From an uncultured Gammaproteobacteria bacterium (GTDB lineage: Bacteria; Pseudomonadota; Gammaproteobacteria; Xanthomonadales; Rhodanobacteraceae), in assembly GCA_963747595.1 (NCBI GenBank), contig CAVVFO010000002.1, positions 1,227,508 through 1,291,507 of the forward strand: a stretch of DNA of 64,000 nt, written 5' to 3'. Shown one piece after another: positions 1 through 64,000 of this stretch. How positions within the stretch are numbered: the stretch's first letter is position 1; each line of letters starts with the position of its first letter. Position numbers and translations under genes: made by a program. Under the pieces are notes generated by a model, which ran no database searches, had not been told where the DNA came from, and saw only the letters and a program-made list of their open reading frames with translations.

Positions 1-696
1 GACCGCAAGGCGATCTCCGGCGATGCCGCCAAACGCCTGGACGCCTTGGCCTCGATGGAAGAACTGGGCGCGGGCTTCACCCTGGCCACGCACGACCTGG
101 AAATCCGCGGCGCTGGCGAACTGCTGGGCGATGAGCAATCCGGACAGATCCAGGAAGTGGGCTTCGGCCTCTACAACGAATTGCTGGACCGCGCCGTGCG
201 CGCGCTGAAGAGCGGCAAGCTGCCGGATTTCGATCTCACCAGCGATCACGAGACCGATGTCGCCCTGCACCTGCCGGCGCTGATCCCGGATGACTACCTG
301 CCCGACGTGCACGCGCGCCTGACCCTCTACAAGCGCATCGCCAGCGCCCGCGACGAAGACGCGCTGCGCGAACTGCAGGTGGAAATGATCGACCGCTTCG
401 GCCTGCTTCCGGATGCGGTAAAGAACCTGTTCACGCTCACCGAGCTGAAACTCAAGGCCACGCCGCTGGGCATCCGCAAACTGGAATTCGGCCCCACCGG
501 CGGCCGCGTGCTGTTCCGCGAAGAGCCGTCCATCGACCCCACCGCCATCATCCGCCTGATCCAGACCCAGCCGCGCGTCTACAAACTCGACGGCCAGGAC
601 AAGCTGAAGATTTCCCTGGAGCTGCCCGGCGCCACCGAACGCATCCGCAGCGCCCGCGAGCTGCTCGAGACGCTGGCCACGCGCAAGGCCGCCTGA
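1..696 (+). CDS. mfd: Transcription-repair coupling factor Mfd, C-terminal part (5' truncated by window edge)
   Basis: LGAGFTLATHDLEIRGAGELLGDEQSGQI motif followed by TRCF domain (YLPDVHARLTLYKRIA); frame open from base 1. Confidence 0.97.
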   Translation, partial: DRKAISGDAAKRLDALASMEELGAGFTLATHDLEIRGAGELLGDEQSGQIQEVGFGLYNELLDRAVRALKSGKLPDFDLTSDHETDVALHLPALIPDDYLPDVHARLTLYKRIASARDEDALRELQVEMIDRFGLLPDAVKNLFTLTELKLKATPLGIRKLEFGPTGGRVLFREEPSIDPTAIIRLIQTQPRVYKLDGQDKLKISLELPGATERIRSARELLETLATRKAA

Positions 697-813
697 ACCG
701 GATCGCAGACCGAGGGTGAGGAGCGGATTGGTCGTGGAGACAAGACATCGGATTCAACTCCGATTGGGACATTCCTTGCCACGATGGCCTCCCCATCATC
801 GCGAGGACACACC

Positions 814-1308
814 ATGAAACTCGAAGGCTCCTGTCATTGCGGTCGCGTGCGTTTCACCTGCGAATCCAGCACTCCGGTTCCCTTCATGCGCTGCTACTGC
901 TCGATCTGCCGCAAGACCGCCGGCACCGGCGGTTACGCCATCAACCTGGGTGCGGACGCCAACTCCATGCAGGTCACGGGACGCGAGCATCTGTCGATCT
1001 ACCACGCCGAGATCGAGGAGGACGGCAAGCGCCGCACCAGTTCCGGTCAGCGTCATTTCTGCAAGCACTGCGGCAGTGCACTGTGGCTGTACGACCCGGA
1101 CTGGCCCGAGCTGATCCACCCGCATGCGTCGGCCATCGATACACCGCTGCCCGTCCCGCCCGAGCGCGTGCATATCCTGCTGGATTCCAAGGCCAACTGG
1201 GTGCAGGTGCCGGAAGGCCCCAATGAAAAGAAGTTCCAGCACTATCCCGATGAATCGCTGGCCGACTGGCACCAACGGCACGGGTTGTCCGATGCCAAAG
1301 CCCCGTGA
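814..1308 (+). CDS. GFA/CENP-V family Zn-binding protein
   Basis: LEGSCHCG, CYCSICRK and RHFCKHCGS Cys motifs; GAGG RBS before ATG 814. Confidence 0.9.
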   Translation: MKLEGSCHCGRVRFTCESSTPVPFMRCYCSICRKTAGTGGYAINLGADANSMQVTGREHLSIYHAEIEEDGKRRTSSGQRHFCKHCGSALWLYDPDWPELIHPHASAIDTPLPVPPERVHILLDSKANWVQVPEGPNEKKFQHYPDESLADWHQRHGLSDAKAP

Positions 1309-1333
1309 TGCAAGCTACGGCCACACTTCTCAC

Positions 1334-1440
1334 GTAGGGCGGACCAAGGAGCATCAGCGACGGATCCGCCTGCTTGCGTGGGCTCACAAACATCACCGCA
1401 AGCAGGCGGCTCCGTCCCTTCGGTCCTTGAGCCACCCTGC
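1334..1440. repeat. GTAG-type REP inverted doublet (REPIN-like), copy 1
   Basis: GTAGGGCGGACCAAGG...GACGGATCCGCCTGCTTGC (1334-1377) faces inverted arm GCAAGCAGGCGGCTCCGTC...CCTTGAGCCACCCTGC (1398-1440), between convergent genes; same family at 31.2-31.4 kb and 32.5-32.7 kb. Confidence 0.85.
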
Positions 1441-1460
1441 TTTGCGTATTGATCCCGGCC

Positions 1461-2840
1461 TCAACCCAGCGCACGCACCCGGAAATTGCGCCCCTTGATG
1501 CGTCCCTCACGCAGACGCTGCAACGCCTTGTTGGCCAATGCGCGGCTGATCGCCACATAGGCGCGGGTGGCGAACACGTCGATCTTGCCCACGTCGCCCG
1601 CCTTCAGGCCGGCATCGCCCGTCAGCGCGCCGAGGATGTCGCCGGGGCGCAGTTTGTCCTGCCGGCCGGCGTCGATCACCAGCGTTTTCATGGGCGCCAG
1701 ATGCAGGACCTTGCCGCCGGCAGCAGCGACCTTCAGCGGCCGCCACGGCAGCGGCGCGCCCTGCATCTCGCCGATGCTTTCGGCCCTGGCCCGTTCGCGC
1801 GACGTGCACAGCGTGATGGCCACGCCGGCTTGCCCGGCGCGTCCCGTACGACCGATGCGATGCGTATGCGTCTGCGGGTCGTGCGGCACGTCGTAGCTGA
1901 GCACCAGCGGCAAGCTGGCAATGTCCAGACCGCGCGCGGCCACGTCGGTGGCGACCAGCACCGCGCAACTGCGGTTGGCAAAACGCACCAGCACCTCGTC
2001 ACGGTCGCGCTGGTCCTTGTCGCCGTGCAAGGCCAGCGCGGAAAACCCGCGGCGATCCAGCTCCTCTGCCACCACATCGACATCGCGACGCATGTTGCAG
2101 AAGACCAGGGCATGCTCCGCGTGTGCATGGCCCAGAAGCTGCGCCAGCGCGTCCATCTTTCGCGCCGGTTCCACTTCATGGAAGCGTTGCTCGATCGCTG
2201 GCGCTGCATCGGCCGGCGCATCCACCGTCACCTCGAGCGGATCGCGTTGCAGGCGCTGGCTCGCCACGCGGATCTCCTGCGGATACGTGGCCGAGAACAG
2301 CAGCGTCTGATGGTGTTTGGCGATGCGCCCCACGATGTCGTCGATGACCTCACCGAACCCCATGTCCAGCATGCGGTCCGCCTCGTCCAGCACCAGCACC
2401 CTGATGCCGCCGCCATGCAGGCTGCCGCGCTTGAGGTGTTCCTGCACGCGGCCAGGCGTGCCCACCACGATGTGCGGATCATGCGTCAGCGACGCCAACT
2501 GCGGCCCCAGGGGCATGCCGCCGCACAGCGTCAGCAACTTCACGTTGGGAATGTTGGCCGCCAGCTTGCGCAGCGCCTTGCTGACCTGGTCGGCCAGTTC
2601 CCGCGTGGGGCAGAGCACCAGCGCCTGCAGCCGGATGCTGGCGACATCCAGTACCTGCAGCAATCCCAGGCCAAATGCCGCGGTCTTGCCGCTGCCGGTC
2701 TGCGCCTGCGCGATCACGTCGCGCCCCGCCAGCAGCGGCGGCAGGCTCCGCGCCTGCACCGGCGTCATCTTCGCATAGCCAAGCGATTCGACGCTGGCCA
2801 ACAGCTCGGGTTTCAATGGCAATGAAGCAAATTCAGTCAT
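1461..2840 (-). CDS. dbpA: ATP-dependent RNA helicase DbpA
   Basis: Q motif, AQTGSGKT, PTRELA, DEAD, SAT, HRIGRTGRAG and C-terminal DbpA RNA-binding domain (LRPGDILGALTG). Confidence 0.93.
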   Translation of the reverse strand: MTEFASLPLKPELLASVESLGYAKMTPVQARSLPPLLAGRDVIAQAQTGSGKTAAFGLGLLQVLDVASIRLQALVLCPTRELADQVSKALRKLAANIPNVKLLTLCGGMPLGPQLASLTHDPHIVVGTPGRVQEHLKRGSLHGGGIRVLVLDEADRMLDMGFGEVIDDIVGRIAKHHQTLLFSATYPQEIRVASQRLQRDPLEVTVDAPADAAPAIEQRFHEVEPARKMDALAQLLGHAHAEHALVFCNMRRDVDVVAEELDRRGFSALALHGDKDQRDRDEVLVRFANRSCAVLVATDVAARGLDIASLPLVLSYDVPHDPQTHTHRIGRTGRAGQAGVAITLCTSRERARAESIGEMQGAPLPWRPLKVAAAGGKVLHLAPMKTLVIDAGRQDKLRPGDILGALTGDAGLKAGDVGKIDVFATRAYVAISRALANKALQRLREGRIKGRNFRVRALG

Positions 2841-3170
2841 GACACATGATCGCATTTATCGTCCCGCACAGGAGCCGCCATCGGCGAAAAATCGCGCCAA
2901 CATCCAGACAATCGAAGACATTGCCATGCGCGAATGGTCGTAGCTGGACCTACGAACACGCTGGCATGCCCGGGCCGGGACTTGCCGGTCCACCGAACAA
3001 GCGTGGCCCACGTGCATCCACGCCAGCGCCGGCGCCACGGCGCCCCCGGGCCGCGACTTCGGCAGCGCTTCCTGCTGATTCAACCTGCCAGCCGTGATCC
3101 GCAGACATTGCCGAGGCGCAGGGAGTTCATCTGGCCGGAAACAGCTGAAGACTCCTGCCTCGGTCGGCCC

Positions 3171-3788
3171 TCAAAGGCTTCTGCTTGCCCAACGACGGAC
3201 GCGGCGACGCTGCCACCAGCGATTCAGTTGCAGCGTGTCGATGCTGGTCGGTGCTATCAGGTCCCGATTTTTTCCGTCGAACCTGAACGTGCGCTGCGCG
3301 GCACCGATACTTGCTGATGGGCCATAGAAGCTGATTACCGTGATTTCAACGCTGTTTACCTGCGTTGCACGGTCGTCGTGTTCCTCTCCGCGGTCTTGAT
3401 TTCTACTGGCCTTGATCACCATCTCCCTGAACGTACCGATCTTCATTTCCCCGCTGGAGTCAAGCGGCCCCCGCGAGATCTTGGCATTTTCTTTCTGACT
3501 GTGGTCCGTCATGTCACCAAAAAAAGCCACTGAATTCAGCTTTTCCCCGTTATCTGTATATAAGCTCAGGATAATCTCCTGCACATAAATGGCCTCCCTG
3601 CTCATATTGCTGATGACGCAATCTGCCTGCGAAGCACGTCCTGCGCCCACGTCAATGATCACCAGGGACGAGCGCTGCCGACGGAAGCCCGCCACCAGGA
3701 TATTTGCGTAAAAAATCCAGAACACCAACGTGAATATGTTGACGACGACATTTATGATCGAAACATGGTCCGAGATCCACTGAAACAT
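3171..3788 (-). CDS. Hypothetical membrane-anchored protein, AT-richer than flanks
   Basis: 205-aa ORF from ATG 3788 with N-terminal hydrophobic helix (IINVVVNIFTLVFWIFYANILVAGF) followed by RRQR. Confidence 0.7.
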   Translation of the reverse strand: MFQWISDHVSIINVVVNIFTLVFWIFYANILVAGFRRQRSSLVIIDVGAGRASQADCVISNMSREAIYVQEIILSLYTDNGEKLNSVAFFGDMTDHSQKENAKISRGPLDSSGEMKIGTFREMVIKASRNQDRGEEHDDRATQVNSVEITVISFYGPSASIGAAQRTFRFDGKNRDLIAPTSIDTLQLNRWWQRRRVRRWASRSL

Positions 3789-4261
3789 CGATGAACCCAC
3801 CCAATCAGAAAAATGCCGCGAAGGAAAACCCGGACTCATGGAGGCATGAAAATAAAGCCGATGGCAGTTTTCCAGTCGTCATGCCCACCCGGTGTACATG
3901 GGCCCGCAGCCATCGATCAACCTCCCAGGGCTTCACCGGGTAGCCGAGCAGCGCGCCCCCAGGTCAAGTCAAGGTCGACACCAGAAGATCGATGTTTTCG
4001 AGCGCCACATGCCACCTGATAACGCATCATGCCATGGCGTGCGTCGGCGAGGCGTGGACGCTTGTCATGGAGATCCATGAGCAGGCCGGGAGGATTGAAT
4101 CTGGTTGTTTTCCGGCCCCCATATCGACTATTCCCTTCGTCGCGGGCCATCATGAACACCGCGGGACACAAGGGAATTGCCCTCGATCCCCGGGGCGAAC
4201 GGGTGTTGAGGTTGTCCGATCAGCAGGGGAGTCTGCAGCTGCGGGTGCCCGAAGGGCGCGG

Positions 4262-5416
4262 TCAGCCCTGCATACGCGCGCAGATCGCCAGATACAGCTC
4301 CGGCAGGCGCTCCAGGTCGGCCACGGCGATGCATTCGTCCAGCTTGTGGATGGTGGCGTTGACGGGGCCCAGCTCCACCACTTCCACGCCCAGCGGGGCG
4401 ATGAAGCGGCCGTCGGAGGTACCGCCACCTGTGCTTTGTTCCGGGTCGTTGCCGGTGAACTCGTTGCATACGGCAACGACGGTTTCGCGCAGTTTGCCAT
4501 CCGGCGGGGACAGGAATGGATGGCCCGAGTCGTGCCAGTGGATGTGCCAGTTCAGGCCGTGGCACTCGAAGATCGCTTCGGTGCGCTGGCGCAGGTCCTG
4601 CGCGGTGCTGGCGGTGCTGTAGCGGAAGTTGAACAGCGCTTCCAGCGCGCCGGGAATGATGTTGTTGGCGCCGGTGCCGGCGTGGATGTTGGAGACCTGC
4701 AGCGAGGTCGGGGGGAATTCGCATTCTGAATCAGCGCCTTCCGCGTCGACAGCGTCCCAGCGTTCGGCGATCAGTTCGGCCAGCGCGGGCGCGAGAGCGT
4801 GGATGGGGTTGTGGGCGTTGGCCGGATAGGCAACGTGGCCCTGCACGCCGCGCACGGTAAGTGTGGCCGAAAGCGAGCCGCGACGGCCGACGCGAATCAG
4901 GTCGCCCAGCGTCTCTTTGGCCGACGGCTCACCGACCACACACCAGTCCAGGCGTTCGTCGCGCTCGCGAAAGGCATCAGCAACCTTGCGCACTCCATCG
5001 ATGGCGTCGCCTTCCTCGTCGCTGGTCAGCAGCAGCGCGACCCGGCCGGAGTGATCCGGATGCGCGGCGACGAAGGCTTCCAGCGCCACCACCATGGCGG
5101 CGACGCTGCCTTTCATGTCGGCGGCGCCACGTCCGTAGAGCATGCCGTCACGAATGTCGGGTTCGAATGGGGGCGAGGTCCAGCTTTCCTCCGGGCCACT
5201 GGGTACGACGTCGGTATGACCCAGGAAAACCAGAGTCGGCGCATCATCCGCTCCGTGTGTGGCCCACAGGTTGTCGACTCCGCCGTAGCGCAGATGCTCC
5301 ACGACAAATCCGGCACGCTGCAGCCGGTCGGCAATCAGCTGCTGGCAGCCGGCATCGTCGGGCGTCACTGAGCGGCGACGCATCAGGTCCAGCGTGAGGC
5401 CGAGGACATTGGACAT
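4262..5416 (-). CDS. dapE: Succinyl-diaminopimelate desuccinylase
   Basis: [41 protein letters not shown]20 motifs; next to dapD. Confidence 0.96.
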
Positions 5417-5539
5417 GGTCGGATCGGTCATGTTTGAAAGCCACACTGTCGCACGAGTATTCGCCGGCGCGTGAGCAGCACTGCGGCACAGAACGAGGCA
5501 CGATCGGTTTGGCGAACGATGCCCACCCTGCGCGCCGCA

Positions 5540-5896
5540 TCAGATGCCGAAACGCTTCTTGAAGCCGTTGTCGCTGAAACCGACGCTGATGCTGCCATCG
5601 TCCTGTTGCACCACGGGCCGGCGCACCAGGGCGGGGTGCTCCTTGATCAGCAATGTCCACTCCGGATCGCTGCCGGGATTCTTGCGCTGCGGCAGCAGGT
5701 TGCGCCAGGTGGTGGAGGACTTGTTGATGAGTTTCTCCCAGCCACCGGCCTGCGCGGCCCAGTCCTTCAATGTGGCTGCGGGCACCGGCACGGCTCGGTA
5801 GTCGACAAATTCGTAATCGACATCGAAACGGTCCAGCCACTTGCGCGCCTTGCGGCAGGTGTCGCAGGTCTTCAGGCCATAAAGCGTCACGGTCAT
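5540..5896 (-). CDS. ArsC/Spx/MgsR (YffB-like) family protein
   Basis: [16 protein letters not shown] and HPALVRRPV motifs; usual position between dapD and dapE. Confidence 0.9.
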
Positions 5897-6720
5897 TGCG
5901 CACTCCGCAACAATGCATTGATGCCGGTCTTGGAACGGGTTTTCTCGTCGACCTTCTTGACAATGACGGCGGCGTACAGGCTGTGGGTGCCGTCACTGGA
6001 CGGCAGGTTGCCCGCAACCACCACGCTGCCGGCGGGGATGCGACCGTAACTGATTTCGCCCGTGGCGCGGTCGTAGATGCGCGTGGACTGCCCGAGGAAC
6101 ACGCCCATGCCGATGACGCTGCCCTTTTCCACCACCACGCCCTCGACCACTTCCGAGCGTGCGCCGATGAAGCAGTTGTCCTCGATGATGGTGGGGTTGG
6201 CCTGCAGCGGTTCCAGCACGCCGCCGATGCCGACGCCTCCGGACAGGTGCACATGCGCGCCGATCTGCGCACAGGAGCCGACCGTGGCCCAGGTATCGAC
6301 CATGCTGCCGGGCCCCACGTGCGCGCCGATATTGACATAACTGGGCATCAGGACCGCGTCATGCGCCACGTGCGCGCCGCGGCGCACCAGCGCACCGGGC
6401 ACCACGCGCATGCCGGCGGACTCGAATTCGGCCTGATTGCCGGCGGTGAAACGCAACGGCACCTTGTCGAATGCAGCAGACGGGCCACCGTCCATGACCC
6501 GGTTGGCGTTGATGCGGAAATACAGGAGCACGGCTTTTTTCAGCCACTCGTGCACCTGCCAAGCGCCGTCGGCGTCGGGTTCGGCGACACGTGCCTGGCC
6601 TGACTCCAGTTGGTCCAGAGCCTCATCGATACTGCGGCGCAACGCATCGTCGACCGCGCTCGGGTTCAGGTCGGCGCGGCGTTCCCACGCGGCATTGATG
6701 GTGGTTTCAAGCGTTGGCAT
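5893..6720 (-). CDS. dapD: Tetrahydrodipicolinate N-succinyltransferase
   Basis: [53 protein letters not shown]. Confidence 0.97.
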
Positions 6721-9385
6721 GCATATCCTTTTGGGCAGGTCCGCCGATACGTTTCTCCAGCACCTCGCGCAGCGTCTGCTGCAACGCCTCGGACAGCGGC
6801 TGGTCGTGCGGGTCGGTTATCTGGAAAAAGTCTTCCACGCGCTCGCCGAAGGTGGCGATGCGCGCATCATGCACACGCACACCGGCTTCGACAAATGATT
6901 GCGCCACGGCAGCCAGCAGACCGGGCCGATCGCTGCACACCAAGGCCATCTGGGTACGCGCGGCGGCCTGATCCTGGGTGTAGGCCACGTGCGGCTGCAT
7001 CTGGAAATGGCGCAGCTGGCGCGACAGCCCGCGCTGGGTGGGTTGGGCACATTCGGGGTTCTGCAGCGCTTCGGCGAGACGCGCGCGCAGTTGTTCGGCG
7101 CGGTCCAGACTGGCGGGTTCCTGTGTCTCCGATTCCAGCAGCAGGAACGTATCCAGTGCCATGCCGGTGCGCGAGTTCAGGATGCGTGCCTCGACCACGG
7201 AAAAACGCAGCCGGTCCAGCACGGCGGTGACGGTGGCGAACAGGCCATCGCGATCCGGTGCGTAGACGAACACCTCGGTGCTGCCGCGCACGGAAAACGG
7301 ATGCACATCGACCAGCGGTGGCGCGTGGCCTGCGGCCAGCACCGCACGCGTCTGCCAGGCGATCTGTTCGGCGCGGTGACGCAGGAAACTCAGATCCGGG
7401 AAGTCCGACCACACATGCGCGACCGCATCGGCATCGAACCCATCGTCCACCAGCAGGGCCAGGGCCCGCTCGCGGCAGGCGCGCACGCGCGCATCGGCGC
7501 GCAGCGGCAAGGCCAGATCCGAGCGCAGCGCATAACGTGCGGCCACATACAGATCCGCCAGCAGGCGATCCTTCCAGGCGTTCCACAGTTTCGGGCTGGT
7601 GCCGATGATGTCGGCCACGGTAAGCAGGTACAGGTGATCCAGGTGCTCCCAGTCGCCGACTTCGGTGGCGAACCGGTGCACCACGTCGGGATCGGTGATG
7701 TCCTGCCGCTGGGCCGTGGTACTCATCATCAGATGCCAGCGCACCAGCCACGTGACCAGCGCGATATCGTCCTCGGGCAGGCCCAGCCGCGTGCAGAATT
7801 CGCGCGCGTCGGCTTCGCCCAGCACCGAGTGATCGCCGCCGCGACCCTTGGCGATATCGTGGAACAGGCCGGCCAGCAGCAGCAACTCGTGCTTGTCCAG
7901 CGAATGCCAGATCTCGCAGCCCAGCGGAAAATCGCGGCGCGCCTCCGGCTCCTCGAAGCGGGCCAGATTGCGCATCACCCGCAGGGTGTGTTCGTCCACG
8001 GTGTAGACATGGAACAGGTCGTACTGCATGCGCCCCACCACACGTCCGAACGGTGGCAGCACGGCCGCCAGCAGGCCGAAGCGGTTCATGCTCCACAGCG
8101 CACCGACGCAGGCGCCGCCGCGCCTGAGCAGCCCCAGGAAGGCCTGCAGCACGTCCGCATCCTCGGACATGCGTTCGCCCAGCGCGGCACCGGCCTGCTG
8201 GATGCGGCGCATGGTCTCGGCGGTGAAGCCGATCAGCTCGGTATGCTCCACGCGCAGGATGAAGGCCTCGATCAACGCCGCGGGGCGTTTCAGGAACAGA
8301 TCGGGATCCTTCGGCTGCATGCGTCGCCCCAGGCGCATGAAATCATCGGTCAGCGGCTGCGGCTCGGCATCCGGTTCCAGCAACTCCTCGAAACGCTCGC
8401 CCAGCTGCACACCGAGGCGCTCGATCACGGTGGCGGCACGATAATACCCCTGCATGAACTGCTCCACGCCGAGATTGCGCTCATGCTCGTCGACAAAGCC
8501 CATGCGCGTGGCCAGCGAGCGCTGATAGTCGAACAGCAGGCGCTCCTCGGCACGACCGGCCTCCAGATGCAGCGCGAAACGGTAGCGCCGCAGCGTATGC
8601 TCGGCCTCGGCCAGGGCCTCGCGTTCGGCCGGATCGAGCAGGCCTTCATCAGCCATGGCGTCGAAGCCGACCACCCCGGCCACGCGCCTTGCCAGCCAGC
8701 GCAACTGGTCCAGCGTGCGCATGCCGCCGGGGCCGTCCTTGATGTGCGGCTCCAGGTTGTGCGCGGTGTCGTCGTGGCGCGCATGGCGCCGCGCCTGTTC
8801 GGCCTGCTTGGCGGCGAGAAATTCGGCAGGGGGCCACAGTTCGCCGTCGTGCACGATGGCGTGCAGTGCCTCGACCTGTTCCGCGTCGCCCGCCAGGCAG
8901 CGCGCATCCAGCAAACTGGTGAACACGCTCACGTCCTCGGCGGCCAGGCTGCGGCACTGCGCGGCATCGCGCACCGCGTGGCCAGGCTTGAGGCCCAGAT
9001 CCCACAGACAGGCGAAAAACCGCTCGAGCGCGCGCGATTGCCGGCGTCCGGCCGCGGGCGTGACCAGCACCAGAAGATCCACATCGGAACGGGGAAACAG
9101 CAGACCCCGCCCGAAGCCGCCGACAGCGAACAACGCGCAACCTGCCGGCGCGCCCAGACAGGCACGCCATATATGCACCACCACGCGTTCGATCACGTCG
9201 CTGCGTCGATGCACCAGCGCACGTACGTCGGCGCCGCCGGCAAAGGCCGCTGCAAGCCCGCGTTCGGCATCCCCCAACAGCTGGCGCAGCGCCCGCAGGG
9301 CATCCGCCGACACGCCCGAGCGCGGCACTGCCACAGGCAGGCGCGGCAGGCGAGGGATGGGAGAGACGTGAGGGCGCAAGTTCAT
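6707..9385 (-). CDS. glnD: [Protein-PII] uridylyltransferase
   Basis: [13 protein letters not shown] nucleotidyltransferase motif, [10 protein letters not shown] domain ([22 protein letters not shown]), two ACT domains. Confidence 0.96.
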
Positions 9386-9505
9386 GAGGCAGAAGCAGGT
9401 TGAGGGAGGTGAGAAAACAGCAGGAGCGGTCAGCGGCCACCATCGGGAGCATGGCACGTCACCGCATGTGTCTCTTTCCCCACTCCTGCACGCTCAACTC
9501 CGCTT

Positions 9506-10273
9506 TCATGCGGCATCCGGCCACGGCGTGAGGATTTCAAAGCCGTCATCGGTGACCACCAGCGTATGTTCCCACTGCGCCGACAACGAATGATCCTTGG
9601 TCACCACGGTCCAGCCATCTGGCAGGGAGCGCGTATGGCGCTTGCCGGCGTTGATCATCGGCTCCACGGTGAAGGTCATGCCCTTCTCCAGGGTCATGCC
9701 GGTGCCCGGCTTGCCGTAATGCAGCACCTGCGGCTGATCGTGATAGATGGTGCCGATGCCGTGGCCGCAGTACTCGCGCACCACGCTGAACCCGGCCGCC
9801 TCGGCATGGGTCTGGATGGCATGTCCGATATCGCCCAGCGTGGCACCCGGACGCACGGCGCGGATGCCTTCCATCATGGCCTCGTAGGTGGTCTCGCACA
9901 ATCGCCTGGCCAGCACGCCGGGCGTGCCGACGTAGTACATGCGGCTGGTGTCGCCATGCCAGCCATCCTTGATCACGGTGACGTCGCAATTGACAATGTC
10001 GCCGTCCTTGAGCACCTTGCCGGCATTGGGAATGCCGTGGCAGATCACATGGTTGACCGAGGTGCACAGGGTCTTGGTGAAACCGTGATAGCCGATGTTG
10101 GCGGGGACCGCCTTCTGTACATTGACGATGTGATCGTGCGCGATGCGGTCGATCTCCTCGGTGGTCACGCCAGGCTTGATGTGCTCCTTGAGCATGGCCA
10201 GCACTTCGGCGGCCAGGCGGCCAGCCACGCGCATGGATTCGATTTCTGCGGGGGTTTTCGGTGCTGCGGACAT
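9506..10273 (-). CDS. map: Methionine aminopeptidase type I
   Basis: [40 protein letters not shown]. Confidence 0.97.
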
Positions 10274-10358
10274 GGTGCCTTCCAGTACGTGGGGCTGCGG
10301 ATCGTGTCATTCCCGAGATGATGACTGCACCCGGCTTTTTCCAGCCGGATCTGTCAGC

Positions 10359-10388
10359 TTGTCGACGGCATCCACAGCCAGCTATAAT
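10359..10388 (+). promoter_or_regulatory. Putative sigma70 promoter of rpsB-tsf
   Basis: TTGTCG (10359-10364), 18-nt spacer, perfect TATAAT (10383-10388). Confidence 0.55.
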
Positions 10389-10518
10389 TGCGGAGATTTG
10401 TTGCGTCGGAGCATGTTGCAAACGTGCCCGAGCACTCAAGTCGAATGGCGATTGTAACCGCAATGCGGCATACGTCGCTTTCAGGTTCCGCGGGAATGGT
10501 CCCGCAGGCCAAATCAAC

Positions 10519-10606
10519 GACACACACGTATCGGCACCGCCTTCGGGGTGCCCCGCCTGCCACGGCAGCGGGGTCGAAGTCGGGGATGCGTGGAGGTCCC
10601 AACCCC
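10519..10606 (+). ncRNA. rpsB 5' leader (t44 / S2 autoregulatory element)
   Basis: ACACACACGTATCGGCAC...GGGGTGCC...GGGGTCG...GGGATGCGTGGAGG..CAACCCC resembles the enterobacterial rpsB leader; directly upstream of rpsB. Confidence 0.8.
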
Positions 10607-10620
10607 TTCAGGAGAACACC

Positions 10621-11610
10621 ATGCCTCAAGTCACCATGCGCCAGATGCTCGAAGCCGGCGTGCATTTCGGTCATCAGACCCGTTACTGGAACCCGAAGAT
10701 GGCGCCGTACATCTTCGGCGCGCGCGGCAAGATCCACATCGTCAACCTCGAAAAGACGCTGCCGCTGTTCACCGATGCCATGAACTACCTCTCGGGCCTG
10801 GCGCAGAAGCGCGGCACGATCCTGTTCGTGGGCACCAAGCGCGCGGCGCGCGAATCGCTGGCGACCGAGGCCGAGCGCTGTGGCATGCCCTTCGTGGCGG
10901 CACGCTGGCTGGGCGGCATGCTGACCAACTTCCGCACCGTCAAGGGCTCCGTGGCACGGCTCAAGGAGCTGGAAGCGGCCGAAACCGATGGCACCCTGGA
11001 CAAGCTGGTCAAACACGAAGTGCTGACCCTGCGCCGCGAGCGCGAGAAGCTGGAGCGCTCGCTGGGCGGCATCAAGGACATGCCGCGGCTGCCGGATGCG
11101 ATGTTCGTCATCGATATCGGCCACGAGGACATTGCCGTGAAGGAAGCCCGCAAGCTGGGCATCCCGGTGGTCGCCGTGGTCGACACCAACTACGACCCGT
11201 CGCTGGTCGATTACGCCATCCCGGGCAACGACGATGCCATCCGCGCCGTGGCCCTGTATGCGCGTGCCGCGGCCGACGCCATCCTGGAAGGCAAGGCCGC
11301 CTCGCCGAATGCCGCACCGGGCGAGGACGAGTTCGTGGAGCTGGATGCCGATGGCAAGCCGGTGGCCCGCAGCGAGGAGCGCAAGCGCGCTCCGGCCAAG
11401 AAGGCGGCTCCGGCCAAGAAGCCCGCAGCCACCAAACCACCGGCGGCGGAAGAGACCAATCCCGCGCCGCAGGCGCCGGCGGAAGCACCTGTCGATGCCA
11501 AGGCTGAAACGCCTGTGGGCAGCGATGCCGAAGCTCCGAAAAAGTCCGAGGACGTGGCTGCCGCGAAGGTCGAAACACCTGCTGTCGACCGCGCCGCGGC
11601 CGACAAGTAA
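10621..11610 (+). CDS. rpsB: 30S ribosomal protein S2 with long low-complexity C-terminal tail
   Basis: [39 protein letters not shown]; AGGAG RBS. Confidence 0.98.
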
Positions 11611-11745
11611 GCAATCGCATCCGCAGCCGGCGCCGATCCGGCACCGGCTGCGGATGGCACAGCCGTGACACACCCAATTGGCATGCTGTGCCGTGCGCCT
11701 CTTCGTGAGGTGCCTCATCTACATCGAATCAACGAGGATCCCCCC

Positions 11746-12618
11746 ATGGACATCACCGCACAGATGGTCAAGGAGCTGCGCCAGCGTTCCGGCGCCGGCA
11801 TGATGGAATGCAAGAAGGCGCTGGTCGCCAATGACGGCAACGTCGACGTGGCCATGGAGTGGCTGCGCAAGCAGGGTCTGGCCAAGGCGGACAAGAAAGC
11901 CGGCCGCGTGGCTGCCGAGGGCCGCATCGTCGCCGCGCAGGAGAGTGGTCAGGCCGTTCTGGTCGAGGTCAATTGCGAAACCGATTTCGTGGCCAAGGAC
12001 GACAACTTCGTGAGCTTCAGCGATACCGTGGCCGACATCGCCCTGAAGAGCGATGCCGCCAACGCCGAGGCCCTGAAGTCCGCCGCCTATCCCGGCCAGG
12101 GCACCGTCGACGAGGCCGCCAAGGCCCTGATCGCCAAGATTGGCGAGAACATCCAGGTGCGTCGCCTGGCGCGCGTCCAGAGCAACGACACCATCGGCAG
12201 CTACATCCATGGCGGCCGCATCGGTGTGCTGGTGGCGCTGAAGGGCGGCTCGGACGAACTGGCCCGCGGCATCGCCATGCATGTCGCCGCGATGAACCCC
12301 GCCTACATCACCCCGGACGACGTGCCGGAAGAAGTGGTGGCCAAGGAGAAGGACATCGCCCTGGCCCAGGTCAAGGACAGCGGCAAGCCGCCGGAAATCC
12401 TGGAGAAGATGATCTCCGGCAAGCTGCGCAAGACCTTCGCCGAAATCTCCCTGACCGGCCAGCCGTACGTGCTGGATACCGGCAGCAGCGTTGGCGAAGT
12501 GCTGAAGAAGGAAGGCGCCGAAGTCACCGCCGTGGTGCGTCTGGCGGTCGGCGAAGGTGTGGAAAAGAAGGAAGAGGATTTCCACGCCGAGGTCATGAAG
12601 CAGGCCGGCCTGGCCTGA
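11746..12618 (+). CDS. tsf: Elongation factor Ts
   Basis: [34 protein letters not shown]. Confidence 0.98.
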
Positions 12619-12636
12619 GCCGCTTCGACAAAAAAG

Positions 12637-12668
12637 AAAAAAGCCGCGAGATTTCGCGGCTTTTTTTT
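12637..12668. terminator. Intrinsic terminator after tsf (bidirectional form)
   Basis: AAAAAAGCCGCGAGATTTCGCGGCTTTTTTTT: GC stem flanked by A and T tracts. Confidence 0.9.
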
Positions 12669-12834
12669 GGTCTGCAAGAAACCGGCCCCAGCAGCCGCCC
12701 GGAGTGGATGTATCAATCCGGACTGGCCGCACTCGACGACGATCTGTCGCAGACCGCCTGCCATTTCGCGAGGGACCCGCGACGGGTTCCCCGCTACACT
12801 ACGACCGTTTGCCCGCCCCATCCCGGAGACCCGC

Positions 12835-13551
12835 ATGAGTGACGACATCCAGTACAAGCGCATCCTGTTGAAACTGTCCGGCGAAGCACTGATGGGGAGC
12901 GAAGACTACGGCATCGACCCCAAAGTCATCGGGCGCCTGGCCGACGAGCTCATCGAGGTACGCGAAGCCGGCGTGGAGATCGGCGTGGTCATCGGTGGCG
13001 GCAACATCTTTCGTGGCGCAGGCCTGGCCTCTGCCGGCATGGACCGTGTCACCGGCGACCACATGGGGATGCTGGCCACGGTCATGAACGCGCTGGCCAT
13101 GCAGGACGCCATCGAGAAGCGCGGCGCCTACGCCCGGGTGATGAGCGCGGTGCCCATTCACGACGTGTGCGAGGACTTCATCCGCCGCCGCGCGGTGCGG
13201 CACATCGAGAAAGGCCGCATTGCGCTGTTTGCCGCCGGTATCGGCAACCCGTTCTTCACGACCGATTCGGCCGCGGCCCTGCGCGCCGTGGAACTGGGCG
13301 CCGACCTGCTGCTCAAGGCCACCAAGGTGGACGGCGTCTACAGTGCCGATCCAGTACGCGACAGCAATGCCACCCGCTACACATCCCTGACCTACGATGA
13401 AGTCATCGAAGGCAAGCTCGCGGTCATGGACACGGCCGCCATCGCCCTGTGCCGCGATCACCGCATGCCGCTGCGCATCTACGACATGACCCAGCCCGGC
13501 AACCTCATGCGCATCATGCGCGGCGAGGCCGTGGGCACGCTGGTGGACTGA
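12835..13551 (+). CDS. pyrH: UMP kinase
   Basis: [45 protein letters not shown]. Confidence 0.98.
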
Positions 13552-13873
13552 TCCCGCCGGTTCTCGCCGGTCAGCCGCACACTGGACGAAGGAACATCGC
13601 TCACGGATCCGTAAGCTCGCCGGCACCCACCTCAGCCATTGCGCAAGTGGGCGCGATGATGCGCTGGCGGCTCGCAGCTGACGGTCCATGCCTCTCGATC
13701 CGCACGCGCCGAAGCCATGACGCCCCTTTTTGTGCGGGGAGACCCGGTGTCCTTGCCGCCGGCAGACGGACCTGTCGCGTTGCTCCGTAAGGCCCCGCCC
13801 GTCATGCAGATGTGAACGTGGCCTGCGACCGCACTGCTATACTTGTCCGATTGACTGGCATATGGAGTTCCCC

Positions 13874-14431
13874 ATGCTCAACGACATCAAGAAGGACGCC
13901 GAAACCCGCATGGGCAAGAGCGTCGAGGCGCTGCACAACGAGCTGCAGCGTTTGCGTACCGGCCGCGCCAGCACGGCGCTGGTGGAGGGCATCAAGGTGT
14001 CCTACTACGGCACCGACACCCCCTTGAGCCAGGTGGCCGGCGTGGCCGTGACGGATGGCCGCTCGCTGACCATCACCCCCTGGGAAAAGACCATGGTCGG
14101 TCCCGTGGAAAAAGCCTTGCTGGCATCGGATATCGGCATCACGCCGACCACCGCGGGCATGGTGATCCGTCTCAACATGCCGCCGCTGACCGAAGAGCGC
14201 CGCAAGGAACTGGTCAAGCACGTGGGCGCCGAAGGCGAAAACACCAAGATCGCGGTACGCAACATCCGCCGCGATGCCATGCAGCAGGTCAAGGACCTTC
14301 TGAAGGAAAAGGAAATCACCGAGGACGACGAGCATCGCGCCGAGGACGAGGTGCAGAAGCTCACCGACCGCTATGTCGCCCGCGTGGACGAAGTGGTCAA
14401 GGACAAGGAAGACGAATTGATGGCCATATGA
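13874..14431 (+). CDS. frr: Ribosome recycling factor
   Basis: LRTGRAS, IRLNMPPLTEERRKELVK, RNIRRDA; TGCTATACT extended -10 upstream. Confidence 0.98.
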   Translation: MLNDIKKDAETRMGKSVEALHNELQRLRTGRASTALVEGIKVSYYGTDTPLSQVAGVAVTDGRSLTITPWEKTMVGPVEKALLASDIGITPTTAGMVIRLNMPPLTEERRKELVKHVGAEGENTKIAVRNIRRDAMQQVKDLLKEKEITEDDEHRAEDEVQKLTDRYVARVDEVVKDKEDELMAI

Positions 14432-14564
14432 GCCAAGAACCCTCCGAGCGGGTGTGTGCAGGGATCCCCGTCATGCGGTGCACGCCGCAGATGCTTCGCC
14501 GCTGCGCCCGGCGCACGCACTGCCTGGCAGGGTCCCGCCCACGCAGAGCGTGCAACCCGGGATC

Positions 14565-15338
14565 ATGAGCACGTCTCACATGACATCGGCCGCCGAGCGC
14601 ATCCCCCGGCACCTGGCCATCATCATGGACGGCAATGGACGCTGGGCCAAGCGCCGCCATCTGCCACGTCAGGCCGGTCATCGCGCCGGACAGAAGGCCG
14701 TGCGCCAGGCAGTGCAGTTCTGCCTGCAGCGGCACATCGGCGTGTTGACCCTGTTTGCCTTTTCCAGCGAGAACTGGCGCCGGCCGCAAAACGAGGTCGG
14801 GGCGTTGATGTCGCTGTTTCTCAAGGCGCTGGACAGCGAACTGGACGAACTGCATGAAAACGGCGTGCGCATCGAGTTCGTGGGCGAGCTGTCCGCCTTC
14901 GATGCTACCCTGCGCCAGCGTATGGAGCGCGCACGCACGGTGACCTGCGCCAACAGGGGGCTGCATCTCAATGTGGCACTGAACTATGGTGGCCGCTGGG
15001 ACATGGCGCGGGCAGCCCGCAGGATGGCGGAGGCGGTCCAGCGGGGCGACATGGAACCCGCCGACATCGACGAGCAGTCACTGGCTCCATTCCTGTGCCT
15101 GAGCCAGTTGCCGCCGCCGGACCTGTTCATCCGCAGCGGCGGCGAACACCGCATCAGCAATTTCCTGCTCTGGCAGCTGGCCTATGCGGAACTGATTTTC
15201 ATCGATACCCTGTGGCCGGACGTCGACCATGATTGCCTGGACGCGGCGGTCGCCGAGTTCGCGCGACGCGAGCGCCGGTTCGGCCGCACCGGCGCGCAGG
15301 TCGCCGCCGACACCCATTCATCCCCCAAGGTTTCCTAG
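14565..15338 (+). CDS. uppS: Undecaprenyl diphosphate synthase
   Basis: HLAIIMDGNGRWA, AFSSENWRRP, NYGGRWD, IRSGGEHRISNFLLWQLAYAE. Confidence 0.96.
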   Translation: MSTSHMTSAAERIPRHLAIIMDGNGRWAKRRHLPRQAGHRAGQKAVRQAVQFCLQRHIGVLTLFAFSSENWRRPQNEVGALMSLFLKALDSELDELHENGVRIEFVGELSAFDATLRQRMERARTVTCANRGLHLNVALNYGGRWDMARAARRMAEAVQRGDMEPADIDEQSLAPFLCLSQLPPPDLFIRSGGEHRISNFLLWQLAYAELIFIDTLWPDVDHDCLDAAVAEFARRERRFGRTGAQVAADTHSSPKVS

Positions 15339-15348
15339 AAGAATCCGC

Positions 15349-16170
15349 ATGCTGCGAACGCGCGTACTGACCGCTGCCCTGCTGATCCCCATCGCATTGC
15401 TGGTGATCCTGCTGCCGACCACGGCGATCTTCGCGATCGTGCTGGCGCTGGTCTTCATCCTGGGCGCATGGGAATGGACGCGGCTGTGCGGCTTGCACGG
15501 AGCGGTCGCGCGTGCCATGGCCATCCTGGCAATGCTCCTGATCATGCTTGCGCTCTGGCTGTGGCGCCTGCAACCTGCAGTATGGCCGGTGGTGGTTGCG
15601 CTGGGAGTCGCCTGGTGGATCGTCAGCTTGCGCTGGTTGCGCGGCTACAGCTTCGCCGCCGCACCCGGCCGGGAAAATCGCGCCCTGAAACTGGTCGCCG
15701 GCCTCTTCATTTTCGTTCCGGCCTGGGCAGCACTGGTCACCATCCACGGGCTGCAACCGTATGGGCCATGGTGGACCTTGTTCGCGGTGGTCATCGTGTG
15801 GTTCGCGGACACCGGCGCCTATTTTTCCGGACGTTTCTTCGGCCGCCGCAAACTGGCTCCACGGATCAGCCCGGGCAAGACCTGGGCCGGCGCCTATGGT
15901 GCCGTAGTCTTCGGCGGCCTGATCGCGGGACTGGGCGGCTGGGCGCTGGATACCCACGGGTGGCGACTGGCCGGACTGGTACTGCTGGGGGTGGTCACCG
16001 TGATCGCATCGATCATCGGCGACCTGTTTGAAAGCCTGATGAAGCGCCATGCCGACATCAAGGATTCCGGCACCCTGTTCCCCGGCCATGGCGGTCTGCT
16101 GGATCGTATGGACAGTGTTTTTGCCGCGATGCCCGTATTCGCGGCCGGCATGTGGCTGTTGCACCCATGA
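15349..16170 (+). CDS. cdsA: Phosphatidate cytidylyltransferase
   Basis: Multi-TM protein with [44 protein letters not shown]. Confidence 0.96.
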
Positions 16171-17351
16171 ACGCGCCGATCCGCCTGGCCATTCTCGGCG
16201 CCACCGGCTCGATCGGCGCAAGCACGCTGGATGTGGTGGCGCGCCATCCGGAGCGTTTCGTGGTGGACGTGCTGGCGGCACATCGCAATGTGGATGCGCT
16301 GGCACAACTGTGCCGCACATACCGTCCACGCGTGGCCATCATCGCCGATGCCGCGTGCAAGGACGCGTTGCACCGAAAGCTCAAATCCCTGAACGTGCAG
16401 TGCGAGGTGCACGCCGGCGCCGCCGCTCTGGCAACAGCGGCCGAATCTGCGGACAACAGCACGGTGGTCGCCGCCATCGTGGGCGCGGCAGGCCTGGAAT
16501 CCACCCTTGCCGCCGCACGCGCGGGCAAGCGCCTGCTGCTGGCCAACAAGGAATCGGTGGTCATGGCGGGCCCGCTGCTGATGCAGGCGCTGCGCGATGG
16601 CGGCGGTCAGCTGGTACCCGTGGATTCGGAGCACAATGCCATCTTCCAGTGTCTGCCCGGCGGGCGCCCGCCGCTGGACGAGTCCGGCGTGCGGCGCATC
16701 GTGCTGACCGCGTCCGGCGGACCGTTCCGCGGCCGCAGTCGCGCGTCGCTGCGCACCGTGACGCCGGATCAGGCGTGTGCGCATCCCAACTGGGAAATGG
16801 GCCGCAAGATCTCGGTGGACTCGGCCACCATGATGAACAAGGGCCTCGAGGTGATCGAGGCGCATCATCTGTTCGGCGCGGCACCGGAACGCATCGACGT
16901 CTTGGTGCATCCGCAAAGCATCGTGCATTCGATGGTCGAATACCTGGACGGCTCGACGCTGGCGCAACTCGGCAACCCGGATATGCGCACGGCGCTGGCG
17001 CATGCACTGGCCTGGCCCGCACGCATCGAATCCGGTGTGCCCTCGCTGGACCTGGCCCGGGTGGCCGCGCTGCATTTCGAGGCCGCCGACACCGACACCT
17101 TCCGTTGCCTGCCACTGGCGTTCGATGCCCTGCGTGAAGGTGGCGATGCACCCGCCATCCTCAACGCCGCCAATGAAGTGGCCGTGGCTGCATTCCTGGA
17201 CGGCGCGCTGCCGTTCCTGGATATCTCGGAGATCATCGAGACGGTGCTGACGGAACTGCCGGCGCAACGCGTGGTCGATATTGCGACACTGGTGCAACGC
17301 GACACCGACGCGCGCCAGGCTGCACAGCGCGCCATTGCCCGGCACTGCTAA
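16167..17351 (+). CDS. dxr: 1-deoxy-D-xylulose-5-phosphate reductoisomerase
   Basis: [53 protein letters not shown]. Confidence 0.97.
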
Positions 17352-17422
17352 ACTAGGCGATCACCCCTGCCCTGCAGCGATGGCAAGCTGCGCACCCGAG
17401 ACGAGCGAACACACCACCTCAT

Positions 17423-18772
17423 ATGTCGACATTCTTCGGTTCCGTCTGGTGGTTGCTGGTCACCCTGGGAGTTCTCGTGACCTTCCACGAGTTCGGCCAC
17501 TTCATCGTGGCCCGCCGCTGCGGCGTCAAGGTGTTGCGTTTTTCCGTGGGTTTCGGCCGCGCGCTGTGGAGCCGCGTCGCGCGGGATGGCACGGAGTACC
17601 GCATCGCGGCGATACCGCTGGGCGGCTACGTGAAGATGCTGGATGCGCGCGAAGGCGATGTCGACCCCGCACTGCGCGATCAGGAGTTCACCGGCAAGCC
17701 GCTGGCAAAACGCATCGCCATCGTCGCTGCGGGCCCCGTCTTCAATCTGATCTTCGCGCTGGCGGCGTTCTGGCTGATGTTCATGATCGGCAAACCGGAC
17801 GTGCCCCCCGTGGTCGGCGCTCCGCCGGCACACACCCTGGCCGCGGACGCCGGGCTGCATGCGCACGACACGGTGACCAAGGTTGGCGATTCCCGGGTTT
17901 CGACCTGGACCGGCATGTACGATGCGCTGACCCGCGACATGCTGTCGCATCATCCCGTGGCGCTCACCGTCCATACCCCCGGGGGCCATACCCGCACAGT
18001 GACGCTGCCTCTGGACCGCCTGCCGCAGGATGTCGACCTGGCCAGCGCGTCCGACCGGCTCGGGCTGGTGCAACCGCCCCCATCGGCGGTCATCGGGAGC
18101 GTACTGCCGGGGCACCCGGCCGCCAAAGCCGGATTGCGCAAGGGCGACCGCATCACCGCAGTCGGTGATACGCCGGTCGGCAATTTCATCGAGGTCGGCA
18201 AGGCCATCCGGGCGCAGGCGAAGAAGTCCCCGCATCTCAGGCTCTCGATCCAGCGCGGCGGCCGCACGTTGAGCGTCCCAGTGACGGCCAAATGGGGCGT
18301 GCTGGAGGGCAATCCCAAGGCCACATGGGGCATCGGCATCGGTCCGCAGCCACCGCCCACGGCGCGCCTGCGCTATGGGCCGCTGCATGCAGCCGGGGCC
18401 GCGTTCGCCACCACATGGAACGAGACGGCCACCACGTTCACCATGATTGGCCGGATGCTGACCGGCCAGGCCTCGACACGCAATCTTTCCGGCGTGATCA
18501 CCATTGCCCGCGTGGCCGATGCATCGGCCAGCATGGGGCTGGCCTGGTTCCTGAATTTCCTCGGTTTGGTGTCCCTGAGCCTGGCGATTCTCAACCTGCT
18601 GCCGATCCCGATCTTGGACGGCGGGCACCTGCTGTATTACCTTATCGAATTGGTCAAGGGTAGCCCGGTCAGCGAACGGGCCATGATCACCGGCCAGTTT
18701 GTCGGCATGGCACTGCTTGCCACCCTCATGGGGCTGGCGTTCTACAACGATATTCTGCGGTTGGCCTCATGA
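17423..18772 (+). CDS. rseP: RIP metalloprotease RseP
   Basis: HEFGH, two PDZ-like regions, NLLPIPILDGG. Confidence 0.96.
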   Translation: MSTFFGSVWWLLVTLGVLVTFHEFGHFIVARRCGVKVLRFSVGFGRALWSRVARDGTEYRIAAIPLGGYVKMLDAREGDVDPALRDQEFTGKPLAKRIAIVAAGPVFNLIFALAAFWLMFMIGKPDVPPVVGAPPAHTLAADAGLHAHDTVTKVGDSRVSTWTGMYDALTRDMLSHHPVALTVHTPGGHTRTVTLPLDRLPQDVDLASASDRLGLVQPPPSAVIGSVLPGHPAAKAGLRKGDRITAVGDTPVGNFIEVGKAIRAQAKKSPHLRLSIQRGGRTLSVPVTAKWGVLEGNPKATWGIGIGPQPPPTARLRYGPLHAAGAAFATTWNETATTFTMIGRMLTGQASTRNLSGVITIARVADASASMGLAWFLNFLGLVSLSLAILNLLPIPILDGGHLLYYLIELVKGSPVSERAMITGQFVGMALLATLMGLAFYNDILRLAS

Positions 18773-18836
18773 CGTCGGGCCACCGTTCGCTGCGGCTGAT
18801 CGCCGCACCTTTGCACTTATTTGACTGGAATCGACG

Positions 18837-21197
18837 ATGAAGCGTATCGCCGCCCTGATTCTTCTTGCCACGATGAGCGCAAAAGCGCTCGCGATGCAGC
18901 CGTTCGTGGTCTCCGACATCCGTGTCGACGGCCTGTCGCGCATCTCCACCGGCTCCGTTCTCAGCTATCTGCCCGTCAACAAGGGCGACACGCTCGACGA
19001 GGCAACCGCGCAACGCGCCATCCATGCGCTGTACAACACCGGCTTCTTCAGCGACGTGGAACTGGATCGCCAGGGCGACATCCTGGTGGTCAAGGTGATC
19101 GAGCGCCCGTCCATCGCCAAGCTGACCATCCGCGGCAACAAGGCCATCAAGACCGATGACCTGAAAAAGGGTCTGAAGCAGTCGGGGCTGGCCGAAGGGC
19201 AGACATTCGACCGCCTGACCCTGGATCAGGTACGGCACGAGCTGGTGCGCCAGTACTACAACCGGGGCCATTACAACGTCTCGGTGGATCCGCACGTGAC
19301 CCACCTGAGCCGCAACCGCGTGAATATCGACCTGGAGATCCGCGAGGGCAAGTCTGCGCGGATCCAGAAGATCAATATCGTCGGCAACAAGACCTTCACC
19401 GACAGCCAGATCCGCGACAATTTCGAATCGGGCACGCCCAACTGGCTGTCCTGGTACACCAAGAACGACCAGTACTCGAAGGAAAAGCTCTCCGGCGACC
19501 TGAAGAAGCTCGGCTCGTACTACATGGACCGCGGCTACGCCGATTTCGACACCGACTCGACCGAGGTGAGCATCAGCCCCGACAAGCGCAATGTGTACAT
19601 CACCGCCAGCGTCAAGGAAGGGGATGTTTACACGGTGTCCAAGGTGCACCTGCTGGGCAAGCTGATTCTGCCGGAAAAATCCATGCGCCAGCTGGTCTTC
19701 GTCAAGCCGGGCCAGAAGTTCGACCGGCAGATGGTCGAGAACAGCAAGAAGGCCATGAAATCGCTGCTGGCCAACATCGGTTACGCGTTCGCCAAGGTGA
19801 AGGTCAGCCCCAAGCTGGACAAGTCCAAGCACACCGTGGACCTCACCTTCTACGTCAAGCCCGGCCCCCGCGTGTATGTGCGCCGTATCGTCTTCGAAGG
19901 CAACACCGTCACCCAGGACAACGTGCTGCGCCGCGAAATGCGCCAGGTCGAAGGCGGCTGGTTCTCGCAGGCCGCCGTGGACCGTTCCAAGATCCGTCTG
20001 CAGCGCCTGGGCTATTTCAAGGACATCAAGATCAAGAAGACCCGCGTGCCCGGTTCACCGGACGAGGTCGATCTGAAGGTGGCCGTCAAGGAGCAGTCCT
20101 CGGGCAGCCTGCAGTTCGGTCTGGGCTACTCACAGTATTCGGGCGCCATCATCAGCGCCTCGGTGAAACAGCGCAATTTCGGCGGCACGGGCGACGAGTT
20201 CTCCATTGCCGCGCAGACCAGCCGCTACTACAAGAGCATCAGCCTGGGCTACGTGAATCCGTACCTCACCGACAGCGGGGTCAGCATCGGCTACAACGCC
20301 AGCTACAGCAAGCTGGACTACGGCAATACGAATTTCGCCAACTACACCAACAGCACACGCTCCTTCTCGACGTATCTGGGTATCCCGGTCAGCGAATTCG
20401 ACAACATCAATGTCGGGGTGGGCATCAGCAGCAACCTGATCAACACGTTCGCCAGCTACACGCCGTATTCGCTGGTCCACTACCAGAACATCATCGGCCA
20501 CAAGACCATCCACAGCGGCACCATCACCGCAGGATTCACCCACGACACGCGCAACGCCTACTGGGCGCCCACCCGTGGCGGCCTGCAGCAGATCAGCATT
20601 CACGCGTCCGTGCCCGGCTCCACCGTGGAGTACTGGAAAGCCACGTATCATGGCGACCATTACTGGCCCATCGGCGGCGGCTTCGTGGCCTTCCTCGGTG
20701 GCCACCTGGGCTACGGCAAGACCTACGGCAGTGATTCCGGACTGGCCTTCCCCTTCTGGCAGAACTTCTATGCCGGCGGCGTGGACGACGTGCGCGGTTT
20801 CCAGGAAAACGCACTGGGCCCGCGCGATTGCCCGAGCCTCGACGGCACGCCGCCTCCGGCCCCGGTCAATGGCCGCTGCACCAGCGGCTATTCGTATTAC
20901 GCCCAGCCGATCGGCGGCGCGTTCAAGGTGCAGGCCACGGCGCAGATGTTCCTGCCCATACCCGGCCTGAAGGACATCAACACTGCACGCGTGGCGGCCT
21001 TCGTCGATACCGGCAACGTGTACAAGAGTTTCAACGACTTCAACGCCAGCACCCTGCGCGCCTCATACGGCCTTTCACTGCAATGGCAGGCACCGGTGGG
21101 TCCGCTGGTCATCAGCATTGCCAAGCCGTTCCGCTCGCAGCCGGGCGACAGCCACTACGAGGAACGCATCCAGTTCACCTTCGGCAATCAGCTGTGA
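18837..21197 (+). CDS. bamA: Outer membrane protein assembly factor BamA
   Basis: Signal peptide, POTRA repeats, YAGGVDDVRGF, terminal FTFGNQL. Confidence 0.97.
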   Translation: MKRIAALILLATMSAKALAMQPFVVSDIRVDGLSRISTGSVLSYLPVNKGDTLDEATAQRAIHALYNTGFFSDVELDRQGDILVVKVIERPSIAKLTIRGNKAIKTDDLKKGLKQSGLAEGQTFDRLTLDQVRHELVRQYYNRGHYNVSVDPHVTHLSRNRVNIDLEIREGKSARIQKINIVGNKTFTDSQIRDNFESGTPNWLSWYTKNDQYSKEKLSGDLKKLGSYYMDRGYADFDTDSTEVSISPDKRNVYITASVKEGDVYTVSKVHLLGKLILPEKSMRQLVFVKPGQKFDRQMVENSKKAMKSLLANIGYAFAKVKVSPKLDKSKHTVDLTFYVKPGPRVYVRRIVFEGNTVTQDNVLRREMRQVEGGWFSQAAVDRSKIRLQRLGYFKDIKIKKTRVPGSPDEVDLKVAVKEQSSGSLQFGLGYSQYSGAIISASVKQRNFGGTGDEFSIAAQTSRYYKSISLGYVNPYLTDSGVSIGYNASYSKLDYGNTNFANYTNSTRSFSTYLGIPVSEFDNINVGVGISSNLINTFASYTPYSLVHYQNIIGHKTIHSGTITAGFTHDTRNAYWAPTRGGLQQISIHASVPGSTVEYWKATYHGDHYWPIGGGFVAFLGGHLGYGKTYGSDSGLAFPFWQNFYAGGVDDVRGFQENALGPRDCPSLDGTPPPAPVNGRCTSGYSYYAQPIGGAFKVQATAQMFLPIPGLKDINTARVAAFVDTGNVYKSFNDFNASTLRASYGLSLQWQAPVGPLVISIAKPFRSQPGDSHYEERIQFTFGNQL

Positions 21198-21263
21198 CTC
21201 AGGCCGCTGCCCGCCCTGCCGGGCAACGGCCTGAAGCCTTGTAATTTCCTGGCGTCCGGGGAC

Positions 21264-22295
21264 ATGCCGTTGAACGAAGTCACATATACACTGGCCGAAC
21301 TGGCGGACCGTTTCGGCCTGCAGGTCCAGGGCGCCTCCGCCACGTCGATTGCGGGCGTCGCCAGCCTGATCGACGCTGGTGAAGGACAACTCGCTTTCCT
21401 GGCTGATCCACGTTACAAGGCGCAGTTGGCGCACACGCACGCTGCCGCGGTGGTCATGCGCCGCGAACACGCCGAGACGTTCTCCGGCAATGCCCTGATC
21501 GCCGACGATCCCTATGTGAGCTTCGCGCATGTCGCGGAATTGTACGAACACCGTCCCGCAGCACGGCCGGGCGTGCACTGCAGCGCCGTCGTCGATCCGA
21601 GCGCGCACATCAGCGACACTGCCTGCATCGGCCCCCTGAGCGTGATCGAGGCACACGCGGTCGTCGACGACGGCGCAGTCATCGGCCCCCACTGCGTGGT
21701 CGGCGAGGGCTGCCACGTGGGTGCGCAGTCATGCCTGGTCGCGCGGGTCACGCTGGTCGGCAAAGTCACGTTGGGCAAGCGCGTGCGTGTACACCCCGGC
21801 GCGGTGATCGGCGCGGACGGCTTCGGCCTGGCACTGGAGCGCGATCACTGGCTCAAGGTGCCGCAGCTGGGCGGCGTGCGCATCGGCGACGATTGCGAAA
21901 TCGGTGCCAACACCACCATCGACCGTGGCGCGCTCAGCGACACCGTGCTGGAAGAAGATGTGCGCCTGGACAATCAGATCCAGATCGCGCACAACGTGCA
22001 TATCGGGGCGCACACAGCCATGGCCGGCTGCGCCGCCGTGGCCGGAAGCGCGCGGATCGGCCGCTGGTGCATGGTCGGAGGCAATGCCGGCATCCTCGGA
22101 CATCTCGAGGTCGCTGACCGCGTTACCATTACATCCAAGAGCCTGGTCACGCACTCCATCCGCGAATCGGGTGAATATTCATCGGGCGTGCCGCTGCAGG
22201 AAAATCGGCAGTGGCGTCGCAATGCCGCCCGCTTCAAGCATCTGGACGAGTACGCGCGCCGCCTCAAGGCGCTGGAAAGGAAAAAGCATGACTGA
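21264..22295 (+). CDS. lpxD: UDP-3-O-acylglucosamine N-acyltransferase
   Basis: Hexapeptide repeats, IGADGFG, EIGANTTIDRG, LDNQIQIAHN. Confidence 0.96.
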   Translation: MPLNEVTYTLAELADRFGLQVQGASATSIAGVASLIDAGEGQLAFLADPRYKAQLAHTHAAAVVMRREHAETFSGNALIADDPYVSFAHVAELYEHRPAARPGVHCSAVVDPSAHISDTACIGPLSVIEAHAVVDDGAVIGPHCVVGEGCHVGAQSCLVARVTLVGKVTLGKRVRVHPGAVIGADGFGLALERDHWLKVPQLGGVRIGDDCEIGANTTIDRGALSDTVLEEDVRLDNQIQIAHNVHIGAHTAMAGCAAVAGSARIGRWCMVGGNAGILGHLEVADRVTITSKSLVTHSIRESGEYSSGVPLQENRQWRRNAARFKHLDEYARRLKALERKKHD

Positions 22296-22758
22296 CACAC
22301 CCAATCCCGTGAAGCTGCCGCTCGACGTGGAGCAGATTCAGGATCTGCTGCCGCATCGATACCCGTTTCTGCTGGTGGACCGTGTGATCGCCGTGGATCC
22401 GGGACAACGCATCGTGGCCCTGAAGAACGTGTCCATCAATGAGCCGTTCTTTGCCGGCCACTTCCCCGGACATCCGATCATGCCCGGGGTACTGATCGTT
22501 GAAGCCATGGCGCAGGCGGCGGGCGTGCTGGTGCGCCTGACCGCCGCACAAGATGGCGACCATACCAAACCGCTGTTCTACCTGGTCAAGGTGGACCGGG
22601 CGCGCTTCACCGCCATGGTGGTGCCGGGAGACCAGCTGCGCATGGAGGTCTCCATCAAACGCATGTTGCGCGGCATGGGCGTGTTCGAGGCACGTGCGCT
22701 GGTCGACAACAAGGAAGTCGCCAGCTGCGAGCTGATCTGTGCCGGACGCACCAACTGA
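22288..22758 (+). CDS. fabZ: 3-hydroxyacyl-ACP dehydratase
   Basis: [35 protein letters not shown]. Confidence 0.97.
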
Positions 22759-22774
22759 ACCAAGGAACTGTCCG

Positions 22775-23554
22775 ATGATCCATCCCACCGCACAGGTCGA
22801 TGCGTCCGCCCGGCTCGGCGACAATGTCAGCATCGGTGCCTACAGCGTCATCGGTGCCGAGGTGCAGATCGGCACCGGCACCCGTGTCGGCCCGCATGTG
22901 GTCATCGAGGGGCCGACCCGCATCGGTCGCGACAACCGCATCTGGCAATTCGCGTCCATTGGCGCAGATCCGCAGGACAAGAAATTCGACGGCGGCCATT
23001 CCGAACTGATCATCGGCGACCGCAACGTCTTTCGTGAATTCCTTACCATCAATCGCGGCACCGAGGGCGGCGGCGGCATCACCCGCATTGGCGATGACAA
23101 CTGGCTTATGGCCTACGTGCACATCGCGCACGACTGCATCGTCGGCAATCACACCGTGTTCTCCAACAATGCATCGCTGGCCGGCCACGTGGAGGTCGGC
23201 GACTGGGTCATCCTGGCCGCCCTCTCGGGTGTGCACCAGTTCTGCAAGGTCGGCGCCCACGCATTCATCGGCATGGGCTGCCTGATCGCGCGGGACGTGC
23301 CGCCGTTCGTGATGATGGCCAACGAACAGGACGTGCATGGGCGACCACGCGGCATCAACAGCGAGGGCCTGCGCCGGCGTGGCTACGAGTCCCCCCGCAT
23401 CATGACCATCAAGCGCGCATTTCGCACCCTCTACAAGGCCGGCCTTACACTGCAGGACGCGCGCGAGAAACTGCAGGCCGAGGCAAACCAAAGCGAGGAC
23501 GTCAAGCAGATGCTCGAGTTCATCGAGCGCAGCGAGCGGGGCCTGAAGCGCTGA
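22775..23554 (+). CDS. lpxA: UDP-N-acetylglucosamine O-acyltransferase
   Basis: [30 protein letters not shown]. Confidence 0.97.
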
Positions 23555-23664
23555 CGCATCGAGACCTTGTCCGTCGCGCCGCGATCCCCCCCCACGTGAA
23601 CCTGTGCATCAACTGACACCGCTCGTTGCACGCTGAATCCACCGATGCCCCTTATGCCCGCCGC

Positions 23665-24858
23665 ATGATTGACGACACTCCCGCCCGACCCGCGGCCCCA
23701 GGTTCGCCGGTCATCGCCCTGATCGCCGGTGAAGCCTCCGGCGACCTGCTGGGCGGCAACCTGATCGAGGCGCTGCGAGCACGCCACCCGCACGCGCGCT
23801 TCGTCGGCGTGGCGGGCCCGCACATGCGAGCCGCGGGCATCGAGACCTGGCATGACATCGCCGCACTGTCGTTGATGGGGTTCGCCGAAGTCATCGGCCA
23901 TCTCCCGCGACTGCTGCGCCTGCGCAATAAACTGCTGCGGCAACTGACTGCACTCAAACCGGATCTGGTCATCGGCATCGATGCACCGGATTTCAACCTC
24001 GGGCTGGAACGGCGCCTGAAGCAACGCGGCCTGCGCACCGTGCATTACGTCAGCCCCTCGGTCTGGGCCTGGCGCGAGAAGCGGGCCGAAACCATGGCAC
24101 GCTCCGTGGATCGTGTGCTGTGCCTGTTTCCGATGGAACCGCCGATCTACCAGAGGCATGGCCTGGATGCGCGGTTCGTGGGCCACCCCCTGGCCAGCCA
24201 CTTTCCCATGCTGGCCGATCGCTTCGGCGCACGTGAACGCATGGGATTGCGCCACGATGCGCCGGTGCTGGCCGTTCTTCCCGGCAGCCGGAAGGCGGAA
24301 GTCGAGCAACTGGGCGCCATCTTCCTCGAGGCCGGCTCACGCGTCGGCACCGAGCTCCCCGGGTTGCGTCTGCTGGTTCCTGCCGCCAACGCAGGCTGCC
24401 GGCACCTGCTGCAGACGCTGACGTCGAAACACGGCCCCGGGGACGAAACCACCATGCTGCTGGATGGCCACGCTCACGACGCCATGCTCGCCGCCGACGT
24501 GGTGCTGCTGGCCTCCGGCACGGCCAGCCTGGAAGCCATGCTGTGCAAGCGCCCCATGGTGGTCGGTTATCGTGTCTCGGCCGCCACTTACCAGCTGGTT
24601 CGCGCCCTGAAACTGATCAAGACCGACATGTTCGCGTTGCCCAATATTCTTGCCGGCGAACACCTGGTCCCCGAACGCATGCAGGCATCCTGCACCGCAC
24701 AGACGCTGGCCACGGATATTCTCGGACTGTTCGGTGACAGCGCGCGCCGCGGACAGCTGGTCAGCCGCTTCGAACAATTGCACGAGCAATTGCGCGGCGG
24801 TCTCAAGGGCAGCCCCGCCGACCATGCCGCGGATGCATTGGCCGATCTGTTGCCATGA
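23665..24858 (+). CDS. lpxB: Lipid-A-disaccharide synthase
   Basis: [42 protein letters not shown]. Confidence 0.96.
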
Positions 24859-25493
24859 GTCGACGCGTCAAGACCATCGTGCGCACATCTGTCAGCGCCC
24901 GGCTGGGGCCGAACGTGCGCCTGGCCGGTGTGGACGAAGCGGGTCGCGGACCCCTGGCGGGTCCTGTGGTGGTCGCGGCCGTGATTCTCGATCCGGCGCA
25001 ACCCATCGAAGGCCTGGACGATTCCAAGCGTCTCAGCGAGCTGCAGCGCGAAACGCTGTACCCGTGCATCATCCAGCGTGCGCTCGCCCATTGCGTGATC
25101 TTCGTGGAACCGGACGAAATCGACCGCATCAATATCCTCCAGGCCACCATGGTCGGCATGTCCCGCGCCCTGGCTGGCCTGGCGCCGTTCCCGCAACACG
25201 CGCTGATCGATGGCAACCGCCTGCCCGAAGCCATGCCCTGTCCGGCGCAGGCCGTGGTGGGCGGCGACGCCAGCGAGGCCTGCATCGGCGCAGCCTCCAT
25301 CCTTGCCAAGGTCAGCCGCGACCGGTACATGGTGGACATGGATGCGCTGCATCCCGGCTACGGGTTCGCCAGGCACAAGGGCTATCCGGTGCCCGAACAT
25401 ATGACCGCGTTGCGTCTCCACGGTCCATGCGACCTGCACCGGCGCAGCTTTGCCCCGGTACGCCAGTCCCTGGAACGACCGCTGTTTGGCTGA
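24855..25493 (+). CDS. rnhB: Ribonuclease HII
   Basis: [42 protein letters not shown]. Confidence 0.97.
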
Positions 25494-25633
25494 ATGCCGT
25501 CTGGCATGAGGCCGTGACTCTCGCTCCGGCGCGCATGGTCAGGTGTACCATGGATATCGCACCGACAATGATTGCCGCGAGGCAACTGCCCCCATCCGAG
25601 GACGCCCTTGCAGCATGGTGCAGGAGTCCTTCC

Positions 25634-26050
25634 ATGAAAGCATCCAGATCACATACCCCCAGCTTCTCCACACCCGGCCTTTCCCTCAACGGGTCCACCC
25701 TGGGCGATTTCGAACGCCCCCTGCGCGACATGCTGGCCGATGACGACTGGCGCCCCGCATGTCAGCATCCCGACGAATTGTCGGCACTGCTGCGTCTTCT
25801 GCAGGACCATCCGCAAAGCGCCCACCAATCGCCGCCGCCGGGCCTGGCCACGTTGGCCACGGCCTACGCCGATTTCTGCCACTTCCGCCGCAAGCTGGCG
25901 GCCGAACTGAATACGCCCGATGATCAGCCGTTGCACATCACTCCGGACGAGTGGTTGCAGTATCGGCTGCGGCACTACGGCACGGTGGATGACAACCTCC
26001 GCGGGTTCGGCGATTACCGCATGCACCGCGGCCGCTTCCACGTGAGCTGA
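25634..26050 (+). CDS. Hypothetical protein (138 aa) between rnhB and dnaE
   Basis: CAGGAG RBS before ATG 25634; host-like codon usage; no recognisable motif. Confidence 0.55.
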   Translation: MKASRSHTPSFSTPGLSLNGSTLGDFERPLRDMLADDDWRPACQHPDELSALLRLLQDHPQSAHQSPPPGLATLATAYADFCHFRRKLAAELNTPDDQPLHITPDEWLQYRLRHYGTVDDNLRGFGDYRMHRGRFHVS

Positions 26051-26188
26051 CGGCTACGTCTGTCCGGGATGCCGCGGGGGATGGGCCGACGTCGGCGGCC
26101 CATCCCCCAAGGACACAATGGGTTCGTTGTCAACCTTGCCGCTGTCACCGGGGGCGGCTAGTCTGGGGCAACAGATTGCGCATGCCCG

Positions 26189-29100
26189 ATGTCCGCACGT
26201 TTCATCCATCTCCACGTCCACAGCGAGTTTTCGCTGGTCGATTCGACCATCCGCATCAAGGCGCTGGTCGAGGCCTGCGTGCGCGCCGACATGCCGGCGG
26301 TGGCGCTGACCGACGTCAACAATCTGTTCTCGCTGGTGAAGTTCTACAAGGCGGCGCAGAATGCGGGCATCAAGCCGATCGTCGGTTGCGACGTGTGGAT
26401 GGCCGCCCCCTCCGACCCCCGGCCGTTCCGCCTGACCCTGCTGTGCCAGGACCGCGATGGCTACCTGAACCTGTCGCGCCTGATTTCGCGTGCGTGGCTG
26501 GAAGGACAGCATGGCGGCCACGCACTGACCGATGCCTCCTGGCTGGATGAATCCTCCAGCCGGGGGCTGATCGCCCTGGCCGGCCCCGACAGCGCCGTGG
26601 CGCGCCTGGCCACTGCCCGGCCCGACGCTGCAGAGCTGGAGCTCCGGCGTCTCAAGCGCCTGTTCGACGACCGCCTGTACCTGGAACTGGTGCGCACCGG
26701 CCGCGACAGCGAACCGGCCTGGAATGCGGCCGCACTCAACCTGGCCGATACGCTGGAACTGCCCGTGGTGGCCAGCAATGACGTGCGCTTCCTGCTGCGC
26801 GAGGATTTCGACGCCCACGAGGCGCGCGTGTGCATCAACCAGGGCCGCATCCTGGCCGACCCGCGACGTCCGCGCGACTACAGCGCCGAGCAGTACCTGA
26901 AATCCCCCGAGGAGATGACGGCGCTGTTCGAGGACCTGCCCGAAGCGCTGGAAAACAGCGTCGAGCTGGCCAAGCGCTGCAATCTGGAGCTGAGCTTCGG
27001 CACGTACTTCCTGCCGGACTTTCCCATTCCCGCCGGATACGACCTGGAAAGCTACATCCGCGCCCAGGCGCGCGAAGGCCTGGAGCAGCGTCTGGCCGTG
27101 CATCCACTGGCCCCGGGAAAGACGCGCGCCGACTATGACGCGCGGCTGGAAAAAGAGCTGGACGTGATCCTTTCCATGGGATTTCCCGGCTACTTCCTGA
27201 TCGTCGCCGACTTCATCCAGTGGGCCAAGGACAACGCCATCCCCGTCGGTCCCGGCCGCGGCTCCGGCGCCGGCTCGCTGGTGGCATGGTCGCTGAAGAT
27301 CACCGACCTGGACCCGCTGCCCTACGAACTACTGTTCGAGCGTTTTCTCAACCCCGAACGCGTGTCCATGCCCGATTTCGACATCGACTTCTGCATGGAC
27401 CGGCGGGACGAGGTCATCGACTACGTGGCGCGCAAGTACGGCCGCGACAAGGTCAGCCAGATCATCACCTACGGCACCATGGCGGCAAAGGCCGTGGTGC
27501 GCGATACCGGCCGCGTGCTGGGCATGGGCTACGGCCACGTCGACTCCATCGCCAAGCTGGTTCCCAACACGCTGGGCATTTCGCTGAGCGAGGCACTGAA
27601 GGAATCGGCGGAGCTGAAGACGCGCTACGACGACGAGGACGAAGTCCGTGAACTGATCGACCTGGCGCTGAAGCTGGAAGACCTCACCCGCAATGCGGGC
27701 AAGCACGCCGGCGGCGTGGTCATTGCGCCCACGCCGCTGACTGACTTCTCGCCGCTGTACGCCGAAGAAGGCGGCGGCGGCGTGGTCACGCAGTTCGACA
27801 AGAACGACGTGGAAGACGTGGGCCTGGTGAAGTTCGACTTCCTCGGCCTGCGCACGCTGACCATCATCGACTGGGCAGTGAAGGCCATCAACGACCGGCT
27901 CGAGAACGAGGGCCGGGACCTGCTGGACATCACCCAGCTGCCGCTCACCGATCCGGAGACCTACGCGCTGTTCGCGCGCGGCGACACCGTGGCCGTGTTC
28001 CAGTTCGAGTCGCGCGGCATGCGCGAACTCCTGAAGCGCGCGCAACCGGATACCTTCGAGGACATCATCGCCCTGGCCGCGCTGTTCCGCCCCGGCCCCC
28101 TGGGCTCCGGGATGGATCGCGACTGGACCGATCGCAAGCACGGCCTGGCCGAGGTCACCTATCCGCATCCGTTACTGGAACCGGTCCTCAAGCCCACCTA
28201 CGGCGTCATCGTCTATCAGGAACAGGTGATGCAGATCGCCCAGGTGCTGGCCGGCTACAGCCTGGGCGGCGCCGACCTGTTGCGTCGTGCCATGGGCAAG
28301 AAGAAGGTCGAGGAGATGGCCAAGCAGCGCGCCATCTTCGAAGCAGGCGCAGCGAAGAACGACATCGATCCGAACGTGGCCACTGCCATCTTCGACCTGA
28401 TGGAGAAATTCGCCGAATACGGCTTCAACAAGTCGCACTCGGCCGCCTACGCGCTGGTCGCCTACCAGACGGCGTGGCTGAAAAAGCACTATCCAGCCGA
28501 ATTCCTGGCCGCGACCCTGTCCTCGGACATGGACAACACCGACAAGGTGGTCAACTTCCTCAACGAGTGCAAGGCGCAGGGGCTGACCGTGCAGCCGCCG
28601 GACGTCAACGATTCGGTCTACATGTTCACCGCCACCGCGCCGGACACCATCCGCTACGGCCTGGGCGCCATCAAGGGCGTGGGCGAAGGCGCCTGTGCCG
28701 CCATGGCCGAGGAACGCCACCGTAACGGACCGTACCGGGATCTGGCCGACTTCTGCCGCCGGGTGGAGCCGTCGCGCTTCAACAAGCGCGTGCTGGATGC
28801 ATTGATCCGTTCCGGCGCCATGGACCGTCTGGCACCGACCCGCGCCAGCCTCGCCGCACAGCTGCCCGAAGCCATGAAGGCCGCCGAGCAGCACCTGCGC
28901 GACCAGGTCTCCGGCCAGAACGACATGTTCGGCAGCGCCGGCCCGGCCGCCATCACCATCGAACTGCCGACATGCCCGGAATGGCCGCTGGAGCAGCTGC
29001 TGGACGGCGAACGCGACACGCTGGGGCACTATCTGTCCGGCCACCCCACCGATCCGTGGAAGGACGTGCTGGCCCAGCTGGCCACCTGCCCGCTGGGCGA

Positions 29101-29683
29101 GATCGTGGATCGCTACCAGCCGCCGGCACGCAAATCTCAGAACGACGACAAGAGCCGCTACCGCCGCGCGCCGGAAACGCCATGGACCGTCGCCGGCATG
29201 GTCACCGCGGTGCGCCGCCGCGGCGACAGCGCCGCCTTCGTGCGCCTGGAAGACGCCACCGGCTCGGTGGAACTGAGTTTCTTCCGCGAGGCGCTCACCG
29301 AGTACGGCCCGTTGCTGACCCGCGACGCCTTGCTGGTGGTCGACGGCGGCCTGTCCATCGACGATTTCTCCGGCGGCTTCCAGGTCCGCGCGCGCCGAGT
29401 GCTGGGTCTGAACGAAGCCTGCGAGCAACTGGCCGGACAGTTGCGGCTGCGCGTCAACGGCATCGGCCCGCCCTTCCTGGACGCGCTGCGTCAGGCCCTT
29501 GAGGCCTACCGCGGCGGCACCACACCGCTACGCCTGTCCGGCTACTGCAATGGCACCGCCCGTGCCGACCTGGACCTGGGGTCCGAATGGCGCGTGCGCG
29601 CCGCACCACAACTCCTGCGCGACCTGCGCGACCTGCCCGGCGTCACCGACGCCCAACTGCGCATGAACCGCCGCAGCGACTGA
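26189..29683 (+). CDS. dnaE: DNA polymerase III alpha subunit
   Basis: PHP domain HLHVHSEFSL, GPGRGSGAGSLV, PDFDIDF, FNKSHSAAY, OB fold; no intein-sized insertion. Confidence 0.98.
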   Translation: MSARFIHLHVHSEFSLVDSTIRIKALVEACVRADMPAVALTDVNNLFSLVKFYKAAQNAGIKPIVGCDVWMAAPSDPRPFRLTLLCQDRDGYLNLSRLISRAWLEGQHGGHALTDASWLDESSSRGLIALAGPDSAVARLATARPDAAELELRRLKRLFDDRLYLELVRTGRDSEPAWNAAALNLADTLELPVVASNDVRFLLREDFDAHEARVCINQGRILADPRRPRDYSAEQYLKSPEEMTALFEDLPEALENSVELAKRCNLELSFGTYFLPDFPIPAGYDLESYIRAQAREGLEQRLAVHPLAPGKTRADYDARLEKELDVILSMGFPGYFLIVADFIQWAKDNAIPVGPGRGSGAGSLVAWSLKITDLDPLPYELLFERFLNPERVSMPDFDIDFCMDRRDEVIDYVARKYGRDKVSQIITYGTMAAKAVVRDTGRVLGMGYGHVDSIAKLVPNTLGISLSEALKESAELKTRYDDEDEVRELIDLALKLEDLTRNAGKHAGGVVIAPTPLTDFSPLYAEEGGGGVVTQFDKNDVEDVGLVKFDFLGLRTLTIIDWAVKAINDRLENEGRDLLDITQLPLTDPETYALFARGDTVAVFQFESRGMRELLKRAQPDTFEDIIALAALFRPGPLGSGMDRDWTDRKHGLAEVTYPHPLLEPVLKPTYGVIVYQEQVMQIAQVLAGYSLGGADLLRRAMGKKKVEEMAKQRAIFEAGAAKNDIDPNVATAIFDLMEKFAEYGFNKSHSAAYALVAYQTAWLKKHYPAEFLAATLSSDMDNTDKVVNFLNECKAQGLTVQPPDVNDSVYMFTATAPDTIRYGLGAIKGVGEGACAAMAEERHRNGPYRDLADFCRRVEPSRFNKRVLDALIRSGAMDRLAPTRASLAAQLPEAMKAAEQHLRDQVSGQNDMFGSAGPAAITIELPTCPEWPLEQLLDGERDTLGHYLSGHPTDPWKDVLAQLATCPLGEIVDRYQPPARKSQNDDKSRYRRAPETPWTVAGMVTAVRRRGDSAAFVRLEDATGSVELSFFREALTEYGPLLTRDALLVVDGGLSIDDFSGGFQVRARRVLGLNEACEQLAGQLRLRVNGIGPPFLDALRQALEAYRGGTTPLRLSGYCNGTARADLDLGSEWRVRAAPQLLRDLRDLPGVTDAQLRMNRRSD

Positions 29684-29705
29684 CCCGCCGTGCCCCCGTA
29701 GGGCG

Positions 29706-30002
29706 TATATGGACTCCTCCTCCTACGCAAGCGTAAACGATGGGAAAGTGGCACCGCGAACGTATATACGGCTTCATGTTGGGAACCGTCGTTCCCGAGC
29801 CTAGATGGGTTGTTCGCACTGGAGCTGTCTTATCGGATCATCGACGCGTCGTGCGTCTGCGCCCTACGCGACGTTTGCTCCAGCGGGTGTGGGCCTTTTT
29901 TCCATCTTCCGATTGCGCTGCGAGATGTGCTTCCGTGCGGGTGAATCAAACGGTGTGACCTGATCTCAAGGTAATGGCTCTAGACGATGATGGCCTGATT
30001 CA
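29706..30002 (-). ncRNA. Candidate bridge/seek guide RNA region
   Basis: Segments match the target halves (29860-29867, 29834-29840) inside stem CTGGAGC/GCTCCAG and the circle-junction halves (29761-29767, 29738-29745); exact RNA ends unknown. Confidence 0.78.
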
Positions 30003-31097
30003 TCAGGCGGCGGCGGGATCGGCCCTGCGCCCGGCGGGGTGATAAGGGCGGTTGTGCTTGATCACGGCATAGATGATGCGCGCCAGGCGATTGGCCACGG
30101 CCACGGCGACCTTGGCGTCGAGTTTGCCGGCATCAAGCAGGCGCCGCGCGAACAGGCACAGGGCATCATCGCGCCTGCGGCAACGCACGAGCACGGCGTG
30201 CGCGCCTTGCACCAGAAGACGGCGCAGGTACGGGTCGCCCCGCTGGGTGATGAACCCCAGACGCCGCGTTTGCCCGCTGGAGGACTCTTTGGGCGTGAGA
30301 CCGAGGCTGGCGGCAAACTGGCGGGCATCGGCGAAGCGCTCCACCTGCGGGCCGATCTCGCCGGCCACGGCGGTGGCGGTGATCAGACCGACACCAAAGA
30401 TGGTCTCGACCTGTGTGGCCACGGCAGAGGCCTTGAAGGCCTCCTTCAACTGACGGTCCATGGCCTTGATATGCGTACGGACCTGATCCAGATGCTCCAG
30501 CGCCAATGCCACGCTGTGATGCAGTAACGGCGTGATCTCGCCGGTGTCATCCTGGCCATCGGCGGCCGCATGCACGCGCTGTATCAGGGCCTTGAATCCG
30601 GCGTCACCCTTGCCGCCCACCATGCCACGCTCGGCCAGCAGCCCGCGGATCTGATTGATGCACTGGGTCTGCTGGCCGATCAGCAGCTCGCGCACCCGAT
30701 GCTGGGCGCACAGATCCTGCTGCTCGAGCGTCTTGACCGGCACCGGGCGTACACGACGGTCGCAATACACCGCGTAGATCGCATCGGCATCGTTGCCGTC
30801 GGTCTTGTTGCCGTGCCGTGCCTTGTTCACGAACTGGGCTGGAAGCAGCTCAGTGGCATGGCTCCGCTGGCGCAGCTGGCGCGACCAGTGATGGGCGCTG
30901 CCACAGGCCTCCATGACGACCGTGCCGCGCGCCGTGTGCGCCTTGGCAAAAAACTCTTTGAACTGTGCACGGGTGTATGTGCGCTGGGCCAAACGCTCGC
31001 CGTGCGGGCCGAACGTGTGCACCTGAAACTTGGCCTTGGCCAGGTCCACGCAGTACACGCGCTGTGACGGCTGGGTGGTGTGGGCGGTAGTATGCAT
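30003..31097 (-). CDS. IS110-family DEDD/serine recombinase (transposase)
   Basis: RuvC-like DEDD residues (CVDLAK, VMEACG, KTDGNDADAI) and C-terminal LGLTPKESSSG with catalytic Ser; GDPYLRRLLVQGA. Confidence 0.95.
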   Translation of the reverse strand: MHTTAHTTQPSQRVYCVDLAKAKFQVHTFGPHGERLAQRTYTRAQFKEFFAKAHTARGTVVMEACGSAHHWSRQLRQRSHATELLPAQFVNKARHGNKTDGNDADAIYAVYCDRRVRPVPVKTLEQQDLCAQHRVRELLIGQQTQCINQIRGLLAERGMVGGKGDAGFKALIQRVHAAADGQDDTGEITPLLHHSVALALEHLDQVRTHIKAMDRQLKEAFKASAVATQVETIFGVGLITATAVAGEIGPQVERFADARQFAASLGLTPKESSSGQTRRLGFITQRGDPYLRRLLVQGAHAVLVRCRRRDDALCLFARRLLDAGKLDAKVAVAVANRLARIIYAVIKHNRPYHPAGRRADPAAA

Positions 31098-31191
31098 GTC
31101 GGACTCCTCTTCGCTGACAGGTAGGTTCTACGGAACTCCTACCCTAAAGGCACATCGATGCCGTCCTGGCGGGGAGGAGTCCATCCCATCA

Positions 31192-31449
31192 GATCAAGGA
31201 ACGATGAGTGACGGATCCGCCTGCTGGCCGGAAGCCACCCTGACGCCCCCAAAGCTGCTCCTGAATCGCCGCAGCGAGTAGAACAGCCGGCGGGCAGTGC
31301 CCGCCCTACACAATCGCAGGATCGTAGGGCGGGCACTGCCCGACGTCTTCCCTGCGCTGTAACGAGCCGACATTTGATTGCTCGCCGAAAACCACCTGAT
31401 TTCCCGCAAGCAGGCGGCTCCGTCACTGGCGTTCCTTGAGCCGCCCTGC
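31192..31449. repeat. REP cluster: remainder of the IS-split arm, nested short REP doublet, and right arm
   Basis: GATCAAGG...GACGGATCCGCCTGC (31192-31224); perfect 19-bp inverted pair CGGGCAGTGCCCGCCCTAC (31291-31309) / GTAGGGCGGGCACTGCCCG (31324-31342); right arm 31406-31449. Confidence 0.85.
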
Positions 31450-31553
31450 GCGATAAACGCAACTTCCGCCTTCATTTGCCGCACCGCGCCCGCCTGTCGC
31501 GGCATATGCTCACCGGCTATACTGGTCGTCTTTATGGGCTCCAAACGCTGCAC

Positions 31554-32513
31554 ATGAACCCGAATTTCCTCGATTTCGAACAACCGATCGCCGAGCTGGA
31601 AGCGAAGATCGACGAATTGCGCAATGCCAGCCACGGGCAGGCATTCGACATCGACGAGGAAGTCTCGCGCCTGCGTGGCAAGCTCAAGACCAAGACGGCG
31701 GAGATCTTCAGGAACCTCACGCCGTGGCAGATCACCCAGCTCTCGCGCCATCCGCGGCGCCCGTACACGCTGGATTACCTGGGCGTGATGTGCGAGGAAT
31801 TCCGCGAACTGGCCGGTGACCGCGCCTACGCCGACGACAAGGCCATCGTCGGTGGCTTGGCGCGCATCAACGGCCGCGCCGTGATGGTCATCGGCCACCA
31901 GAAGGGTCGCAAGACCAAGGAAAAGATGCTGCGCAACTTCGGCATGCCGCGCCCCGAAGGCTACCGCAAGGCGCTGCGCCTGATGAAGATGGCCGAACGC
32001 TTCGGCCTGCCGGTACTGACATTCATCGACACCATGGGCGCCTATCCCGGCGTCGGTGCCGAGGAACGCGGCCAGTCCGAGGCCATCGCCCGCAATCTGC
32101 TGGAAATGGCCGAGCTGCGCGTGCCCATCGTATGCACAGTGATCGGCGAGGGTGGTTCCGGCGGTGCGCTGGCCATCGGCGTGGGCGATCGCGTCAACAT
32201 GCTGCAGTACTCCACCTATTCCGTGATCACGCCGGAAGGTTGCGCCACCATCCTGTGGCGCAGTGCCGAACGCGCCAAGGACGCCGCCGAGGCGCTGGGC
32301 ATGACCGCACCCAAGATCAAGGACATCGGCCTGATCGACAAGATCATCCGCGAACCGCTGGGCGGTGCGCACCGGAATCCGCATTCCATCGCCGTGCGTC
32401 TGAAAGTGGTGCTCATGAACCAGCTCGACGAACTCGGCGCCCTTCCCGTGGACGACCTGCTGGAGCAACGCTACCAGCGCCTGCGGAAATTCGGCGCCTA
32501 CACCGGCGGCTGA
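31554..32513 (+). CDS. accA: Acetyl-CoA carboxylase carboxyltransferase alpha subunit
   Basis: [44 protein letters not shown]. Confidence 0.98.
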
Positions 32514-32534
32514 GCCCATCTGCCAGGCAACTCT

Positions 32535-32658
32535 GTAGGGCGCATCAAGGAGCGTCCGCGACGGATCCGCCTGCTTTCCGGGGCTCGGTGGCTTGCGGTA
32601 AACCAACCGTCCCAGCGAAGCAGGCGGCTCCGTCGCTTTGCTCCTTGAGCCACCCTAC
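32535..32658. repeat. GTAG-type REP inverted doublet, copy 3
   Basis: GTAGGGCGCATCAAGG...GACGGATCCGCCTGCTT (32535-32576) and inverted arm ending CCTTGAGCCACCCTAC (32618-32658). Confidence 0.85.
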
Positions 32659-32661
32659 GGG

Positions 32662-32748
32662 TTATTTCCAGGACAGATCGGATTCTCTTTCGTGTGCCGT
32701 GCAATCGCGAAGATAGAGGTTGATGAGGCTCTGGCGGGGGATTCCGGT
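32662..32748 (-). pseudogene. 3' remnant of a BrnA/CopG-like antitoxin gene
   Basis: Manual translation TGIPRQSLINLYLRDCTAHERESDLSWK-stop resembles the GIPYQSLINLYLRDC C-terminus I recall for BrnA-family antitoxins; 5' part replaced by the G-run and prophage. Confidence 0.65.
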
Positions 32749-32786
32749 GTGGCAAAAACGGGGGGGGGGGGGGGGGGGGTGGGGTA

Positions 32787-32831
32787 TGTAAGCCGACACA
32801 TGGTTTGCGAAATTGCGACACATGGTTTGCG
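32787..32831 (+). repeat. Predicted prophage end with two tandem transposase-binding sites
   Basis: TGTAAG.. start, then CGACACATGGTTTGCG at 32794-32809 and 32816-32831 (22-bp period). Confidence 0.7.
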
Positions 32832-32939
32832 GAGTGCGTGAAGCCGTTTTTAAGGGCGATTGAAAGGCAAATTACCACGTCCTGAAGATGTGCTTTGCGA
32901 GCCGGCGCTTTCCGCCGGGCCACGCGAGGATCGGTTTGG

Positions 32940-33356
32940 TCATGTTGCGTCAGAAATGCAGGGCAGTCGCCGGCGCATCATGACAGCGGCCTCGACGTCG
33001 GTAATCAACCGCTCCCAGCCCCGGCGCCCTGTCATCCTGAGCTGCGTGCAGCCCATATCGATCGCCCAGCGATTCCACGCCTCATGAGCGGCAGGCAGCC
33101 ACTCTTTCGCGTTCGCTCCGCCGACCCACTTGACGTACGCTGTGCGGCCCAGCGGGAAATCCTGCCAACTCGTAATTGAGAAGGCGTGCTGGCACGCCCA
33201 CAGCACCATGCGCCCTTCCATCAGCGCTGCGTACACGTCCTCGGGGCGATACTCGCCGCCCATGTCGATGGCTTTCTCCAGGCATTTGAGCGCGTCAGCC
33301 CATACGCTCGGAATGAGTGGAGCGGCTACTGGCTGCATTTTCATCGTGAGGATCAT
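32940..33356 (-). CDS. Putative GNAT-fold protein, last phage gene
   Basis: YVKWVGG...WAIDMGCTQLRMTGRRGWERL resembles phage GNAT-like proteins; start could be a later Met. Confidence 0.55.
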   Translation of the reverse strand: MILTMKMQPVAAPLIPSVWADALKCLEKAIDMGGEYRPEDVYAALMEGRMVLWACQHAFSITSWQDFPLGRTAYVKWVGGANAKEWLPAAHEAWNRWAIDMGCTQLRMTGRRGWERLITDVEAAVMMRRRLPCISDAT

Positions 33357-33372
33357 GCTTGGGCTGCGAAAG

Positions 33373-34032
33373 TCACGGGTGGATTACAAGCGCAGAGTAG
33401 CCGCCCTGATCGCCGGAGGTGAAGTTGTAGCTACCGATGCTCGCGGTCGTGGGGGAAACAACATGACCAATCGACACATTTGGAGTGTCGGACGCTTCGT
33501 CCTCGGAGAATCCGGATGTCGTGTAAGGGATACCGCCAAATTCCGCGGCGACGATTACAAGAGACTGTGCTGGTGGAGCATATGGCAGTTGCATCTGCCA
33601 CACCGATTCGCCACTTATCGGCACGGAACTCGGCGCTTCATAGGCACCGGAGGTGGTGATGTAGACCGCTGCCGAAGCGTAACCGTAGTACCACGACCCA
33701 TCGACACTGATCGTAATCGTCCCGGAAGCCGCCGCTGTCGCCGTCCAGAACAACTGGCGCGGAGAACCGCCAGACGTGGGCGCGTCAGAGAGCAGGGTAT
33801 AGGCGTTCGAGGCGTCGTCGCTGCATGTAGGCGTGAACCGCGATAGAAAGGTGCCGGAAGCCGTGTAGGCGATGGTGATTTGGTCGCCTGCCTCTACATC
33901 TAGCGTGAGAACGTTGGGGGTGGGTGGGCTGCCCGCAGCACGCGAGCTAGACGCCATGCGTTTTATCGTGACTGCCCCGCTGCTTTGCGCCGCACCAGAT
34001 GCAGCAACCTGCAATAGCTGCGCAAGGTTCAT
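33373..34032 (-). CDS. Putative tail fibre / receptor-binding protein
   Basis: Ser/Thr/Gly-rich beta-strand-like sequence at the distal end of the tail operon; ATGA overlap with upstream gene. Confidence 0.55.
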   Translation of the reverse strand: MNLAQLLQVAASGAAQSSGAVTIKRMASSSRAAGSPPTPNVLTLDVEAGDQITIAYTASGTFLSRFTPTCSDDASNAYTLLSDAPTSGGSPRQLFWTATAAASGTITISVDGSWYYGYASAAVYITTSGAYEAPSSVPISGESVWQMQLPYAPPAQSLVIVAAEFGGIPYTTSGFSEDEASDTPNVSIGHVVSPTTASIGSYNFTSGDQGGYSALVIHP

Positions 34033-34487
34033 GACGGCGACCTCTCGCCGGTCATTGTGAAGCCGGTGCTGTCGGTGTGGCAGAGGATGCCGGCCAATGC
34101 GCTCTGTCCTGCAGTCTTGAGCGTCGTTGTGGTTTCGACCGGGTCCACGCCGGAGCCTGCGACCACGGTGACTTGCCCGGCGCCGCCTTGCTGTATGCCG
34201 ACGGTATCGCCCCGCACGAACACGCCCTGGGGCACGGTCACGGTGATGTCGGCGGCATTGGTCAGGCGCACAATCGTGCCGGCGTCACTGGCCTGCAGGG
34301 TGTACGTGGTGCCGGTCTGCTCGGTGTAGGCGATGCGGGTATCGGTGTTGACCTTGTATGCGATCTGGCCCCCGCTATCGGTCATGTAGATGTCGAACCC
34401 GGCGCCCACTCGAACGCAGTACATCGTGTCGGGCGCAAGCGTGCCAGGCAACGCGGCGAGGACTTTGCTGATGGCGAAAGTGCTCAT
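34029..34487 (-). CDS. Tail-fibre-associated protein
   Basis: MSTFAISKVLAALPGTL N-terminus and YTLQASDAGTIVRLTN..ITVTVP fibre-like segment. Confidence 0.6.
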   Translation of the reverse strand: MSTFAISKVLAALPGTLAPDTMYCVRVGAGFDIYMTDSGGQIAYKVNTDTRIAYTEQTGTTYTLQASDAGTIVRLTNAADITVTVPQGVFVRGDTVGIQQGGAGQVTVVAGSGVDPVETTTTLKTAGQSALAGILCHTDSTGFTMTGERSPS

Positions 34488-34488
34488 G

Positions 34489-35058
34489 TCACCATGCCGT
34501 CGATGAGTACTCGGTCTTGACCTGCGTGCCGGAGTAGGTCATCTCGCCTGCTGCGTTTTCGCCGATCTTGTCAAGCTCGGTCTTGTTGGCGTGCGCATGG
34601 CGCTTGGTGACGGCGTCATCGATATTTGCCGGCGAGCTGGACGGGCCGCCCTGGATGCTGGCCCACTGCAGCACAACGTCCATCGATTCGGCTTCGGCGG
34701 TCTTGATCCAGGTGGTGTTGGCGTAGTCGTACAGGTAGGTGGCGCCGCCGGAATCGACAGTGCTGTCTGCCGTGGCATCCTGCACGTAGGCGTACACGTT
34801 TGCGCCGGGGGACAGCGCATCGCGCGCGGCGATGTCGGCGACAATCAGCAGATCGCTGGTGCCTGCTGATGCCATTGAGGAGTCGATCATCGACTGGATA
34901 TCGGCTTTGTTGATGACGTGGCGGGTTGCGGTGGCGTCGGCATTGGTGGACACCACTTCCATCAGATTGGGATCACCGGACGGCGCAATCAGGTACAGCG
35001 CATAAGGCTGCAGGGTGCCGGGGAGCGCGGTTTCGCGATAGATCTTGAACGTTGCCAT
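34489..35058 (-). CDS. Tail-associated virion protein
   Basis: MATFKIYRETALPGTL..., VADIAARDAL, DATADSTV, KRHAHANKTELDK; tail-distal position. Confidence 0.65.
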   Translation of the reverse strand: MATFKIYRETALPGTLQPYALYLIAPSGDPNLMEVVSTNADATATRHVINKADIQSMIDSSMASAGTSDLLIVADIAARDALSPGANVYAYVQDATADSTVDSGGATYLYDYANTTWIKTAEAESMDVVLQWASIQGGPSSSPANIDDAVTKRHAHANKTELDKIGENAAGEMTYSGTQVKTEYSSTAW

Positions 35059-35064
35059 CATCGT

Positions 35065-35331
35065 TTACCAGTTTGTGGAGGAATAGGGGATGGACGGTTC
35101 GCGCCATTCGATGTCGCCATCGGCAGCGCTTGCTTTCGTAGCGACCTGACCGGTCGTGCCTCCGGCGATCTGCGACTGCTGCACGTAGCGCACATCGGCC
35201 TGCGCCTGGGTGATGCCTCCGGTTGGTTGCCCGCTGCCACCGGGATAAACGCTGGTATGGGCAAGCGTGAGCACTTTTGTCTGCACCCGCGACGCAGACC
35301 GGTAGACGATTTGCGTCACGGCGTCAGTCAT
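35065..35331 (-). CDS. Small tail-associated protein
   Basis: 88 aa, GQVATKASAADGDIEW fibre-like motif, coupled to neighbours. Confidence 0.6.
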   Translation of the reverse strand: MTDAVTQIVYRSASRVQTKVLTLAHTSVYPGGSGQPTGGITQAQADVRYVQQSQIAGGTTGQVATKASAADGDIEWREPSIPYSSTNW

Positions 35332-35641
35332 GGGTCACATCCTGTTTGACGAGGATCTCGAACGTCGGGGTGCTGTATGTATCGCCGGGTGAATCGCCAT
35401 ATTGGATGTCGCACACCAGAACTCCGACCGGCCAAGACTGAGTCTGGTCGCCGCCAGCGCTCAAGGTGTAGACGCCCAGGTCGTCGGATTGTGTGACCTC
35501 CAGCTCCTGTGCCAATTTGCCAGCTGGCGTGCGCACTTGGGCGCGGATGGCGGGCAATGCTGCAGGCTCGCCATCTACTAAATACGCGCAGGTGAGCAGG
35601 AAGCTGTCGCCGCGCTTGCATTGGAGCTGATCAGCCATATG
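35324..35641 (-). CDS. Small tail-tip protein (BppU N-terminal-like)
   Basis: KRGDSF..., QTQSWPVGVLVCDIQY, YSTPTFEILVKQDVT pattern; family inferred from memory. Confidence 0.5.
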   Translation of the reverse strand, partial: HMADQLQCKRGDSFLLTCAYLVDGEPAALPAIRAQVRTPAGKLAQELEVTQSDDLGVYTLSAGGDQTQSWPVGVLVCDIQYGDSPGDTYSTPTFEILVKQDVTHD

Positions 35642-35643
35642 CA

Positions 35644-37787
35644 TCACGATCCTGTGCCGTAGTCGAATGCGGCGACCAGCGATTGATTGCTGGGCAGGTC
35701 ATCGCGCACCGCATCGATCTCGACGCGCACCGCACCGGCGCCACTGACGGATGGCGTCAGCGTGGTGTCGGTGATGCCGGTGGCGGTGCTGTCCAGCGAG
35801 CCGTCGAGATAGACGCGCACGGTGTAGGTGGTGCCGGCCTCGGGACCAATGTCGCCCTGCAGCGTATCGATCAGCTGGTCTGCCTGCGTGACGCGATCGC
35901 GATGCGACCATGTCAGCGTTAGCGGTGCGGTGACGGCTGCGGGATAGCGCTCGCCGTTGATTTGCAGATTGCCCGGCGGATATGGCCGCGCGGCGCGCTG
36001 GTCCAGCGTGGCTTGCGCGACGGGGGCCAGCGACATGTCCAGTTCGCCCAGGCCGGTGCGTGTCAGCAGCTTGGCATCGACCGTTTCACCGGTGGCGTAT
36101 TCGGTGGTATCCACGCCCGTGAAATGGTCGGTGAACCAAATGCGCGCGCCTTGTGCATGCGCTGCCGGCACCGTATCCACGCAGCCGCGGCCCAGGGTCA
36201 CGGCGCCGCTGCCCGCATCGATGGCATCCACGCGGCACAGCTCGTCATCGATGAGCGCCTCGGTGCCGACCTCCACCTGATCAAGATCCACGCCGTCGGT
36301 CACGATGATCGCGGTGTCGGCGGGGCCAATGACGGCCTGCAATAGCCCCTGCGGCGCGAAGTCGCCAGCGCCGACCTCGGCGTAGGCGCTGGCGCCGTCC
36401 ACCTGCGTCATCAGCGTGTAATCGTAGGCCACGCCTTGCGGCCGCCGCCCAAGGCGCCCACGTAGCCGGCGTCGGCATCCAGCGCGTCCAGGTTGGCGCG
36501 GCTCAGGCGAGCGGCAAGGTCGCGGTAGGACGACTCGTGCAGCACCTGCGCAGTGATCGGCAGCGGCTTGCTTTGCGGCTCGGTCCAGCCCTGGGTGTTG
36601 ACGGCGATGTAGCTGGCCGCCGGCAGGCCGAAGATGTCCTGCGCAAACTTGATGGTGACCGACTTGTCGCTGGGCTTGCCGTCCTGCACATCGATGATGC
36701 GCACCGGCATGTGTTCCACGCGCTGGCCGCCGAACGTGAAGCTGAAGGACATGACATCGCCGCGCAAAATGTCGGTGTCCGATGTCTGCACAACGACTTC
36801 GCCGGTGGCCAGCAGCGCGGACTGCGCGCGGCAATCGCGTTCCGCCAGGCGTGCGCCCAGCGCCGCATTCCATGCGCCGGGGTAGGCGGCCTGCTTGGCC
36901 ACGTCGGCGCCCTGGGCAAGGGCGTTGGCGAGGTTCTGCGCGGTGATGGATGCGTCCTTGTTTGTCGCGCTGTCGTGTAGGTGACCTGACCTGGTTGACC
37001 GTGCCATCGAGGGCCGCTTGATCGTAGCTTTTGAGCTGCACGATGTTGCTCTCGTCAAGCACCGGCAGCGTTGCGGGGTCGTAGTCATCGCGGATCAGGC
37101 GCAGGAAAGATTTGCCGGTGGACGGATCCTCAACAAACATGCCGGAGCAGTGGTCGCAGATGGTCTGAATGGCCTTGTTGACGCCGTCGCTTTTCGAGAA
37201 TTTCAGGCTAAGCCCGAGATTCTCGTCGAACAGCTGCTGCGCGGCGGCTTTGTGACGCACAAGATCGAGACGATCCGGCGACCAGCCCAATACCTCCACG
37301 CACAGCCGATAGATCCAGTGCGCGGGGTTGAGCCCCATGCCCGTAAGTCCCGGATAGCCGACCCCGGCCAGATCCGGCTCCCCCGCACCCGGCACGCGCC
37401 ACCCCGCCTTGATGGCACGCACCTTGTGCGACCAGGGCTTGATATAGGGGTTGAGCGCCGTGACGCGCCCATCGTAGACCAACGTGAGCAAACCGCGATT
37501 GGCGGACTGCGGCGCGCCGCGCAACAATTCCAGCAGCGCGTTGGGCTGCTGATCTGCCTCGCCCATGCAGATGTACAGATAGCCCTGCAGGCCGCCTTCC
37601 TTTTTCTCGCCGCCGAACAGGTTGGGGGCGTCGATATACACCGCTGGCTGGACGTGACATTGCCGGACCATGCAGTGCGGTCGCCCGCGCGCAGCTCCAG
37701 GTACGCATCCACCGGGCCGCGACACAAGCCGGCCTGCAGCGTCATGCTGTACCAGTACCCGATGGTGACCTTGCCGCCCTTACCCAG
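35644..37787 (-). pseudogene. Central tail-tip protein, broken by several frameshifts
   Basis: In-frame pieces KVTIGYWYSMTLQAGLCRGPVD, NPYIKPW, MNPAHWIY-like, DAKLLTRT, RAARPYPPGNLQING fall in different frames. Confidence 0.75.
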
Positions 37788-38003
37788 TGCAGCGTCCTCT
37801 CGCGCGATGGCGCACACGCGCCGCGCGAACGCATCGTCGATCTGTTCAACCTGCTCGATGGGCATGCCCCCGCGCAGAAACGCGCGATAGTCCAGGCCAT
37901 GCATCGCGAACCAGCCACGCACACCATCCGCGCACAGCACGCCGGTACCAGCGATGCGTGCGGCGCGTGCGTGACGCATGGTGACGATGACCGGCTGCGT
38001 CAT
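37780..38003 (-). pseudogene. Small conserved tail-region protein, stop lost by an apparent 1-nt deletion
   Basis: MTQPVIVTMRH...CADGVRGWFAMHGLDYRAFLRGG; CACTGGGTAA would read CACATGGGTAA (stop plus next start) with one extra A. Confidence 0.55.
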
Positions 38004-38236
38004 TTGCCGCTGCTCGTCTTGATGGGCGTGTGCGCAAATTGCCGTAGTCGAGAGAGCCTGGTCGTCGATCCACACGTCGCCGCCGACCATGCTCACCGGC
38101 CGTCCGTCCTCGGCCGTCGGCACGTTGAAATCCGACAGCGTGGATGGCTGCGCGTTGCTGTTGCGCTTGCTCGCGGTGATCGCGAAAAACAGGCTGATCA
38201 CAAGGATAATGATGTACACCCAGGTATACGGATCAT
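38000..38236 (-). pseudogene. Small membrane-like tail assembly protein, frameshifted
   Basis: PYTWVYIIILVISL...SDFNVPTAEDGRPVSMVGGDVWI; ATG 38236 is out of frame by one base. Confidence 0.55.
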
Positions 38237-38245
38237 GACGCACCT

Positions 38246-39038
38246 CTAGAAAATCGGATTGCTGCCCATCGGATTCTTGAGCGGGATGTTCTCCTGCCCA
38301 CCGAAATTTGTGATGTTGTCGAACTTGGCGCAGCCACCGGCGCCAGTCGTGTGATCGCAGCCGGAATATGCGGACACGATGGTGCCGACGGGGATGTCCG
38401 CAGGCGTGAGAAGTGTCAGCGTGTCGCCGGCATGCGCGGTGACATAGCGGCGCTCCACGGCGGCGCCGATCTGGTACTGGATATACCCGCCGTTGAAGTC
38501 GCCGTCCGCGCGCGGCCCAGGCCGCGGCACTCACGGTGATCCGGCGGAGCCGTCAGTGCCGTCGATGCGCCGCGCATCCGGGTTGGCGTTGCACAGTCCG
38601 AGCCCGGCGCTGTACAGGCGCAGCGGACATGCTTCTGCCAGTTGCGGGTCAGGCCGTTGGCGTTGGCGTCGGCCGTTTCCGGCTTGCACAGGATCTGCGC
38701 CTTGGTGGCGGACTTCACCCTCACGCCCGCCACGGTGCCGGTCGAGCGACGCGCGCCGTGCTCTCGCCCTTGCGCAGCCACAGCAGCTGCACGGTGACGC
38801 TCTCGGTGGTGGGCTGCGGGATATACAAGCCCACAAGTTCCATCACCAGCGGCACCGTCAGCTTGAGCTGATCCTGCTCCGGGTCGCCGGAGCGGTGCAG
38901 GGATCGAGGACATGCCAGGCACATGGATATAGCTCTGCTGCGCATACACCGCATCGCTGCCATCCAGCGTGCAGCGCCAGTGCTGCGGGCCGCGCTGGAA
39001 ATCCAGAGTTCGCTGGTGCGTTTGAACAAACCCATCAT
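38246..39038 (-). pseudogene. DUF2163/BR0599-like tail protein, frameshifted
   Basis: C-terminal YSGCDHTTGAGGCAKFDNITNFGGQENIPLKNP; N-terminal part in other frames. Confidence 0.7.
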
Positions 39039-40640
39039 GGCGCGGGCTCCTCGGCAGGCACCGCCACGAACCTGCCGTCGCACGGTGCCAGGCCCTCGCT
39101 GTCGGTCAGGGTCAATCTCATACGCTGTCGCTGCCCAGCGTGGCCAGCGTCATCCAGCTGATCTCGCGCACGCCGGCCGGGTCCAGTGCGGCGGTCACCG
39201 GGGTGTCCAGCGTCAGCTCCTGGGTGTCCGTATCCAGCACGGATGCGGCGGTAGGCGCGGTACTCCACGCTGCGTCCGCGCGCTCAAAGCGCAGGTGCTG
39301 GCGGCCGGGCGTGCCGGCGGCATATTGGGTGATGCCGCAGCGCGCCACTTTCATCACCGTGCTGCCCGCGCCGATGGTCTCGGTCAGCGTTGACGCCATC
39401 GGCCCAGCTCGGCAGCCACAGCGGTTGCGCGCCCGGCCATCAGTACAGGGCTGCGCTGGGCGGCGCGCGCGGCACGGCCGGCCAGCCACCACGCGTGCGA
39501 TCTCGTGGACCACGGCAGGCCGGTCACATCATCCACCTGCTGCGCGCCGACATCGCCATCCGAATCTGCAACTGGCGATCCGGCCCGGCAGTGGGCGCGC
39601 TGGCCTCGTTGGTGCGAGCCTCCAGCACCGGGATCCCGCGGTATTGGCCGCCGGCGGCGTGGCGTCCAGGGCACGGCTCCGCGCTCTGAAAGCGCAGCGT
39701 GCTGGTGATCACATCCGATGATCGCGCGTAAGGCTGGGCGTATCGGTGATGCGCGCCAGGCGGCACGGATACAGCGCCGTGCCGGCCGGCCAGCGGTTGA
39801 TGGTGGCGTTGGCAAAGGTCGCCCGTCGTTTTCCACAAGATCGATCTCCACCAGCTCGTAATCGCTGGCGCTGCGGCGCAGCATGGCCAGCTTGCCGGCC
39901 TGAAATCAGGCCCGCGGTGGTCAGCGGCACGGACGTGGATCCCGATTCCAGCGGCGCGGCCAGAAACGACTGATTCACCCACATCGGCAGCGCCCACAGT
40001 GCGCCCGCGCACCACGTCCAGCGCGGATTCCATAAGCTGGCGCTCCGTGCCGCCGGTGGCAATATCAAACTCCCAGGAGCGGCGCGGCGTCTCGCGATCC
40101 ACCACGCGCAGCTGCTGGCCGCTGACGGATTGCTGCACTGCGTGAGCCATTCCAATGCTCGGTGATGCCGCGTGGACCAGTCCGGGCTCACATCACGCGG
40201 TCACGCGCTCGCCGGTGATGTGCACCGGGATCGGATCAAAGCCCGAAACAGCCAGCTCACATCCGCCGCAATGCTGCTGGAGCCCACGGTGGTGATGCTC
40301 ATGGTCCGCTCGTGTGTTTGAGCGGCGGAAACGCCAGCGGCAGTGCCGGGGGCGTTGAGGTCGATGCCGCTGGCGTTGGATTCGTTGACCTGCGACAGCG
40401 TCGGGGCGGGCGCGGTAGGCGTTCCAGACGTCCACGGCGCGGGTCTGTCGGGTGACCAGCGCGCCCAGGGTGATGCGCAGCGGGGTGATGTGGATGCGGT
40501 TGTAGTAGTCGTTGGCGGAGCTTTGCGCCAGCGTGCCGTTGATCGTCCGGGTGCTCGGCGGCGGTCACGCGCTCATCGCAGCGGCCGGCGCGGTGCCGAA
40601 TCCGCTTGGTTCGTGGCCAACCGATCCATGGGGTCGACGC
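39035..40640 (-). pseudogene. Tail structural protein, multiply frameshifted (5' end approximate)
   Basis: Fragments DYYNRIHITP, VDVWNAY, RVVDRETPRRSWEF, VREISWMTLA spread over several frames. Confidence 0.6.
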
Positions 40641-41586
40641 TGTGCGGTGCTAACGTACGTGCGGATTGACATAGCCGCCAATGGAGAGATCGCAAGCGTG
40701 GAGGTGATCGTAGTCATCGGTTAGGGCCGTCGTAGCGGAAAGCATGGGCGCCCCATTGACCGCCGTGGCCAACTGTAAGTCCACGCTACCCCGACGTGCG
40801 TACGGGTACACCATCCATCTGTCAGTCCCCAACGTGATAATCCCCATCGCTCAAATTGGCATTATTCACGTAGCGTAAATGCGCGCATTCGAGTACCGGC
40901 GAAATAAATACAGACGGGCGTAATGCGTAGCAGCGCACAGGCATCGGGATCGACTCGCCGTTGATTGGCGGGCTATCCACCAAACGTCGATCCGATATCT
41001 CGCGCTCCATAACCTCCCGACCATGAGGCTCCATAAAAGACGTATGATCGATACCGCATGACACGAAACTATCCGACGCAAAAGCGCGACCGCCTGCCCA
41101 CTACCCATTTATAATTATTTCTGCTACCGGGACTACCATAATTTGACCCCACTGTAGTAAGGTCCTCCATGATTGTTGCCGCCGGCATACCAATTCCCTG
41201 ATCCGAGCAACCCCGGCATCGCGCTAAGACCCCAACCGATCTGCTCATGACAATTGTGGCGAACATCACATGCACATAGACTTCGTCGGGATAGGTACCG
41301 ATAAACCGTCATACGCCACAGGCACGTAATTTCACTGTGCTGGCAAAATACAGCGGTCCACACATATATGCCGTAGGACTAGTGGATTTGCCGGTCAAAT
41401 TGTTGCTGCCGTCGATGCCGGTGCCAGATATCAATTGGATCACTGATCCGCTAATGCTGATCTCGGCATAGCAGTGCCTTTATGCGACACACTGCCGCTG
41501 AGCGTCCAGCCATTGCTGGTGCAGGCGCTCTGAATTGAGCTCAACAACCCGGCCAAGCTGGTATCTGTTCCGCTCACGTAAGCCAT
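40640..41586 (-). pseudogene. Virion structural protein, heavily frameshifted and AT-richer (3' end approximate)
   Basis: MAYVSGTDTSLAGLLSSIQSACTSNGWTLSG start; fragments YPDEVYV, LRYVNNANLSDGD, ITLGTDRWMVYP. Confidence 0.6.
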
Positions 41587-42455
41587 CAGTCCATCTCCAA
41601 CAGAAAGTAATCGCCGATGCCAGTGCGGAACAGTCACCCAGCACCACGTGCGTCACGCCATCGATGACAGTGGTGTTCTCGGAGGTGTTGTTGAACCCGC
41701 TCACGTAGCGGATACCATCCAGCTCGCCCCACACGTTGCCGGTGCCGCCGGGGTTGTCGTGTCCGCCCGTCATAAGCACCGCCTTGAGCGCACTGTAATA
41801 CCACCGGTATCGCGACGCTTGTCCGGGCTGTTGTTGTAGTCCGCAGTCCACGGCAGGCAGCGGAACTGGTCCCAATTACCCATGACGTCGCGCAGGTAGC
41901 CATTGGACAAGCCCTTCACGCCGCTGCTGTGATGCCGGACGTATCGGGGTAGCGCGTGGCTGGCGTTGCGCTTGGCAGCGTGCCGATGCAGGTCACCGGG
42001 AAGGGATACTGGCCCGGCGTGGCATAGGGGCAGTAGTAGCCCGTATAGGCCACCTCGTACACCGCAGGGGCGCCAATCTTCAGGCCGAAAAAGATGCGCT
42101 GGGCGTTGACCGCCAGCCAGTAATCGATGCGCTGATTGTGCGCGCACACGCCGCGCTCGATGTAGCCCGGCTGGGCGGTGAAGTCATTGGCGGCCACATA
42201 GCCGGTAAAGCACGCAACGGTCAGATTGTAGTAATCGGCATCCGCGTTCTGGTACGCGCGCAGACCGATGAAGATCTGCTGATCACCAGATAGGCCCGTG
42301 CCCTGCATGATCAGCTCGCGAATGGGCTTGCTATCGTCATAGCGCAGCGTGGTCCAGCCGTTGGCCTCGGCCAGGGTCTGGATCGTCAGCAGCATCTGCC
42401 AGTGCGCGCTGCCCTCGCTGCCGGTGTTGTCGACGTAGCCGGTCTTCGATGCCAT
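41586..42455 (-). pseudogene. Virion structural protein, frameshifted (3' end approximate)
   Basis: MASKTGYVDN...WTTLRYD...GYYCPYATPGQYPFP, then GNVWGELDGIRYVSGFNNTSEN in another frame. Confidence 0.65.
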
Positions 42456-42458
42456 GTG

Positions 42459-45400
42459 TCAGCCTCCGCTCACAAGATGCCGCACGGTGCTGCGGTTCTC
42501 GCTGATGATGTTGAGTACGTCGTCTTTGCCACCGCCGCCGGCCAGGTAGCCGTGCACCAGCTCTGGATCCACCACGTTGACGTTCCGGAAGTTGACCGAT
42601 GGCGCGGCGCCGCCGTGATGGCCTGCCGGGGACTGCAGGCGCGGGCGCGGGGATGAAGAGACATGCGGTGCCGGCACATCGCGCAGCGGATGCACCAGGC
42701 CGCCATCGGCATAGCCGGCGGCATAGTTGGCGATCGCGGCCATGCCCTGGCGGTGGAAATCGCGCATGAACCCCAGCGCGCCGGGCTGCGACACCACATG
42801 CGCGGGCTGCACATACTCGCCGGCATGCACCACGCCGGCGACGTCATAGGTGCCGCCCGCGCCGGTGTAGCCGCCCACTGCAAATGCCGCGAACGAACCG
42901 GCAAGGTTCGCTGCAAGCTGGGTTTCAGCGGCCTTCTGCAGTTTGTCCGCGTTCGCTCCAAGCAGTTCGCTGCTGAAGAACAGCGCACCGCTGGCAACCG
43001 TGAGCTTGCCCGCGCCCTTGCTGACATCGGCACTCTTCTTGTTATTGCCGAACAGACTGCCCAGCGCATCCACGGCCTTGGCCGCCAGCGCCCGCGCTGC
43101 AACCTGCGCCAGGCTCTGCTCGATGCTTTGCGCCAGCGTCTGGAATGCTCCCGCAACGGTCAGCGTGCCGCTGGCGAGCCCTTGAAGCGCTTTGCTCAAA
43201 CCGCCTTCAAAGCCACTTTCAGCAGCCTGTACAAGGTCGTTGACGTGCAGCTTGAGCTGGCCTATATGAACCTGTAGATCTTTCAGCTTCTGCACAGAGC
43301 GCGGGTCACCAATGGCGGCCGTGAACGCTTTGTACTTGGGCACAATAATGTCCAGCTGTTCGCCCGTTTTCTGATTGATCGCAACAATGCGTTGCCGCGC
43401 CGTGTATCCACTGATGAGTCCAGCCTGCTGTTCGGACTGAATGCTCTGCAGTTCCGGCTTCGATTCGAGAGGATCTGCTGCACCTCGCGCTGCAACTTCT
43501 GCAGCTGTGCACGCGCCTCCTGCACATTGATCAGCTTCTTCACCAGCGCCACGCCGGCGGTATCGCCCTGGCGCTGCAGGTCTGCCAGCAGCTGGCCGTA
43601 CTGCTGCTCGATCTTTATCTTCTGTGCCTTGGCCTGGTCGCCGGTGGCACTGGCCAGTGCGGCGGTGAGGTTGTTGTGCACCTTGGCGATGGCGCGGTTT
43701 TTGGCCTGGTTGGCCAGGTCCACGGCCTGGGCCACTTGCGCCTGCACCTGGGCCACATCGGCGCCGTTGGCGATGGCCTTGCCGCCGGCCTGCGCGGCCT
43801 GGCGCACGGACTTTGCGTACTTGTCCCAGGCCGCGCTCACCGGCCCCAGCGCGTTGCTGCCCAGCGAGCTGATGATATTGGCCAGCCGCTGCTGCGCCGT
43901 GGCCGCGGCCTTGGCTTGCGCAAGCGCCTTGCGCTGCGCTTTCTCGGCGCCGTGATCGGTGTATTTCTTGTTGGTCTCTGCGACCAGTTTTTGGTAGTAG
44001 CTTCCGGTGATGGGGCCGTTGGCCGGCGCCTGGATGCCGTGCAGGTTGGGGTCGTTGGGGTTGGCCGCGTAGGCCGCACGCAGCTGCTTGTTCAGCTTGA
44101 TCAGGGCGTTGGTCTTGGCGGTGGTCTTGTCCAGGCTGTTGGCGATGCCGGTGAGGAACGTATCGGCTTCGATGCCCTTTTGCTGCACCTGATCCGGCGC
44201 GCTCTGCTGGTGCGCGTGCGCAATCTCATTGCGGCGTTTGGCCTCCAGCGCCAGCAGCTGTTGTTTGGCCTGCGCCAGTTCCTGCTTGAGCTGCGCCGTG
44301 GGCTTGCCGAAACCAAACGAGACGATGGTATGCCGGCCGTTCTCGCGGTCGCTGATGGTTTTTGTGAGCGAGGTGATCTTTTGCAGCTGGGTATCAATCT
44401 CGGCGGATGTGCCGCTGCGCCCAATGGAGAGGATTGCATCCTCCACGGTCTGCAGATCGTTCTTGAACTCGTGCATGAAGCTTTGCAGCGCGCCAAGGTG
44501 CTGGCGCAGTTCATCGCTGCGCTGGTTGATGGCGTTGGCATAACTGTCGGTGGCCAGCTTGGCTGCGGCCTCCGTGTTGCCCTGCTCCTGCAACGCCTGG
44601 ATCTGCTCATACACGGCCGCCGTGAGGTAGTGGTATTGCGTGTTGAGCGCGGCGCTGGCCTTGGCCGGGGCGTCCTTGAGCTTCACGAACTGCTTCACCG
44701 TGGTGCCGATGGCCTGGCCGGTGGTCTCCTCCATGTTGACGGCTGCCGCGCCGATGGCCTGCAGGTCTGGCGGTGAAACGGCCCGTGGCGATCAGCTGGC
44801 TCAGCGCGGTACGTGCATCACGGATGCCCACGCCGGTGCCGGCGATGCTCTGCGCCATCGCGTCCACGCTTCCCGCCGTCTGCCCGGCATAATTGCCGGT
44901 TATCTTGATCTGCGCGTTGAGCTTCTCCTGCTCATCCAGCCCCTTGACGTAGGCCGCCGCCAGCCCCACCAGCACGCCGGCCACACCCAGAATGGCCACG
45001 CCCTGCGCGCTGAACGCCTTGCTCAGCAAACCGCTGTAGTTGGCCAGGGTCAGGGAGCTTTGCGTCAGCCGGCCGTATTGGCCGGTGGCCAGGTCCTTGG
45101 CCAGAAAGCCGAACTCGCGGCGCGCATTGGCCGAGTTGAAGCTGAACTTGTGCACCGCCTTGTTGGTGCGCGTGAGCGCATCACGGCTGGCGTTGATCTT
45201 GGCGCTGAATACGCCGAAGTCCTCAGCACCCAGCAGGCCGGCCTTGCTGAACTTGCCCAGCTTGCTTTCCAGCTCATCGAACTTGCCCAGCTTGGCGCCC
45301 ACCGGGTCGATCTGCCCCAAAAGATCCGCCAGCGCGGCGGTCTGTGCTCGTGTTGCACGGGTGGATTTTCCAGCCGATGTGCTCAGCCCTTCTACCTCTG

Positions 45401-45488
45401 CGCGCACCCCGGCAACACCGGCGCGCGCGCTGTTGACGTCTGCGGTAATGCGCAGGGCAACATCCAGATTGTCGGCGCCGGTGGCCAC
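42459..45488 (-). pseudogene. Tape measure protein, split into three ORFs by frameshifts
   Basis: MATGADNLDVALRITAD start, Ala/Gln/Leu-rich helical repeats, C-terminal FAVGGYTGAGG...AGVVHAGEYV; breaks near 44770 and 43455. Confidence 0.85.
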
Positions 45489-45503
45489 GTGATCAGTGCT
45501 CCA

Positions 45504-45764
45504 TCAATCTGCGTACAGGTCCTGCAACAACCGTTTGGCATCATCGCCGCCGCCGAATGCCATGTTGACGTCGGTGAGGCGGTCACCCCGCTGCTGGCGT
45601 TCGCGCGCCTTGGCGCGCTCGTAGAACAGCATCAGCTGGCGGGCGGTGTAGCCTCCGAGTCCGTGCTGGGCGTGGCCGTGGGCGATGAGGGTGGTGTAGA
45701 CGTCTGCCCAGCGGACTGTGCCGTGATGGCCACGTCCACGGCGACGCGGCGGACGAAAAAAGGG
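45504..45764 (-). CDS. -1 frameshift extension of the tail assembly chaperone (GT-like)
   Basis: Open -1 frame after slippery CCCTTTTTT, ending just before the tape measure gene. Confidence 0.6.
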   Translation of the reverse strand, partial: PFFRPPRRRGRGHHGTVRWADVYTTLIAHGHAQHGLGGYTARQLMLFYERAKARERQQRGDRLTDVNMAFGGGDDAKRLLQDLYAD

Positions 45765-46129
45765 CCGTTCACGGACCACCACACCATCATCAGCAGCTGC
45801 CCGTCTTCATCGGAGAGGCCGCGGATCCAGTCCGCGTCCACATCGGCGGCGCGGGCCATGAGATCGATGAGGATGTCCGCATGGTCCGCCATGATGGATT
45901 GCACGGATTGATAGGCCACATCGCCGGCGCCCTGCGCTTCCACCAGGGCGGCCACCAGCACGGCGGCGGAGCGCTGGATTTTCAGGCCCTCGACAAAGCC
46001 GTATTCGCGCACGGTGACCGTACGGCCATCAAGCTCAACCTCGCGCTCCGGGTGCAGCACGTTCAGATCATCGGCGCCCTTGTCGGGCGCCGATGCGGAT
46101 GTTGCCGGAGGTGCGACTTTCCTGGCCAT
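45632..46129 (-). CDS. Tail assembly chaperone
   Basis: DDLNVLHPER..VTVREYGFVEGL, MMVWWSVNGPFF; between tail tube and tape measure. Confidence 0.8.
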   Translation of the reverse strand: MARKVAPPATSASAPDKGADDLNVLHPEREVELDGRTVTVREYGFVEGLKIQRSAAVLVAALVEAQGAGDVAYQSVQSIMADHADILIDLMARAADVDADWIRGLSDEDGQLLMMVWWSVNGPFFVRRVAVDVAITAQSAGQTSTPPSSPTATPSTDSEATPPAS

Positions 46130-46887
46130 TACGCGGCCGCCGGCGTTTCGATGCGGCCAAACCCACCCAGCAGCGGATCCTTGGCGTTGAGCGTGTCATA
46201 CAGCACGCTGCCCTTGAGCTGCATCTTGCCGTAATCGGTGCCGATCAGATCCAGCTGCGAGAGCGGGTCAAATTGACAGCGGTACAGCCGCACGCGCGCC
46301 GCGCTGTTGTCCACCGTATTGATGCCGTCGAACACGATGTACTTCTCGGGAATCGGCGCGGTGAACATGGCCACGTTGCTGGCATCGCCGTAGGTGTAAT
46401 TGACGTTGAACGGCTGCGTGAAGCTGGCCACATTGAGGAACTTGATGATGCCCCCGGCGGCAGACTCGATCACATAGTCCGTGCCTTCCACCAGATCCAC
46501 CGGCGTGCTAGTGGCGCTGTCGGTGATGGTGAGCGTGGAGACGTTGGCAAACTCCAGCGCTGCGTAATCACCAGACACCAGCGTGTCCGGTAGAGCCTCG
46601 GCAGTCACGGTTGCGCCCGTCACGCTGGACTTGCTGCCGTACAGCGCCAGCGCCAGGTTGTCCGCGTTGAAGTCCTCCAGCTCCAGCGTGATGCCAGCGG
46701 TCTTGGCAGTGATCAGGCGGCCATCCTCGATGCGCTGACCGGTGTAGCTCTCCTGATGCTGCTTCACGGTGGTGGACAGCGACAGCTGCAGCGTGGGCAC
46801 GTTGAAGGGCCACCGCAGCGCCGCGGGCTTGCCATTGGCATCGCGCTCGGCAATGTAGGCCTTGCCCTGGAATGAAAACAGGCTCAT
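46129..46887 (-). CDS. Major tail (tube) protein
   Basis: MSLFSFQGKAYIAERDANG, HQESYTGQR, RVRLYRCQFDP, DPLLGGFGRI. Confidence 0.8.
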   Translation of the reverse strand: MSLFSFQGKAYIAERDANGKPAALRWPFNVPTLQLSLSTTVKQHQESYTGQRIEDGRLITAKTAGITLELEDFNADNLALALYGSKSSVTGATVTAEALPDTLVSGDYAALEFANVSTLTITDSATSTPVDLVEGTDYVIESAAGGIIKFLNVASFTQPFNVNYTYGDASNVAMFTAPIPEKYIVFDGINTVDNSAARVRLYRCQFDPLSQLDLIGTDYGKMQLKGSVLYDTLNAKDPLLGGFGRIETPAAA

Positions 46888-46890
46888 GGG

Positions 46891-47103
46891 TTACTCCTTG
46901 GTGGCGCCGGAATCGGCAGTCGGGGTGGTCTTGGGCACGGCCGCCGATTTGGCCGGCGCTGCGGCGCTCTTGGGCGCGTCCTTGGCGGCGATGATGCCGT
47001 GCTCGGCCAGCCACGCGGCGATGTGCTGTTCCACATCGATGACCTCGCCTTCCAGATACTTGATGCCGGCGTGGATGTGATCTTTGAGCAGGGTGACGTT
47101 CAT
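46891..47103 (-). CDS. Small hypothetical virion protein
   Basis: 70 aa, VTLLKDHIHAGIKY..GEVIDV, with RBS; coupled to neighbours. Confidence 0.65.
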   Translation of the reverse strand: MNVTLLKDHIHAGIKYLEGEVIDVEQHIAAWLAEHGIIAAKDAPKSAAAPAKSAAVPKTTPTADSGATKE

Positions 47104-47534
47104 TCGACGATCCTCAGCAAAAATTGAAACGGGAAGTAGGCAAACCCGGGCGAATACTTCGGCGGCATGCCGGAGCCACGTCGCAACGGCCGTGTGAATC
47201 CATCCGGGGTCCAGCCACGCAGCGCGTCCAGCGTCTGCGCCACAATCGGCCCGGCCAGCTGGCGCGCGCCGCTACCACCCACCACGTCGCGGGCGCTGCG
47301 CGTGGCAATCACCACCACCCAGCGCTGGTCGGTGATCTGCCCGGCGCCGCGCTCGGCAGTGCCCACCGCCTCGCGCACCGGCACATCGCCGCCATACAGC
47401 AGATGCACTGCCGGCGTGATCTGCTGGCGCTCGGTCACGCCGGCCAGATCTGCGGCGGCCAGCACCGTGACATCGGGCACCTGATCCTCCAGACGCGCCT
47501 TGATCAACGGCTCGGCGGCCAGCCAGTCGTTCAT
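47100..47534 (-). CDS. Mu gp37-like tail terminator/neck protein
   Basis: MNDWLAAEPLIKARL, ITPAVHLLYGGD, ALRGWTP, YSPGFAYFPFQF; follows gp36. Confidence 0.7.
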   Translation of the reverse strand: MNDWLAAEPLIKARLEDQVPDVTVLAAADLAGVTERQQITPAVHLLYGGDVPVREAVGTAERGAGQITDQRWVVVIATRSARDVVGGSGARQLAGPIVAQTLDALRGWTPDGFTRPLRRGSGMPPKYSPGFAYFPFQFLLRIVE

Positions 47535-47986
47535 CGCAGCGGCCGCACATTGGTCAGGCCGGGCAGGTAGTCGCTCAGTGACTCAGTGGTCAGCGTGCGC
47601 GGCGGCGCCTGCACCTGCGGACGGTCCGCGGCCGCCTGCGGCATGTTTGTATCCAGCCCCAGCGAAATGGCCCCGCTGGCCACCTTGCCCATCAGCGCCA
47701 CCACGTCCTGATACCGCGTGCGGATCTCCGGCGGCGCCTGGTCGTCATACAGCCGGTAGCGCGCCACGTCGCAGGCCAGGCGCACCAGCACCGGCGGCAC
47801 CTGGGCCAGCGGCAGCGTGTAGCGGTTGCCCACGTAGGTATCCAGCTCGTCGCCGGCGTCATCCAGTGCGCGCTGCAACACGGTCTGGTCGATCAAGCCG
47901 CTGCGCTCGCGATCGGTCAGCTCCAGCAGCTCGGTCTGCCCGAACCGGTCAATCATGTCCTGCGTGCTGGCGTAGGCCGTGCTCAC
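47531..47986 (-). CDS. Mu gp36-like (DUF1320) head-tail adaptor
   Basis: YASTQDMIDRFG, RYTLPL, LACDVARYRLY, RYQD....GAISLG. Confidence 0.88.
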   Translation of the reverse strand: MSTAYASTQDMIDRFGQTELLELTDRERSGLIDQTVLQRALDDAGDELDTYVGNRYTLPLAQVPPVLVRLACDVARYRLYDDQAPPEIRTRYQDVVALMGKVASGAISLGLDTNMPQAAADRPQVQAPPRTLTTESLSDYLPGLTNVRPLR

Positions 47987-48159
47987 TTGCTGCCCTTGGC
48001 CTTCTTGGTGTCATCGCTCTCGGCAGCAGCCAGCGGCGTGATGTAACCGCGATACACCAGCTCCTGATGCGCGTCGGCATCCAGCTTCACGGTGCCGCTG
48101 CGCACAAGGTCGCCCTTGTGCCGAATGGGCTTGAGGATCTCGAACTCACTCAGTGCCAT
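47983..48159 (-). CDS. Small hypothetical protein (58 aa), below the ORF-track cutoff
   Basis: AGGAG RBS, MALSEFEILKPIRHKGDLV...KGSK, stop overlaps the GTG of gp36. Confidence 0.7.
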   Translation of the reverse strand: MALSEFEILKPIRHKGDLVRSGTVKLDADAHQELVYRGYITPLAAAESDDTKKAKGSK

Positions 48160-48224
48160 GTCGCACTCCTTATCTATGGGGTCACCCGGCGGCGCGTGGC
48201 CGCCGGGTCCTATGGCGGCGGGTA

Positions 48225-49160
48225 TCAGCCGCCGGCGTTGGCGATCAGGTAGCCAGCGGTGATGCCGGTGAGGATCGGCGTATTGTCAAAACTCACGCCG
48301 TACACCCAGCTCTTGGCATTGGCATCCCAGTAGGGCTGCTCCACCAGCGGATGCCCCTCGATGTAGTAGGTGTAGCCGAAGCTCGGCTCCTCCACGTTGG
48401 GGTCCTGGCTGTCGCTGACATAGGCCAGCACCACATCGTTTCCCCACACATCGGAGAAGTCGTCCTTGTCGTCGGCCACCATCGCCTCGCCCACGATCAC
48501 GTTCTTGACCTGCCAGAGGCTCGCCAGAATCTCCGGGGTGACGGAATCGCGGCTGGTGTACTTGGTGCGGTCCAGGATCTTGGCGTTGTACTTGCACGCC
48601 GAGAGCGCCTTGGCCGAGATGATGGCGGTGTTGGGATACACGCCGATGGAGCTGCGGATAGCCTCGCGGCCGGCCTCCACATCCTTGCTCGGGTCACCGC
48701 TGGAGCCGCTCCACACGTCGGTGCCGGTCAGGGCGTGCTGGTGATTGGCGTCGTAGTTGGCGGTGTTGCGCGCCGTCTGGCCACAGTTGTATTCGTGCTC
48801 CAGATTGAGGCTGCGCATAACCGTATTGACCGCGCGCACGCCCAGGTTGATGCCCGGCACATGGCTGGCATCGCGCATCAGTTCGCGCGGCACCTTGGCC
48901 TCCAGCGCGCTGGGCACGATGGCAAAGGGCTCGCCCTCGTAGCCAAATTCCAGCCGCTTGGTGGCAGAGCCGGGAGCGCGTGCGCTGGAATACAGTTTGA
49001 ACGCCTCCTTGCCGAAGCGGATGGTCTTGCCGCCGTAGTACGGCACCGGTGCCAACTTGAACAAGCTGCGGCCCACAAGGTTGGCCTGGCGGTAGCCCTG
49101 GGCGTGTTCGGACAAAATGGGGTCGACGATGCGCGCCTGACCTGGACTGAGCTGTGGCAT
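48225..49160 (-). CDS. Major capsid protein
   Basis: ARIVDPILSEHAQGY, FGKEAFKLYSSARAPG, PSFGYTYYIEGHP; follows protease and cement genes. Confidence 0.85.
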   Translation of the reverse strand: MPQLSPGQARIVDPILSEHAQGYRQANLVGRSLFKLAPVPYYGGKTIRFGKEAFKLYSSARAPGSATKRLEFGYEGEPFAIVPSALEAKVPRELMRDASHVPGINLGVRAVNTVMRSLNLEHEYNCGQTARNTANYDANHQHALTGTDVWSGSSGDPSKDVEAGREAIRSSIGVYPNTAIISAKALSACKYNAKILDRTKYTSRDSVTPEILASLWQVKNVIVGEAMVADDKDDFSDVWGNDVVLAYVSDSQDPNVEEPSFGYTYYIEGHPLVEQPYWDANAKSWVYGVSFDNTPILTGITAGYLIANAGG

Positions 49161-49232
49161 GTCACTATCTCCTGGCGGTTGGGGCTGGGATGGCGCGCCA
49201 GACGCGCCGCCCCATCAGTTCTTGCGTATCGA

Positions 49233-49568
49233 TCAGTTGGGAATCAGGTGGCACTCGATGACATCGCCGGCGGCGCTGGCCGCGGACAGCGCCACGGCAA
49301 CCGGCACGCCGCTGCTGTGCGTGGCCGCCTGGCCATTGGCACCGGCCTCGATGCGTGCGCCCAGGGCAATGGCGCCGGCGGCGGTCACCTGCGCCGTGCC
49401 CAGCGTGTCCACGGGCACCAGATCACCGGCGGCCGCATCGCTGCGCGCAACGCCCAGGGCATTGCCGGCCGCGGTGGCCGGGTTGCCGTCCTCGGTCACA
49501 AAGGTGAGCGCCGTGATGGCGACGGCGGCCTTGACCGAGAGGGTAAGGATGGAATGCGACTGACTCAT
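49233..49568 (-). CDS. Capsid cement/decoration protein (DUF2190-like)
   Basis: Ala/Gly-rich, GDLVPVDTLGTAQVTAAGAIALG, AASAAGDVIECHL. Confidence 0.75.
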   Translation of the reverse strand: MSQSHSILTLSVKAAVAITALTFVTEDGNPATAAGNALGVARSDAAAGDLVPVDTLGTAQVTAAGAIALGARIEAGANGQAATHSSGVPVAVALSAASAAGDVIECHLIPN

Positions 49569-49604
49569 GGCGTGTCCTTGGAATGATGAAAAGGCATGCG
49601 GCGA

Positions 49605-50759
49605 TCAGCGGCCGCCGACGGCGCGGTAGGCGGAGACAAAATCCATGTCCGGGTGCTGCGCCTGGTAGGCGCGGGCCTTGGCGTACAGATCCAGCCGCGC
49701 GCCATCCACCTGGGTGCCGGGCGCGGTGGCGAAATCGGCATGCGCCTCGGTGACCTCGGCGGCGGACTTCTCCGCATAGTCGATCTGCTGCGGCAGCTCG
49801 CCCAGCAGGCCGCGCAGCGTCTCGCCGGCGCTCTGGGTGACGCTCTCGCCTTCGGCGCCGGCAAAGCTCACGGAGCTGTCACCGGGCATGGCCAGCAGCA
49901 CCTCCACCACCGGCGCCTTCTGGCGTGGCAGCAGCTTGCCCTGTTTCACCAGCTGCTCGGCAAACGCCAGCGCATCTTCGCGCTGCGCCTTGGTCTCGCG
50001 GCTTTTGAGCGCCTGCTCGCGCTCGCTCAGCTGGCTGGCCTGATCGTCCAGCTGCTGTTTGCGCTCGGCAAAGTCGACGGCCTGTTGATTGGTATCGGGC
50101 ATGGTGCGGTCCTCGGAAAAAGATGGGGTGGCGGCAGCGGCCGCATCATCGGCATCGGCGTCCGGCTCCAGCGGGCCGCCGGTGGAATCAAGCTCATCCA
50201 GGGCGTCATCCGGCAAGATGCGCATGGCGTGATCGCCGCCCTGGGTATCGCTCATGTGTTTGCGCAGGCGCCGGAACAGCTGCCCCACCACGGCCATCGG
50301 ACCGTGCTGGGTATTGACGGAGGAAAAATCGAAGGTCACCGCCTCGCCCTCGGCAAACGCGGCGCTGGGCAGTCCCTTCACGGCCGGCGCCTGCGCGCCC
50401 AGGAAGCCCACATGGCGCAGGTAATGCGTGTCCGGCTTGGGGTTGGCGCTGCTGCCCGGCGGAAAGATGGAGGCGGACAGCTTCTTGTAGCGCCCGTCGT
50501 TGACCAGCTTGACGAACTCGGGATCCACCTGGTCGGTCTCGGCGTACAGCACGCTGCCCTCGGCCACCAGCTTCTTCACCCAGCCATAGGCCGGCGTGTT
50601 GATTTCGGGGTGGCCGATGACCAGCGGCGCCTCGGAGACGTTCGGGTCATAGCCGGCGGCCATTGCAGCCAGGTCGGCATCGCTGAACGTGAGCGTGCGG
50701 CCACGCATGTCGGTATGCGTGCCGGAACGGAAGATGGCGAGACGGTGAGCGCTTGGCAT
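49605..50759 (-). CDS. Prohead protease/scaffold (Mu gpI-like)
   Basis: YDPNVSEAPLVIGHP, YKKLSAS, YLRHVGFLGAQAPAVKGL; coiled-coil C-terminal half. Confidence 0.88.
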   Translation of the reverse strand: MPSAHRLAIFRSGTHTDMRGRTLTFSDADLAAMAAGYDPNVSEAPLVIGHPEINTPAYGWVKKLVAEGSVLYAETDQVDPEFVKLVNDGRYKKLSASIFPPGSSANPKPDTHYLRHVGFLGAQAPAVKGLPSAAFAEGEAVTFDFSSVNTQHGPMAVVGQLFRRLRKHMSDTQGGDHAMRILPDDALDELDSTGGPLEPDADADDAAAAATPSFSEDRTMPDTNQQAVDFAERKQQLDDQASQLSEREQALKSRETKAQREDALAFAEQLVKQGKLLPRQKAPVVEVLLAMPGDSSVSFAGAEGESVTQSAGETLRGLLGELPQQIDYAEKSAAEVTEAHADFATAPGTQVDGARLDLYAKARAYQAQHPDMDFVSAYRAVGGR

Positions 50760-50766
50760 GTGGGTC

Positions 50767-50810
50767 AGTATCGGGACTGACCCGGTGGCGCGGGGTGCGA
50801 CGCGCGTCGC
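50767..50810 (-). promoter_or_regulatory. Predicted activator-dependent late promoter of the head operon (PI-like)
   Basis: GGGTGCGACGCGCGTCGC (50793-50810) identical to 59931-59948; -10-like GATACT 20 nt downstream on the minus strand. Confidence 0.7.
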
Positions 50811-50844
50811 TCAAACGCATGGCCTCGGACAGAGGCCGATTGAA

Positions 50845-51171
50845 TCAGTAGGTGTGCACAGGGGTGTCGGTGGTCGCGTCCTTGATGAGCGTGCCGGACG
50901 GATCGAACTTCAGCAGCAGCGTCTGCGCGGAACCACTCGTGCTCAAGAAGCCATCGGAGTGGTAGTGCTCATAGCTGTATGCCAGCACCGTGTTGCCATT
51001 ACTGCGATGCTCCACCAGGGCCGGCTTGCCGAACATGTCGCGCGCCTGGGCCTGCGTGGTGGTGCCAATCTTCAGCTGTGACACCAATGACGCATCGTAT
51101 TGCCGGCCGGTATTGGCCGTCGCACAGCCCGCAAGGGCCATCACTAGAAACATCACTGCAAGCTTGCGCAT
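50845..51171 (-). CDS. Accessory lipoprotein with SmpA/OmlA (BamE-like) signature
   Basis: MRKLAVMFLVMALAG-C lipobox; QLKIGTTTQAQARDMFGKP..YSY..LLLKFDPSG pattern. Confidence 0.75.
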   Translation of the reverse strand: MRKLAVMFLVMALAGCATANTGRQYDASLVSQLKIGTTTQAQARDMFGKPALVEHRSNGNTVLAYSYEHYHSDGFLSTSGSAQTLLLKFDPSGTLIKDATTDTPVHTY

Positions 51172-51363
51172 GATCCTTGCCTTACCCTGTCTCCGTAAAA
51201 TTGAGCCTAGCACAGCATTCTTTCCCGGATGGAGCGAATACGCCCGGCCTTGGTGACACCAAAGCGCCTTTGAAGCCGTTTAAAAGCGTTTGAGAGGCGG
51301 CACGCTGTACATCACTGGGGGCATTGCATGCCTTGGGCGTCTTGTAGGCCCACACAGGCGCTC

Positions 51364-51828
51364 TCAGCGCGCCGACGCATTCAGCGCCGCCTGGATGTGA
51401 TCGCTGGCGATATGCGTGAGCTCCACCGCATCCACTGCGGACACACCAAGCCAGGGCCGCGCGGGGATGCCGCCGCGGCCAAACTGGTGCGTGGCGCCCC
51501 AGATGGCGGCGGTGCCCACGTACAGCACCTGGTCGCTGACCTGATAGCTGAGCATGTCGCCCAACATGTGCCGGTCCAGCACCAGGATGGGCGCATCCGG
51601 ATGTTTGCGCGCCTTGCGTTTGGCGTAGTCCCTGGACAGCGGCAGCCACGGTACGCCGGCGGGCGAGACTTCCAGCGCGGCGCGATCGCGGGTGGATGTG
51701 AGCAGGTATTCGCCCATGTCATCCAGCATCAGTTCGCGGCCGTCACCATCGAGCACGTTGTCCACGGCGCGCAGCGCATCCAGCAGCTTGCGGTCGTCGA
51801 CCTGGATAACAACGCGTGCGCCGCTCAT
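51364..51828 (-). CDS. Virion morphogenesis protein (Mu gpG-like)
   Basis: PWLPLS, VGTAAIWGATHQFG, IPARPWLGVS. Confidence 0.9.
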   Translation of the reverse strand: MSGARVVIQVDDRKLLDALRAVDNVLDGDGRELMLDDMGEYLLTSTRDRAALEVSPAGVPWLPLSRDYAKRKARKHPDAPILVLDRHMLGDMLSYQVSDQVLYVGTAAIWGATHQFGRGGIPARPWLGVSAVDAVELTHIASDHIQAALNASAR

Positions 51829-51919
51829 GGCGTATACTCGCGCACTTGGCCGTCAGCGTGGAGCGCGCTCCCATACGCTGGCTGGCCGGCCCGTCCCGCG
51901 CGTGGGAAGTGAGGGCCCT

Positions 51920-53143
51920 TCACTCGGCGCCCCACCACAGCAGGCCGCGGCGCTGCCGGTTGATGTACTTGCGGTCGCCGGTGGCAAACGCGGTCCAGCC
52001 GACAAAGCTGCCATCGCGCTGATCGGCCACCAGCAGCACAATGCGGCCGTGCTTGAGTTGATAGCCCTTGATGAGGCGCGCGCGCACGCGGTGGATGCCC
52101 GTGTCCGCTGCACGCTCCATGTCGACCCATACCTCAAAGGGGTCGGACAACAGGTCGATGAGCAGCGGCAAGTACGGTGAGCGCGCCGGATCCAGATGCG
52201 GTCCAATCACGTCCGCATCCAGTGCGATCGGCAGATCATGCACGTCAAATACACGGTTGTCGCCGCCCAGCAGATCCTTGAGCGCCTGGGTGGTGGCCCG
52301 CGCATCCGGAAAGCGCGGCCCCAGCGGAACAGGGGCCGGCGCTAGCGGAATGCGATCGGGCCGGCCTAGATCGCGCCATGTGGTCCCCAGCACGTCATCC
52401 CATGATGCCGTGGCCTGCGCGCCAGCGGTGGCCACATCGCGCGCCACGTGCTCGCGCAGCCAGGCATCGCGTCCCGGCGTGTAGCCAAAGCCCGGGTCAA
52501 TGCCCGCCGGCGTCTCCACGGTGCGCGGCGAGGGTCCGCGCACGCCGACGGTATGTGTTTCGGTACCATCGTCCGGCGCGGTATCCGGGCCGGACTTTCC
52601 CATGCGCGCGAGGTCCCGCGCGTTGAGCGCGTCCACGGTGCACTGGCAGCCCCAGCCGCCGGGCGGAAAATGTGCCTGCCACCACGGGTCATCCGCATGC
52701 AGTACCAGGCCATCCCATGATTCATGCAGCGGGCGCGGGTGTTTCTCGCCATCGGCATGGCGGTAGCGCCAGTACGGACGCACGGTCTTGACGCGCTGCA
52801 GCTGCGCGTAACGGCCGGCGGCGTAGCTGGTGCGCAGATTGGTCTCGTAGATGACCCGGCTGCGCCAGTTGCGCCCGCCGTTGTAGTCCCAGCCGTAGCG
52901 CGCGACGATCGCATCGAAATCCTTGCGGAAGGTGGCCAGCGAGGTGCCCTGCGAGATGGCCTTGTCTACTGCGGCACGGAAGTCCGCCACAAGGTCCGCG
53001 CGATTGGCGCCGGCCACCACGAACGCGTGGTCGTGCGCCTCATTGAGGATGTCCGTCCAGCTGTGGGTGGGCAGGTTGACCTTGGCGCGCAGGAACGCGA
53101 TCTGCTCGCTGAAAGGGAGCGACCCGTAGGAGGCATCAGCCAT
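51920..53143 (-). CDS. MuF (gp30) head morphogenesis protein with C-terminal PBECR2-like extension
   Basis: IYETNLRTSYAAGR, HPRPLHESWDG, HFPPGGWGCQC MuF motifs; tail LSDPFEVW...GWTAF..RKYINRQRRGLL. Confidence 0.85.
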   Translation of the reverse strand: MADASYGSLPFSEQIAFLRAKVNLPTHSWTDILNEAHDHAFVVAGANRADLVADFRAAVDKAISQGTSLATFRKDFDAIVARYGWDYNGGRNWRSRVIYETNLRTSYAAGRYAQLQRVKTVRPYWRYRHADGEKHPRPLHESWDGLVLHADDPWWQAHFPPGGWGCQCTVDALNARDLARMGKSGPDTAPDDGTETHTVGVRGPSPRTVETPAGIDPGFGYTPGRDAWLREHVARDVATAGAQATASWDDVLGTTWRDLGRPDRIPLAPAPVPLGPRFPDARATTQALKDLLGGDNRVFDVHDLPIALDADVIGPHLDPARSPYLPLLIDLLSDPFEVWVDMERAADTGIHRVRARLIKGYQLKHGRIVLLVADQRDGSFVGWTAFATGDRKYINRQRRGLLWWGAE

Positions 53144-53306
53144 GTCGCCGCTCACGCAGCGCCGCGTCCCAGCCTGCCTTGAATGCTTCTACGAGACGGT
53201 TTTCCAGATACTCCGACCGCGGCGCGCCCGCCTTGCAGCGCTCGGCCACGTCGGTGACCAGCCACGCATCGCGGGCTTTGGCCAGGTCGCTGCGCTGGTC
53301 GCTCAT
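53136..53306 (-). CDS. Small hypothetical protein (56 aa) between portal and MuF
   Basis: ATGA overlap with the portal stop and ATGGCTGA overlap with the MuF start; MSDQRSDLAKARDAW...AFKAGWDAALRERRHG. Confidence 0.6.
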   Translation of the reverse strand: MSDQRSDLAKARDAWLVTDVAERCKAGAPRSEYLENRLVEAFKAGWDAALRERRHG

Positions 53307-54868
53307 GAGGCACCCGCCTCCTTCAGCAGCTCGTAACGCCCGGCCAGTGCGGCCGCTGCCAGTGCCTGCTGCATGGCACCCGTGTACTCATCCAGGCTCA
53401 TGTCCGGCATCAGCTGCATCAGGCCATCGCGCAGGCCCTGCATGTCGTCGGCAGTTTCGGCCAGGTGCCGGATCTTGCCGATCCACGCATCCACGGCGGG
53501 CGAAACCTGGGCGCTGGCGCGTCCGGCCATGCGTTGCGCGGCATCGGGCAGCACGTCGCTGGCGGCGGCAAATGCGGCGCTGGTGCCATCGGAGGCGTTG
53601 GCCGGCGGCAGGCCCGTGGCCGGTGGCTGGCCGGCGGCCGATTGTCCCTGTGGCGCCTGCGCCGGCGGGGTCGGCTGCGCTTGCTCTTCCCAGCCCTCGC
53701 CGTAGGTCTCCTGAATATATGACAACGTGGGTTTGAAACCCATGTCAAACACCGTTTTATCGCGCGTTGCAAGCAGATCCATGTCTTCAGGCGGATCCAC
53801 CACGCGGTACACGCGCGGCGGCTTGGCGTTGGGAAAGTTCCACTCGGTCAGCCAGCGCGCCGGGCCGGTGTTCCAGCTCTCGCACACCAGGTCTGAATCG
53901 GCCTTGATGATGTCGGCGCGGGTGTCGTCGTGGGTCTTGTCCGATCCCAGGCGCCCGGAGGTCTGCATGATGGTGGCCGTCTGCCCCAGCACGATGCGGG
54001 AAATGGCCTCATCCATCGTGGTGTGCAGGTCTTTGTAATCCGCCGTGCCGGAGCGCGCGGCCTCGATCAGCTCCACCGCCATGCCGTCGGGCATGATCAC
54101 GCCGGCATCGGTGGTGATGGCGCTCACCGCGTTGAGCAACGCCTGTTTTTCATCGGCGCCGGCGCCGGAGGGATAGCTGCCCTTGGCGGTGGGCATGCCG
54201 AACTTCTCCAGGAAGATCAGCCAGAACTTCATGTCCTGGCGCTTGAACAGCACTGGCCAGTACAGCCAGTGCGCAAGGCCCAGTCCATACGGCTCATCAT
54301 CGTGATCGGCGCCCACCTCGAAATGCCAGAAGTAGGGCGGCTCGGCGGGCAGGCCGTGCAGCATGTGTTCGTAGGTCAGCAGCCGCAGGTGGCCTTTGTT
54401 GTCGAAGCGGAACCGGCGGCGATGGCGCACGCGGCATTCATCAAGCGTGATCTGCGCGCCATCGCGCGCATAGATCAGCTCGGACACCGCGTAGCCGTAG
54501 AACACGCCGAACAGCATCTTTTTGGTGACGTTGTCCCAGCCGATGTGATGCAGCTGCTGCTTCATGAACTCGGCGGCTTTCTTGTCCTGGCGCGATGGGC
54601 CACCAGGCTCCACGCTCCACTCGCACTTGGTCACCGCCAGCTGGCGTTGCTCCAGCGCGCCCTTGACCATCGCATCAGAGAGCACGCTCTCGTACAGGCG
54701 CAGGTCGAATCCGCTGCGATCGCGCAGCACCGTGTCATACGGCTCAAGGAGTGGCCCAAGGTAGCCGCGGGTGATGTCCTGCCCGTTGGTGATCACCGCG
54801 ATTTCGCGGTTGATCTGCGGGTTGCCCCTGGTCAGCTTGTCTTCACGGGTCTGTTCGCTCATCCCCAA
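53303..54868 (-). CDS. Portal protein (Mu gp29, DUF935)
   Basis: KMLFGVFYGYAVSE, WLIFLEKFGMP, SRIVLGQT, DIIKADSDL. Confidence 0.9.
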   Translation of the reverse strand: MGMSEQTREDKLTRGNPQINREIAVITNGQDITRGYLGPLLEPYDTVLRDRSGFDLRLYESVLSDAMVKGALEQRQLAVTKCEWSVEPGGPSRQDKKAAEFMKQQLHHIGWDNVTKKMLFGVFYGYAVSELIYARDGAQITLDECRVRHRRRFRFDNKGHLRLLTYEHMLHGLPAEPPYFWHFEVGADHDDEPYGLGLAHWLYWPVLFKRQDMKFWLIFLEKFGMPTAKGSYPSGAGADEKQALLNAVSAITTDAGVIMPDGMAVELIEAARSGTADYKDLHTTMDEAISRIVLGQTATIMQTSGRLGSDKTHDDTRADIIKADSDLVCESWNTGPARWLTEWNFPNAKPPRVYRVVDPPEDMDLLATRDKTVFDMGFKPTLSYIQETYGEGWEEQAQPTPPAQAPQGQSAAGQPPATGLPPANASDGTSAAFAAASDVLPDAAQRMAGRASAQVSPAVDAWIGKIRHLAETADDMQGLRDGLMQLMPDMSLDEYTGAMQQALAAAALAGRYELLKEAGAS

Positions 54869-56478
54869 CCTCCAAAGTCTTGACGGCCCGGCACCACGCC
54901 AAACCCGCGGTCCATCTGCAGTGGCGCGGGGATATCGCCGGACAGGCTGGCGCGGCGGCCGGTGGATTGATATTCGATGGGTGCGGACAGGTTGCGGCTG
55001 GCGTAATGCATCAGCGCGATGCTGATGGCCGCATCGCCGTGGCGCTTGCCGCCGTCCTTGCCGGTGGAGCGTTGATCGGGCACGCGGGCCACGCCGCGGA
55101 TCAGCTTCAGCAGGCGCAGGTCGGAGGCCGTGTCCGCGTCGCGCGGTATTTCGATGGTGGCATCCTCGAACGCGGCCTTGAGCGGCGGCATCTGCTCGCG
55201 GTACCAGGTCTCGGAGAGCTTCACCAGCTCGATGCGTGCATAGCCGTAGCGCTGCGCCATGAACTCGGCCACGGCGCTTCCGTTGCCGCCGGCATCAAAG
55301 GCGCCCTTGGCGAAGTTTGGCAATCGGTCGCCGATGAAGAACAGCACCTGCTCTTGCTGGCGGTGCGGCATGTTGCGCAGCTCCAGCATGAACGGGATGC
55401 GCCGCGTCAGCGTCTGCCCGATCTGCGCCGGCGTGATCACGGTCAAGTCACCCGTGCGGCCAAAGTCCTCGCCCAGCACGCTCTGCAGGCGCGGGTCCAG
55501 CTCGGCCAGCAGCGGCGCCACTTCCAGATCCAGCCAGCCCTGGATGACGGCATGGCGGTGCACGTCCGGCTCTTTCTCGAATCCCTTGGGGCAGGTATAA
55601 CGCAGCACCGGCACGCCGATCATGCGCGCCTCGATCAGCACACCGGACAGCCAGGTGCCGGAGCCTTGCGACGGGATCACGTCCAGCTCTTCGCTGGCAG
55701 CATCGCCGTACGTGTTGCGGATCGCCGTCACCCAGGCGTTTTCGGTGTCCTGCGTCCACGCCTTGTGCTGGCGCAGGCTGACGCGCTGAAACAGGCCCTC
55801 GACCACGGCCTCATCAAAGGTGATGCGGTGCACGCTGCCGGCGCGCTTGCCGGCGCGGATATCCTCGATCAGCTGGTTGAACGCATTGTCCACGCCGTTG
55901 TGCGTGGAGATGATGCGCACCTTGCCGCCCCACATCAGCAGCGCGATTGCGGCCTTGAGCAGTTCATCCAGCTGGCCGTGGAACGCGGCCTCATCGATCA
56001 CCACCACGCCCTGCTTGCCGCGCAGGTTGGCCGGCCGGCTGGACAGCGCCACGATGCGGAAGTTGGATGCAAAGCGGATGGTGTAGGTCTTGATGGCCTT
56101 GTCGTCTTTGCCATCGGTGAAGATCTCCTCGCCTTCCTCGATCTCGCCGGCCGCCTGGTGAAACGTGCGCGCCCACATGGCGCAGGCCTCGATGTACTCG
56201 ATGGCCATGTCCATGTTGTAGCCGATGTAGTACACGTTCTGGCCGCCAGCGGACCGAGCGGCGCCGGCAATCAGCACATCGTCGCCGGCCTCGGCCCAGG
56301 TGAGGCCGGTGCGGCGGCTTTTCTCGGCCACCTTGAGGTCGCTTTCATCCTCCACCCAGCGCTTCTGGTACGGCAGGAACGCGGCCGGCACATCGCTATC
56401 GGCGGTGCTGGGGATGTCGTCCCGCAGCTTGTTGTCAACAGCCGCTGATACGGGACGCTTGGCGACAGAGGTGCTCAT
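54859..56478 (-). CDS. Terminase large subunit (Mu gp28-like)
   Basis: LPYQKRW, EKSRRTGLTW, NLRGKQG.VVIDEAAFH, ISTHNG, GEDFGRTGDL, HGDAAIS. Confidence 0.93.
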   Translation of the reverse strand: MSTSVAKRPVSAAVDNKLRDDIPSTADSDVPAAFLPYQKRWVEDESDLKVAEKSRRTGLTWAEAGDDVLIAGAARSAGGQNVYYIGYNMDMAIEYIEACAMWARTFHQAAGEIEEGEEIFTDGKDDKAIKTYTIRFASNFRIVALSSRPANLRGKQGVVVIDEAAFHGQLDELLKAAIALLMWGGKVRIISTHNGVDNAFNQLIEDIRAGKRAGSVHRITFDEAVVEGLFQRVSLRQHKAWTQDTENAWVTAIRNTYGDAASEELDVIPSQGSGTWLSGVLIEARMIGVPVLRYTCPKGFEKEPDVHRHAVIQGWLDLEVAPLLAELDPRLQSVLGEDFGRTGDLTVITPAQIGQTLTRRIPFMLELRNMPHRQQEQVLFFIGDRLPNFAKGAFDAGGNGSAVAEFMAQRYGYARIELVKLSETWYREQMPPLKAAFEDATIEIPRDADTASDLRLLKLIRGVARVPDQRSTGKDGGKRHGDAAISIALMHYASRNLSAPIEYQSTGRRASLSGDIPAPLQMDRGFGVVPGRQDFGGWG

Positions 56479-57029
56479 GCGATGCCCAGAATCTCTTTGC
56501 GGATGGTCTCGGTGGCGCTGGCGCTCAGGCCGCCGGACTTGGTCACGGCCTTGAGCTTTTCATCCTGCTCGGCCTGCAGCTCCTCGCGCGCCAGGCGTTT
56601 GATCTGCTGGCGCTCGGCCAGGCTCATCTTGCGGGCCTCCAGCACGGCGCGGGCGCCGCGGGCCAGCTCGCCCACTTCCTTGATGCTCAGGGCGTCGGCA
56701 TCCGGATCGGTCGCGCTCAGCGCGGCGTGCGTGGCCAGCGTGGTCACCGCCTGCACCAGCAGCTGGCCGGCGCGGTCATCGGGGTCTTCGCCGAGCTCCG
56801 CCACCAAGGACGTGCCGGCGGCCTGGATATCGCGCATGCGCCCGGCCAGCTCGTCCACGTGCTGCTTGTAACGGCCCAGGCTGGAGCGGCTGGGCGGCGC
56901 GGCACCCGGGAACTTGGCGCGGATGGCGGCCAGCATACCGTCCAGCGTCAGCCGGTCCTCGCGCAGCAGCTTTTCCACATAGCGGCGCTGCGCGTCCGGC
57001 AGCGTCTTGATTTTGGAACGGCGCGGCAT
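56475..57029 (-). CDS. DUF3486 (Mu gp27-like, probable small terminase)
   Basis: MPRRSKIKTLP, PSRSSLGRY, IRKEILGI. Confidence 0.85.
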   Translation of the reverse strand: MPRRSKIKTLPDAQRRYVEKLLREDRLTLDGMLAAIRAKFPGAAPPSRSSLGRYKQHVDELAGRMRDIQAAGTSLVAELGEDPDDRAGQLLVQAVTTLATHAALSATDPDADALSIKEVGELARGARAVLEARKMSLAERQQIKRLAREELQAEQDEKLKAVTKSGGLSASATETIRKEILGIA

Positions 57030-57328
57030 CAGTGCGGGCTCGGCTGGCTCACGCCGGGGGCCATCGCGCGGCCGGCGGCCACGTCGTCGCCGCGCGCGGT
57101 GATGGTGGCCACCTCCACGCCGGGCACGGCTTCTTCCACGCGTACCAGGTTCTGCTCGGCCAGCCAGTGCAGATCGGTCAGCACGTGGTCGCGCGTGGTG
57201 ACCACGCCCAGGTGCTGCAGTCCGGCGTGGATGTTGCTGGAGTTGAGCCGGTAACCCGGCTGCTCGCGCAGCAGGCGCAGCACCACCAGTCGGCGGTCCT
57301 CGCGCAAACGGTCCTCGAACGATTTCAT
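57029..57328 (-). CDS. Mu gp26-like winged-helix protein
   Basis: EDRRLVVLRLL, DLHWLAEQNLV, TARGDDVAAGRA..PGV. Confidence 0.82.
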   Translation of the reverse strand: MKSFEDRLREDRRLVVLRLLREQPGYRLNSSNIHAGLQHLGVVTTRDHVLTDLHWLAEQNLVRVEEAVPGVEVATITARGDDVAAGRAMAPGVSQPSPH

Positions 57329-57651
57329 GATTCCTTCTCCAGCAGGTGTTTCTGAATGGATTGCAGCAGCTGCACGGTGGTCTGGTTCTGCCCGTGCACG
57401 GTGCTGACGGTTTCGCGGAAGGCCTCGATGTGCTCGCGCAGGCGCTGCAGGTCGCCTTGCGTGGGCAGGTACTCGATACGCATCTCCACGGTATGCACGC
57501 GCCGCTCCAGCGAGATGGAGGCCTCTTCCATCGCCTTGCAGTTGTCCTGATACCCGCCCATGCGCCTGGCCAGCGCCATCTGGCCAAACAGGTTGATGAT
57601 CAGCAACGCAATGACGATGCCGGCGAGGATGACTGCCAGCGTGATATTCAT
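57325..57651 (-). CDS. Membrane-anchored coiled-coil protein (DUF2730-like)
   Basis: N-terminal TM helix, LPTQGDLQRL, IQKHLLE. Confidence 0.65.
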   Translation of the reverse strand: MNITLAVILAGIVIALLIINLFGQMALARRMGGYQDNCKAMEEASISLERRVHTVEMRIEYLPTQGDLQRLREHIEAFRETVSTVHGQNQTTVQLLQSIQKHLLEKES

Positions 57652-57884
57652 CGGTACCCCCGTGACCGTTGTTCGTGATCTGTTGCACATGACACGCAGC
57701 GGCTGGCACAGCCACGCAGCGCTTTGAGACGTGCCGGTTCGATGGGTTCGTCGCAGTCCATGCAGATGCCTTGCATGGATCCATCGTTGGGCTTGAACGA
57801 TTCGGCGATGCGCCGGCGCTGCGCAGATAGCGCGCGCTCCAGGTCCTGATCAGCGGCATCGGTGGCGCGGTCGATGTCATCCAT
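57648..57884 (-). CDS. TraR/DksA C4 zinc-finger protein
   Basis: MDDIDRA, CMDCDEPIEPARL, RCVSCAT. Confidence 0.88.
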   Translation of the reverse strand: MDDIDRATDAADQDLERALSAQRRRIAESFKPNDGSMQGICMDCDEPIEPARLKALRGCASRCVSCATDHEQRSRGYR

Positions 57885-58086
57885 GTTTCACCAGCTTTCC
57901 GGTGGCAACCGTGCGCCGCAGGCGGTCCGCGGCGGCGCGGAAGCAGCGCCCGTGCATGGCGCGCAGACGCCGCTCCACCGTCGTCATGGTGGTATCGCCG
58001 TGCTCCACGCTGCGCGCCTCGGCCTCGAACGAGGCGGCCAGGCGCTCCATCAGCGCGCGATCCACGCGTGCGTTATTTGCCTGCAT
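57877..58086 (-). CDS. Hypothetical protein
   Basis: 69-aa ORF coupled to both neighbours; GGAGG RBS. Confidence 0.6.
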   Translation of the reverse strand: MQANNARVDRALMERLAASFEAEARSVEHGDTTMTTVERRLRAMHGRCFRAAADRLRRTVATGKLVKHG

Positions 58087-58399
58087 CGTGGCCTCCCAGC
58101 TGGGAGGCGTCGGCGCGGTCGGCATTGGCGCGTTTGATCAGGCCGCGCAGCGCGGGGATCTGCAGCAGGCCGTCGATCACGCAAACGGCCGGTTTTCCCT
58201 TGTAGGCGCAATGCTCGGGCGGCCGTCGGGGCATGTCGATGTGTTGCGTCAGCGCCGGGGGCACAGGCACGTACTGGATCACCGGCATGTCAATGACCTC
58301 CGGCCGCACCAGCGCTTGCTGCGGGCGCTGGCCACAGGCGGTCAGAGACAGCAGGGCAAATAGCACCATGCTCGAGGTCAGCACACGCTGGGGTTTCAT
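58073..58399 (-). CDS. o-spanin (Rz1-like lipoprotein)
   Basis: LLSLTA-C lipobox, Pro-rich body, starts inside the 3' end of the i-spanin gene. Confidence 0.72.
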   Translation of the reverse strand: MKPQRVLTSSMVLFALLSLTACGQRPQQALVRPEVIDMPVIQYVPVPPALTQHIDMPRRPPEHCAYKGKPAVCVIDGLLQIPALRGLIKRANADRADASQLGGHDAGK

Positions 58400-58727
58400 G
58401 GGCAATGCTCCGTGTGAGCGCGATGTTCTTATCCGTGGCGGCGGCCAGATGCGCCTGCAGTGCGTCGCGGTTTGCCAGGATGGCCTGGGCCTTGGCATGA
58501 AGGGTCTGCATCTGGTTCAGGCGTTTGGCTGCCGCGGCCCGCATGTGATCGATCACCGCGGCTTGAGACTGGTTGGCGCTTGTGCACACGGCGGCATTGC
58601 TGCCCACGCGCGCCAGCGTCTTGGCATCGTGCTGCGAACGCAGATACCAGCCGCCGAGCATGCCCAGAGATACCAGCAGCACCAGCACCAGCAACACCAG
58701 GCCCCACTTGATCAGTACGGCGCTCAT
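58290..58727 (-). CDS. i-spanin (Rz-like)
   Basis: N-terminal TM helix, Ala-rich coiled coil, C-terminal Cys pair; follows the endolysin. Confidence 0.72.
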   Translation of the reverse strand: MSAVLIKWGLVLLVLVLLVSLGMLGGWYLRSQHDAKTLARVGSNAAVCTSANQSQAAVIDHMRAAAAKRLNQMQTLHAKAQAILANRDALQAHLAAATDKNIALTRSIAHETPACADLEHGAICPAVSDRLWPAPAASAGAAGGH

Positions 58728-59494
58728 CGGCACACCGCCTTGCCTTCCCATCCGTCGGCGATGTACGCAGGCTCCAGCACCGTCAAAATGTGGCGCACGT
58801 AGTGGCGGTTCTGGCGGTAGTTGGGCAGGCTGCGATCACGGAACATCGCAGTATTGCGGAACCATCGCGTGCCGTCGTATCCGGCGCGCTCGGCCAATGC
58901 CTGTTCATGGTGTAGGCGCACGCCGCCACCGTTGTAGGCCGAGAGCGCAAACGCCCATGTAGAGCACGGCGTGGCGCCGTGGTGGCGATCCACCAGCCAC
59001 TTGTCATAGATGGCGGCAGCCATCGCCGCCTGCTGCGGATCCCACGGGTCAAAGTGCCCCAGCTGGTCCGGGAACTGCTGTGCAATCCAGCGCGCCGTGC
59101 CAGGCATGAACTGCGCCAGGCCTTCGGCGCCCACGGCGCTGCGCGCATGCGGATTCCAGCTTGATTCCTGATGCAACTGCGCGGCCAGACGCGCCGGCGA
59201 GGCTTTCACGCCGAACTGCTCCACCGCGGCCTGATCCACATAGTGGCGGTACAGCGCACTGGCGGGTGGGATCTGTACGCGGTGATGCGTCACGGCCGCG
59301 TGAGCGGGCAGCGACAGCATCAGACAGCCGAGAAGGATGAATGCCACGCAGCAGATCGTGTGGATATGACGCCACACCTGCGCGAACTTGAGGTTGCTCT
59401 CGCGCGGAATGCGGCGCGCAATCAGCGCGTACAGGCCAAGCGCAAGGCAGCCACAGGCCATCAGGTACTTGAAAACGATCAAGGCGAGGATCAC
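58724..59494 (-). CDS. Lytic transglycosylase endolysin with N-terminal hydrophobic segments
   Basis: HQESSWNPHARSAVGAEGLAQFMPGTA SLT motif, ALSAYNGG; signal-peptide-like ILLGCLMLSLPAHA. Confidence 0.88.
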   Translation of the reverse strand: MILALIVFKYLMACGCLALGLYALIARRIPRESNLKFAQVWRHIHTICCVAFILLGCLMLSLPAHAAVTHHRVQIPPASALYRHYVDQAAVEQFGVKASPARLAAQLHQESSWNPHARSAVGAEGLAQFMPGTARWIAQQFPDQLGHFDPWDPQQAAMAAAIYDKWLVDRHHGATPCSTWAFALSAYNGGGVRLHHEQALAERAGYDGTRWFRNTAMFRDRSLPNYRQNRHYVRHILTVLEPAYIADGWEGKAVCR

Positions 59495-59814
59495 GGCATC
59501 AGCCCCGCGGCCACGATGGTGGCAGCGATGATGGTGGCCCGGCGCGTCTGCGCCATCGCCTTCTCGATGCCGTCCAGGTTCTCCGGCTTCTGCTTGGGCG
59601 CGGCCGCGCGATCAAACCCCAGGCCCATCACTGCGGCCAAGCTCAGCTTGGAGACAATCCACAGATAGCTGCCGGCCTTGGCCGGGTTGAACCAGATCGC
59701 GATCACTGCCAGCAGCAGCAGCGACAATAGCGCCCACAGCGCCATGCGGCCCATGCCATCCACGGCGGCGGCAAAGCCCGTGTAAACGGCATTCAAGCGC
59801 GATTTGATATCCAT
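59491..59814 (-). CDS. Putative holin
   Basis: 107 aa, about three hydrophobic segments, terminal RRATIIAATIVAAG; first gene of the lysis cassette. Confidence 0.75.
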   Translation of the reverse strand: MDIKSRLNAVYTGFAAAVDGMGRMALWALLSLLLLAVIAIWFNPAKAGSYLWIVSKLSLAAVMGLGFDRAAAPKQKPENLDGIEKAMAQTRRATIIAATIVAAGLMP

Positions 59815-59904
59815 ACCCGGATCCGTAGAAAAGGCCGGGCGCTCCGGGGAAGGGAAAGCGCCCGGCAGGATGCGCTCTTCTGGCGCACTTGCTCTGGAGG
59901 TTTG

Positions 59905-59948
59905 ATGGTATGGATGCAGCCGGGGCGGCTGGGTGCGACGCGCGTCGC
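59905..59948 (-). promoter_or_regulatory. Predicted activator-dependent late promoter of the lysis operon (Plys-like)
   Basis: GGGTGCGACGCGCGTCGC (59931-59948); TACCAT -10-like hexamer 20 nt downstream on the minus strand. Confidence 0.72.
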
Positions 59949-59952
59949 AACG

Positions 59953-59978
59953 AAAAAGCCCCGCACTGGGCGGGGCTT
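59953..59978 (-). terminator. Intrinsic terminator ending the middle operon
   Basis: Minus strand AAGCCCCGC-CCAGT-GCGGGGCTT-TTT after the lipoprotein gene. Confidence 0.85.
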
Positions 59979-60010
59979 GATGGGTGAACGCGAAGTTTTA
60001 GATCGTAGCG

Positions 60011-60523
60011 CTATTGCGTTTGCGCGTCATCCATACGCTGGCACGATCCGTTACTGCAGGTGATGTGCAGCGATCGCCCGTCCGGGCAGGATGCCTCATA
60101 CAAATCGCGTGTGTCGTTACGGCGTAGCGCGGAAAGGGTGCCGCTGCAGCCGTGATACGTCGCATAGGCCTGGGCCGCAGCATACATGGTGTCTGCATTG
60201 CGCGGATGCGCCGGTTGCGGGGCATGATCCGGGCCGCGCATCGCGGAAGTCATCTGCTGCGTGCCGCCCGTGCCGCCCGTGCCGGTCTTGCATTCAACCG
60301 TGATTTCATAATCCAGCGGTCGGCGCTGGCCTTGAGGCGAGATGAGATAGTACCCCTGCGGGCATTCCTCATCGGCTTTTCCGTACGCACTGCCCACGGT
60401 CATGCCGTGGATCGCATAAAGCGGACCGCCGTGCGGCCCATGCTTGTAACTGTTCACCGTTGCACAGCCGGTCAGCGCTGCCATGCACAGCACCGCGCTC
60501 ACAGCAAAGATTAGCGTTTTCAT
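60011..60523 (-). CDS. Accessory Cys-rich lipoprotein
   Basis: MKTLIFAVSAVLCMAALTG-C lipobox; six further Cys in two domains joined by GTGGTGG. Confidence 0.75.
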   Translation of the reverse strand: MKTLIFAVSAVLCMAALTGCATVNSYKHGPHGGPLYAIHGMTVGSAYGKADEECPQGYYLISPQGQRRPLDYEITVECKTGTGGTGGTQQMTSAMRGPDHAPQPAHPRNADTMYAAAQAYATYHGCSGTLSALRRNDTRDLYEASCPDGRSLHITCSNGSCQRMDDAQTQ

Positions 60524-60948
60524 GGATTCTCCCCTTGTTCGCCGAACAGACGTCCCTGCCGCTTTCGGATCTGCAACGCGCGCTGCTCGGCATAAACGCG
60601 TTGCACATGGCGCACAGTGTACCCAAACCTGTCCGCCAGTTGCTCGACGTTGCGGCCGTTGTGCAAAAGATAGATCTCCCTGGCGACGAGGGCCTGTTTG
60701 AGCCGATCACCACGCGGCAGGTACACCGGGCGACCACCAAAGTCCTGCGCCAGCACCGCGACCAGCTCCTGCGCTTCTTGCACCGCATCCTCACGGTTGC
60801 GGCCACGCCTGCCGTAGAACGCGGCAAAGGTGTCCACCATGCCAGCCAGTGTCGATGCCCACTTGTGCTCGGGCACGTCGACATCGCCGATCTGCTCCAC
60901 CAGGTCGGCGTTGTCATCACTCAGCGCCAGGTCGGCTTGCGCACTCAT
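60520..60948 (-). CDS. mor: Mor/C-family transcription activator
   Basis: FGGRPVYLPRGD and C-terminal HTH (NVEQLADRFGYTVRHVQRVY). Confidence 0.9.
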   Translation of the reverse strand: MSAQADLALSDDNADLVEQIGDVDVPEHKWASTLAGMVDTFAAFYGRRGRNREDAVQEAQELVAVLAQDFGGRPVYLPRGDRLKQALVAREIYLLHNGRNVEQLADRFGYTVRHVQRVYAEQRALQIRKRQGRLFGEQGENP

Positions 60949-61556
60949 GACGTGTTGCCTCCGTGTGCCTTGCGGGCCTCGGCCTTGCGGGTGTCCGCCA
61001 CGTTCGGCGTGATCAGGCCCAGATCCAGATCCGCCTGCACGCGGGCCAGCGCGTTGTGCAGCGCCAGGCGTTCGGATGCGTCCGATGGCATGTTGGTGCG
61101 CTTGCCGCTGGCGCTCTCCAGGTGCCGGCCGGCGCGCTTGTCGGCTTCGCGCTGACGCTCGCCAGCGGCGTCGGCCTTGTCGGCGAGGCTGTAGACAATG
61201 GCGCGCAGGTAGTTGTGATTGCCCAGCGGCAGGGTGAGCTTGTCCGCCTCGGCCAGCATCTGCTCGATGCCTGCCGCCCAGGTGTCCGGTGTTGCCGGGC
61301 GGCGCACGCCGCCGCGCTCGTCACGGCACACGCTGCCGGTGCGCACCAGCGCCTCGAGCTCGGCCACGATCTTCACCGCCCGCGCGCTGCGCAGGCCCTG
61401 CTTTGCAGGCTTGAACAGGCGCAGATAGCCGATCACCGCGCGGCCCAGCACCGGCTCCATGCCGGCCAGCTGCGCGGCCAGCCGCTTGCCGTCATCGTCG
61501 AGGAAGCCGGCGGCGATCGGGAAGCGGTCGTGGCAGGTTGGGCAGGTGAGTTGCAT
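60945..61556 (-). CDS. Conserved Mu-like phage hypothetical protein with N-terminal CxxC
   Basis: MQLTCPTCHDRF, GYLRLFKP, LPLGNHNYLRAI; ATGA coupling. Confidence 0.7.
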   Translation of the reverse strand: MQLTCPTCHDRFPIAAGFLDDDGKRLAAQLAGMEPVLGRAVIGYLRLFKPAKQGLRSARAVKIVAELEALVRTGSVCRDERGGVRRPATPDTWAAGIEQMLAEADKLTLPLGNHNYLRAIVYSLADKADAAGERQREADKRAGRHLESASGKRTNMPSDASERLALHNALARVQADLDLGLITPNVADTRKAEARKAHGGNTS

Positions 61557-61927
61557 CAGTCTTTCTTCCTCATGTCGATCCGGGTTCCGGCCTTGTCGCG
61601 GCATCGCCTGATCGATGCCTTCAGTCGCTTTTCCTCGCGCTTGAGGTCTTCGATTCCCTTTTGAATCTCGCGGCATTTATGGGAGACAGCGCGGTGACTG
61701 TCCCATGCGCGTTGCAAACGGAGTCCGCTTTTGAGTAGATAGTCGAACGGGTCCAGCGCGGCTCCGCAGCTCCCGCATTGAAGCGACCGATCATGCTCAT
61801 GGATGATCAGGGTCGGGTGATCGCAATACCGCTTCATGCCATCGGTGCGGTCGACCTTCACCGGGTTCTCGGGCAGATCGTCAACACGGTTCAGCGATAC
61901 GACGTTGCTGTGTTCCTTCTCCGTCAT
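61556..61927 (-). CDS. Hypothetical Zn-finger/coiled-coil protein
   Basis: YCDH...QCGSCGAALDPFDYL; coupled to neighbours. Confidence 0.68.
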   Translation of the reverse strand: MTEKEHSNVVSLNRVDDLPENPVKVDRTDGMKRYCDHPTLIIHEHDRSLQCGSCGAALDPFDYLLKSGLRLQRAWDSHRAVSHKCREIQKGIEDLKREEKRLKASIRRCRDKAGTRIDMRKKD

Positions 61928-62394
61928 CAGTCCATCGCTCCCTTGCGGCGGCGCGTCTGGTCATAGCTCAACGCCGCAACAACGCGATGCAGCTGCTCGG
62001 CGCTGAGCCATTCCACCTTGTCCACCTTGAACATCTTCCGCGCCAGGCCATGCGCGTAGTTCCAGCTGCGCCCGGTCTCGGCGAGAATGGCGCCTACCTT
62101 GGCCACCATCGCCGCCAGTTCCTCGCGCACGTTCTCCGGACCTCCCGGCGGCGGCACGGCGTTGCGGCTGCGGCCAGCGCCCTGGCCGGTGAGGCGGCGC
62201 AGCTCGGTGAGCACGGCGCCGCGGCCGCGCGCGTCCAGGTCCGCCGCGCTGCTGACGCCGGCCACGCGCTTGAGCAGCGCGCGGTAGGTGCCTTCATCGA
62301 GGCGCAGCTGCTTGCGCGCCAGCACATGGATGCCGGCGATCTGCTTGTTGCGGCGTTTCGCAGCGTGGTCAATGGTCATGGTGTGCATACTCAT
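61927..62394 (-). CDS. gemA: GemA / Mu gp16 family (DUF1018)
   Basis: IAGIHVLARKQLRLDEGTYRALL..AGVSSAADLD, SWNYAHGLARKMFKVD..EWL. Confidence 0.85.
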   Translation of the reverse strand: MSMHTMTIDHAAKRRNKQIAGIHVLARKQLRLDEGTYRALLKRVAGVSSAADLDARGRGAVLTELRRLTGQGAGRSRNAVPPPGGPENVREELAAMVAKVGAILAETGRSWNYAHGLARKMFKVDKVEWLSAEQLHRVVAALSYDQTRRRKGAMD

Positions 62395-62581
62395 TCAGGC
62401 GTTGGCTGGTTTTGCGGTTCATGGATCCGTACTGGCTGCGCCCACCGGACAGTGCGAACGCGCGCCAGCGATAGGCGCACGCGCGCGACACGCCCCAGCG
62501 CTCGCGGATGGTTTGCACATCCGGAACATGCCGCATGCAACCCAGCCAGTACGCGATCTCGGTGGGCTTGCCGGCGGCCAT
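62369..62581 (-). CDS. Small HTH-like hypothetical protein
   Basis: PDVQTIRERWGVSRACAYRW pattern. Confidence 0.55.
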   Translation of the reverse strand: MAAGKPTEIAYWLGCMRHVPDVQTIRERWGVSRACAYRWRAFALSGGRSQYGSMNRKTSQRLNEYAHHDH

Positions 62582-62895
62582 CAGCGCGCGCTCACCCGCA
62601 CCGGCTGGCCATCGGCGGCCCAGGCGCGCCAGGCTTTCATGCTCAGGGTGCGCACGGCCAGCTTGCCAGGCCAGCTATAGATGACCTTGTCGCGGTTGAC
62701 CATCTCCACCTCGCGCGTCTCGTTGCCCACGCGCACGGCGTCGCCTTCGGCGGGCTCGATGCGCGGATCGCCGCGGTCCGGAGCCCGCTCCGCTGGCGCG
62801 GTGGTGCGGCTGTGGCGCCACGGACTGCGCGATTTACCCTTGCGTCCGGCGGCTGTCACGTCGTGGCTTGGGTTGTGGCCTGCTTCGAATGTCAT
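62581..62895 (-). CDS. Hypothetical protein
   Basis: 104-aa ORF overlapping both neighbours in the operon. Confidence 0.55.
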   Translation of the reverse strand: MTFEAGHNPSHDVTAAGRKGKSRSPWRHSRTTAPAERAPDRGDPRIEPAEGDAVRVGNETREVEMVNRDKVIYSWPGKLAVRTLSMKAWRAWAADGQPVRVSAR

Positions 62896-63314
62896 GCTGC
62901 CGCCCTCCCCATCGACGCCGGCGCAGCCGGCATGCAGGGCGCCCAGGCGAACACGCCCGTGATCCGTTCCTCATCCGCGCCACTGAGGAAAAAGCCGCCC
63001 CGATAACCCGGCCCACCATCGGGTCGACGGAATGCCATGTAGGTCAGCGGCTCGGAATCGGGCGCGTTTTTGACGGTGACCATCACGTCTTCCAACGGCG
63101 GCGGCTCGATGGGCGTGACGGGACGCCAGCGCGCCCAGTCGTCCATCTTGTCGGGTTCGATCCATTCGCGCTTGCCGTCATCGTGCAGCATGCACCACTT
63201 GGACTTGACCAGCCCGGACAGCGCGCCCACGGCGCGCACTACGCCTTCTCGGTCCGACGCATCGAAGTCGGCCACATTGCGCCAGGCGCCGCTGGTATTG
63301 ATCTGCAGTTTCAT
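62892..63314 (-). CDS. Hypothetical protein with DUF551-like C-terminal region
   Basis: MKLQINTSGAWRNV; WRPVTPIEPPPLEDVMV...VFAWAPCMPAAP. Confidence 0.6.
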   Translation of the reverse strand: MKLQINTSGAWRNVADFDASDREGVVRAVGALSGLVKSKWCMLHDDGKREWIEPDKMDDWARWRPVTPIEPPPLEDVMVTVKNAPDSEPLTYMAFRRPDGGPGYRGGFFLSGADEERITGVFAWAPCMPAAPASMGRAAA

Positions 63315-63991
63315 GCGTCCTCCTCGGCCTTGGCCGCCTTGTGATCGGCGTCATACTTGAGCGCTTCCCACTCAGGGATCTCATGCATGGACGGGTGCGG
63401 CGTCCAGAGCGCGAAGTCCATCGCGCCGGAACCGTAGTCGCCAGCGTCGCGCATGGTCTTGTAGGCCTCCAGAATCTCGGGCGCGTAGTCACGCCACGGC
63501 ACCTTGACGAAAAACGTGGACTCGTCGAAATAGCCCCATATGCCTGGGCGGTACCAACGGTTGCCATCGATAACGGCGGGAAACGTCGGCAGGTCCACGG
63601 TACGGATGACGTCGTTGTATTCCTCCAGGTTCGGCAGCTTCCTGATCCGCGCGGCGATCTCCTTGCCAGCTTTAAGGTTGCGGCGCGGTTTCCAGTACTT
63701 GCGCCCCTTGAGCGCATACGCGTGCCTCCAGACGTTCTGCGCAGGCGGTTCATCATCGGAGAAAGCGAACAGCCAGCTGCCGCGATAGAAGCAGGCGTGA
63801 TCGGCCGACAGGTCCTTGCAGAGCGCATTCGTCTTGTTCCAGGCGTCGATGTTCGCGTCACGAATCCGATGCAGCTCGTCAATCAATGGCCCGTCGGTGA
63901 CCCGAAAAAACCTGAAGCGCATGCTGGGCATCTCCTCATGATCCATGACGCGCTTGCGCAGCTCCTCGGTGATTTTTTTCCTGGCCATCAC
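63311..63991 (-). CDS. Hypothetical early/middle phage protein
   Basis: 226-aa ORF with GGAGG RBS and GTG/ATG start, coupled to the downstream gene. Confidence 0.65.
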   Translation of the reverse strand: MMARKKITEELRKRVMDHEEMPSMRFRFFRVTDGPLIDELHRIRDANIDAWNKTNALCKDLSADHACFYRGSWLFAFSDDEPPAQNVWRHAYALKGRKYWKPRRNLKAGKEIAARIRKLPNLEEYNDVIRTVDLPTFPAVIDGNRWYRPGIWGYFDESTFFVKVPWRDYAPEILEAYKTMRDAGDYGSGAMDFALWTPHPSMHEIPEWEALKYDADHKAAKAEEDA

Positions 63992-64000
63992 GCCACCTCC

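What the first reader, a model, noticed from the sequence alone, without database searches (positions are those of the whole stretch)
29698..31199. IS1111-type element precisely splits a REP arm
Seen: removing 29706-31191 rejoins GTAGGGCG and GATCAAGGAACG...GACGGATCCGCCTGC into a normal left REP arm, with no target duplication. The 12-bp inverted repeats sit 7 and 3 nt inside the ends. Known: this spacing and a long 3' non-coding end define the IS1111 subgroup, and several IS110-family elements target REPs. Inference: this element uses the host's abundant intergenic REPs as safe landing sites.
Basis: partly seen in the sequence, partly recalled or inferred. Interest (0 to 1): 0.72.

Follow-up and report, generated by a model that had tools for sequence, protein, structure and literature searches.

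The report
RNA-guided IS1111-type element inside a REP
A 1,486-bp jumping gene of the IS1111 type sits exactly inside one copy of the host's short repeated palindromes (REPs), and it carries a small RNA whose two guide segments spell out that palindrome; this is a clear new example of a mechanism that is already known.

Summary
Window 29706-31191 is an intact insertion sequence with its transposase on the minus strand. It has perfect 12-nt subterminal inverted repeats set 7 and 3 nt inside the ends, a 94-nt 5' end and a 297-nt 3' non-coding end, and no target duplication. Removing it restores GTAGGGCG|GATCAAGG..., a normal GTAG-headed REP hairpin. The window holds five other arms of this REP.

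The 3' non-coding end encodes a bridge/seek RNA (29748-29934, minus strand). One loop segment, CGTAGGGCG, is the exact complement of the 9 nt right of the insertion point. A second segment, TGATCCG, equals the 5 nt left of it plus the next 2. In relatives with 31-61% identical transposases these segments covary with each element's own flanks. A roughly 92%-identical variant with a one-base guide change (TGAGCCG) sits next to GCTCA, as predicted from that change.

Other copies seen in metagenome runs share the GTAGGGCG flank. REP targeting by IS1111/IS110 elements (ISPa11, ISPpu9/10) and RNA-guided target choice are both published. This is therefore a new member of a known kind, in a Rhodanobacteraceae-like host. 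No expression data, circular form or exact empty allele were available.

The parts
29706..31191 (-). Complete IS1111-type insertion sequence, 1,486 bp. The left end in transposase orientation is window 31191.
   Evidence: The ends are conserved in nine relatives whose flanks differ.
31185..31191 (-). 7-nt left terminal extension (TGATGGG on the transposase strand). Its first two bases (TG) occupy the core position.
   Evidence: The 7/3 rule is stated in PMC11187229.
31173..31184 (.). Left subterminal inverted repeat (ATGGACTCCTCC on the transposase strand).
30003..31097 (-). Transposase gene, 364 aa. It is a DEDD/RuvC-like recombinase with a Transposase_20 C-terminal domain and the GLTPKESSSG motif.
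29706..30002 (-). 297-nt 3' non-coding end.
29748..29934 (-). Predicted bridge/seek RNA with a two-domain fold.
   Evidence: The covariance model hit scores 189.6 bits.
29860..29868 (-). 5' target guide CGUAGGGCG. It is complementary to the 9 nt of REP immediately right of the element in transposase orientation (window 29697-29705).
29834..29840 (-). 3' target guide UGAUCCG. It equals the last 5 nt of the left flank plus the first 2 nt of the right flank, and so pairs with the other strand.
29818..29884 (-). Target-binding domain. The outer stem GCUGGAGC/GCUCCAGU encloses both guides and a central hairpin GACGC...GCGUC.
   Evidence: Compensatory changes appear in every pair of helices 4, 5 and 7. 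An X3 variant carries a G-C to A-U change.
29761..29767 (-). 3' donor guide AUAUACG. It equals the last 5 nt of the element's right end plus the core CG.
   Evidence: It covaries with the right-end sequence and core in distant relatives.
29725..29730 (-). TTGCGT, a candidate -35 box. On the circle it would lie 17 nt upstream of TA|TGAT, which spans the joined ends.
   Evidence: TTGCG is conserved in the relatives, and no promoter is found in the linear form. This part is an inference.
29709..29720 (.). Right subterminal inverted repeat.
29706..29708 (-). 3-nt right terminal extension (ATA on the transposase strand).
29698..29705 (+). First 8 nt (GTAGGGCG) of the interrupted REP, including the GTAG head.
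31192..31224 (+). Remaining 33 nt of the interrupted REP (GATCAAGG...GATCCGCCTGC).
31410..31449 (-). Partner REP of the doublet, of the GCTC/GAGC variant, inverted with its head pointing outward.

Best explanation
This is an intact, probably mobile IS1111-group insertion sequence in a Rhodanobacteraceae-like chromosome. It lies between dnaE and accA.

The proposed cycle runs as follows. The element excises as a circle. Joining its ends probably assembles a promoter. The DEDD recombinase binds a roughly 190-nt RNA made from the 3' non-coding end.

One domain of that RNA reads the target. CGUAGGGCG pairs with one strand of CG+CCCTACG, and UGAUCCG pairs with the other strand of TGATC+CG. Together they specify the 14-nt site CGTAGGGCG|GATCA at the head of a GTAG-type REP hairpin.

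A second domain carries AUAUACG, which matches the element's own right end plus the same CG. Recombination at the shared (C/T)G dinucleotide inserts the element in one orientation without duplication.

Shown here: the anatomy, the guide-to-flank complementarity, its covariation across relatives, and the conserved RNA fold. Inferred: transcription, the circular form, the junction promoter and current activity.
For: Protein family:
- Pfam DEDD_Tnp_IS110 and Transposase_20 both match.
- NCBIfam 'IS110 family RNA-guided transposase' scores 265 bits against a cutoff of 140.
- The protein is 31% identical over 336 aa to the IS4321 transposase.
- Only its C-terminus resembles IS621.

Guides in this element:
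- Both target guides are exact matches. They occur together in 5 of 200,000 shuffles of the non-coding end.

Covariation across relatives:
- In nine subfamily members the guide columns change with the flanks: GTAGGTCG with CGACCTAC, GTAGCCCG with CGGGCTAC, and CACACCG with CACAC|CG.
- Across 34 elements, the complement of the guide 8-mer lies in the element's own downstream flank at 8/8 in 16 cases and 7/8 in 8 cases. Mismatched pairings give 4 and 68 of 1,112. In 21 of these 24 matches it begins exactly 3 nt after the repeat, and in the other 3 one base later.
- The RNA fold has 39 of 43 pairs with changes on both sides. It is 87.9% paired, against 65% in shuffles and 32-41% when partners are slid.
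- The same model finds the RNA in IS4321. There the guide AAAACGGAA is the complement of that element's known Tn21-repeat target.

A prediction that held:
- The X3 variant's guide U-to-G change was expected to go with a GCTCA flank, and GCTCA is what was observed.

Copy number:
- The source genome holds at least 3 copies, one of them frameshifted.

Literature:
- PMC11187229, PMC11208160 and PMC1525189.
Against: - No RNA-seq, circle junction or exact empty allele was available.
- The single-sequence fold is not significantly stable on its own (z = -1.34).
- The left junction carries TG where both 3' guides specify CG.
- A second donor guide for the left end was not identified. The candidate CCCAUC instead forms an RNA helix with AGAUGG.
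- L012 carries a one-base guide/target mismatch.
- The A3 alignment was fitted to the model, which inflates its pair counts.
- The junction -35 box matches only 3 of 6 consensus positions.
Confidence: 0.85

Rival explanations
1. The recombinase recognises the REP hairpin shape or sequence directly, as was assumed before 2024. On this view the RNA matches are incidental.
For: The target is a hairpin-forming REP. A preprint on ISPpu10 reports that a target DNA stem-loop is also required, so structure may contribute.
Against: The guide columns covary with the flanks across 34 elements, including non-REP targets such as the Tn21 repeat of IS4321. A single-base guide change tracks a single-base flank change. 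Protein-only recognition does not predict either result.
Confidence: 0.05
2. The element is a fixed relic. It inserted long ago by the mechanism above and no longer moves. This is compatible with the main explanation of how it arrived.
For: One genomic copy is frameshifted. The window copy has F282 where the other copies have S. No circular form or empty site was seen.
Against: The reading frame is intact, the repeats are perfect and the guides match exactly. Copies are 99.6-99.8% identical, and run X1 shows two different left contexts. Related variants reach roughly 10-30x chromosomal depth in run X5.
Confidence: 0.1
3. The REP-like flanks belong to the mobile unit itself, as a longer element with REP-like termini. 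On this view they are not a pre-existing target.
For: The flanks are shared by several copies.
Against: Five uninterrupted arms of the same REP exist in the window without the element. Relatives with identical ends have different flanks. The two halves form one hairpin arm, not inverted termini.
Confidence: 0.02

Closest known systems
ISPa11 (IS1111 group, Pseudomonas aeruginosa)
   Same: It inserts at one fixed position inside a REP, between bases 6 and 7, without direct repeats and in one orientation (PMC1525189). Its seekRNA from the 3' non-coding end has the top-strand complement ahead of the bottom-strand match (PMC11187229).
   Different: The host order and the REP family differ. Here insertion is between bases 8 and 9 of a 41-nt GTAG-headed REP. 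The sequence relationship to the ISPa11 transposase was not measured here.
IS4321 / IS5075 (IS1111 group)
   Same: The transposase is 31% identical over its full length. It has an 11-nt subterminal repeat that also begins ATGG, with 7- and 3-nt extensions. Model R1 detects a homologous 3' RNA, and the guide logic is the same.
   Different: Its target is the 38-bp terminal repeat of Tn21-family transposons on plasmids, not a chromosomal REP.
IS621 / ISPpu10 (IS110 group bridge recombinases)
   Same: They use RNA-guided recombination with separate target and donor loops and a shared core dinucleotide. Their natural targets are REPs.
   Different: Their RNA is encoded at the 5' end and the guide order is mirrored. 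They have no long subterminal repeats. Only the C-terminal domain is detectably similar (E = 1.7e-9).
GTAG-type REPs and head-outward REP dimers (PMC3733652)
   Same: The target has a GTAG head, a stem of about 11 bp, a loop and a 3-nt tail. It is arranged as inverted dimers with the GTAG ends outside and spacers of 18-170 nt.
   Different: Association with a REP-associated tyrosine transposase (RAYT) gene was not examined. Copy number is known only from metagenome depth.

Membership tests
IS1111 group of the IS110 family | DEDD (RuvC-like) N-terminal domain plus a PF02371 C-terminal domain | tested here: met
   PF01548 matches at E = 5.6e-12 and PF02371 at E = 6e-22. NF033542 scores 264.9 bits.
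IS1111 group of the IS110 family | Transposase related over its full length to IS1111-type transposases, with the GL-P----S(T)G motif | tested here: met
   It is 31% identical to the IS4321 transposase over residues 17-352, E = 9e-45. The motif GLTPKESSSG is in the translation, and G266, S273 and G275 are invariant in A1. No comparison with IS1111 itself was made.
IS1111 group of the IS110 family | Subterminal inverted repeats of about 11-13 bp | tested here: met
   A 12-nt perfect repeat, unique in the window.
IS1111 group of the IS110 family | Asymmetric terminal extensions of 7 nt (left) and 3 nt (right) | tested here: met
   TGATGGG and ATA. Both are conserved in the relatives while the flanks differ.
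IS1111 group of the IS110 family | The long non-coding region lies downstream of the transposase gene | tested here: met
   297 nt downstream against 94 nt upstream.
IS1111 group of the IS110 family | No target-site duplication; site- and orientation-specific insertion | tested here: met
   The REP rejoins exactly. Other copies share the CGTAGGGCG flank. Both flanks are known only for this locus and for the main X3 context.
IS1111 group of the IS110 family | A 3' RNA with segments complementary to both target strands, top-strand complement first | tested here: met
   Sequence and covariation support it. Whether the RNA is made or binds the protein could not be tested.
IS1111 group of the IS110 family | Circular intermediate with abutted ends that creates a promoter | not testable with these tools
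   Only a predicted TTGCGT-17-TATGAT across the joined ends.
GTAG-type REP | Short palindrome of 20-40 bp with a terminal GTAG | tested here: met
   Each 40-41-nt arm folds as its own hairpin. The GATC/GATC and GCTC/GAGC variants are compensatory.
GTAG-type REP | High copy number and extragenic location | tested here: inconclusive
   The window has six arms in three doublets, all lying between long ORFs. Depth ratios of about 50-70x in runs X1, X5 and X8 may mix several genomes.
GTAG-type REP | A cognate REP-associated tyrosine transposase in the genome | not tested
   No search for such a gene was made.

The most novel reading that the evidence does not exclude
A whole IS1111 subfamily in Xanthomonadales-type hosts may keep one guide fixed on the GTAG head of REPs. 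That is the part of the REP expected to be held constant by the REP's own transposase. The other guide would drift to follow host-specific REP variants.

Support so far: eight of nine members have GUAG-type guides. A one-base guide switch (UGAUCCG to UGAGCCG) matches the difference between the two arm variants of the same REP doublet. If this reading is right, the elements and the REP families co-evolve, and the guide sequence could be used to read out an unknown host's REP repertoire.
Probability: 0.35. Interest if true: 0.5.

Novelty: new member of a known kind. Interest (0 to 1): 0.33.

Why it matters
It adds a well-delimited, apparently intact IS1111-type element from a poorly sampled Rhodanobacteraceae-like lineage. 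The nearest transposase outside its own cluster is 62% identical. It comes with a fully readable guide-to-target code and natural examples of retargeting.

This is useful for annotation: the boundaries, the RNA gene and the target can now be called from sequence alone. It is also useful as comparative material for bridge/seek RNA design rules in the less-studied IS1111 branch. It does not change current understanding of how these elements work.

Tried and rejected
1. An 'AT core' alternative boundary, with empty site GTAGGGCGTATCAAGG. Rejected because the relatives conserve TGATGGG and ATA while the bases just outside differ.
2. CCCAUC (29803-29808) as the donor guide for the left end. Rejected because it covaries with AGAUGG as an RNA-RNA helix rather than with the left-end sequence.
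3. Exact-protein look-ups of the window transposase and two cluster members found nothing.
4. Rfam 15 has no family matching the RNA at E <= 1.
5. No sigma-70-like promoter was found in the linear element.
6. The search for an empty allele found no read-through joint 29705>31192 in seven runs. One more distant relative (X6) has dnaE and accA only 105 nt apart, with neither the REP nor the element.
7. The 2-bp GG/CC helix that RNAalifold drew between the two guides is unsupported, at 39.7% paired.

Full report
**1. What is there**

Window 29706-31191 is a 1,486-bp element. A 364-aa ORF lies on the minus strand (31097 to 30003). It carries the two Pfam domains of IS110-family transposases and matches NCBIfam 'IS110 family RNA-guided transposase' at 265 bits.

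A perfect 12-nt inverted repeat (ATGGACTCCTCC) occurs only at 29709-29720 and 31173-31184 in the 64 kb. In transposase orientation:
- the left end is TGATGGG + repeat, a 7-nt extension followed by 94 nt before the ATG;
- the right end is repeat + ATA, a 3-nt extension preceded by a 297-nt non-coding region.

The element sits 22 nt after the dnaE stop and upstream of accA. AccA is 82-85% identical to Dyella, Frateuria and Rhodanobacter proteins, so the host is Rhodanobacteraceae-like.

**2. The interrupted repeat**

The flanks are GTAGGGCG (29698-29705) and GATCAAGGAACG...GATCCGCCTGC (31192-31224). Joined, they align without a gap at the junction to five uninterrupted arms. These are the left arms at 1334 and 32535 and the inverted right arms ending at 1440, 31449 and 32658.

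Each 40-41-nt arm folds as its own hairpin with a GTAG head. Left arms use GGATC/GATCC and right arms use GGCTC/GAGCC, which is a compensatory difference. These are therefore GTAG-type REPs arranged as head-outward dimers, as described in PMC3733652.

There is no target duplication. A shared AT allowed a different boundary, but relatives with different flanks keep exactly (T/C)GATGGG and ATA.

**3. Other copies**

The protein cluster holds a second full copy on the same 2.08-Mb contig (2 aa different) and a frameshifted copy on a 0.97-Mb contig. Evidence from sequencing runs:
- **L001 and L002.** Two assembled contigs of the same locus stop 9 nt outside the right end (in transposase orientation). 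L002 also stops 9 nt outside the left end. This is what a repeat with shared flanks produces.
- **X1.** A second left context again reads ...CGTAGGGCG|element.
- **X3 and X8.** Variants also abut (C)GTAGGGCG.
- **Intact arms.** In X1 and X3 they read GTAGGGCG(G/A)ATCAAGG.
- **Depth.** The REP arm is about 50-70x deeper than single-copy flanks in X1, X5 and X8. Relatives of the element reach roughly 10-30x in X5.

**4. How the site is chosen**

On the transposase strand the 3' non-coding end contains two guide segments. CGTAGGGCG (29868 to 29860) is the exact complement of the 9 nt right of the element. TGATCCG (29840 to 29834) is identical to the last 5 nt of the left flank plus the first 2 nt of the right flank. 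Both occur together in 5 of 200,000 shuffles.

The two segments lie on opposite sides of an internal loop. The loop is closed by GCUGGAGC/GCUCCAGU and has a hairpin between the segments. The order, top-strand complement first, and the 2-nt overlap on the target are what PMC11187229 reports for IS1111 seekRNAs.

*Covariation in the subfamily.* Nine members (53-61% identical transposases, from metagenome contigs) share the ends and the RNA scaffold. Their guide columns change with their own flanks.

*Covariation in distant relatives.* A covariance model built from these nine finds the same RNA 3' of the gene in 42 further relatives, 41 of them with 31-41% identical transposases. Of 43 modelled pairs, 39 show changes on both sides. 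Pairing is 87.9%, against 65% in shuffles and 32-41% when partners are slid. That alignment was fitted to the model, which favours the structure.

*Guide-to-flank test.* Across 34 distinct elements, the complement of the guide's last 8 nt is found in the element's own downstream flank. It matches 8/8 in 16 cases and 7/8 in 8 cases. Mismatched element/flank pairings give 4 and 68 of 1,112. In 21 of the 24 matches it starts exactly 3 nt after the repeat, and in the other 3 one base later.

*Check against a known element.* The model also hits both IS4321 copies of plasmid R751. There the guide AAAACGGAA is the complement of the known Tn21-repeat target.

*A prediction that held.* The X3 variant, about 92% identical, has U-to-G in the 3' guide (TGAGCCG) and a compensatory G-C to A-U change in the outer stem. 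Its flank was predicted to read GCTCA instead of GATCA, and it does (31193 A>C).

**5. Donor side**

AUAUACG (29767 to 29761) equals the last 5 nt of the right end plus CG. In distant relatives this segment covaries with both the right-end sequence and the dinucleotide: ATACA+TG, ACACA+TG, ATATA+AG and ATGTA+AG. In most elements checked, including this one, both 3' guides end in the same dinucleotide, which behaves like the 'core' of IS621 bridge RNAs.

Here the guides say CG, the right junction has CG and the left junction has TG. Relatives L004 and L010 have CG at both junctions. A guide for the left end was not found. CCCAUC instead pairs with AGAUGG within the RNA.

Joining the ends would place the conserved TTGCGT 17 nt from TA|TGAT. 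No promoter is seen in the linear form. This promoter is an inference.

**6. Comparison and verdict**

Every testable defining feature of the IS1111 group is met; see the membership table. REP targeting by IS110/IS1111 elements has been known since 2006 (ISPa11, ISPpu9/10). RNA guidance has been known since 2024. The 'safe zone' idea is published for ISPpu10.

This is a new element in a new host lineage. The closest transposase outside its own cluster is 62% identical.

Still missing are transcription data, the circular form and the exact empty allele. A more distant relative (X6) has dnaE and accA 105 nt apart, with neither the REP nor the element.

Noticed in passing
window 31285-31348: A second, shorter GTAG-type palindrome pair (GTAGGGCGGGCACTGCCCG and its inverse, 25-nt arms, 92% complementary) is nested in the 185-nt spacer of the interrupted REP doublet. 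The other two doublets have spacers of only 18-32 nt.
   Followed up: partly
L009:1374-1404 and 2831-2861: This relative's right end is not repeat + ATA. It is an inverted copy of the left end together with its flank (GGAGTCCAT CCCATCA GTTCAATTG). Its RNA guides (TCCGGGGCG / TGAACCG) match only the left flank. It may be a rearranged or two-left-ended element.
   Followed up: no
window 31190-31191 versus 29697-29698 and guides at 29834-29835 / 29761-29762: Both 3' guides specify a CG core, but the element's left junction carries TG. Relatives show TG, CG, TA or TT at the left junction, not always equal to the right one. How strictly the core must match in IS1111-type elements is unclear.
   Followed up: partly
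window 29803-29808 and 29902-29907 (minus strand): The RNA helix AGAUGG/CCAUCU has nearly the same sequence as the element's own left extension (TGATGGG), yet it covaries as an RNA-RNA helix. No separate guide for the left end was found.
   Followed up: partly
runs X5 and X8 laid on window 29200-31700: In run X5 (labelled as a single organism), relatives of the element have word depth of about 1,000-3,900 against about 100 for dnaE, which suggests tens of copies. The REP right arm reaches about 7,800.
   Followed up: partly
run X6 laid on window 29602 > 31494: A related hot-spring organism has dnaE and accA separated by only 105 nt. The whole REP doublet, not just the element, is therefore lineage-specific at this locus.
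   Followed up: partly
window 30254-30256 (codon 282 of the transposase): The window copy has F282 (LGFITQRG). The second genomic copy, the metagenome copy and the frameshifted copy's C-terminal fragment all have S.
   Followed up: no
window 29748-29934: Rfam 15 returned no match at E <= 1 for this well-conserved structured RNA. IS1111-type bridge/seek RNAs therefore appear not to be covered by a curated family.
   Followed up: partly

What the first reader, a model, noticed from the sequence alone, without database searches (positions are those of the whole stretch)
29819..29883. Readable target-binding loop of a bridge/seek RNA programmed for the REP
Seen: a 7-bp stem (CTGGAGC 29819-25 / GCTCCAG 29877-83) encloses an internal loop capped by hairpin GACGC/GCGTC (29843-29857). 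On the transposase-sense strand, one side reads GUAGGGCG (29867-29860), identical to the left target flank. The other side reads UGAUCCG (29840-29834), complementary to CGGATCA of the right flank. The two guides overlap on a CG core. Known: IS110/IS1111 recombinases are guided by non-coding RNAs whose loops pair with both target strands. Inference: a natural RNA-guided recombinase with target GTAGGG-CG-GATCA, potentially reprogrammable. The family mechanism is described, but I cannot tell whether this element or specificity is.
Basis: partly seen in the sequence, partly recalled or inferred. Interest (0 to 1): 0.9.

Follow-up and report, generated by a model that had tools for sequence, protein, structure and literature searches.

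The report
Guide RNA loop of a REP-targeting IS1111 element
The stem-loop is very likely the target-reading loop of the guide RNA ("seekRNA" or "bridge RNA") of an intact IS1111-type insertion sequence sitting in a repetitive palindrome between dnaE and accA; the reading is correct, but the mechanism was published in 2024, so this is a new example rather than a new system.

Summary
Every coordinate, the stem, the hairpin and both short matches are in the sequence as described.

The region lies in the 297-nt non-coding tail of a 1486-bp IS110-family element of the IS1111 group (window 29706-31191, minus strand). The element has a DEDD transposase and perfect 12-bp subterminal inverted repeats, and it splits a REP unit GTAGGG-CG-GATCAAGG.

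In 18 related elements (34-61% transposase identity) the same two-stem-loop RNA is conserved, with 16 pairs showing compensatory change. The two loop segments change together with each element's own flanks: 123 of 142 positions match, against 57±8.5 when flanks are permuted, and 0 of 200,000 permutations reach the observed value.

A second loop reads the element's own ends (CCCAUC / AUAUACG), as a donor-binding loop would. The guide order (top-strand match 5' of bottom-strand match, overlapping on the core) is the one published for IS1111 seekRNAs.

No RNA data exist for this element, so expression and activity are inferred.

Verdict: an apparently undescribed member of a known kind. Interest is modest.

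The parts
29706..31191 (-). Whole insertion sequence, 1486 bp counting one copy of the core. In tnp sense it reads TG-ATGGG-sTIR ... sTIR-ATA.
   Evidence: Boundaries come from the split REP and from identical end architecture in 16 relatives including ISPa25.
30003..31097 (-). Transposase/recombinase, 364 aa. DEDD residues D18, E63, D100, D103; C-terminal motif G266-L-x-P269-x4-S274-G275.
   Evidence: Pfam PF01548 + PF02371. NCBIfam NF033542 at 265 bits against a cut-off of 140. These residues are invariant or nearly invariant in 14 aligned relatives.
31173..31184 (.). Subterminal inverted repeat at the left end (tnp sense): ATGGACTCCTCC.
   Evidence: Perfect 12-bp inverted repeat I7; the same 12-mer is found in 12 metagenomic relatives and in ISPa25.
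29709..29720 (.). Subterminal inverted repeat at the right end (tnp sense): GGAGGAGTCCAT.
29743..29893 (-). Predicted long seekRNA / bridge RNA, about 150 nt, made of two stem-loops that each carry an internal loop.
   Evidence: Covariance model R1 scores 138 bits here, and matches at E <= 1.4e-06 lie 3' of tnp in the 17 metagenomic loci searched and, in a separate search, in ISPa25. 92.5% of cells are paired and 16 pairs show compensatory change.
29819..29883 (-). Target-binding stem-loop (the finding): outer stem, internal loop, apical hairpin GACGC/GCGUC.
   Evidence: The outer stem (helices 1-2) and apical stem (helix 4) covary. A ~93% variant in run X3 carries the compensatory pair 29822 G>A with 29880 C>T.
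29860..29867 (-). 5' target guide GUAGGGCG, complementary to the tnp-sense top strand CG-CCCTAC (core plus right flank).
   Evidence: Matches 8/8 here. The equivalent segment matches its own core and flank at every readable position in 10 of the 15 relatives whose right junction can be read, after a one-column shift for L019 (8/8 where eight are readable).
29834..29840 (-). 3' target guide UGAUCCG, identical to the tnp-sense top strand TGATC-CG, so it pairs with the bottom strand of left flank plus core.
   Evidence: Matches 7/7 against the rejoined target. The flank part matches 4-5 of 5 in 11 of 13 elements (the window and 12 relatives), and 3 of 5 in the other two.
29756..29817 (-). Second, donor-binding stem-loop: outer stem GCGAAC/GUUCGC, inner stem GGCU/AGCC, hairpin GGGAAC-GACG-GUUCCC.
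   Evidence: helices 5-7; 6 of 6 pairs of helix 7 covary.
29804..29809 (-). 5' donor guide CCCAUC, complementary to G-ATGGG at the left end of the element.
   Evidence: Read by eye. It covaries with the left end: ATGGG pairs with CCCAU, ATGGT with ACCAU (L009, L011), ATGGA with UCCAU (ISPa25), and TGATGA/G with UCAUCA (L014-L021).
29761..29767 (-). 3' donor guide AUAUACG, identical to the right end ATATA plus the core CG.
   Evidence: It reads AUAUAUG in L009 and L011 (core TG) and AUACAUG in L014-L021 (right end ATACA-TG).
29698..29705 (+). REP half-site GTAGGGCG, including the core CG at 29704-05. This is the right target flank in tnp sense.
   Evidence: The contig of the high-copy X3 variant ends exactly 8 nt beyond the element at this word.
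31192..31235 (+). Remainder of the split REP: GATCAAGGAACGATGAGTGACGGATCCGCCTGCTGG. This is the left target flank in tnp sense. It is preceded by CA at 31190-91, which is the left-end core TG.
   Evidence: Compared with intact REP copies at 1334, 32535, 32646 and 31437.
29725..29730 (-). Candidate -35 box TTGCGT of a junction promoter. In a circularised element, 17 nt further on, the sequence would read TA|TG|AT = TATGAT.
   Evidence: A conserved TTGCNN or TTGACA hexamer sits 19 nt from the right end in 16 of 17 elements, ISPa25 being the exception (TTGACG, 16 nt). Junction promoters are described for this family (PMC11187229; PMC12288879). This is inference only.

Best explanation
Window 29819-29883 (minus strand) encodes the target-binding loop of the guide RNA of an intact IS1111-group (IS110-family) insertion sequence.

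The RNA is about 150 nt and lies in the 3' non-coding region. It is probably co-transcribed with tnp and then processed. It folds into two stem-loops.

In the first loop, GUAGGGCG pairs with the top strand of core plus right half-site (CG-CCCTAC). UGAUCCG pairs with the bottom strand of left half-site plus core (TGATC-CG). Together they specify the REP sequence CCTTGATC-CG-CCCTAC, which is GTAGGG-CG-GATCAAGG on the window + strand.

In the second loop, CCCAUC and AUAUACG read the element's own left and right ends.

The DEDD/Ser recombinase bound to this RNA would synapse a circularised element with the REP and recombine at the YG core.

Shown here: the anatomy, conservation of the structure, covariation of the guides with the flanks and with the element ends, and the catalytic motifs. 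Inferred from the family: that the structure acts as RNA, that it binds the transposase, the circular intermediate with its junction promoter, and programmability.
For: (1) All coordinates are verified, and both guides together arise in 6e-5 of shuffles.

(2) The element is complete. It has a transposase with Pfam and NCBIfam IS110 matches and invariant DEDD and GL-P----SG residues. It has a perfect 12-bp sTIR. It interrupts a REP whose intact copies read GTAGGGCGGAtCAAGG.

(3) Model R1 finds the same RNA 3' of tnp in 18 elements and in ISPa25, where it scores 79 bits.

(4) Structure: 92.5% of cells are paired against 33-42% for slid controls, 16 pairs show double changes, and 0 of 500 shuffles reach the observed values. 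There are 23 G-U cells against 5 A-C cells, which points to the tnp-sense strand.

(5) Guides against own flanks: 123 of 142 positions match, against a permuted mean of 57±8.5 and maximum of 105, with 0 of 200,000 permutations reaching 123. Within the close subgroup, p is about 7e-5 for the left side and 6e-4 for the right. Examples are L004/L008 (GUAGGUCG with CG-ACCTAC), L019 (10 + 7 nt on an unrelated target) and L021 (8 + 8 nt).

(6) The donor-loop guides covary with the element's ends and core.

(7) The layout equals that of the experimentally validated IS1111 seekRNAs: top-strand match 5' of bottom-strand match, overlapping, with long forms of 145-170 nt (PMC11187229). Bridge RNAs were predicted in the right end of 93% of IS1111 elements (PMC11208160).
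Against: There is no transcript evidence. Only DNA metagenome runs hold this sequence, no sigma-70-like promoter was found inside the element, and there is no Rfam family for it.

Folding energy alone is unremarkable (z = -1.8 and -1.2).

Some relatives match imperfectly. The L015 right side matches 1 of 6. L008 and the X3 variant carry UGAGCCG next to a TGATC flank. The ISPa25 5' guide did not line up simply with its attC flank.

The left-junction core is TG, although all the RNA guide segments that specify both core bases say CG.

Only one copy is in the window, so activity of this copy is unproven.
Confidence: 0.9

Rival explanations
1. The same segments act as single-stranded DNA guides rather than RNA. 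This would resemble IS200/IS605, where subterminal DNA hairpins pair with the target during replication or excision.
For: Sequence analysis cannot tell RNA from DNA. G-T wobbles are also tolerated in DNA hairpins, and no RNA data exist.
Against: For four IS1111 and two IS110 members the non-coding region gives an RNase-sensitive species that co-purifies with the transposase and is required in trans (PMC11187229; PMC11208160). ISPa25, whose NCR-encoded seekRNA was predicted, not tested, in that study, shares this element's ends and RNA model. NCBIfam names the protein family RNA-guided.
Confidence: 0.04
2. The stem-loop is only a 3' UTR stabiliser or terminator of tnp, or a terminator for dnaE read-through on the + strand. 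On this view the resemblance to the flanks is a REP fragment captured inside the element, or chance.
For: A terminator-like site is called on the + strand at 29871-29900. GTAGGGCG is a REP head word that occurs 7 times in the window.
Against: The internal sequence diverges from the REP straight after the 8-mer, and the second match is 19 nt away on the other side of a hairpin. Chance is 6e-5. In relatives with unrelated, non-REP targets the same two loop positions match those targets (L019, L021, L016, L014). The loop segments vary while the stems are kept by compensation.
Confidence: 0.03
3. The anatomy is right, but this copy is a fixed, inactive relic.
For: There is one copy in 64 kb, the two cores disagree (TG/CG), and no empty-site or circle reads were seen.
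Against: The ORF, both sTIRs and all four guides are intact. Word depth over the element is about twice that of its flanks in run X1, and a ~93% variant stands at roughly 10-fold depth in X3. This rival concerns activity, not identity.
Confidence: 0.25

Closest known systems
ISPa11 (IS1111 family, P. aeruginosa), with an experimentally validated seekRNA (Siddiquee et al. 2024, PMC11187229)
   Same: It targets a REP at a fixed position and orientation. Its seekRNA is encoded 3' of tnp, and its top-strand and bottom-strand matches overlap in the target.
   Different: It has a different host, REP and guide words. The sequence relation to ISPa11 was not measured here because no ISPa11 sequence was in hand.
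ISPa25 / IS1111-attC group (ISKpn4, ISPst6)
   Same: The sTIR is identical (ATGGACTCCTCC / GGAGGAGTCCAT), and the end extensions (TG-ATGGx......ATA-CG) are the same type. Its 3' non-coding region matches RNA model R1 at 79 bits, and it carries the same donor guide AUAUACG. The transposase is 40% identical.
   Different: ISPa25 targets integron attC sites, whereas this element targets a REP. The left-end fifth base and its guide differ in step (ATGGA/UCCAU against ATGGG/CCCAU).
IS621 bridge RNA (IS110 group; Durrant et al. 2024, PMC11208160; Hiraizumi et al. 2024, PMC11208158)
   Same: It has two internal loops that read target and donor on both strands around a 2-nt core, a DEDD + Ser recombinase, and a REP target.
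   Different: In IS621 the RNA lies 5' of tnp in the left end, the sTIR is only 2-3 bp, and the guide order is reversed. In this element the core is YG rather than CT.
ISEc11 / ISXne4 natural reprogramming (PMC11187229)
   Same: Related transposases keep conserved RNA stems while the guide segments are swapped to match different targets. This is the same pattern seen here across L002-L021.
   Different: The series here is larger (about 10 distinct targets) and comes from uncultured metagenomic elements. Nothing in it has been tested experimentally.

Membership tests
IS110 family transposase | N-terminal RuvC-like DEDD domain (PF01548) and C-terminal PF02371 domain | tested here: met
   (E = 5.6e-12 and 6e-22). 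(NF033542, 265 bits against a cut-off of 140). D18, E63, D100 and D103 are invariant in 14 sequences.
IS110 family transposase | Conserved GL-P----S(T)G motif carrying the catalytic Ser (PMC11187229) | tested here: met
   G266-L-T-P269-K-E-S-S-S274-G275. G266, P269, S273 and G275 are invariant and S274 is at least 90% conserved.
IS1111 group | Subterminal inverted repeats of 7-17 bp with short terminal extensions | tested here: met
   A perfect 12-bp inverted repeat lies 3 nt (right end) and 5 nt plus core (left end) from the element's ends.
IS1111 group | The longer non-coding region lies downstream of tnp | tested here: met
   297 nt on the 3' side (29706-30002) against 94 nt on the 5' side (31098-31191).
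IS1111-type seekRNA / bridge RNA | [quoted passage not shown] | tested here: met
   GUAGGGCG (top-strand match) is 5' of UGAUCCG (bottom-strand match), and they overlap on CG.
IS1111-type seekRNA / bridge RNA | Guides covary with insertion sites among relatives | tested here: met
   (0 of 200,000 permutations reach the observed value).
IS1111-type seekRNA / bridge RNA | Conserved secondary structure supported by compensatory changes, including a second loop that reads the donor ends | tested here: met
   Donor-guide covariation was read by eye.
IS1111-type seekRNA / bridge RNA | The RNA is made, co-purifies with the transposase and is required for transposition | not testable with these tools
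   No RNA runs hold the sequence.
IS110/IS1111 transposition | The same 2-nt core flanks the integrated element on both sides | tested here: inconclusive
   Here the cores are TG (left end) and CG (right end). Among relatives, CG/CG occurs 4 times (L002, L010, L012, L013), discordant TG/CG or TG/CA 4 times (this window, L004, L008, L007), and TG/TG 8 times.
IS110/IS1111 transposition | A circular intermediate with a junction promoter | not testable with these tools
   The sequence is compatible with one (TTGCGT-17 nt-TATGAT across the junction). No circle junction appears in the contigs.
Rfam RNA families | A match to a curated covariance model | tested here: not met
   Nothing overlaps the finding or the rest of the non-coding region, even at E <= 1. 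The only hit above threshold in the whole window is t44, elsewhere. No Rfam family matched this RNA; whether one exists for it was not checked.

The most novel reading that the evidence does not exclude
The discordant core may be informative. In the window element and four relatives, the left-end copy of the core is TG, although the guide segments that read the first core base all specify CG. The 5' donor guide reads only the second core base and places a U (a C in L007) opposite the first.

One reading is that in this clade the first core base on the left-end side travels with the element and is not checked by the RNA. It might be kept as T because T completes a TATGAT -10 box of the junction promoter. 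That would mean an asymmetric or offset strand exchange that differs from the IS621 model.

Separately, the clade shares one set of donor ends but has at least about 10 natural target specificities, including REP and attC. That would make it a ready-made orthogonal guide series.
Probability: 0.25. Interest if true: 0.45.

Novelty: new member of a known kind. Interest (0 to 1): 0.3.

Why it matters
The finding gives a fully parsed natural example of an IS1111-type RNA-guided recombinase: element ends, core, both target guides and both donor guides. It comes with a set of about 17 relatives whose guides and targets change together while the donor ends stay constant. That set is useful as annotation ground truth and as candidate material for engineering bridge or seek recombinases. 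It does not change understanding of the mechanism, because RNA guidance, the 3' location in IS1111 elements, REP targeting and natural reprogramming were all published in 2024-2025.

Tried and rejected
- **Exact-protein lookup:** the window transposase is not on record.
- **Species-representative genomes:** a single-protein scan of genome contigs returned only one relative, L001, whose non-coding region is cut by the contig end.
- **Plasmid DNA search:** blastn against plasmids found only short transposase-gene fragments. tblastn gave relatives no closer than about 40%.
- **Rfam:** no family matched.
- **Promoter scan:** no internal sigma-70 site was found.
- **RNA-seq:** no RNA runs hold the sequence.
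- **Guide variant in run X3:** I tried to use the variant (29837 A>C) as a within-lineage covariation case. Its one visible flank is still GATCAA, so it is neutral or slightly against.
- **Weak second RNA-model hit:** the hit at 58879-59030 (13 bits, E = 0.08) lies inside the prophage and was dismissed as noise.
- **The 72-aa + strand ORF at 29740-29958:** rejected as coding, because relatives differ there by 1-2-nt indels.
- **Helix 3 of the RNAalifold consensus:** this helix lies inside the 5' guide and was rejected (69% paired, no covariation).

Full report
**1. The observation**

One search shows every item at the stated coordinates.
- The stem is CTGGAGC 29819-25 with GCTCCAG 29877-83.
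- The hairpin is GACGC 29843-47 with GCGTC 29853-57.
- The minus strand reads GUAGGGCG at 29867-60 and UGAUCCG at 29840-34.

The minus-strand minimum-free-energy fold contains this stem, the apical hairpin and a mostly open internal loop. The energy itself is not exceptional (z = -1.8; -1.2 for the whole non-coding region). Both words together occur in 6e-5 of 200,000 shuffles of the 297-nt non-coding region.

**2. Context**

dnaE ends at 29683 and accA (Pfam ACCA) follows at about 31.5 kb. Between them lies a 1486-bp element, 29706-31191, on the minus strand. It has three defining features.
- A 364-aa transposase at 30003-31097, with PF01548 + PF02371 and NF033542 "IS110 family RNA-guided transposase" at 265 bits.
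- A perfect 12-bp subterminal inverted repeat, ATGGACTCCTCC at 29709-20 and 31173-84.
- A long non-coding region 3' of tnp (297 nt against 94 nt on the 5' side).

D18, E63, D100, D103 and the G266-L-x-P-x4-S274-G275 motif are conserved in 14 relatives. This is the motif described for the family in PMC11187229.

**3. The target**

The window holds a REP family, GTAGGGCGGAtCAAGGAgC...GACGGATCCGCCTGC, with copies at 1334, 32535, 32646 and 31437. The element splits one copy. GTAGGGCG (29698-29705) lies on one side and GATCAAGGAACGATGAGTGACGGATCCGCCTGCTGG (31192 onward) on the other. An intact ...GTAGGGCGGATCAAGGAACG... is also seen as a loose end in a related metagenome.

In tnp sense the rejoined target is CCTTGATC-CG-CCCTAC. 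The actual junction reads CA-GATCA.

**4. Relatives**

A profile scan of metagenome contigs gave L002-L021, and the plasmid collection gave ISPa25.

Twelve metagenomic relatives and ISPa25 share the same sTIR and the same end architecture: left flank-[YG]-ATGGx-sTIR ... sTIR-ATA-[core]-right flank. A more distant group (L014-L021) has a different sTIR but the same plan.

**5. RNA structure**

An alignment of the 3' non-coding regions (A2) gives a consensus of two stem-loops, with 14 of 27 pairs showing compensatory change.

The covariance model R1 finds the motif 3' of tnp in 18 elements at 31-138 bits and in ISPa25 at 79 bits.

On the 18-sequence alignment:
- 92.5% of cells are paired, against 33-42% when partners are slid.
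- 16 pairs show double changes.
- 0 of 500 shuffles reach the observed values.

This alignment was fitted to the model, which favours the structure. However, the independent MAFFT and RNAalifold result agrees. G-U cells outnumber A-C cells 23 to 5, so the structure belongs to the tnp-sense strand.

**6. Guides and flanks**

At the alignment columns of GUAGGGCG and UGAUCCG, each relative carries words that match its own junctions.

| Element | 5' guide | 3' guide | Own flanks |
|---|---|---|---|
| L002 | GUAGGGUG | GCUCCCG | CG-CCCTAC (one G-U); TGCTCC-CG |
| L004 | GUAGGUCG | – | CG-ACCTAC |
| L008 | GUAGGUCG | – | CG-ACCTAC |
| L007 | GUAGGGUG | GGUUCCG | CA-CCCTAC; GTTC |
| L011 | CAGGCGCA | UAGCGUG | TG-CGCCAT; GTAGCG-TG |
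| L021 | GACUCGUCA | UCGCAAUG | TG-ACGAGT; CTCGCAA-TG |
| L019 | UAACCGGACA | AUUGCUG | TG-TCCGGTTA; CATTGC-TG |
| L016 | UUUCUUACA | – | TG-TAAGAAA |

Counting flank positions only, own pairs match at 123 of 142 positions. The permuted mean is 57±8.5 with a maximum of 105, and 0 of 200,000 permutations reach 123. I shifted the L019 register by one column by hand. Within the close subgroup alone, p is about 7e-5 for the left side and 6e-4 for the right.

There are exceptions. The L015 right side matches 1 of 6. L014 and L016 match 3 of 5 on the left. L008 and the X3 variant carry UGAGCCG beside TGATC, a one-base mismatch.

**7. The second loop**

In window 29756-29817, the 5' side CCCAUC (29809-04) is complementary to G-ATGGG of the left end. 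The 3' side AUAUACG (29767-61) equals the right end ATATA plus CG.

Both change with the ends in relatives, as read by eye:
- ATGGT with ACCAU.
- ATGGA with UCCAU (ISPa25).
- TGATGA/G with UCAUCA.
- ATACA-TG with AUACAUG.
- Core TG with AUAUAUG.

This is the donor-binding loop of the bridge-RNA model (PMC11208160).

**8. Comparison with what is known**

Siddiquee et al. (PMC11187229) showed several things for ISEc11, ISPa11 (a REP-targeting element), ISKpn4 and ISPst6.
- The 3' non-coding region yields RNAs of 70-100 nt and 145-170 nt that co-purify with the transposase.
- These RNAs carry a top-strand match 5' of a bottom-strand match, and the two overlap in the target.
- They can be reprogrammed, and natural reprogramming occurs (ISEc11 against ISXne4).

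Durrant et al. predicted bridge RNAs in the right end of 93% of IS1111 elements. Every sequence-level defining feature is met here. Only expression and function are untested.

No near-identical element was found in PLSDB, the GTDB representatives (best 55%), the metagenome set (best 61%) or the exact-protein index. The element is therefore probably unnamed. ISfinder could not be queried.

**9. How it most likely works**

This section is inference from the family. A circularised element would bring a conserved -35 box (TTGCGT, 29730-25) to 17 nt from TA|TG|AT = TATGAT (junction promoters are described). That promoter would drive tnp and the downstream RNA. The processed RNA would bind the recombinase. 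The first loop would pair with both strands of the REP around CG, the second loop with the element's joined ends, and recombination would occur at the core.

**10. An unexplained detail**

The left-end copy of the core is TG in this element and in L004, L005, L007 and L008, while the guide segments that read the first core base all say CG. CG/CG and TG/TG elements also exist. The 5' donor guide places a U (a C in L007) opposite the first core base in this group.

**11. Verdict**

This is a new member of a known kind, and the interest is modest.

Noticed in passing
window ~33000-57600, minus strand: A prophage begins just downstream of accA. It encodes a tail protein (35644-37725), tape measure (43283-44734), minor head protein (51920-53155), portal (53303-54868), large terminase (54859-56478) and small terminase (56475-57587) (PHROGs; Pfam TMP_2). 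A REP pair at 32535/32646 lies at its edge.
   Followed up: partly
window 31190-31191 against 29704-29705; L004, L005, L007, L008: The two copies of the core that flank the element disagree: TG at the left end and CG at the right end. The RNA specifies CG in the guide segments that read the first core base. With T, the circle junction would form a TATGAT -10 box; with C it would read TACGAT.
   Followed up: partly
window 31285-31348: A second REP type, GTAGGGCGGGCACTGCCCG, occurs as an inverted pair (31291-31309 minus, 31324-31342 plus). It shares the GTAGGGCG head with the targeted REP but lacks the GATCA half-site, and it is uninterrupted.
   Followed up: partly
run X3 laid on window 29698-31197: A hypersaline-lake metagenome holds a ~93% variant of the element at roughly 10-fold the depth of its flanks. 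It carries a compensatory stem change and a one-base guide change (UGAUCCG to UGAGCCG, the same guide as L008). Its visible flank is still GATCAA.
   Followed up: partly
window 10503-10603, plus strand: Rfam t44 sRNA match above threshold: 68 bits against a gathering score of 44.
   Followed up: no
L006 1933-2069: One relative has a deletion that removes the 3' donor guide of the second loop, and it lacks a recognisable right-end sTIR. It is probably a decayed copy.
   Followed up: no
L026 (ISPa25, NZ_CP137509) 1805-1948: The ISPa25 3' guide CUUGAACG fits its left flank CCTTGAG-TG with one mismatch outside the core. Its 5' guide UAACAAUG does not align simply with the attC flank CG-ACTTGTTA; a 2-nt offset is needed.
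   Followed up: no

What the first reader, a model, noticed from the sequence alone, without database searches (positions are those of the whole stretch)
29731..29770. Donor-binding loop, palindromic CG core and a mismatched junction
Seen: CGATGGGA (29738-45) is the reverse complement of TCCCATCG, and CGTATAT (29761-67) equals core plus the other end. Together they match the predicted circle junction TCCCAT-CG-TATAT. In the RNA these two guides occur in the opposite left/right order to the target loop. The chromosomal right junction reads CA (31190-91) instead of CG. Inference: either IS1111 synapse geometry differs from the IS621 model, or the self-complementary core allows both orientations; the second core base appears to tolerate a mismatch.
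Basis: partly seen in the sequence, partly recalled or inferred. Interest (0 to 1): 0.75.

Follow-up and report, generated by a model that had tools for sequence, protein, structure and literature searches.

The report
IS1111-type insertion sequence bridge RNA
This is an ordinary member of a known class of RNA-guided jumping genes.

Summary
Window 29706-31191 (minus strand) is an IS110-family, IS1111-group insertion sequence. It sits in a REP-like hairpin between dnaE and accA. Its 3' non-coding region encodes a bridge/seek RNA.

The quoted sequences are all present. CGTATAT (29761-67) is a genuine donor guide, supported by covariation with the right end in 58 relatives (p=1e-25). CGATGGGA (29738-45) is not a loop guide. 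It lies in the 3' strand of a long closing helix that covaries across the family (p=2e-21). The left-end guide that covaries across the family is CCCAUC (29804-09), on the 5' side of the same internal loop (p=3e-12).

With that assignment both loops have the same order. Read in the flipped DNA frame, the IS621 rules, including handshake bases, predict the observed junctions. No altered geometry and no two-way use of the palindromic core is needed, and orientation is fixed in 12 of 12 relatives.

The CA at 31190-91 is real, but it is not a tolerated target mismatch. It is the conserved first dinucleotide of the left end (TG in transposase orientation, 11 of 15 close relatives). The empty target reads CG. 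TG also completes a junction promoter, TTGCGT-17-TATGAT, so the circle junction probably carries TG rather than the predicted CG.

The parts
29706..31191 (-). Whole insertion sequence (1486 bp), with the left-end dinucleotide counted as part of the element
   Evidence: 12-nt subterminal inverted repeats. Ends are conserved in 15 close relatives.
30003..31097 (-). DEDD transposase/recombinase, 364 aa
   Evidence: Pfam PF01548 (E=5.6e-12) and PF02371 (E=6e-22). The GLTPKESSSG motif is visible in the translation.
29709..29720 (.). Right-end subterminal inverted repeat, ATGGACTCCTCC
   Evidence: 100% complementary to 31173-84 (pair I24).
31173..31184 (.). Left-end subterminal inverted repeat
   Evidence: pair I24.
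31185..31191 (-). 7-nt left-end extension TGATGGG (transposase orientation). 31190-91 is the 'mismatched' dinucleotide.
   Evidence: TG-ATGGG is found in 11 of 15 close relatives whatever the flank; CG in 3 and AG in 1.
29704..29708 (-). Right-end extension ATA (29706-08) plus the target-derived dinucleotide CG (29704-05)
   Evidence: The right-end dinucleotide follows the core encoded in the target loop: CG; CA in L007, whose guide has UG; TG in L061, whose guide has CA.
29761..29767 (-). Donor-loop 3' guide, AUAUACG.
   Evidence: The matching position covaries with the right end in 58 relatives. The cognate longest match averages 7.1 nt against 4.6 for non-cognate pairs, p=1e-25.
29804..29809 (-). 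Donor-loop 5' guide, CCCAUC, complementary to left-end GATGGG
   Evidence: Invariant in 14 of 15 close relatives; the divergent L079 has it displaced. The position covaries with the left end across clades, for example UUCAUCA, CUCAUCA, GCCAUCA, UGCCAUUCG, AUUCCAU; p=3e-12. Unpaired in the fold.
29756..29817 (-). Donor-binding arm: outer stem GCGAAC/GUUCGC (29812-17 / 29756-61), inner stem GGCU/AGCC, and hairpin GGGAAC/GUUCCC
   Evidence: RNAalifold on 12 relatives, with compensatory changes such as UA to GC in three sequences; single-sequence fold.
29818..29884 (-). Target-binding arm: outer stem GCUGGAGC/GCUCCAGU, 5' guide CGUAGGGCG (29860-68), hairpin (29843-57), and 3' guide plus handshake bases UGAUCCG-AU (29832-40)
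   Evidence: The guides covary with the flanks in relatives. Five outer-stem pairs (columns 39, 42, 43 and, more weakly, 41, 44) show compensatory changes.
29725..29753 (-). 3' strand of the long closing helix P1.
   Evidence: Fold. The duplex between the cognate 5' region and tail averages -27.1 kcal/mol against -19.8 for non-cognate pairs in 54 relatives, p=1.7e-21.
29889..29918 (-). 5' strand of closing helix P1, with the conserved GAUGG motif
29725..29730 (-). Predicted -35 element (TTGCGT) of the promoter formed at the circle junction. The -10 element TA|TG|AT spans the junction.
   Evidence: A -35-like TTGnnn (TTGCnn in most) lies 17 nt (15-19 allowed in the search) upstream of the junction hexamer in nearly all relatives. 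This is an inference; nothing was measured.
29696..29705 (+). Left half of the REP-like target, CCGTAGGGCG
   Evidence: There are other copies of the repeat in the window. An empty-site consensus is seen in metagenome contigs.
31192..31221 (+). Right half of the REP-like target, GATCAAGGAACG...GGATCCGCC, including the hairpin's second arm
   Evidence: The arms GGCG|GATC and GATCCGCC are complementary only if the original centre was CG.

Best explanation
The region is the 3' non-coding part of an IS1111-group (IS110-family) insertion sequence, read on the minus strand.

RNA structure. The region encodes an RNA of about 200 nt with a long closing helix and two arms. Each arm is an internal loop that carries two guides.
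[quoted passage not shown] The next two bases, AU, match the first bases of the left end and act as handshake bases.
- Donor arm: 5'-CCCAUC (29804-09) pairs with the left end GATGGG. [quoted passage not shown]

Guide order. Both loops have the same order. Read in the DNA frame of the opposite strand, this is the IS621 arrangement of left guide, stem-loop, then right guide plus handshake. The IS621 joining rule then gives the junctions actually seen.

The segment at 29738-45 is the 3' strand of the closing helix, where CCAUC pairs with GAUGG at 29902-06. It resembles a left-end guide because the helix partner resembles the left end.

The junction dinucleotide. TG at the left junction is carried by the element. 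CG at the right junction comes from the target. The circle junction is inferred to read ATATA-TG-ATGGGA, which creates a -10 box TATGAT placed 17 nt after TTGCGT.

What is shown and what is inferred. The anatomy, the covariation and the empty-site sequence are shown. The circle junction, promoter activity, RNA ends and chemistry are inferred.
For: - Transposase domains and subterminal repeats.
- Target-guide covariation with flanks in 15 close relatives.
- Donor 3' guide against the right end: p=1e-25. Donor 5' guide against the left end: p=3e-12. Sense and antisense controls are not significant.
- Consensus structure in which 17 of 40 pairs show compensatory changes.
- The 201-nt fold has identical minimum-free-energy and centroid structures, -73.7 kcal/mol, z=-2.8. 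The guides are unpaired and the octamer is paired.
- Closing-helix test, cognate against non-cognate: p=1.7e-21, with compensatory examples CAUGG/CCAUG, GACGG/CCGUC and GUUGAA/UUCAAC.
- Empty-site consensus GTAGGGCGGATCAAGG and REP hairpin complementarity.
- TG is conserved at the left end.
- Junction promoter geometry. The left-end dinucleotide lies closer to TATAAT than the right-end one in 33 of 41 cases where the two differ.
- Published background: the order of target matches is reversed in IS1111 relative to IS110 (PMC11187229). Bridge RNAs are predicted in the right end of 93% of IS1111 elements, including ISPa11 (PMC11208160). IS621 loop and handshake definitions come from PMC11208158.
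Against: - No experiment or read data exist for this element. No RNA-seq run and no circle-junction read was found.
- The donor 5' guide is only 6 nt here.
- The donor 3' guide reads CG, whereas the inferred donor dinucleotide TG would leave a C·A mismatch before strand exchange.
- The tail octamer matches the left end better than the closing helix alone requires (8 of 8 with CG). A weak cognate signal between tail and left end exists in the family (p=0.005), so a second role is not excluded.
- For ISEc11, a short RNA containing only the target loop sufficed for transposition (PMC11187229). RNA-guided donor recognition in IS1111 elements is therefore still unproven.
- The relatives are phylogenetically related, so the p-values overstate independence.
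Confidence: 0.8

Rival explanations
1. The donor loop consists of AUAUACG (29761-67) and UCCCAUCG (29738-45). These lie in the opposite order to the target loop, so either IS1111 synapsis differs from IS621 or the palindromic CG core lets either orientation react.
For: - The octamer is a perfect complement of CG+ATGGGA, and chance gives this in 1.1% of shuffles.
- Similar octamers (UCCCAUCA) occur at the same place in L001, L058 and L059. There are 7-8-nt matches in a few distant relatives: L112, L127 and L101.
- The cognate signal between tail and left end is weak but significant, p=0.005.
Against: - The segment lies outside the donor-arm stem, and no stem-loop separates the two proposed guides.
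- 6 of its 8 bases are paired in the fold.
- L007, L008 and L063 have the same left end but no such sequence. There the tail is instead complementary to their own 5' region.
- The internal-loop segment is invariant and covaries far more strongly.
- Insertion orientation is fixed in 12 of 12 relatives.
Confidence: 0.07
2. Dual use. The tail forms the closing helix in the free RNA. When the helix opens, for example during excision from the chromosome, the tail also pairs with the left-end junction as an auxiliary guide.
For: - Three bases of the octamer (U45, C44, G38) match the left end. C44 and G38 are unpaired in the helix, and U45 pairs there with an A.
- In relatives the base after CCAUC is often A, which pairs with the T of TGATGGG.
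- A weak cognate signal exists.
Against: - The signal comes mainly from one clade of related sequences.
- The three extra bases have about a 1 in 64 chance expectation once CCAUC is fixed.
- No known IS110 or IS1111 mechanism uses a third donor guide.
Confidence: 0.1
3. The left-junction T is a mutation of an original CG, or a target polymorphism. It would be a one-off tolerated mismatch, and the circle junction would carry CG.
For: - All RNA guide segments of this element that read both core bases encode CG.
- Three relatives (L058, L063, L079) have CG at the left junction.
Against: - TG is at the left junction in 11 of 15 independent insertions.
- Analogous element-specific dinucleotides (TA, GA) occur in other clades. 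I saw no reciprocal pattern, that is, the target's dinucleotide at the left junction with the element's at the right.
- The empty site and the REP hairpin say the target was CG.
- The left-end version gives the better -10 box in 33 of 41 cases.
Confidence: 0.25

Closest known systems
IS1111-group insertion sequences with a seekRNA (ISEc11, ISPa11, ISKpn4; Siddiquee et al. 2024, PMC11187229)
   Same: - DEDD transposase and subterminal inverted repeats.
- A 7-nt left extension and no target duplication.
- A long non-coding region downstream of the transposase.
- In the RNA, the top-strand complement of the target precedes the bottom-strand match.
- Insertion into a REP. The ISPa11 target GTAGGG*CG shares the left half of this element's target.
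   Different: - The transposase is at most 63% identical to anything found, and the element has no name in the collections searched.
- The right half of the target differs: GATCAAGG against aATAACCGC.
- That paper did not assign donor guides.
IS621 bridge RNA (Durrant et al. 2024, PMC11208160; Hiraizumi et al. 2024, PMC11208158)
   Same: - Two internal loops, each holding a guide, a stem-loop and a second guide.
- One guide pairs with the bottom strand on one side of the core, and the other pairs with the top strand on the other side.
- Two handshake bases follow the 3' guide.
- A promoter forms at the circle junction.
   Different: - The RNA is at the right end, downstream of the gene.
- Guide order is mirrored in the transposase frame.
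- A long closing helix encloses both arms.
- The core is YG rather than CT, and the donor and target dinucleotides differ by a transition.
- The subterminal repeats are long.
Predicted IS1111 bridge RNAs, including ISPa11 (Durrant et al. 2024, Extended Data Fig. 10c)
   Same: Target-binding and donor-binding nucleotides are predicted in the right-end RNA.
   Different: The figure could not be read here. The text says donor nucleotides often lie in a multi-loop, whereas here they lie in a simple internal loop of one arm of a three-way junction.
Copy-out and top-strand insertion model for an IS110 element (Sun et al. 2025 preprint, 10.1101/2025.10.25.684509)
   Same: Exchange of a single strand would explain why the left junction keeps the element's dinucleotide and the right junction keeps the target's.
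   Different: That study concerns a different subgroup, and the model has not been tested for IS1111 elements or for this element.

Membership tests
IS110 family, IS1111 group | DEDD (RuvC-like) N-terminal domain plus the PF02371 C-terminal domain, with the G-L-x-P-x4-S/T-G motif | tested here: met
   PF01548 E=5.6e-12 and PF02371 E=6e-22. GLTPKESSSG is in the translation. G266, E271 and G275 are invariant in alignment A1.
IS110 family, IS1111 group | Subterminal inverted repeats of 7-17 bp | tested here: met
   A 12-bp perfect pair at 29709-20 and 31173-84, set in 3 nt from the right terminus and 7 nt from the left terminus.
IS110 family, IS1111 group | The long non-coding region lies downstream of the transposase gene | tested here: met
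   282 nt lie between the stop codon (30003) and the right repeat, against 76 nt upstream of the start codon.
IS110 family, IS1111 group | Sequence-specific, orientation-specific insertion without target duplication | tested here: met
   The element sits in a REP-like repeat. The empty-site consensus reads GTAGGGCGGATCAAGG. Orientation is fixed in 12 of 12 relatives. The flanking dinucleotides are not identical.
IS110 family, IS1111 group | seekRNA in which the top-strand complement of the target precedes the bottom-strand match | tested here: met
   GUAGGGCG (29867-60) precedes UGAUCCG (29840-34) in the RNA, and both covary with the flanks in relatives.
IS110 family, IS1111 group | Circular intermediate with a junction promoter; RNA bound by the transposase and required for movement | not testable with these tools
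   There is only a sequence prediction, TTGCGT-17-TATGAT. No reads or RNA data were available.
IS621-type bridge RNA (IS110 group) | Two internal loops, each with two guides around a stem-loop, one loop for the target and one for the donor | tested here: met
IS621-type bridge RNA (IS110 group) | RNA encoded in the left end upstream of the recombinase, with the left guide 5' of the right guide in the recombinase frame | tested here: not met
   The RNA is downstream, in the right end. The order is right guide then left guide in both loops. The element works like IS621 but is not a member of that subgroup.
IS621-type bridge RNA (IS110 group) | An identical CT core in donor and target, duplicated at both junctions | tested here: not met
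   TG at the left junction and CG at the right junction. Family-wide, the two are either equal or differ at one base, usually a transition.
IS621-type bridge RNA (IS110 group) | Handshake bases 3' of the top-strand guides that match the non-cognate partner | tested here: inconclusive
   The target-loop 3' guide is followed by AU, matching the first bases of the left end, in most relatives. The donor-loop 3' guide extends 2 nt into the right flank in many clades, for example ACACAUG-AC and AUGUAAG-CG. Here it is UU opposite GG, which gives wobble pairs only. No dedicated statistic was computed.

The most novel reading that the evidence does not exclude
Across the family, the left junction keeps an element-specific dinucleotide and the right junction keeps the dinucleotide specified by the target. 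I found no reciprocal cases among the relatives listed; the figure of about 27 to 0 is my hand tally. The 3' guides of the RNA match the post-exchange products rather than the donor's own dinucleotide.

This would be a natural footprint of single-strand (first-strand only) transfer followed by replication in IS1111 elements. The element's dinucleotide would be held by selection because it forms positions 3-4 of the -10 box of the junction promoter. The tail octamer might additionally act as an auxiliary left-end guide.
Probability: 0.35. Interest if true: 0.55.

Novelty: new member of a known kind. Interest (0 to 1): 0.3.

Why it matters
The element is an unnamed relative of known RNA-guided insertion sequences, so its existence is not surprising.

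The useful result is a correction. In IS1111-type elements the donor guides sit in one internal loop, in the same order as the target guides. The sequence near the right end that looks like a left-end guide is a structural helix. Anyone reprogramming such elements would need to change 29804-09 and 29761-67, not 29738-45.

The comparative data also give a testable hint. The donor and target dinucleotides differ systematically and are inherited asymmetrically. That bears on the current debate over whether these recombinases exchange one strand or both.

Tried and rejected
- Rfam search of 29000-32000 at a permissive threshold gave only chance-level hits (mir-641, p27_CRE) on unrelated positions and no bridge-RNA family.
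- Exact-protein look-up of the transposase found no contig on record. Other copies in the same genome could therefore not be compared.
- The search for sequencing runs found only metagenome contigs, with no RNA runs and no raw reads. RNA ends and the circle junction could not be observed. The contigs did supply an empty-site consensus.
- The window holds no second copy of the element and no perfect empty target.
- A plasmid protein search gave only unnamed 'IS110 family transposase' hits at 41% identity or less.
- One preprint on half-match recombination could not be opened.
- I considered that the left-junction T arose by mutation that locks the copy against excision. I rejected this as the main explanation because the same base recurs in 11 of 15 independent insertions and analogous dinucleotides recur in other clades.
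- I considered a one-base core or shifted cut sites. Neither reproduces the observed junctions.

Full report
**What is at the locus.** The finding lies in the 3' non-coding part of an insertion sequence on the minus strand. The ORF at 31097-30003 encodes a 364-aa protein with the two domains of IS110-family transposases, PF01548 and PF02371. A perfect 12-nt inverted repeat, ATGGACTCCTCC, sits at 29709-20 and 31173-84. It is set in 3 nt from one terminus and 7 nt from the other. A long non-coding region follows the gene. These are the defining features of the IS1111 group (PMC11187229, PMC11208160).

In transposase orientation the element reads: ccttgatc-TG-ATGGG-[repeat]...[repeat]-ATA-CG-ccctacggg. 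It lies 20 bp after the stop codon of a dnaE-like ORF and upstream of an accA-like ORF (gene names from my own reading of the translations).

**Check of the observation.** Every quoted string is at the stated coordinates. In 20,000 dinucleotide-preserving shuffles of the 282-nt non-coding region, CGATGGGA appears in 1.1% and CGTATAT in 1.2%.

The target-matching segments are also present. On the plus strand they are CGCCCTAC (29860-67) and CGGATCA (29834-40). In the RNA they read GUAGGGCG...UGAUCCG.

**Relatives.** The transposase has no close relative. The best hits are 52-63% identical. Scans of genome and metagenome contigs returned 137 loci. In 79 of them I could locate both ends through the subterminal repeats.

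Fifteen form a close clade with the same ends (TG/CG-ATGGG-ATGGACTCC ... GGAGTCCAT-ATA-NN) but different flanks. In this clade the 5' target segment changes with the right flank. Examples:
- GUAGGGCG with CGCCCTAC
- GUAGCCCG with CGGGCTAC
- GUAGGUCG with CGACCTAC
- GUAGAGCCG with CGGCTCTAC
- GUAGGGUG with CACCCTAC
- GAGGCA with TGCCTC

The 3' target segment changes with the left flank. Examples:
- GGUUCCG with GGTTC
- CACACCG with CACAC
- CAUCCG with CATC
- GCUCCCG with GCTCC

This confirms the target loop. [quoted passage not shown]

**Where the donor guides are.** Across all clades, a segment 45-55 nt upstream of the right repeat has the same sense as the right end plus junction, and it changes with it. 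Examples are ATATACG, ATACATGG, ACACATGAC, ATACAGGTA, ATGTAAGCG and ATATATAC. A segment 82-100 nt upstream is complementary to the left end and changes with it:
- CCCAUC with GATGGG
- UUCAUCA with TGATGAA
- CUCAUCA with TGATGAG
- GCCAUCA with TGATGGC
- UCCCAUU with AATGGGA
- UGCCAUUCG with CGAATGGCA
- AUUCCAU with ATGGAAT

I compared cognate with non-cognate pairs in 58 non-redundant loci. The right-end guide has a mean longest match of 7.1 nt against 4.6 (p=1e-25). The left-end guide has 5.8 against 4.7 (p=3e-12). Sense and antisense controls are flat.

In the window these two segments are AUAUACG (29767-61) and CCCAUC (29809-04). RNAalifold on 12 close relatives places them on the two sides of one internal loop. 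That loop is bounded by the outer stem GCGAAC/GUUCGC and by the inner stem GGCU/AGCC with its hairpin. In the alignment as a whole, 17 of 40 pairs show compensatory changes. The target loop has the same design.

The octamer at 29738-45 lies 3' of the donor-arm stem. At this position L007, L008 and L063, which have the same left end, carry unrelated sequence.

I folded the 5' region upstream of the target arm against the tail between the donor arm and the right repeat in 54 non-redundant relatives.
- Cognate pairs average -27.1 kcal/mol and non-cognate pairs -19.8 (p=1.7e-21).
- The median rank of the cognate tail is 2 of 54.
- Compensatory examples are CAUGG/CCAUG, GACGG/CCGUC, UGAGCA/UGCUCA, GUUGAA/UUCAAC and GAUGGCA/UGCCAUC.

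The family therefore has a long closing helix that encloses both arms.

The 201-nt RNA from 29921 to 29721 folds into exactly this shape. The minimum-free-energy and centroid structures are identical at -73.7 kcal/mol, with z=-2.8. CCAUC (29743-39) pairs with the conserved GAUGG (29906-02), and U45 pairs with an A. Six of the eight octamer bases are thus in the helix, while both internal-loop guides are unpaired.

The tail does show a weak cognate signal towards the left end (p=0.005), mostly within the close clade. I therefore keep a minor 'dual use' rival.

**Consequence for geometry.** With the internal-loop assignment, both loops run right guide then left guide in the transposase frame. 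Now take the window's plus strand as the top strand. The 5' segments then have the sense of left half plus core (GTAGGG-CG and CCCAT-C). The 3' segments pair with core plus right half (CG-GATCA and CG-TATAT). This is the IS621 arrangement (PMC11208158).

The IS621 rule joins left target to right donor and left donor to right target. It predicts GTAGGG-CG-TATAT and TCCCAT-core-GATCA, which are the two junctions seen at 29698-29710 and 31184-31196.

The two bases after the target 3' guide (AU) match the end of the left donor. In many clades the donor 3' guide runs 2 nt into the right flank. This is what the handshake guides of IS621 do.

Nothing requires a different synapse. Nothing suggests that the palindromic core is used in both directions. 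In the 12 close relatives with a ..CTAC half-site, it is always next to the right end.

**The CA/CG difference.** The window contains four more copies of a REP-like repeat, CGTAGGGCGGnyCAAGGArC...GACGGAkCCGCCTGCTT. In the occupied copy the hairpin arms are GGCG|GATC and GATCCGCC. They are complementary only if the centre was CG. Metagenome contigs that hold the right flank continue leftwards as ...CCCACGTAGGGCGGATCAAGGAACG, which is an empty site with CG. The target core was therefore CG, as every target guide says.

TG at the left junction is present in 11 of the 15 close relatives, with CG in three and AG in one. The right-junction dinucleotide, in contrast, follows the target loop.

Other clades behave the same way. 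The two dinucleotides are either equal (TG/TG, AG/AG, TA/TA) or the left one is element-specific and differs at one base, usually a transition (TA/TG, GA/GG, TG/CG). I found no case of the reciprocal pattern.

The left dinucleotide also forms positions 3-4 of a hexamer made at the circle junction from the last two right-end bases, the dinucleotide, and AT. A TTGnnn motif (TTGCnn in most relatives) lies 17 nt upstream of it in nearly all relatives. Where the two dinucleotides differ, the left-end version is closer to TATAAT in 33 of 41 cases, and the four exceptions are anchoring errors. For the window this gives TTGCGT-17-TATGAT, against TACGAT with CG.

This step is inferred, not observed.

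The asymmetric inheritance is what exchange of only the first strand followed by replication would give. That mechanism was proposed for another IS110 element in a preprint (10.1101/2025.10.25.684509). One point remains open: the donor 3' guide encodes CG, so it would mismatch a TG donor before exchange.

**Comparison with what is known.** The element passes every sequence-testable criterion of the IS1111 group. It works like the IS621 bridge-RNA system but fails three IS621-subgroup criteria: RNA position, guide order in the gene frame, and an identical CT core. Reversal of the target matches in IS1111 elements is published (PMC11187229). Donor guides were predicted for ISPa11 and others (PMC11208160, Extended Data Fig. 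10c, which I could not read here). For ISEc11 a short RNA with only the target loop sufficed for movement, so RNA-guided donor recognition in this group is still unproven.

**Verdict.** This is a new member of a known kind. Interest is low to moderate. The residual value lies in the family-wide closing helix, the placement of the donor loop, and the asymmetry of the junction dinucleotides.

Noticed in passing
window 1334-1400 (+), 31385-31449 (-), 32535-32600 (+), 32595-32658 (-), plus the occupied copy at 29696-29705 / 31192-31230: There is a REP-like repeat family, CGTAGGGCGGnyCAAGGArC...GACGGAkCCGCCTGCTT, with hairpin arms GGCGGATC/GATCCGCC. Only the occupied copy matches both target guides exactly. 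The stretch 31379-31455 has very high depth in four metagenomes, up to 1133.
   Followed up: partly
window 31285-31348: A second palindromic repeat has 25-nt arms that are 92% complementary and contains GTAGGGCGGGCAC. It shares the GTAGGGCG half of the target but not the GATCA half.
   Followed up: no
L003 about 3040-3070 and 3344-3365: The sequence that follows the right end (GGATGGGCGAGCAACCTGCAT) is the same as the start of the non-coding region just after the transposase stop. This suggests a duplicated or tandem right-end/RNA module. Its target guides do not match its flanks.
   Followed up: partly
L009, non-coding region about 3160-3260: There is a tandem duplication of the whole target-binding arm, with two copies of ...CGUCGCGUAGCAGCACGACGCAUCACGCGUCACAGCUC....
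   Followed up: no
L006 1876-1904 and 3331-3359: The right terminus is replaced by an inverted copy of the left terminus, a 29-nt perfect inverted repeat CAATTGAACTGATGGGATGGACTCCTCCC. The element is therefore bounded by two left ends.
   Followed up: no
L058 and L059: These are two closely related elements in the same kind of target (gctgcgctgctcc | ccctac). They differ at the left junction, CG against TG, which shows that both forms occur within one closely related pair of elements.
   Followed up: partly
window 29725-29730, with relatives: The conserved GCTTGCG motif next to the right repeat does two jobs. It is the outermost 3' strand of the RNA closing helix, and it is the -35-like box of the predicted junction promoter.
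   Followed up: partly
window 26189-29683 and 31476-32513: The element sits in the short spacer between a dnaE-like ORF (1164 aa) and an accA-like ORF (345 aa), 20 bp after the dnaE stop. The gene names come from my reading of the translations only.
   Followed up: no
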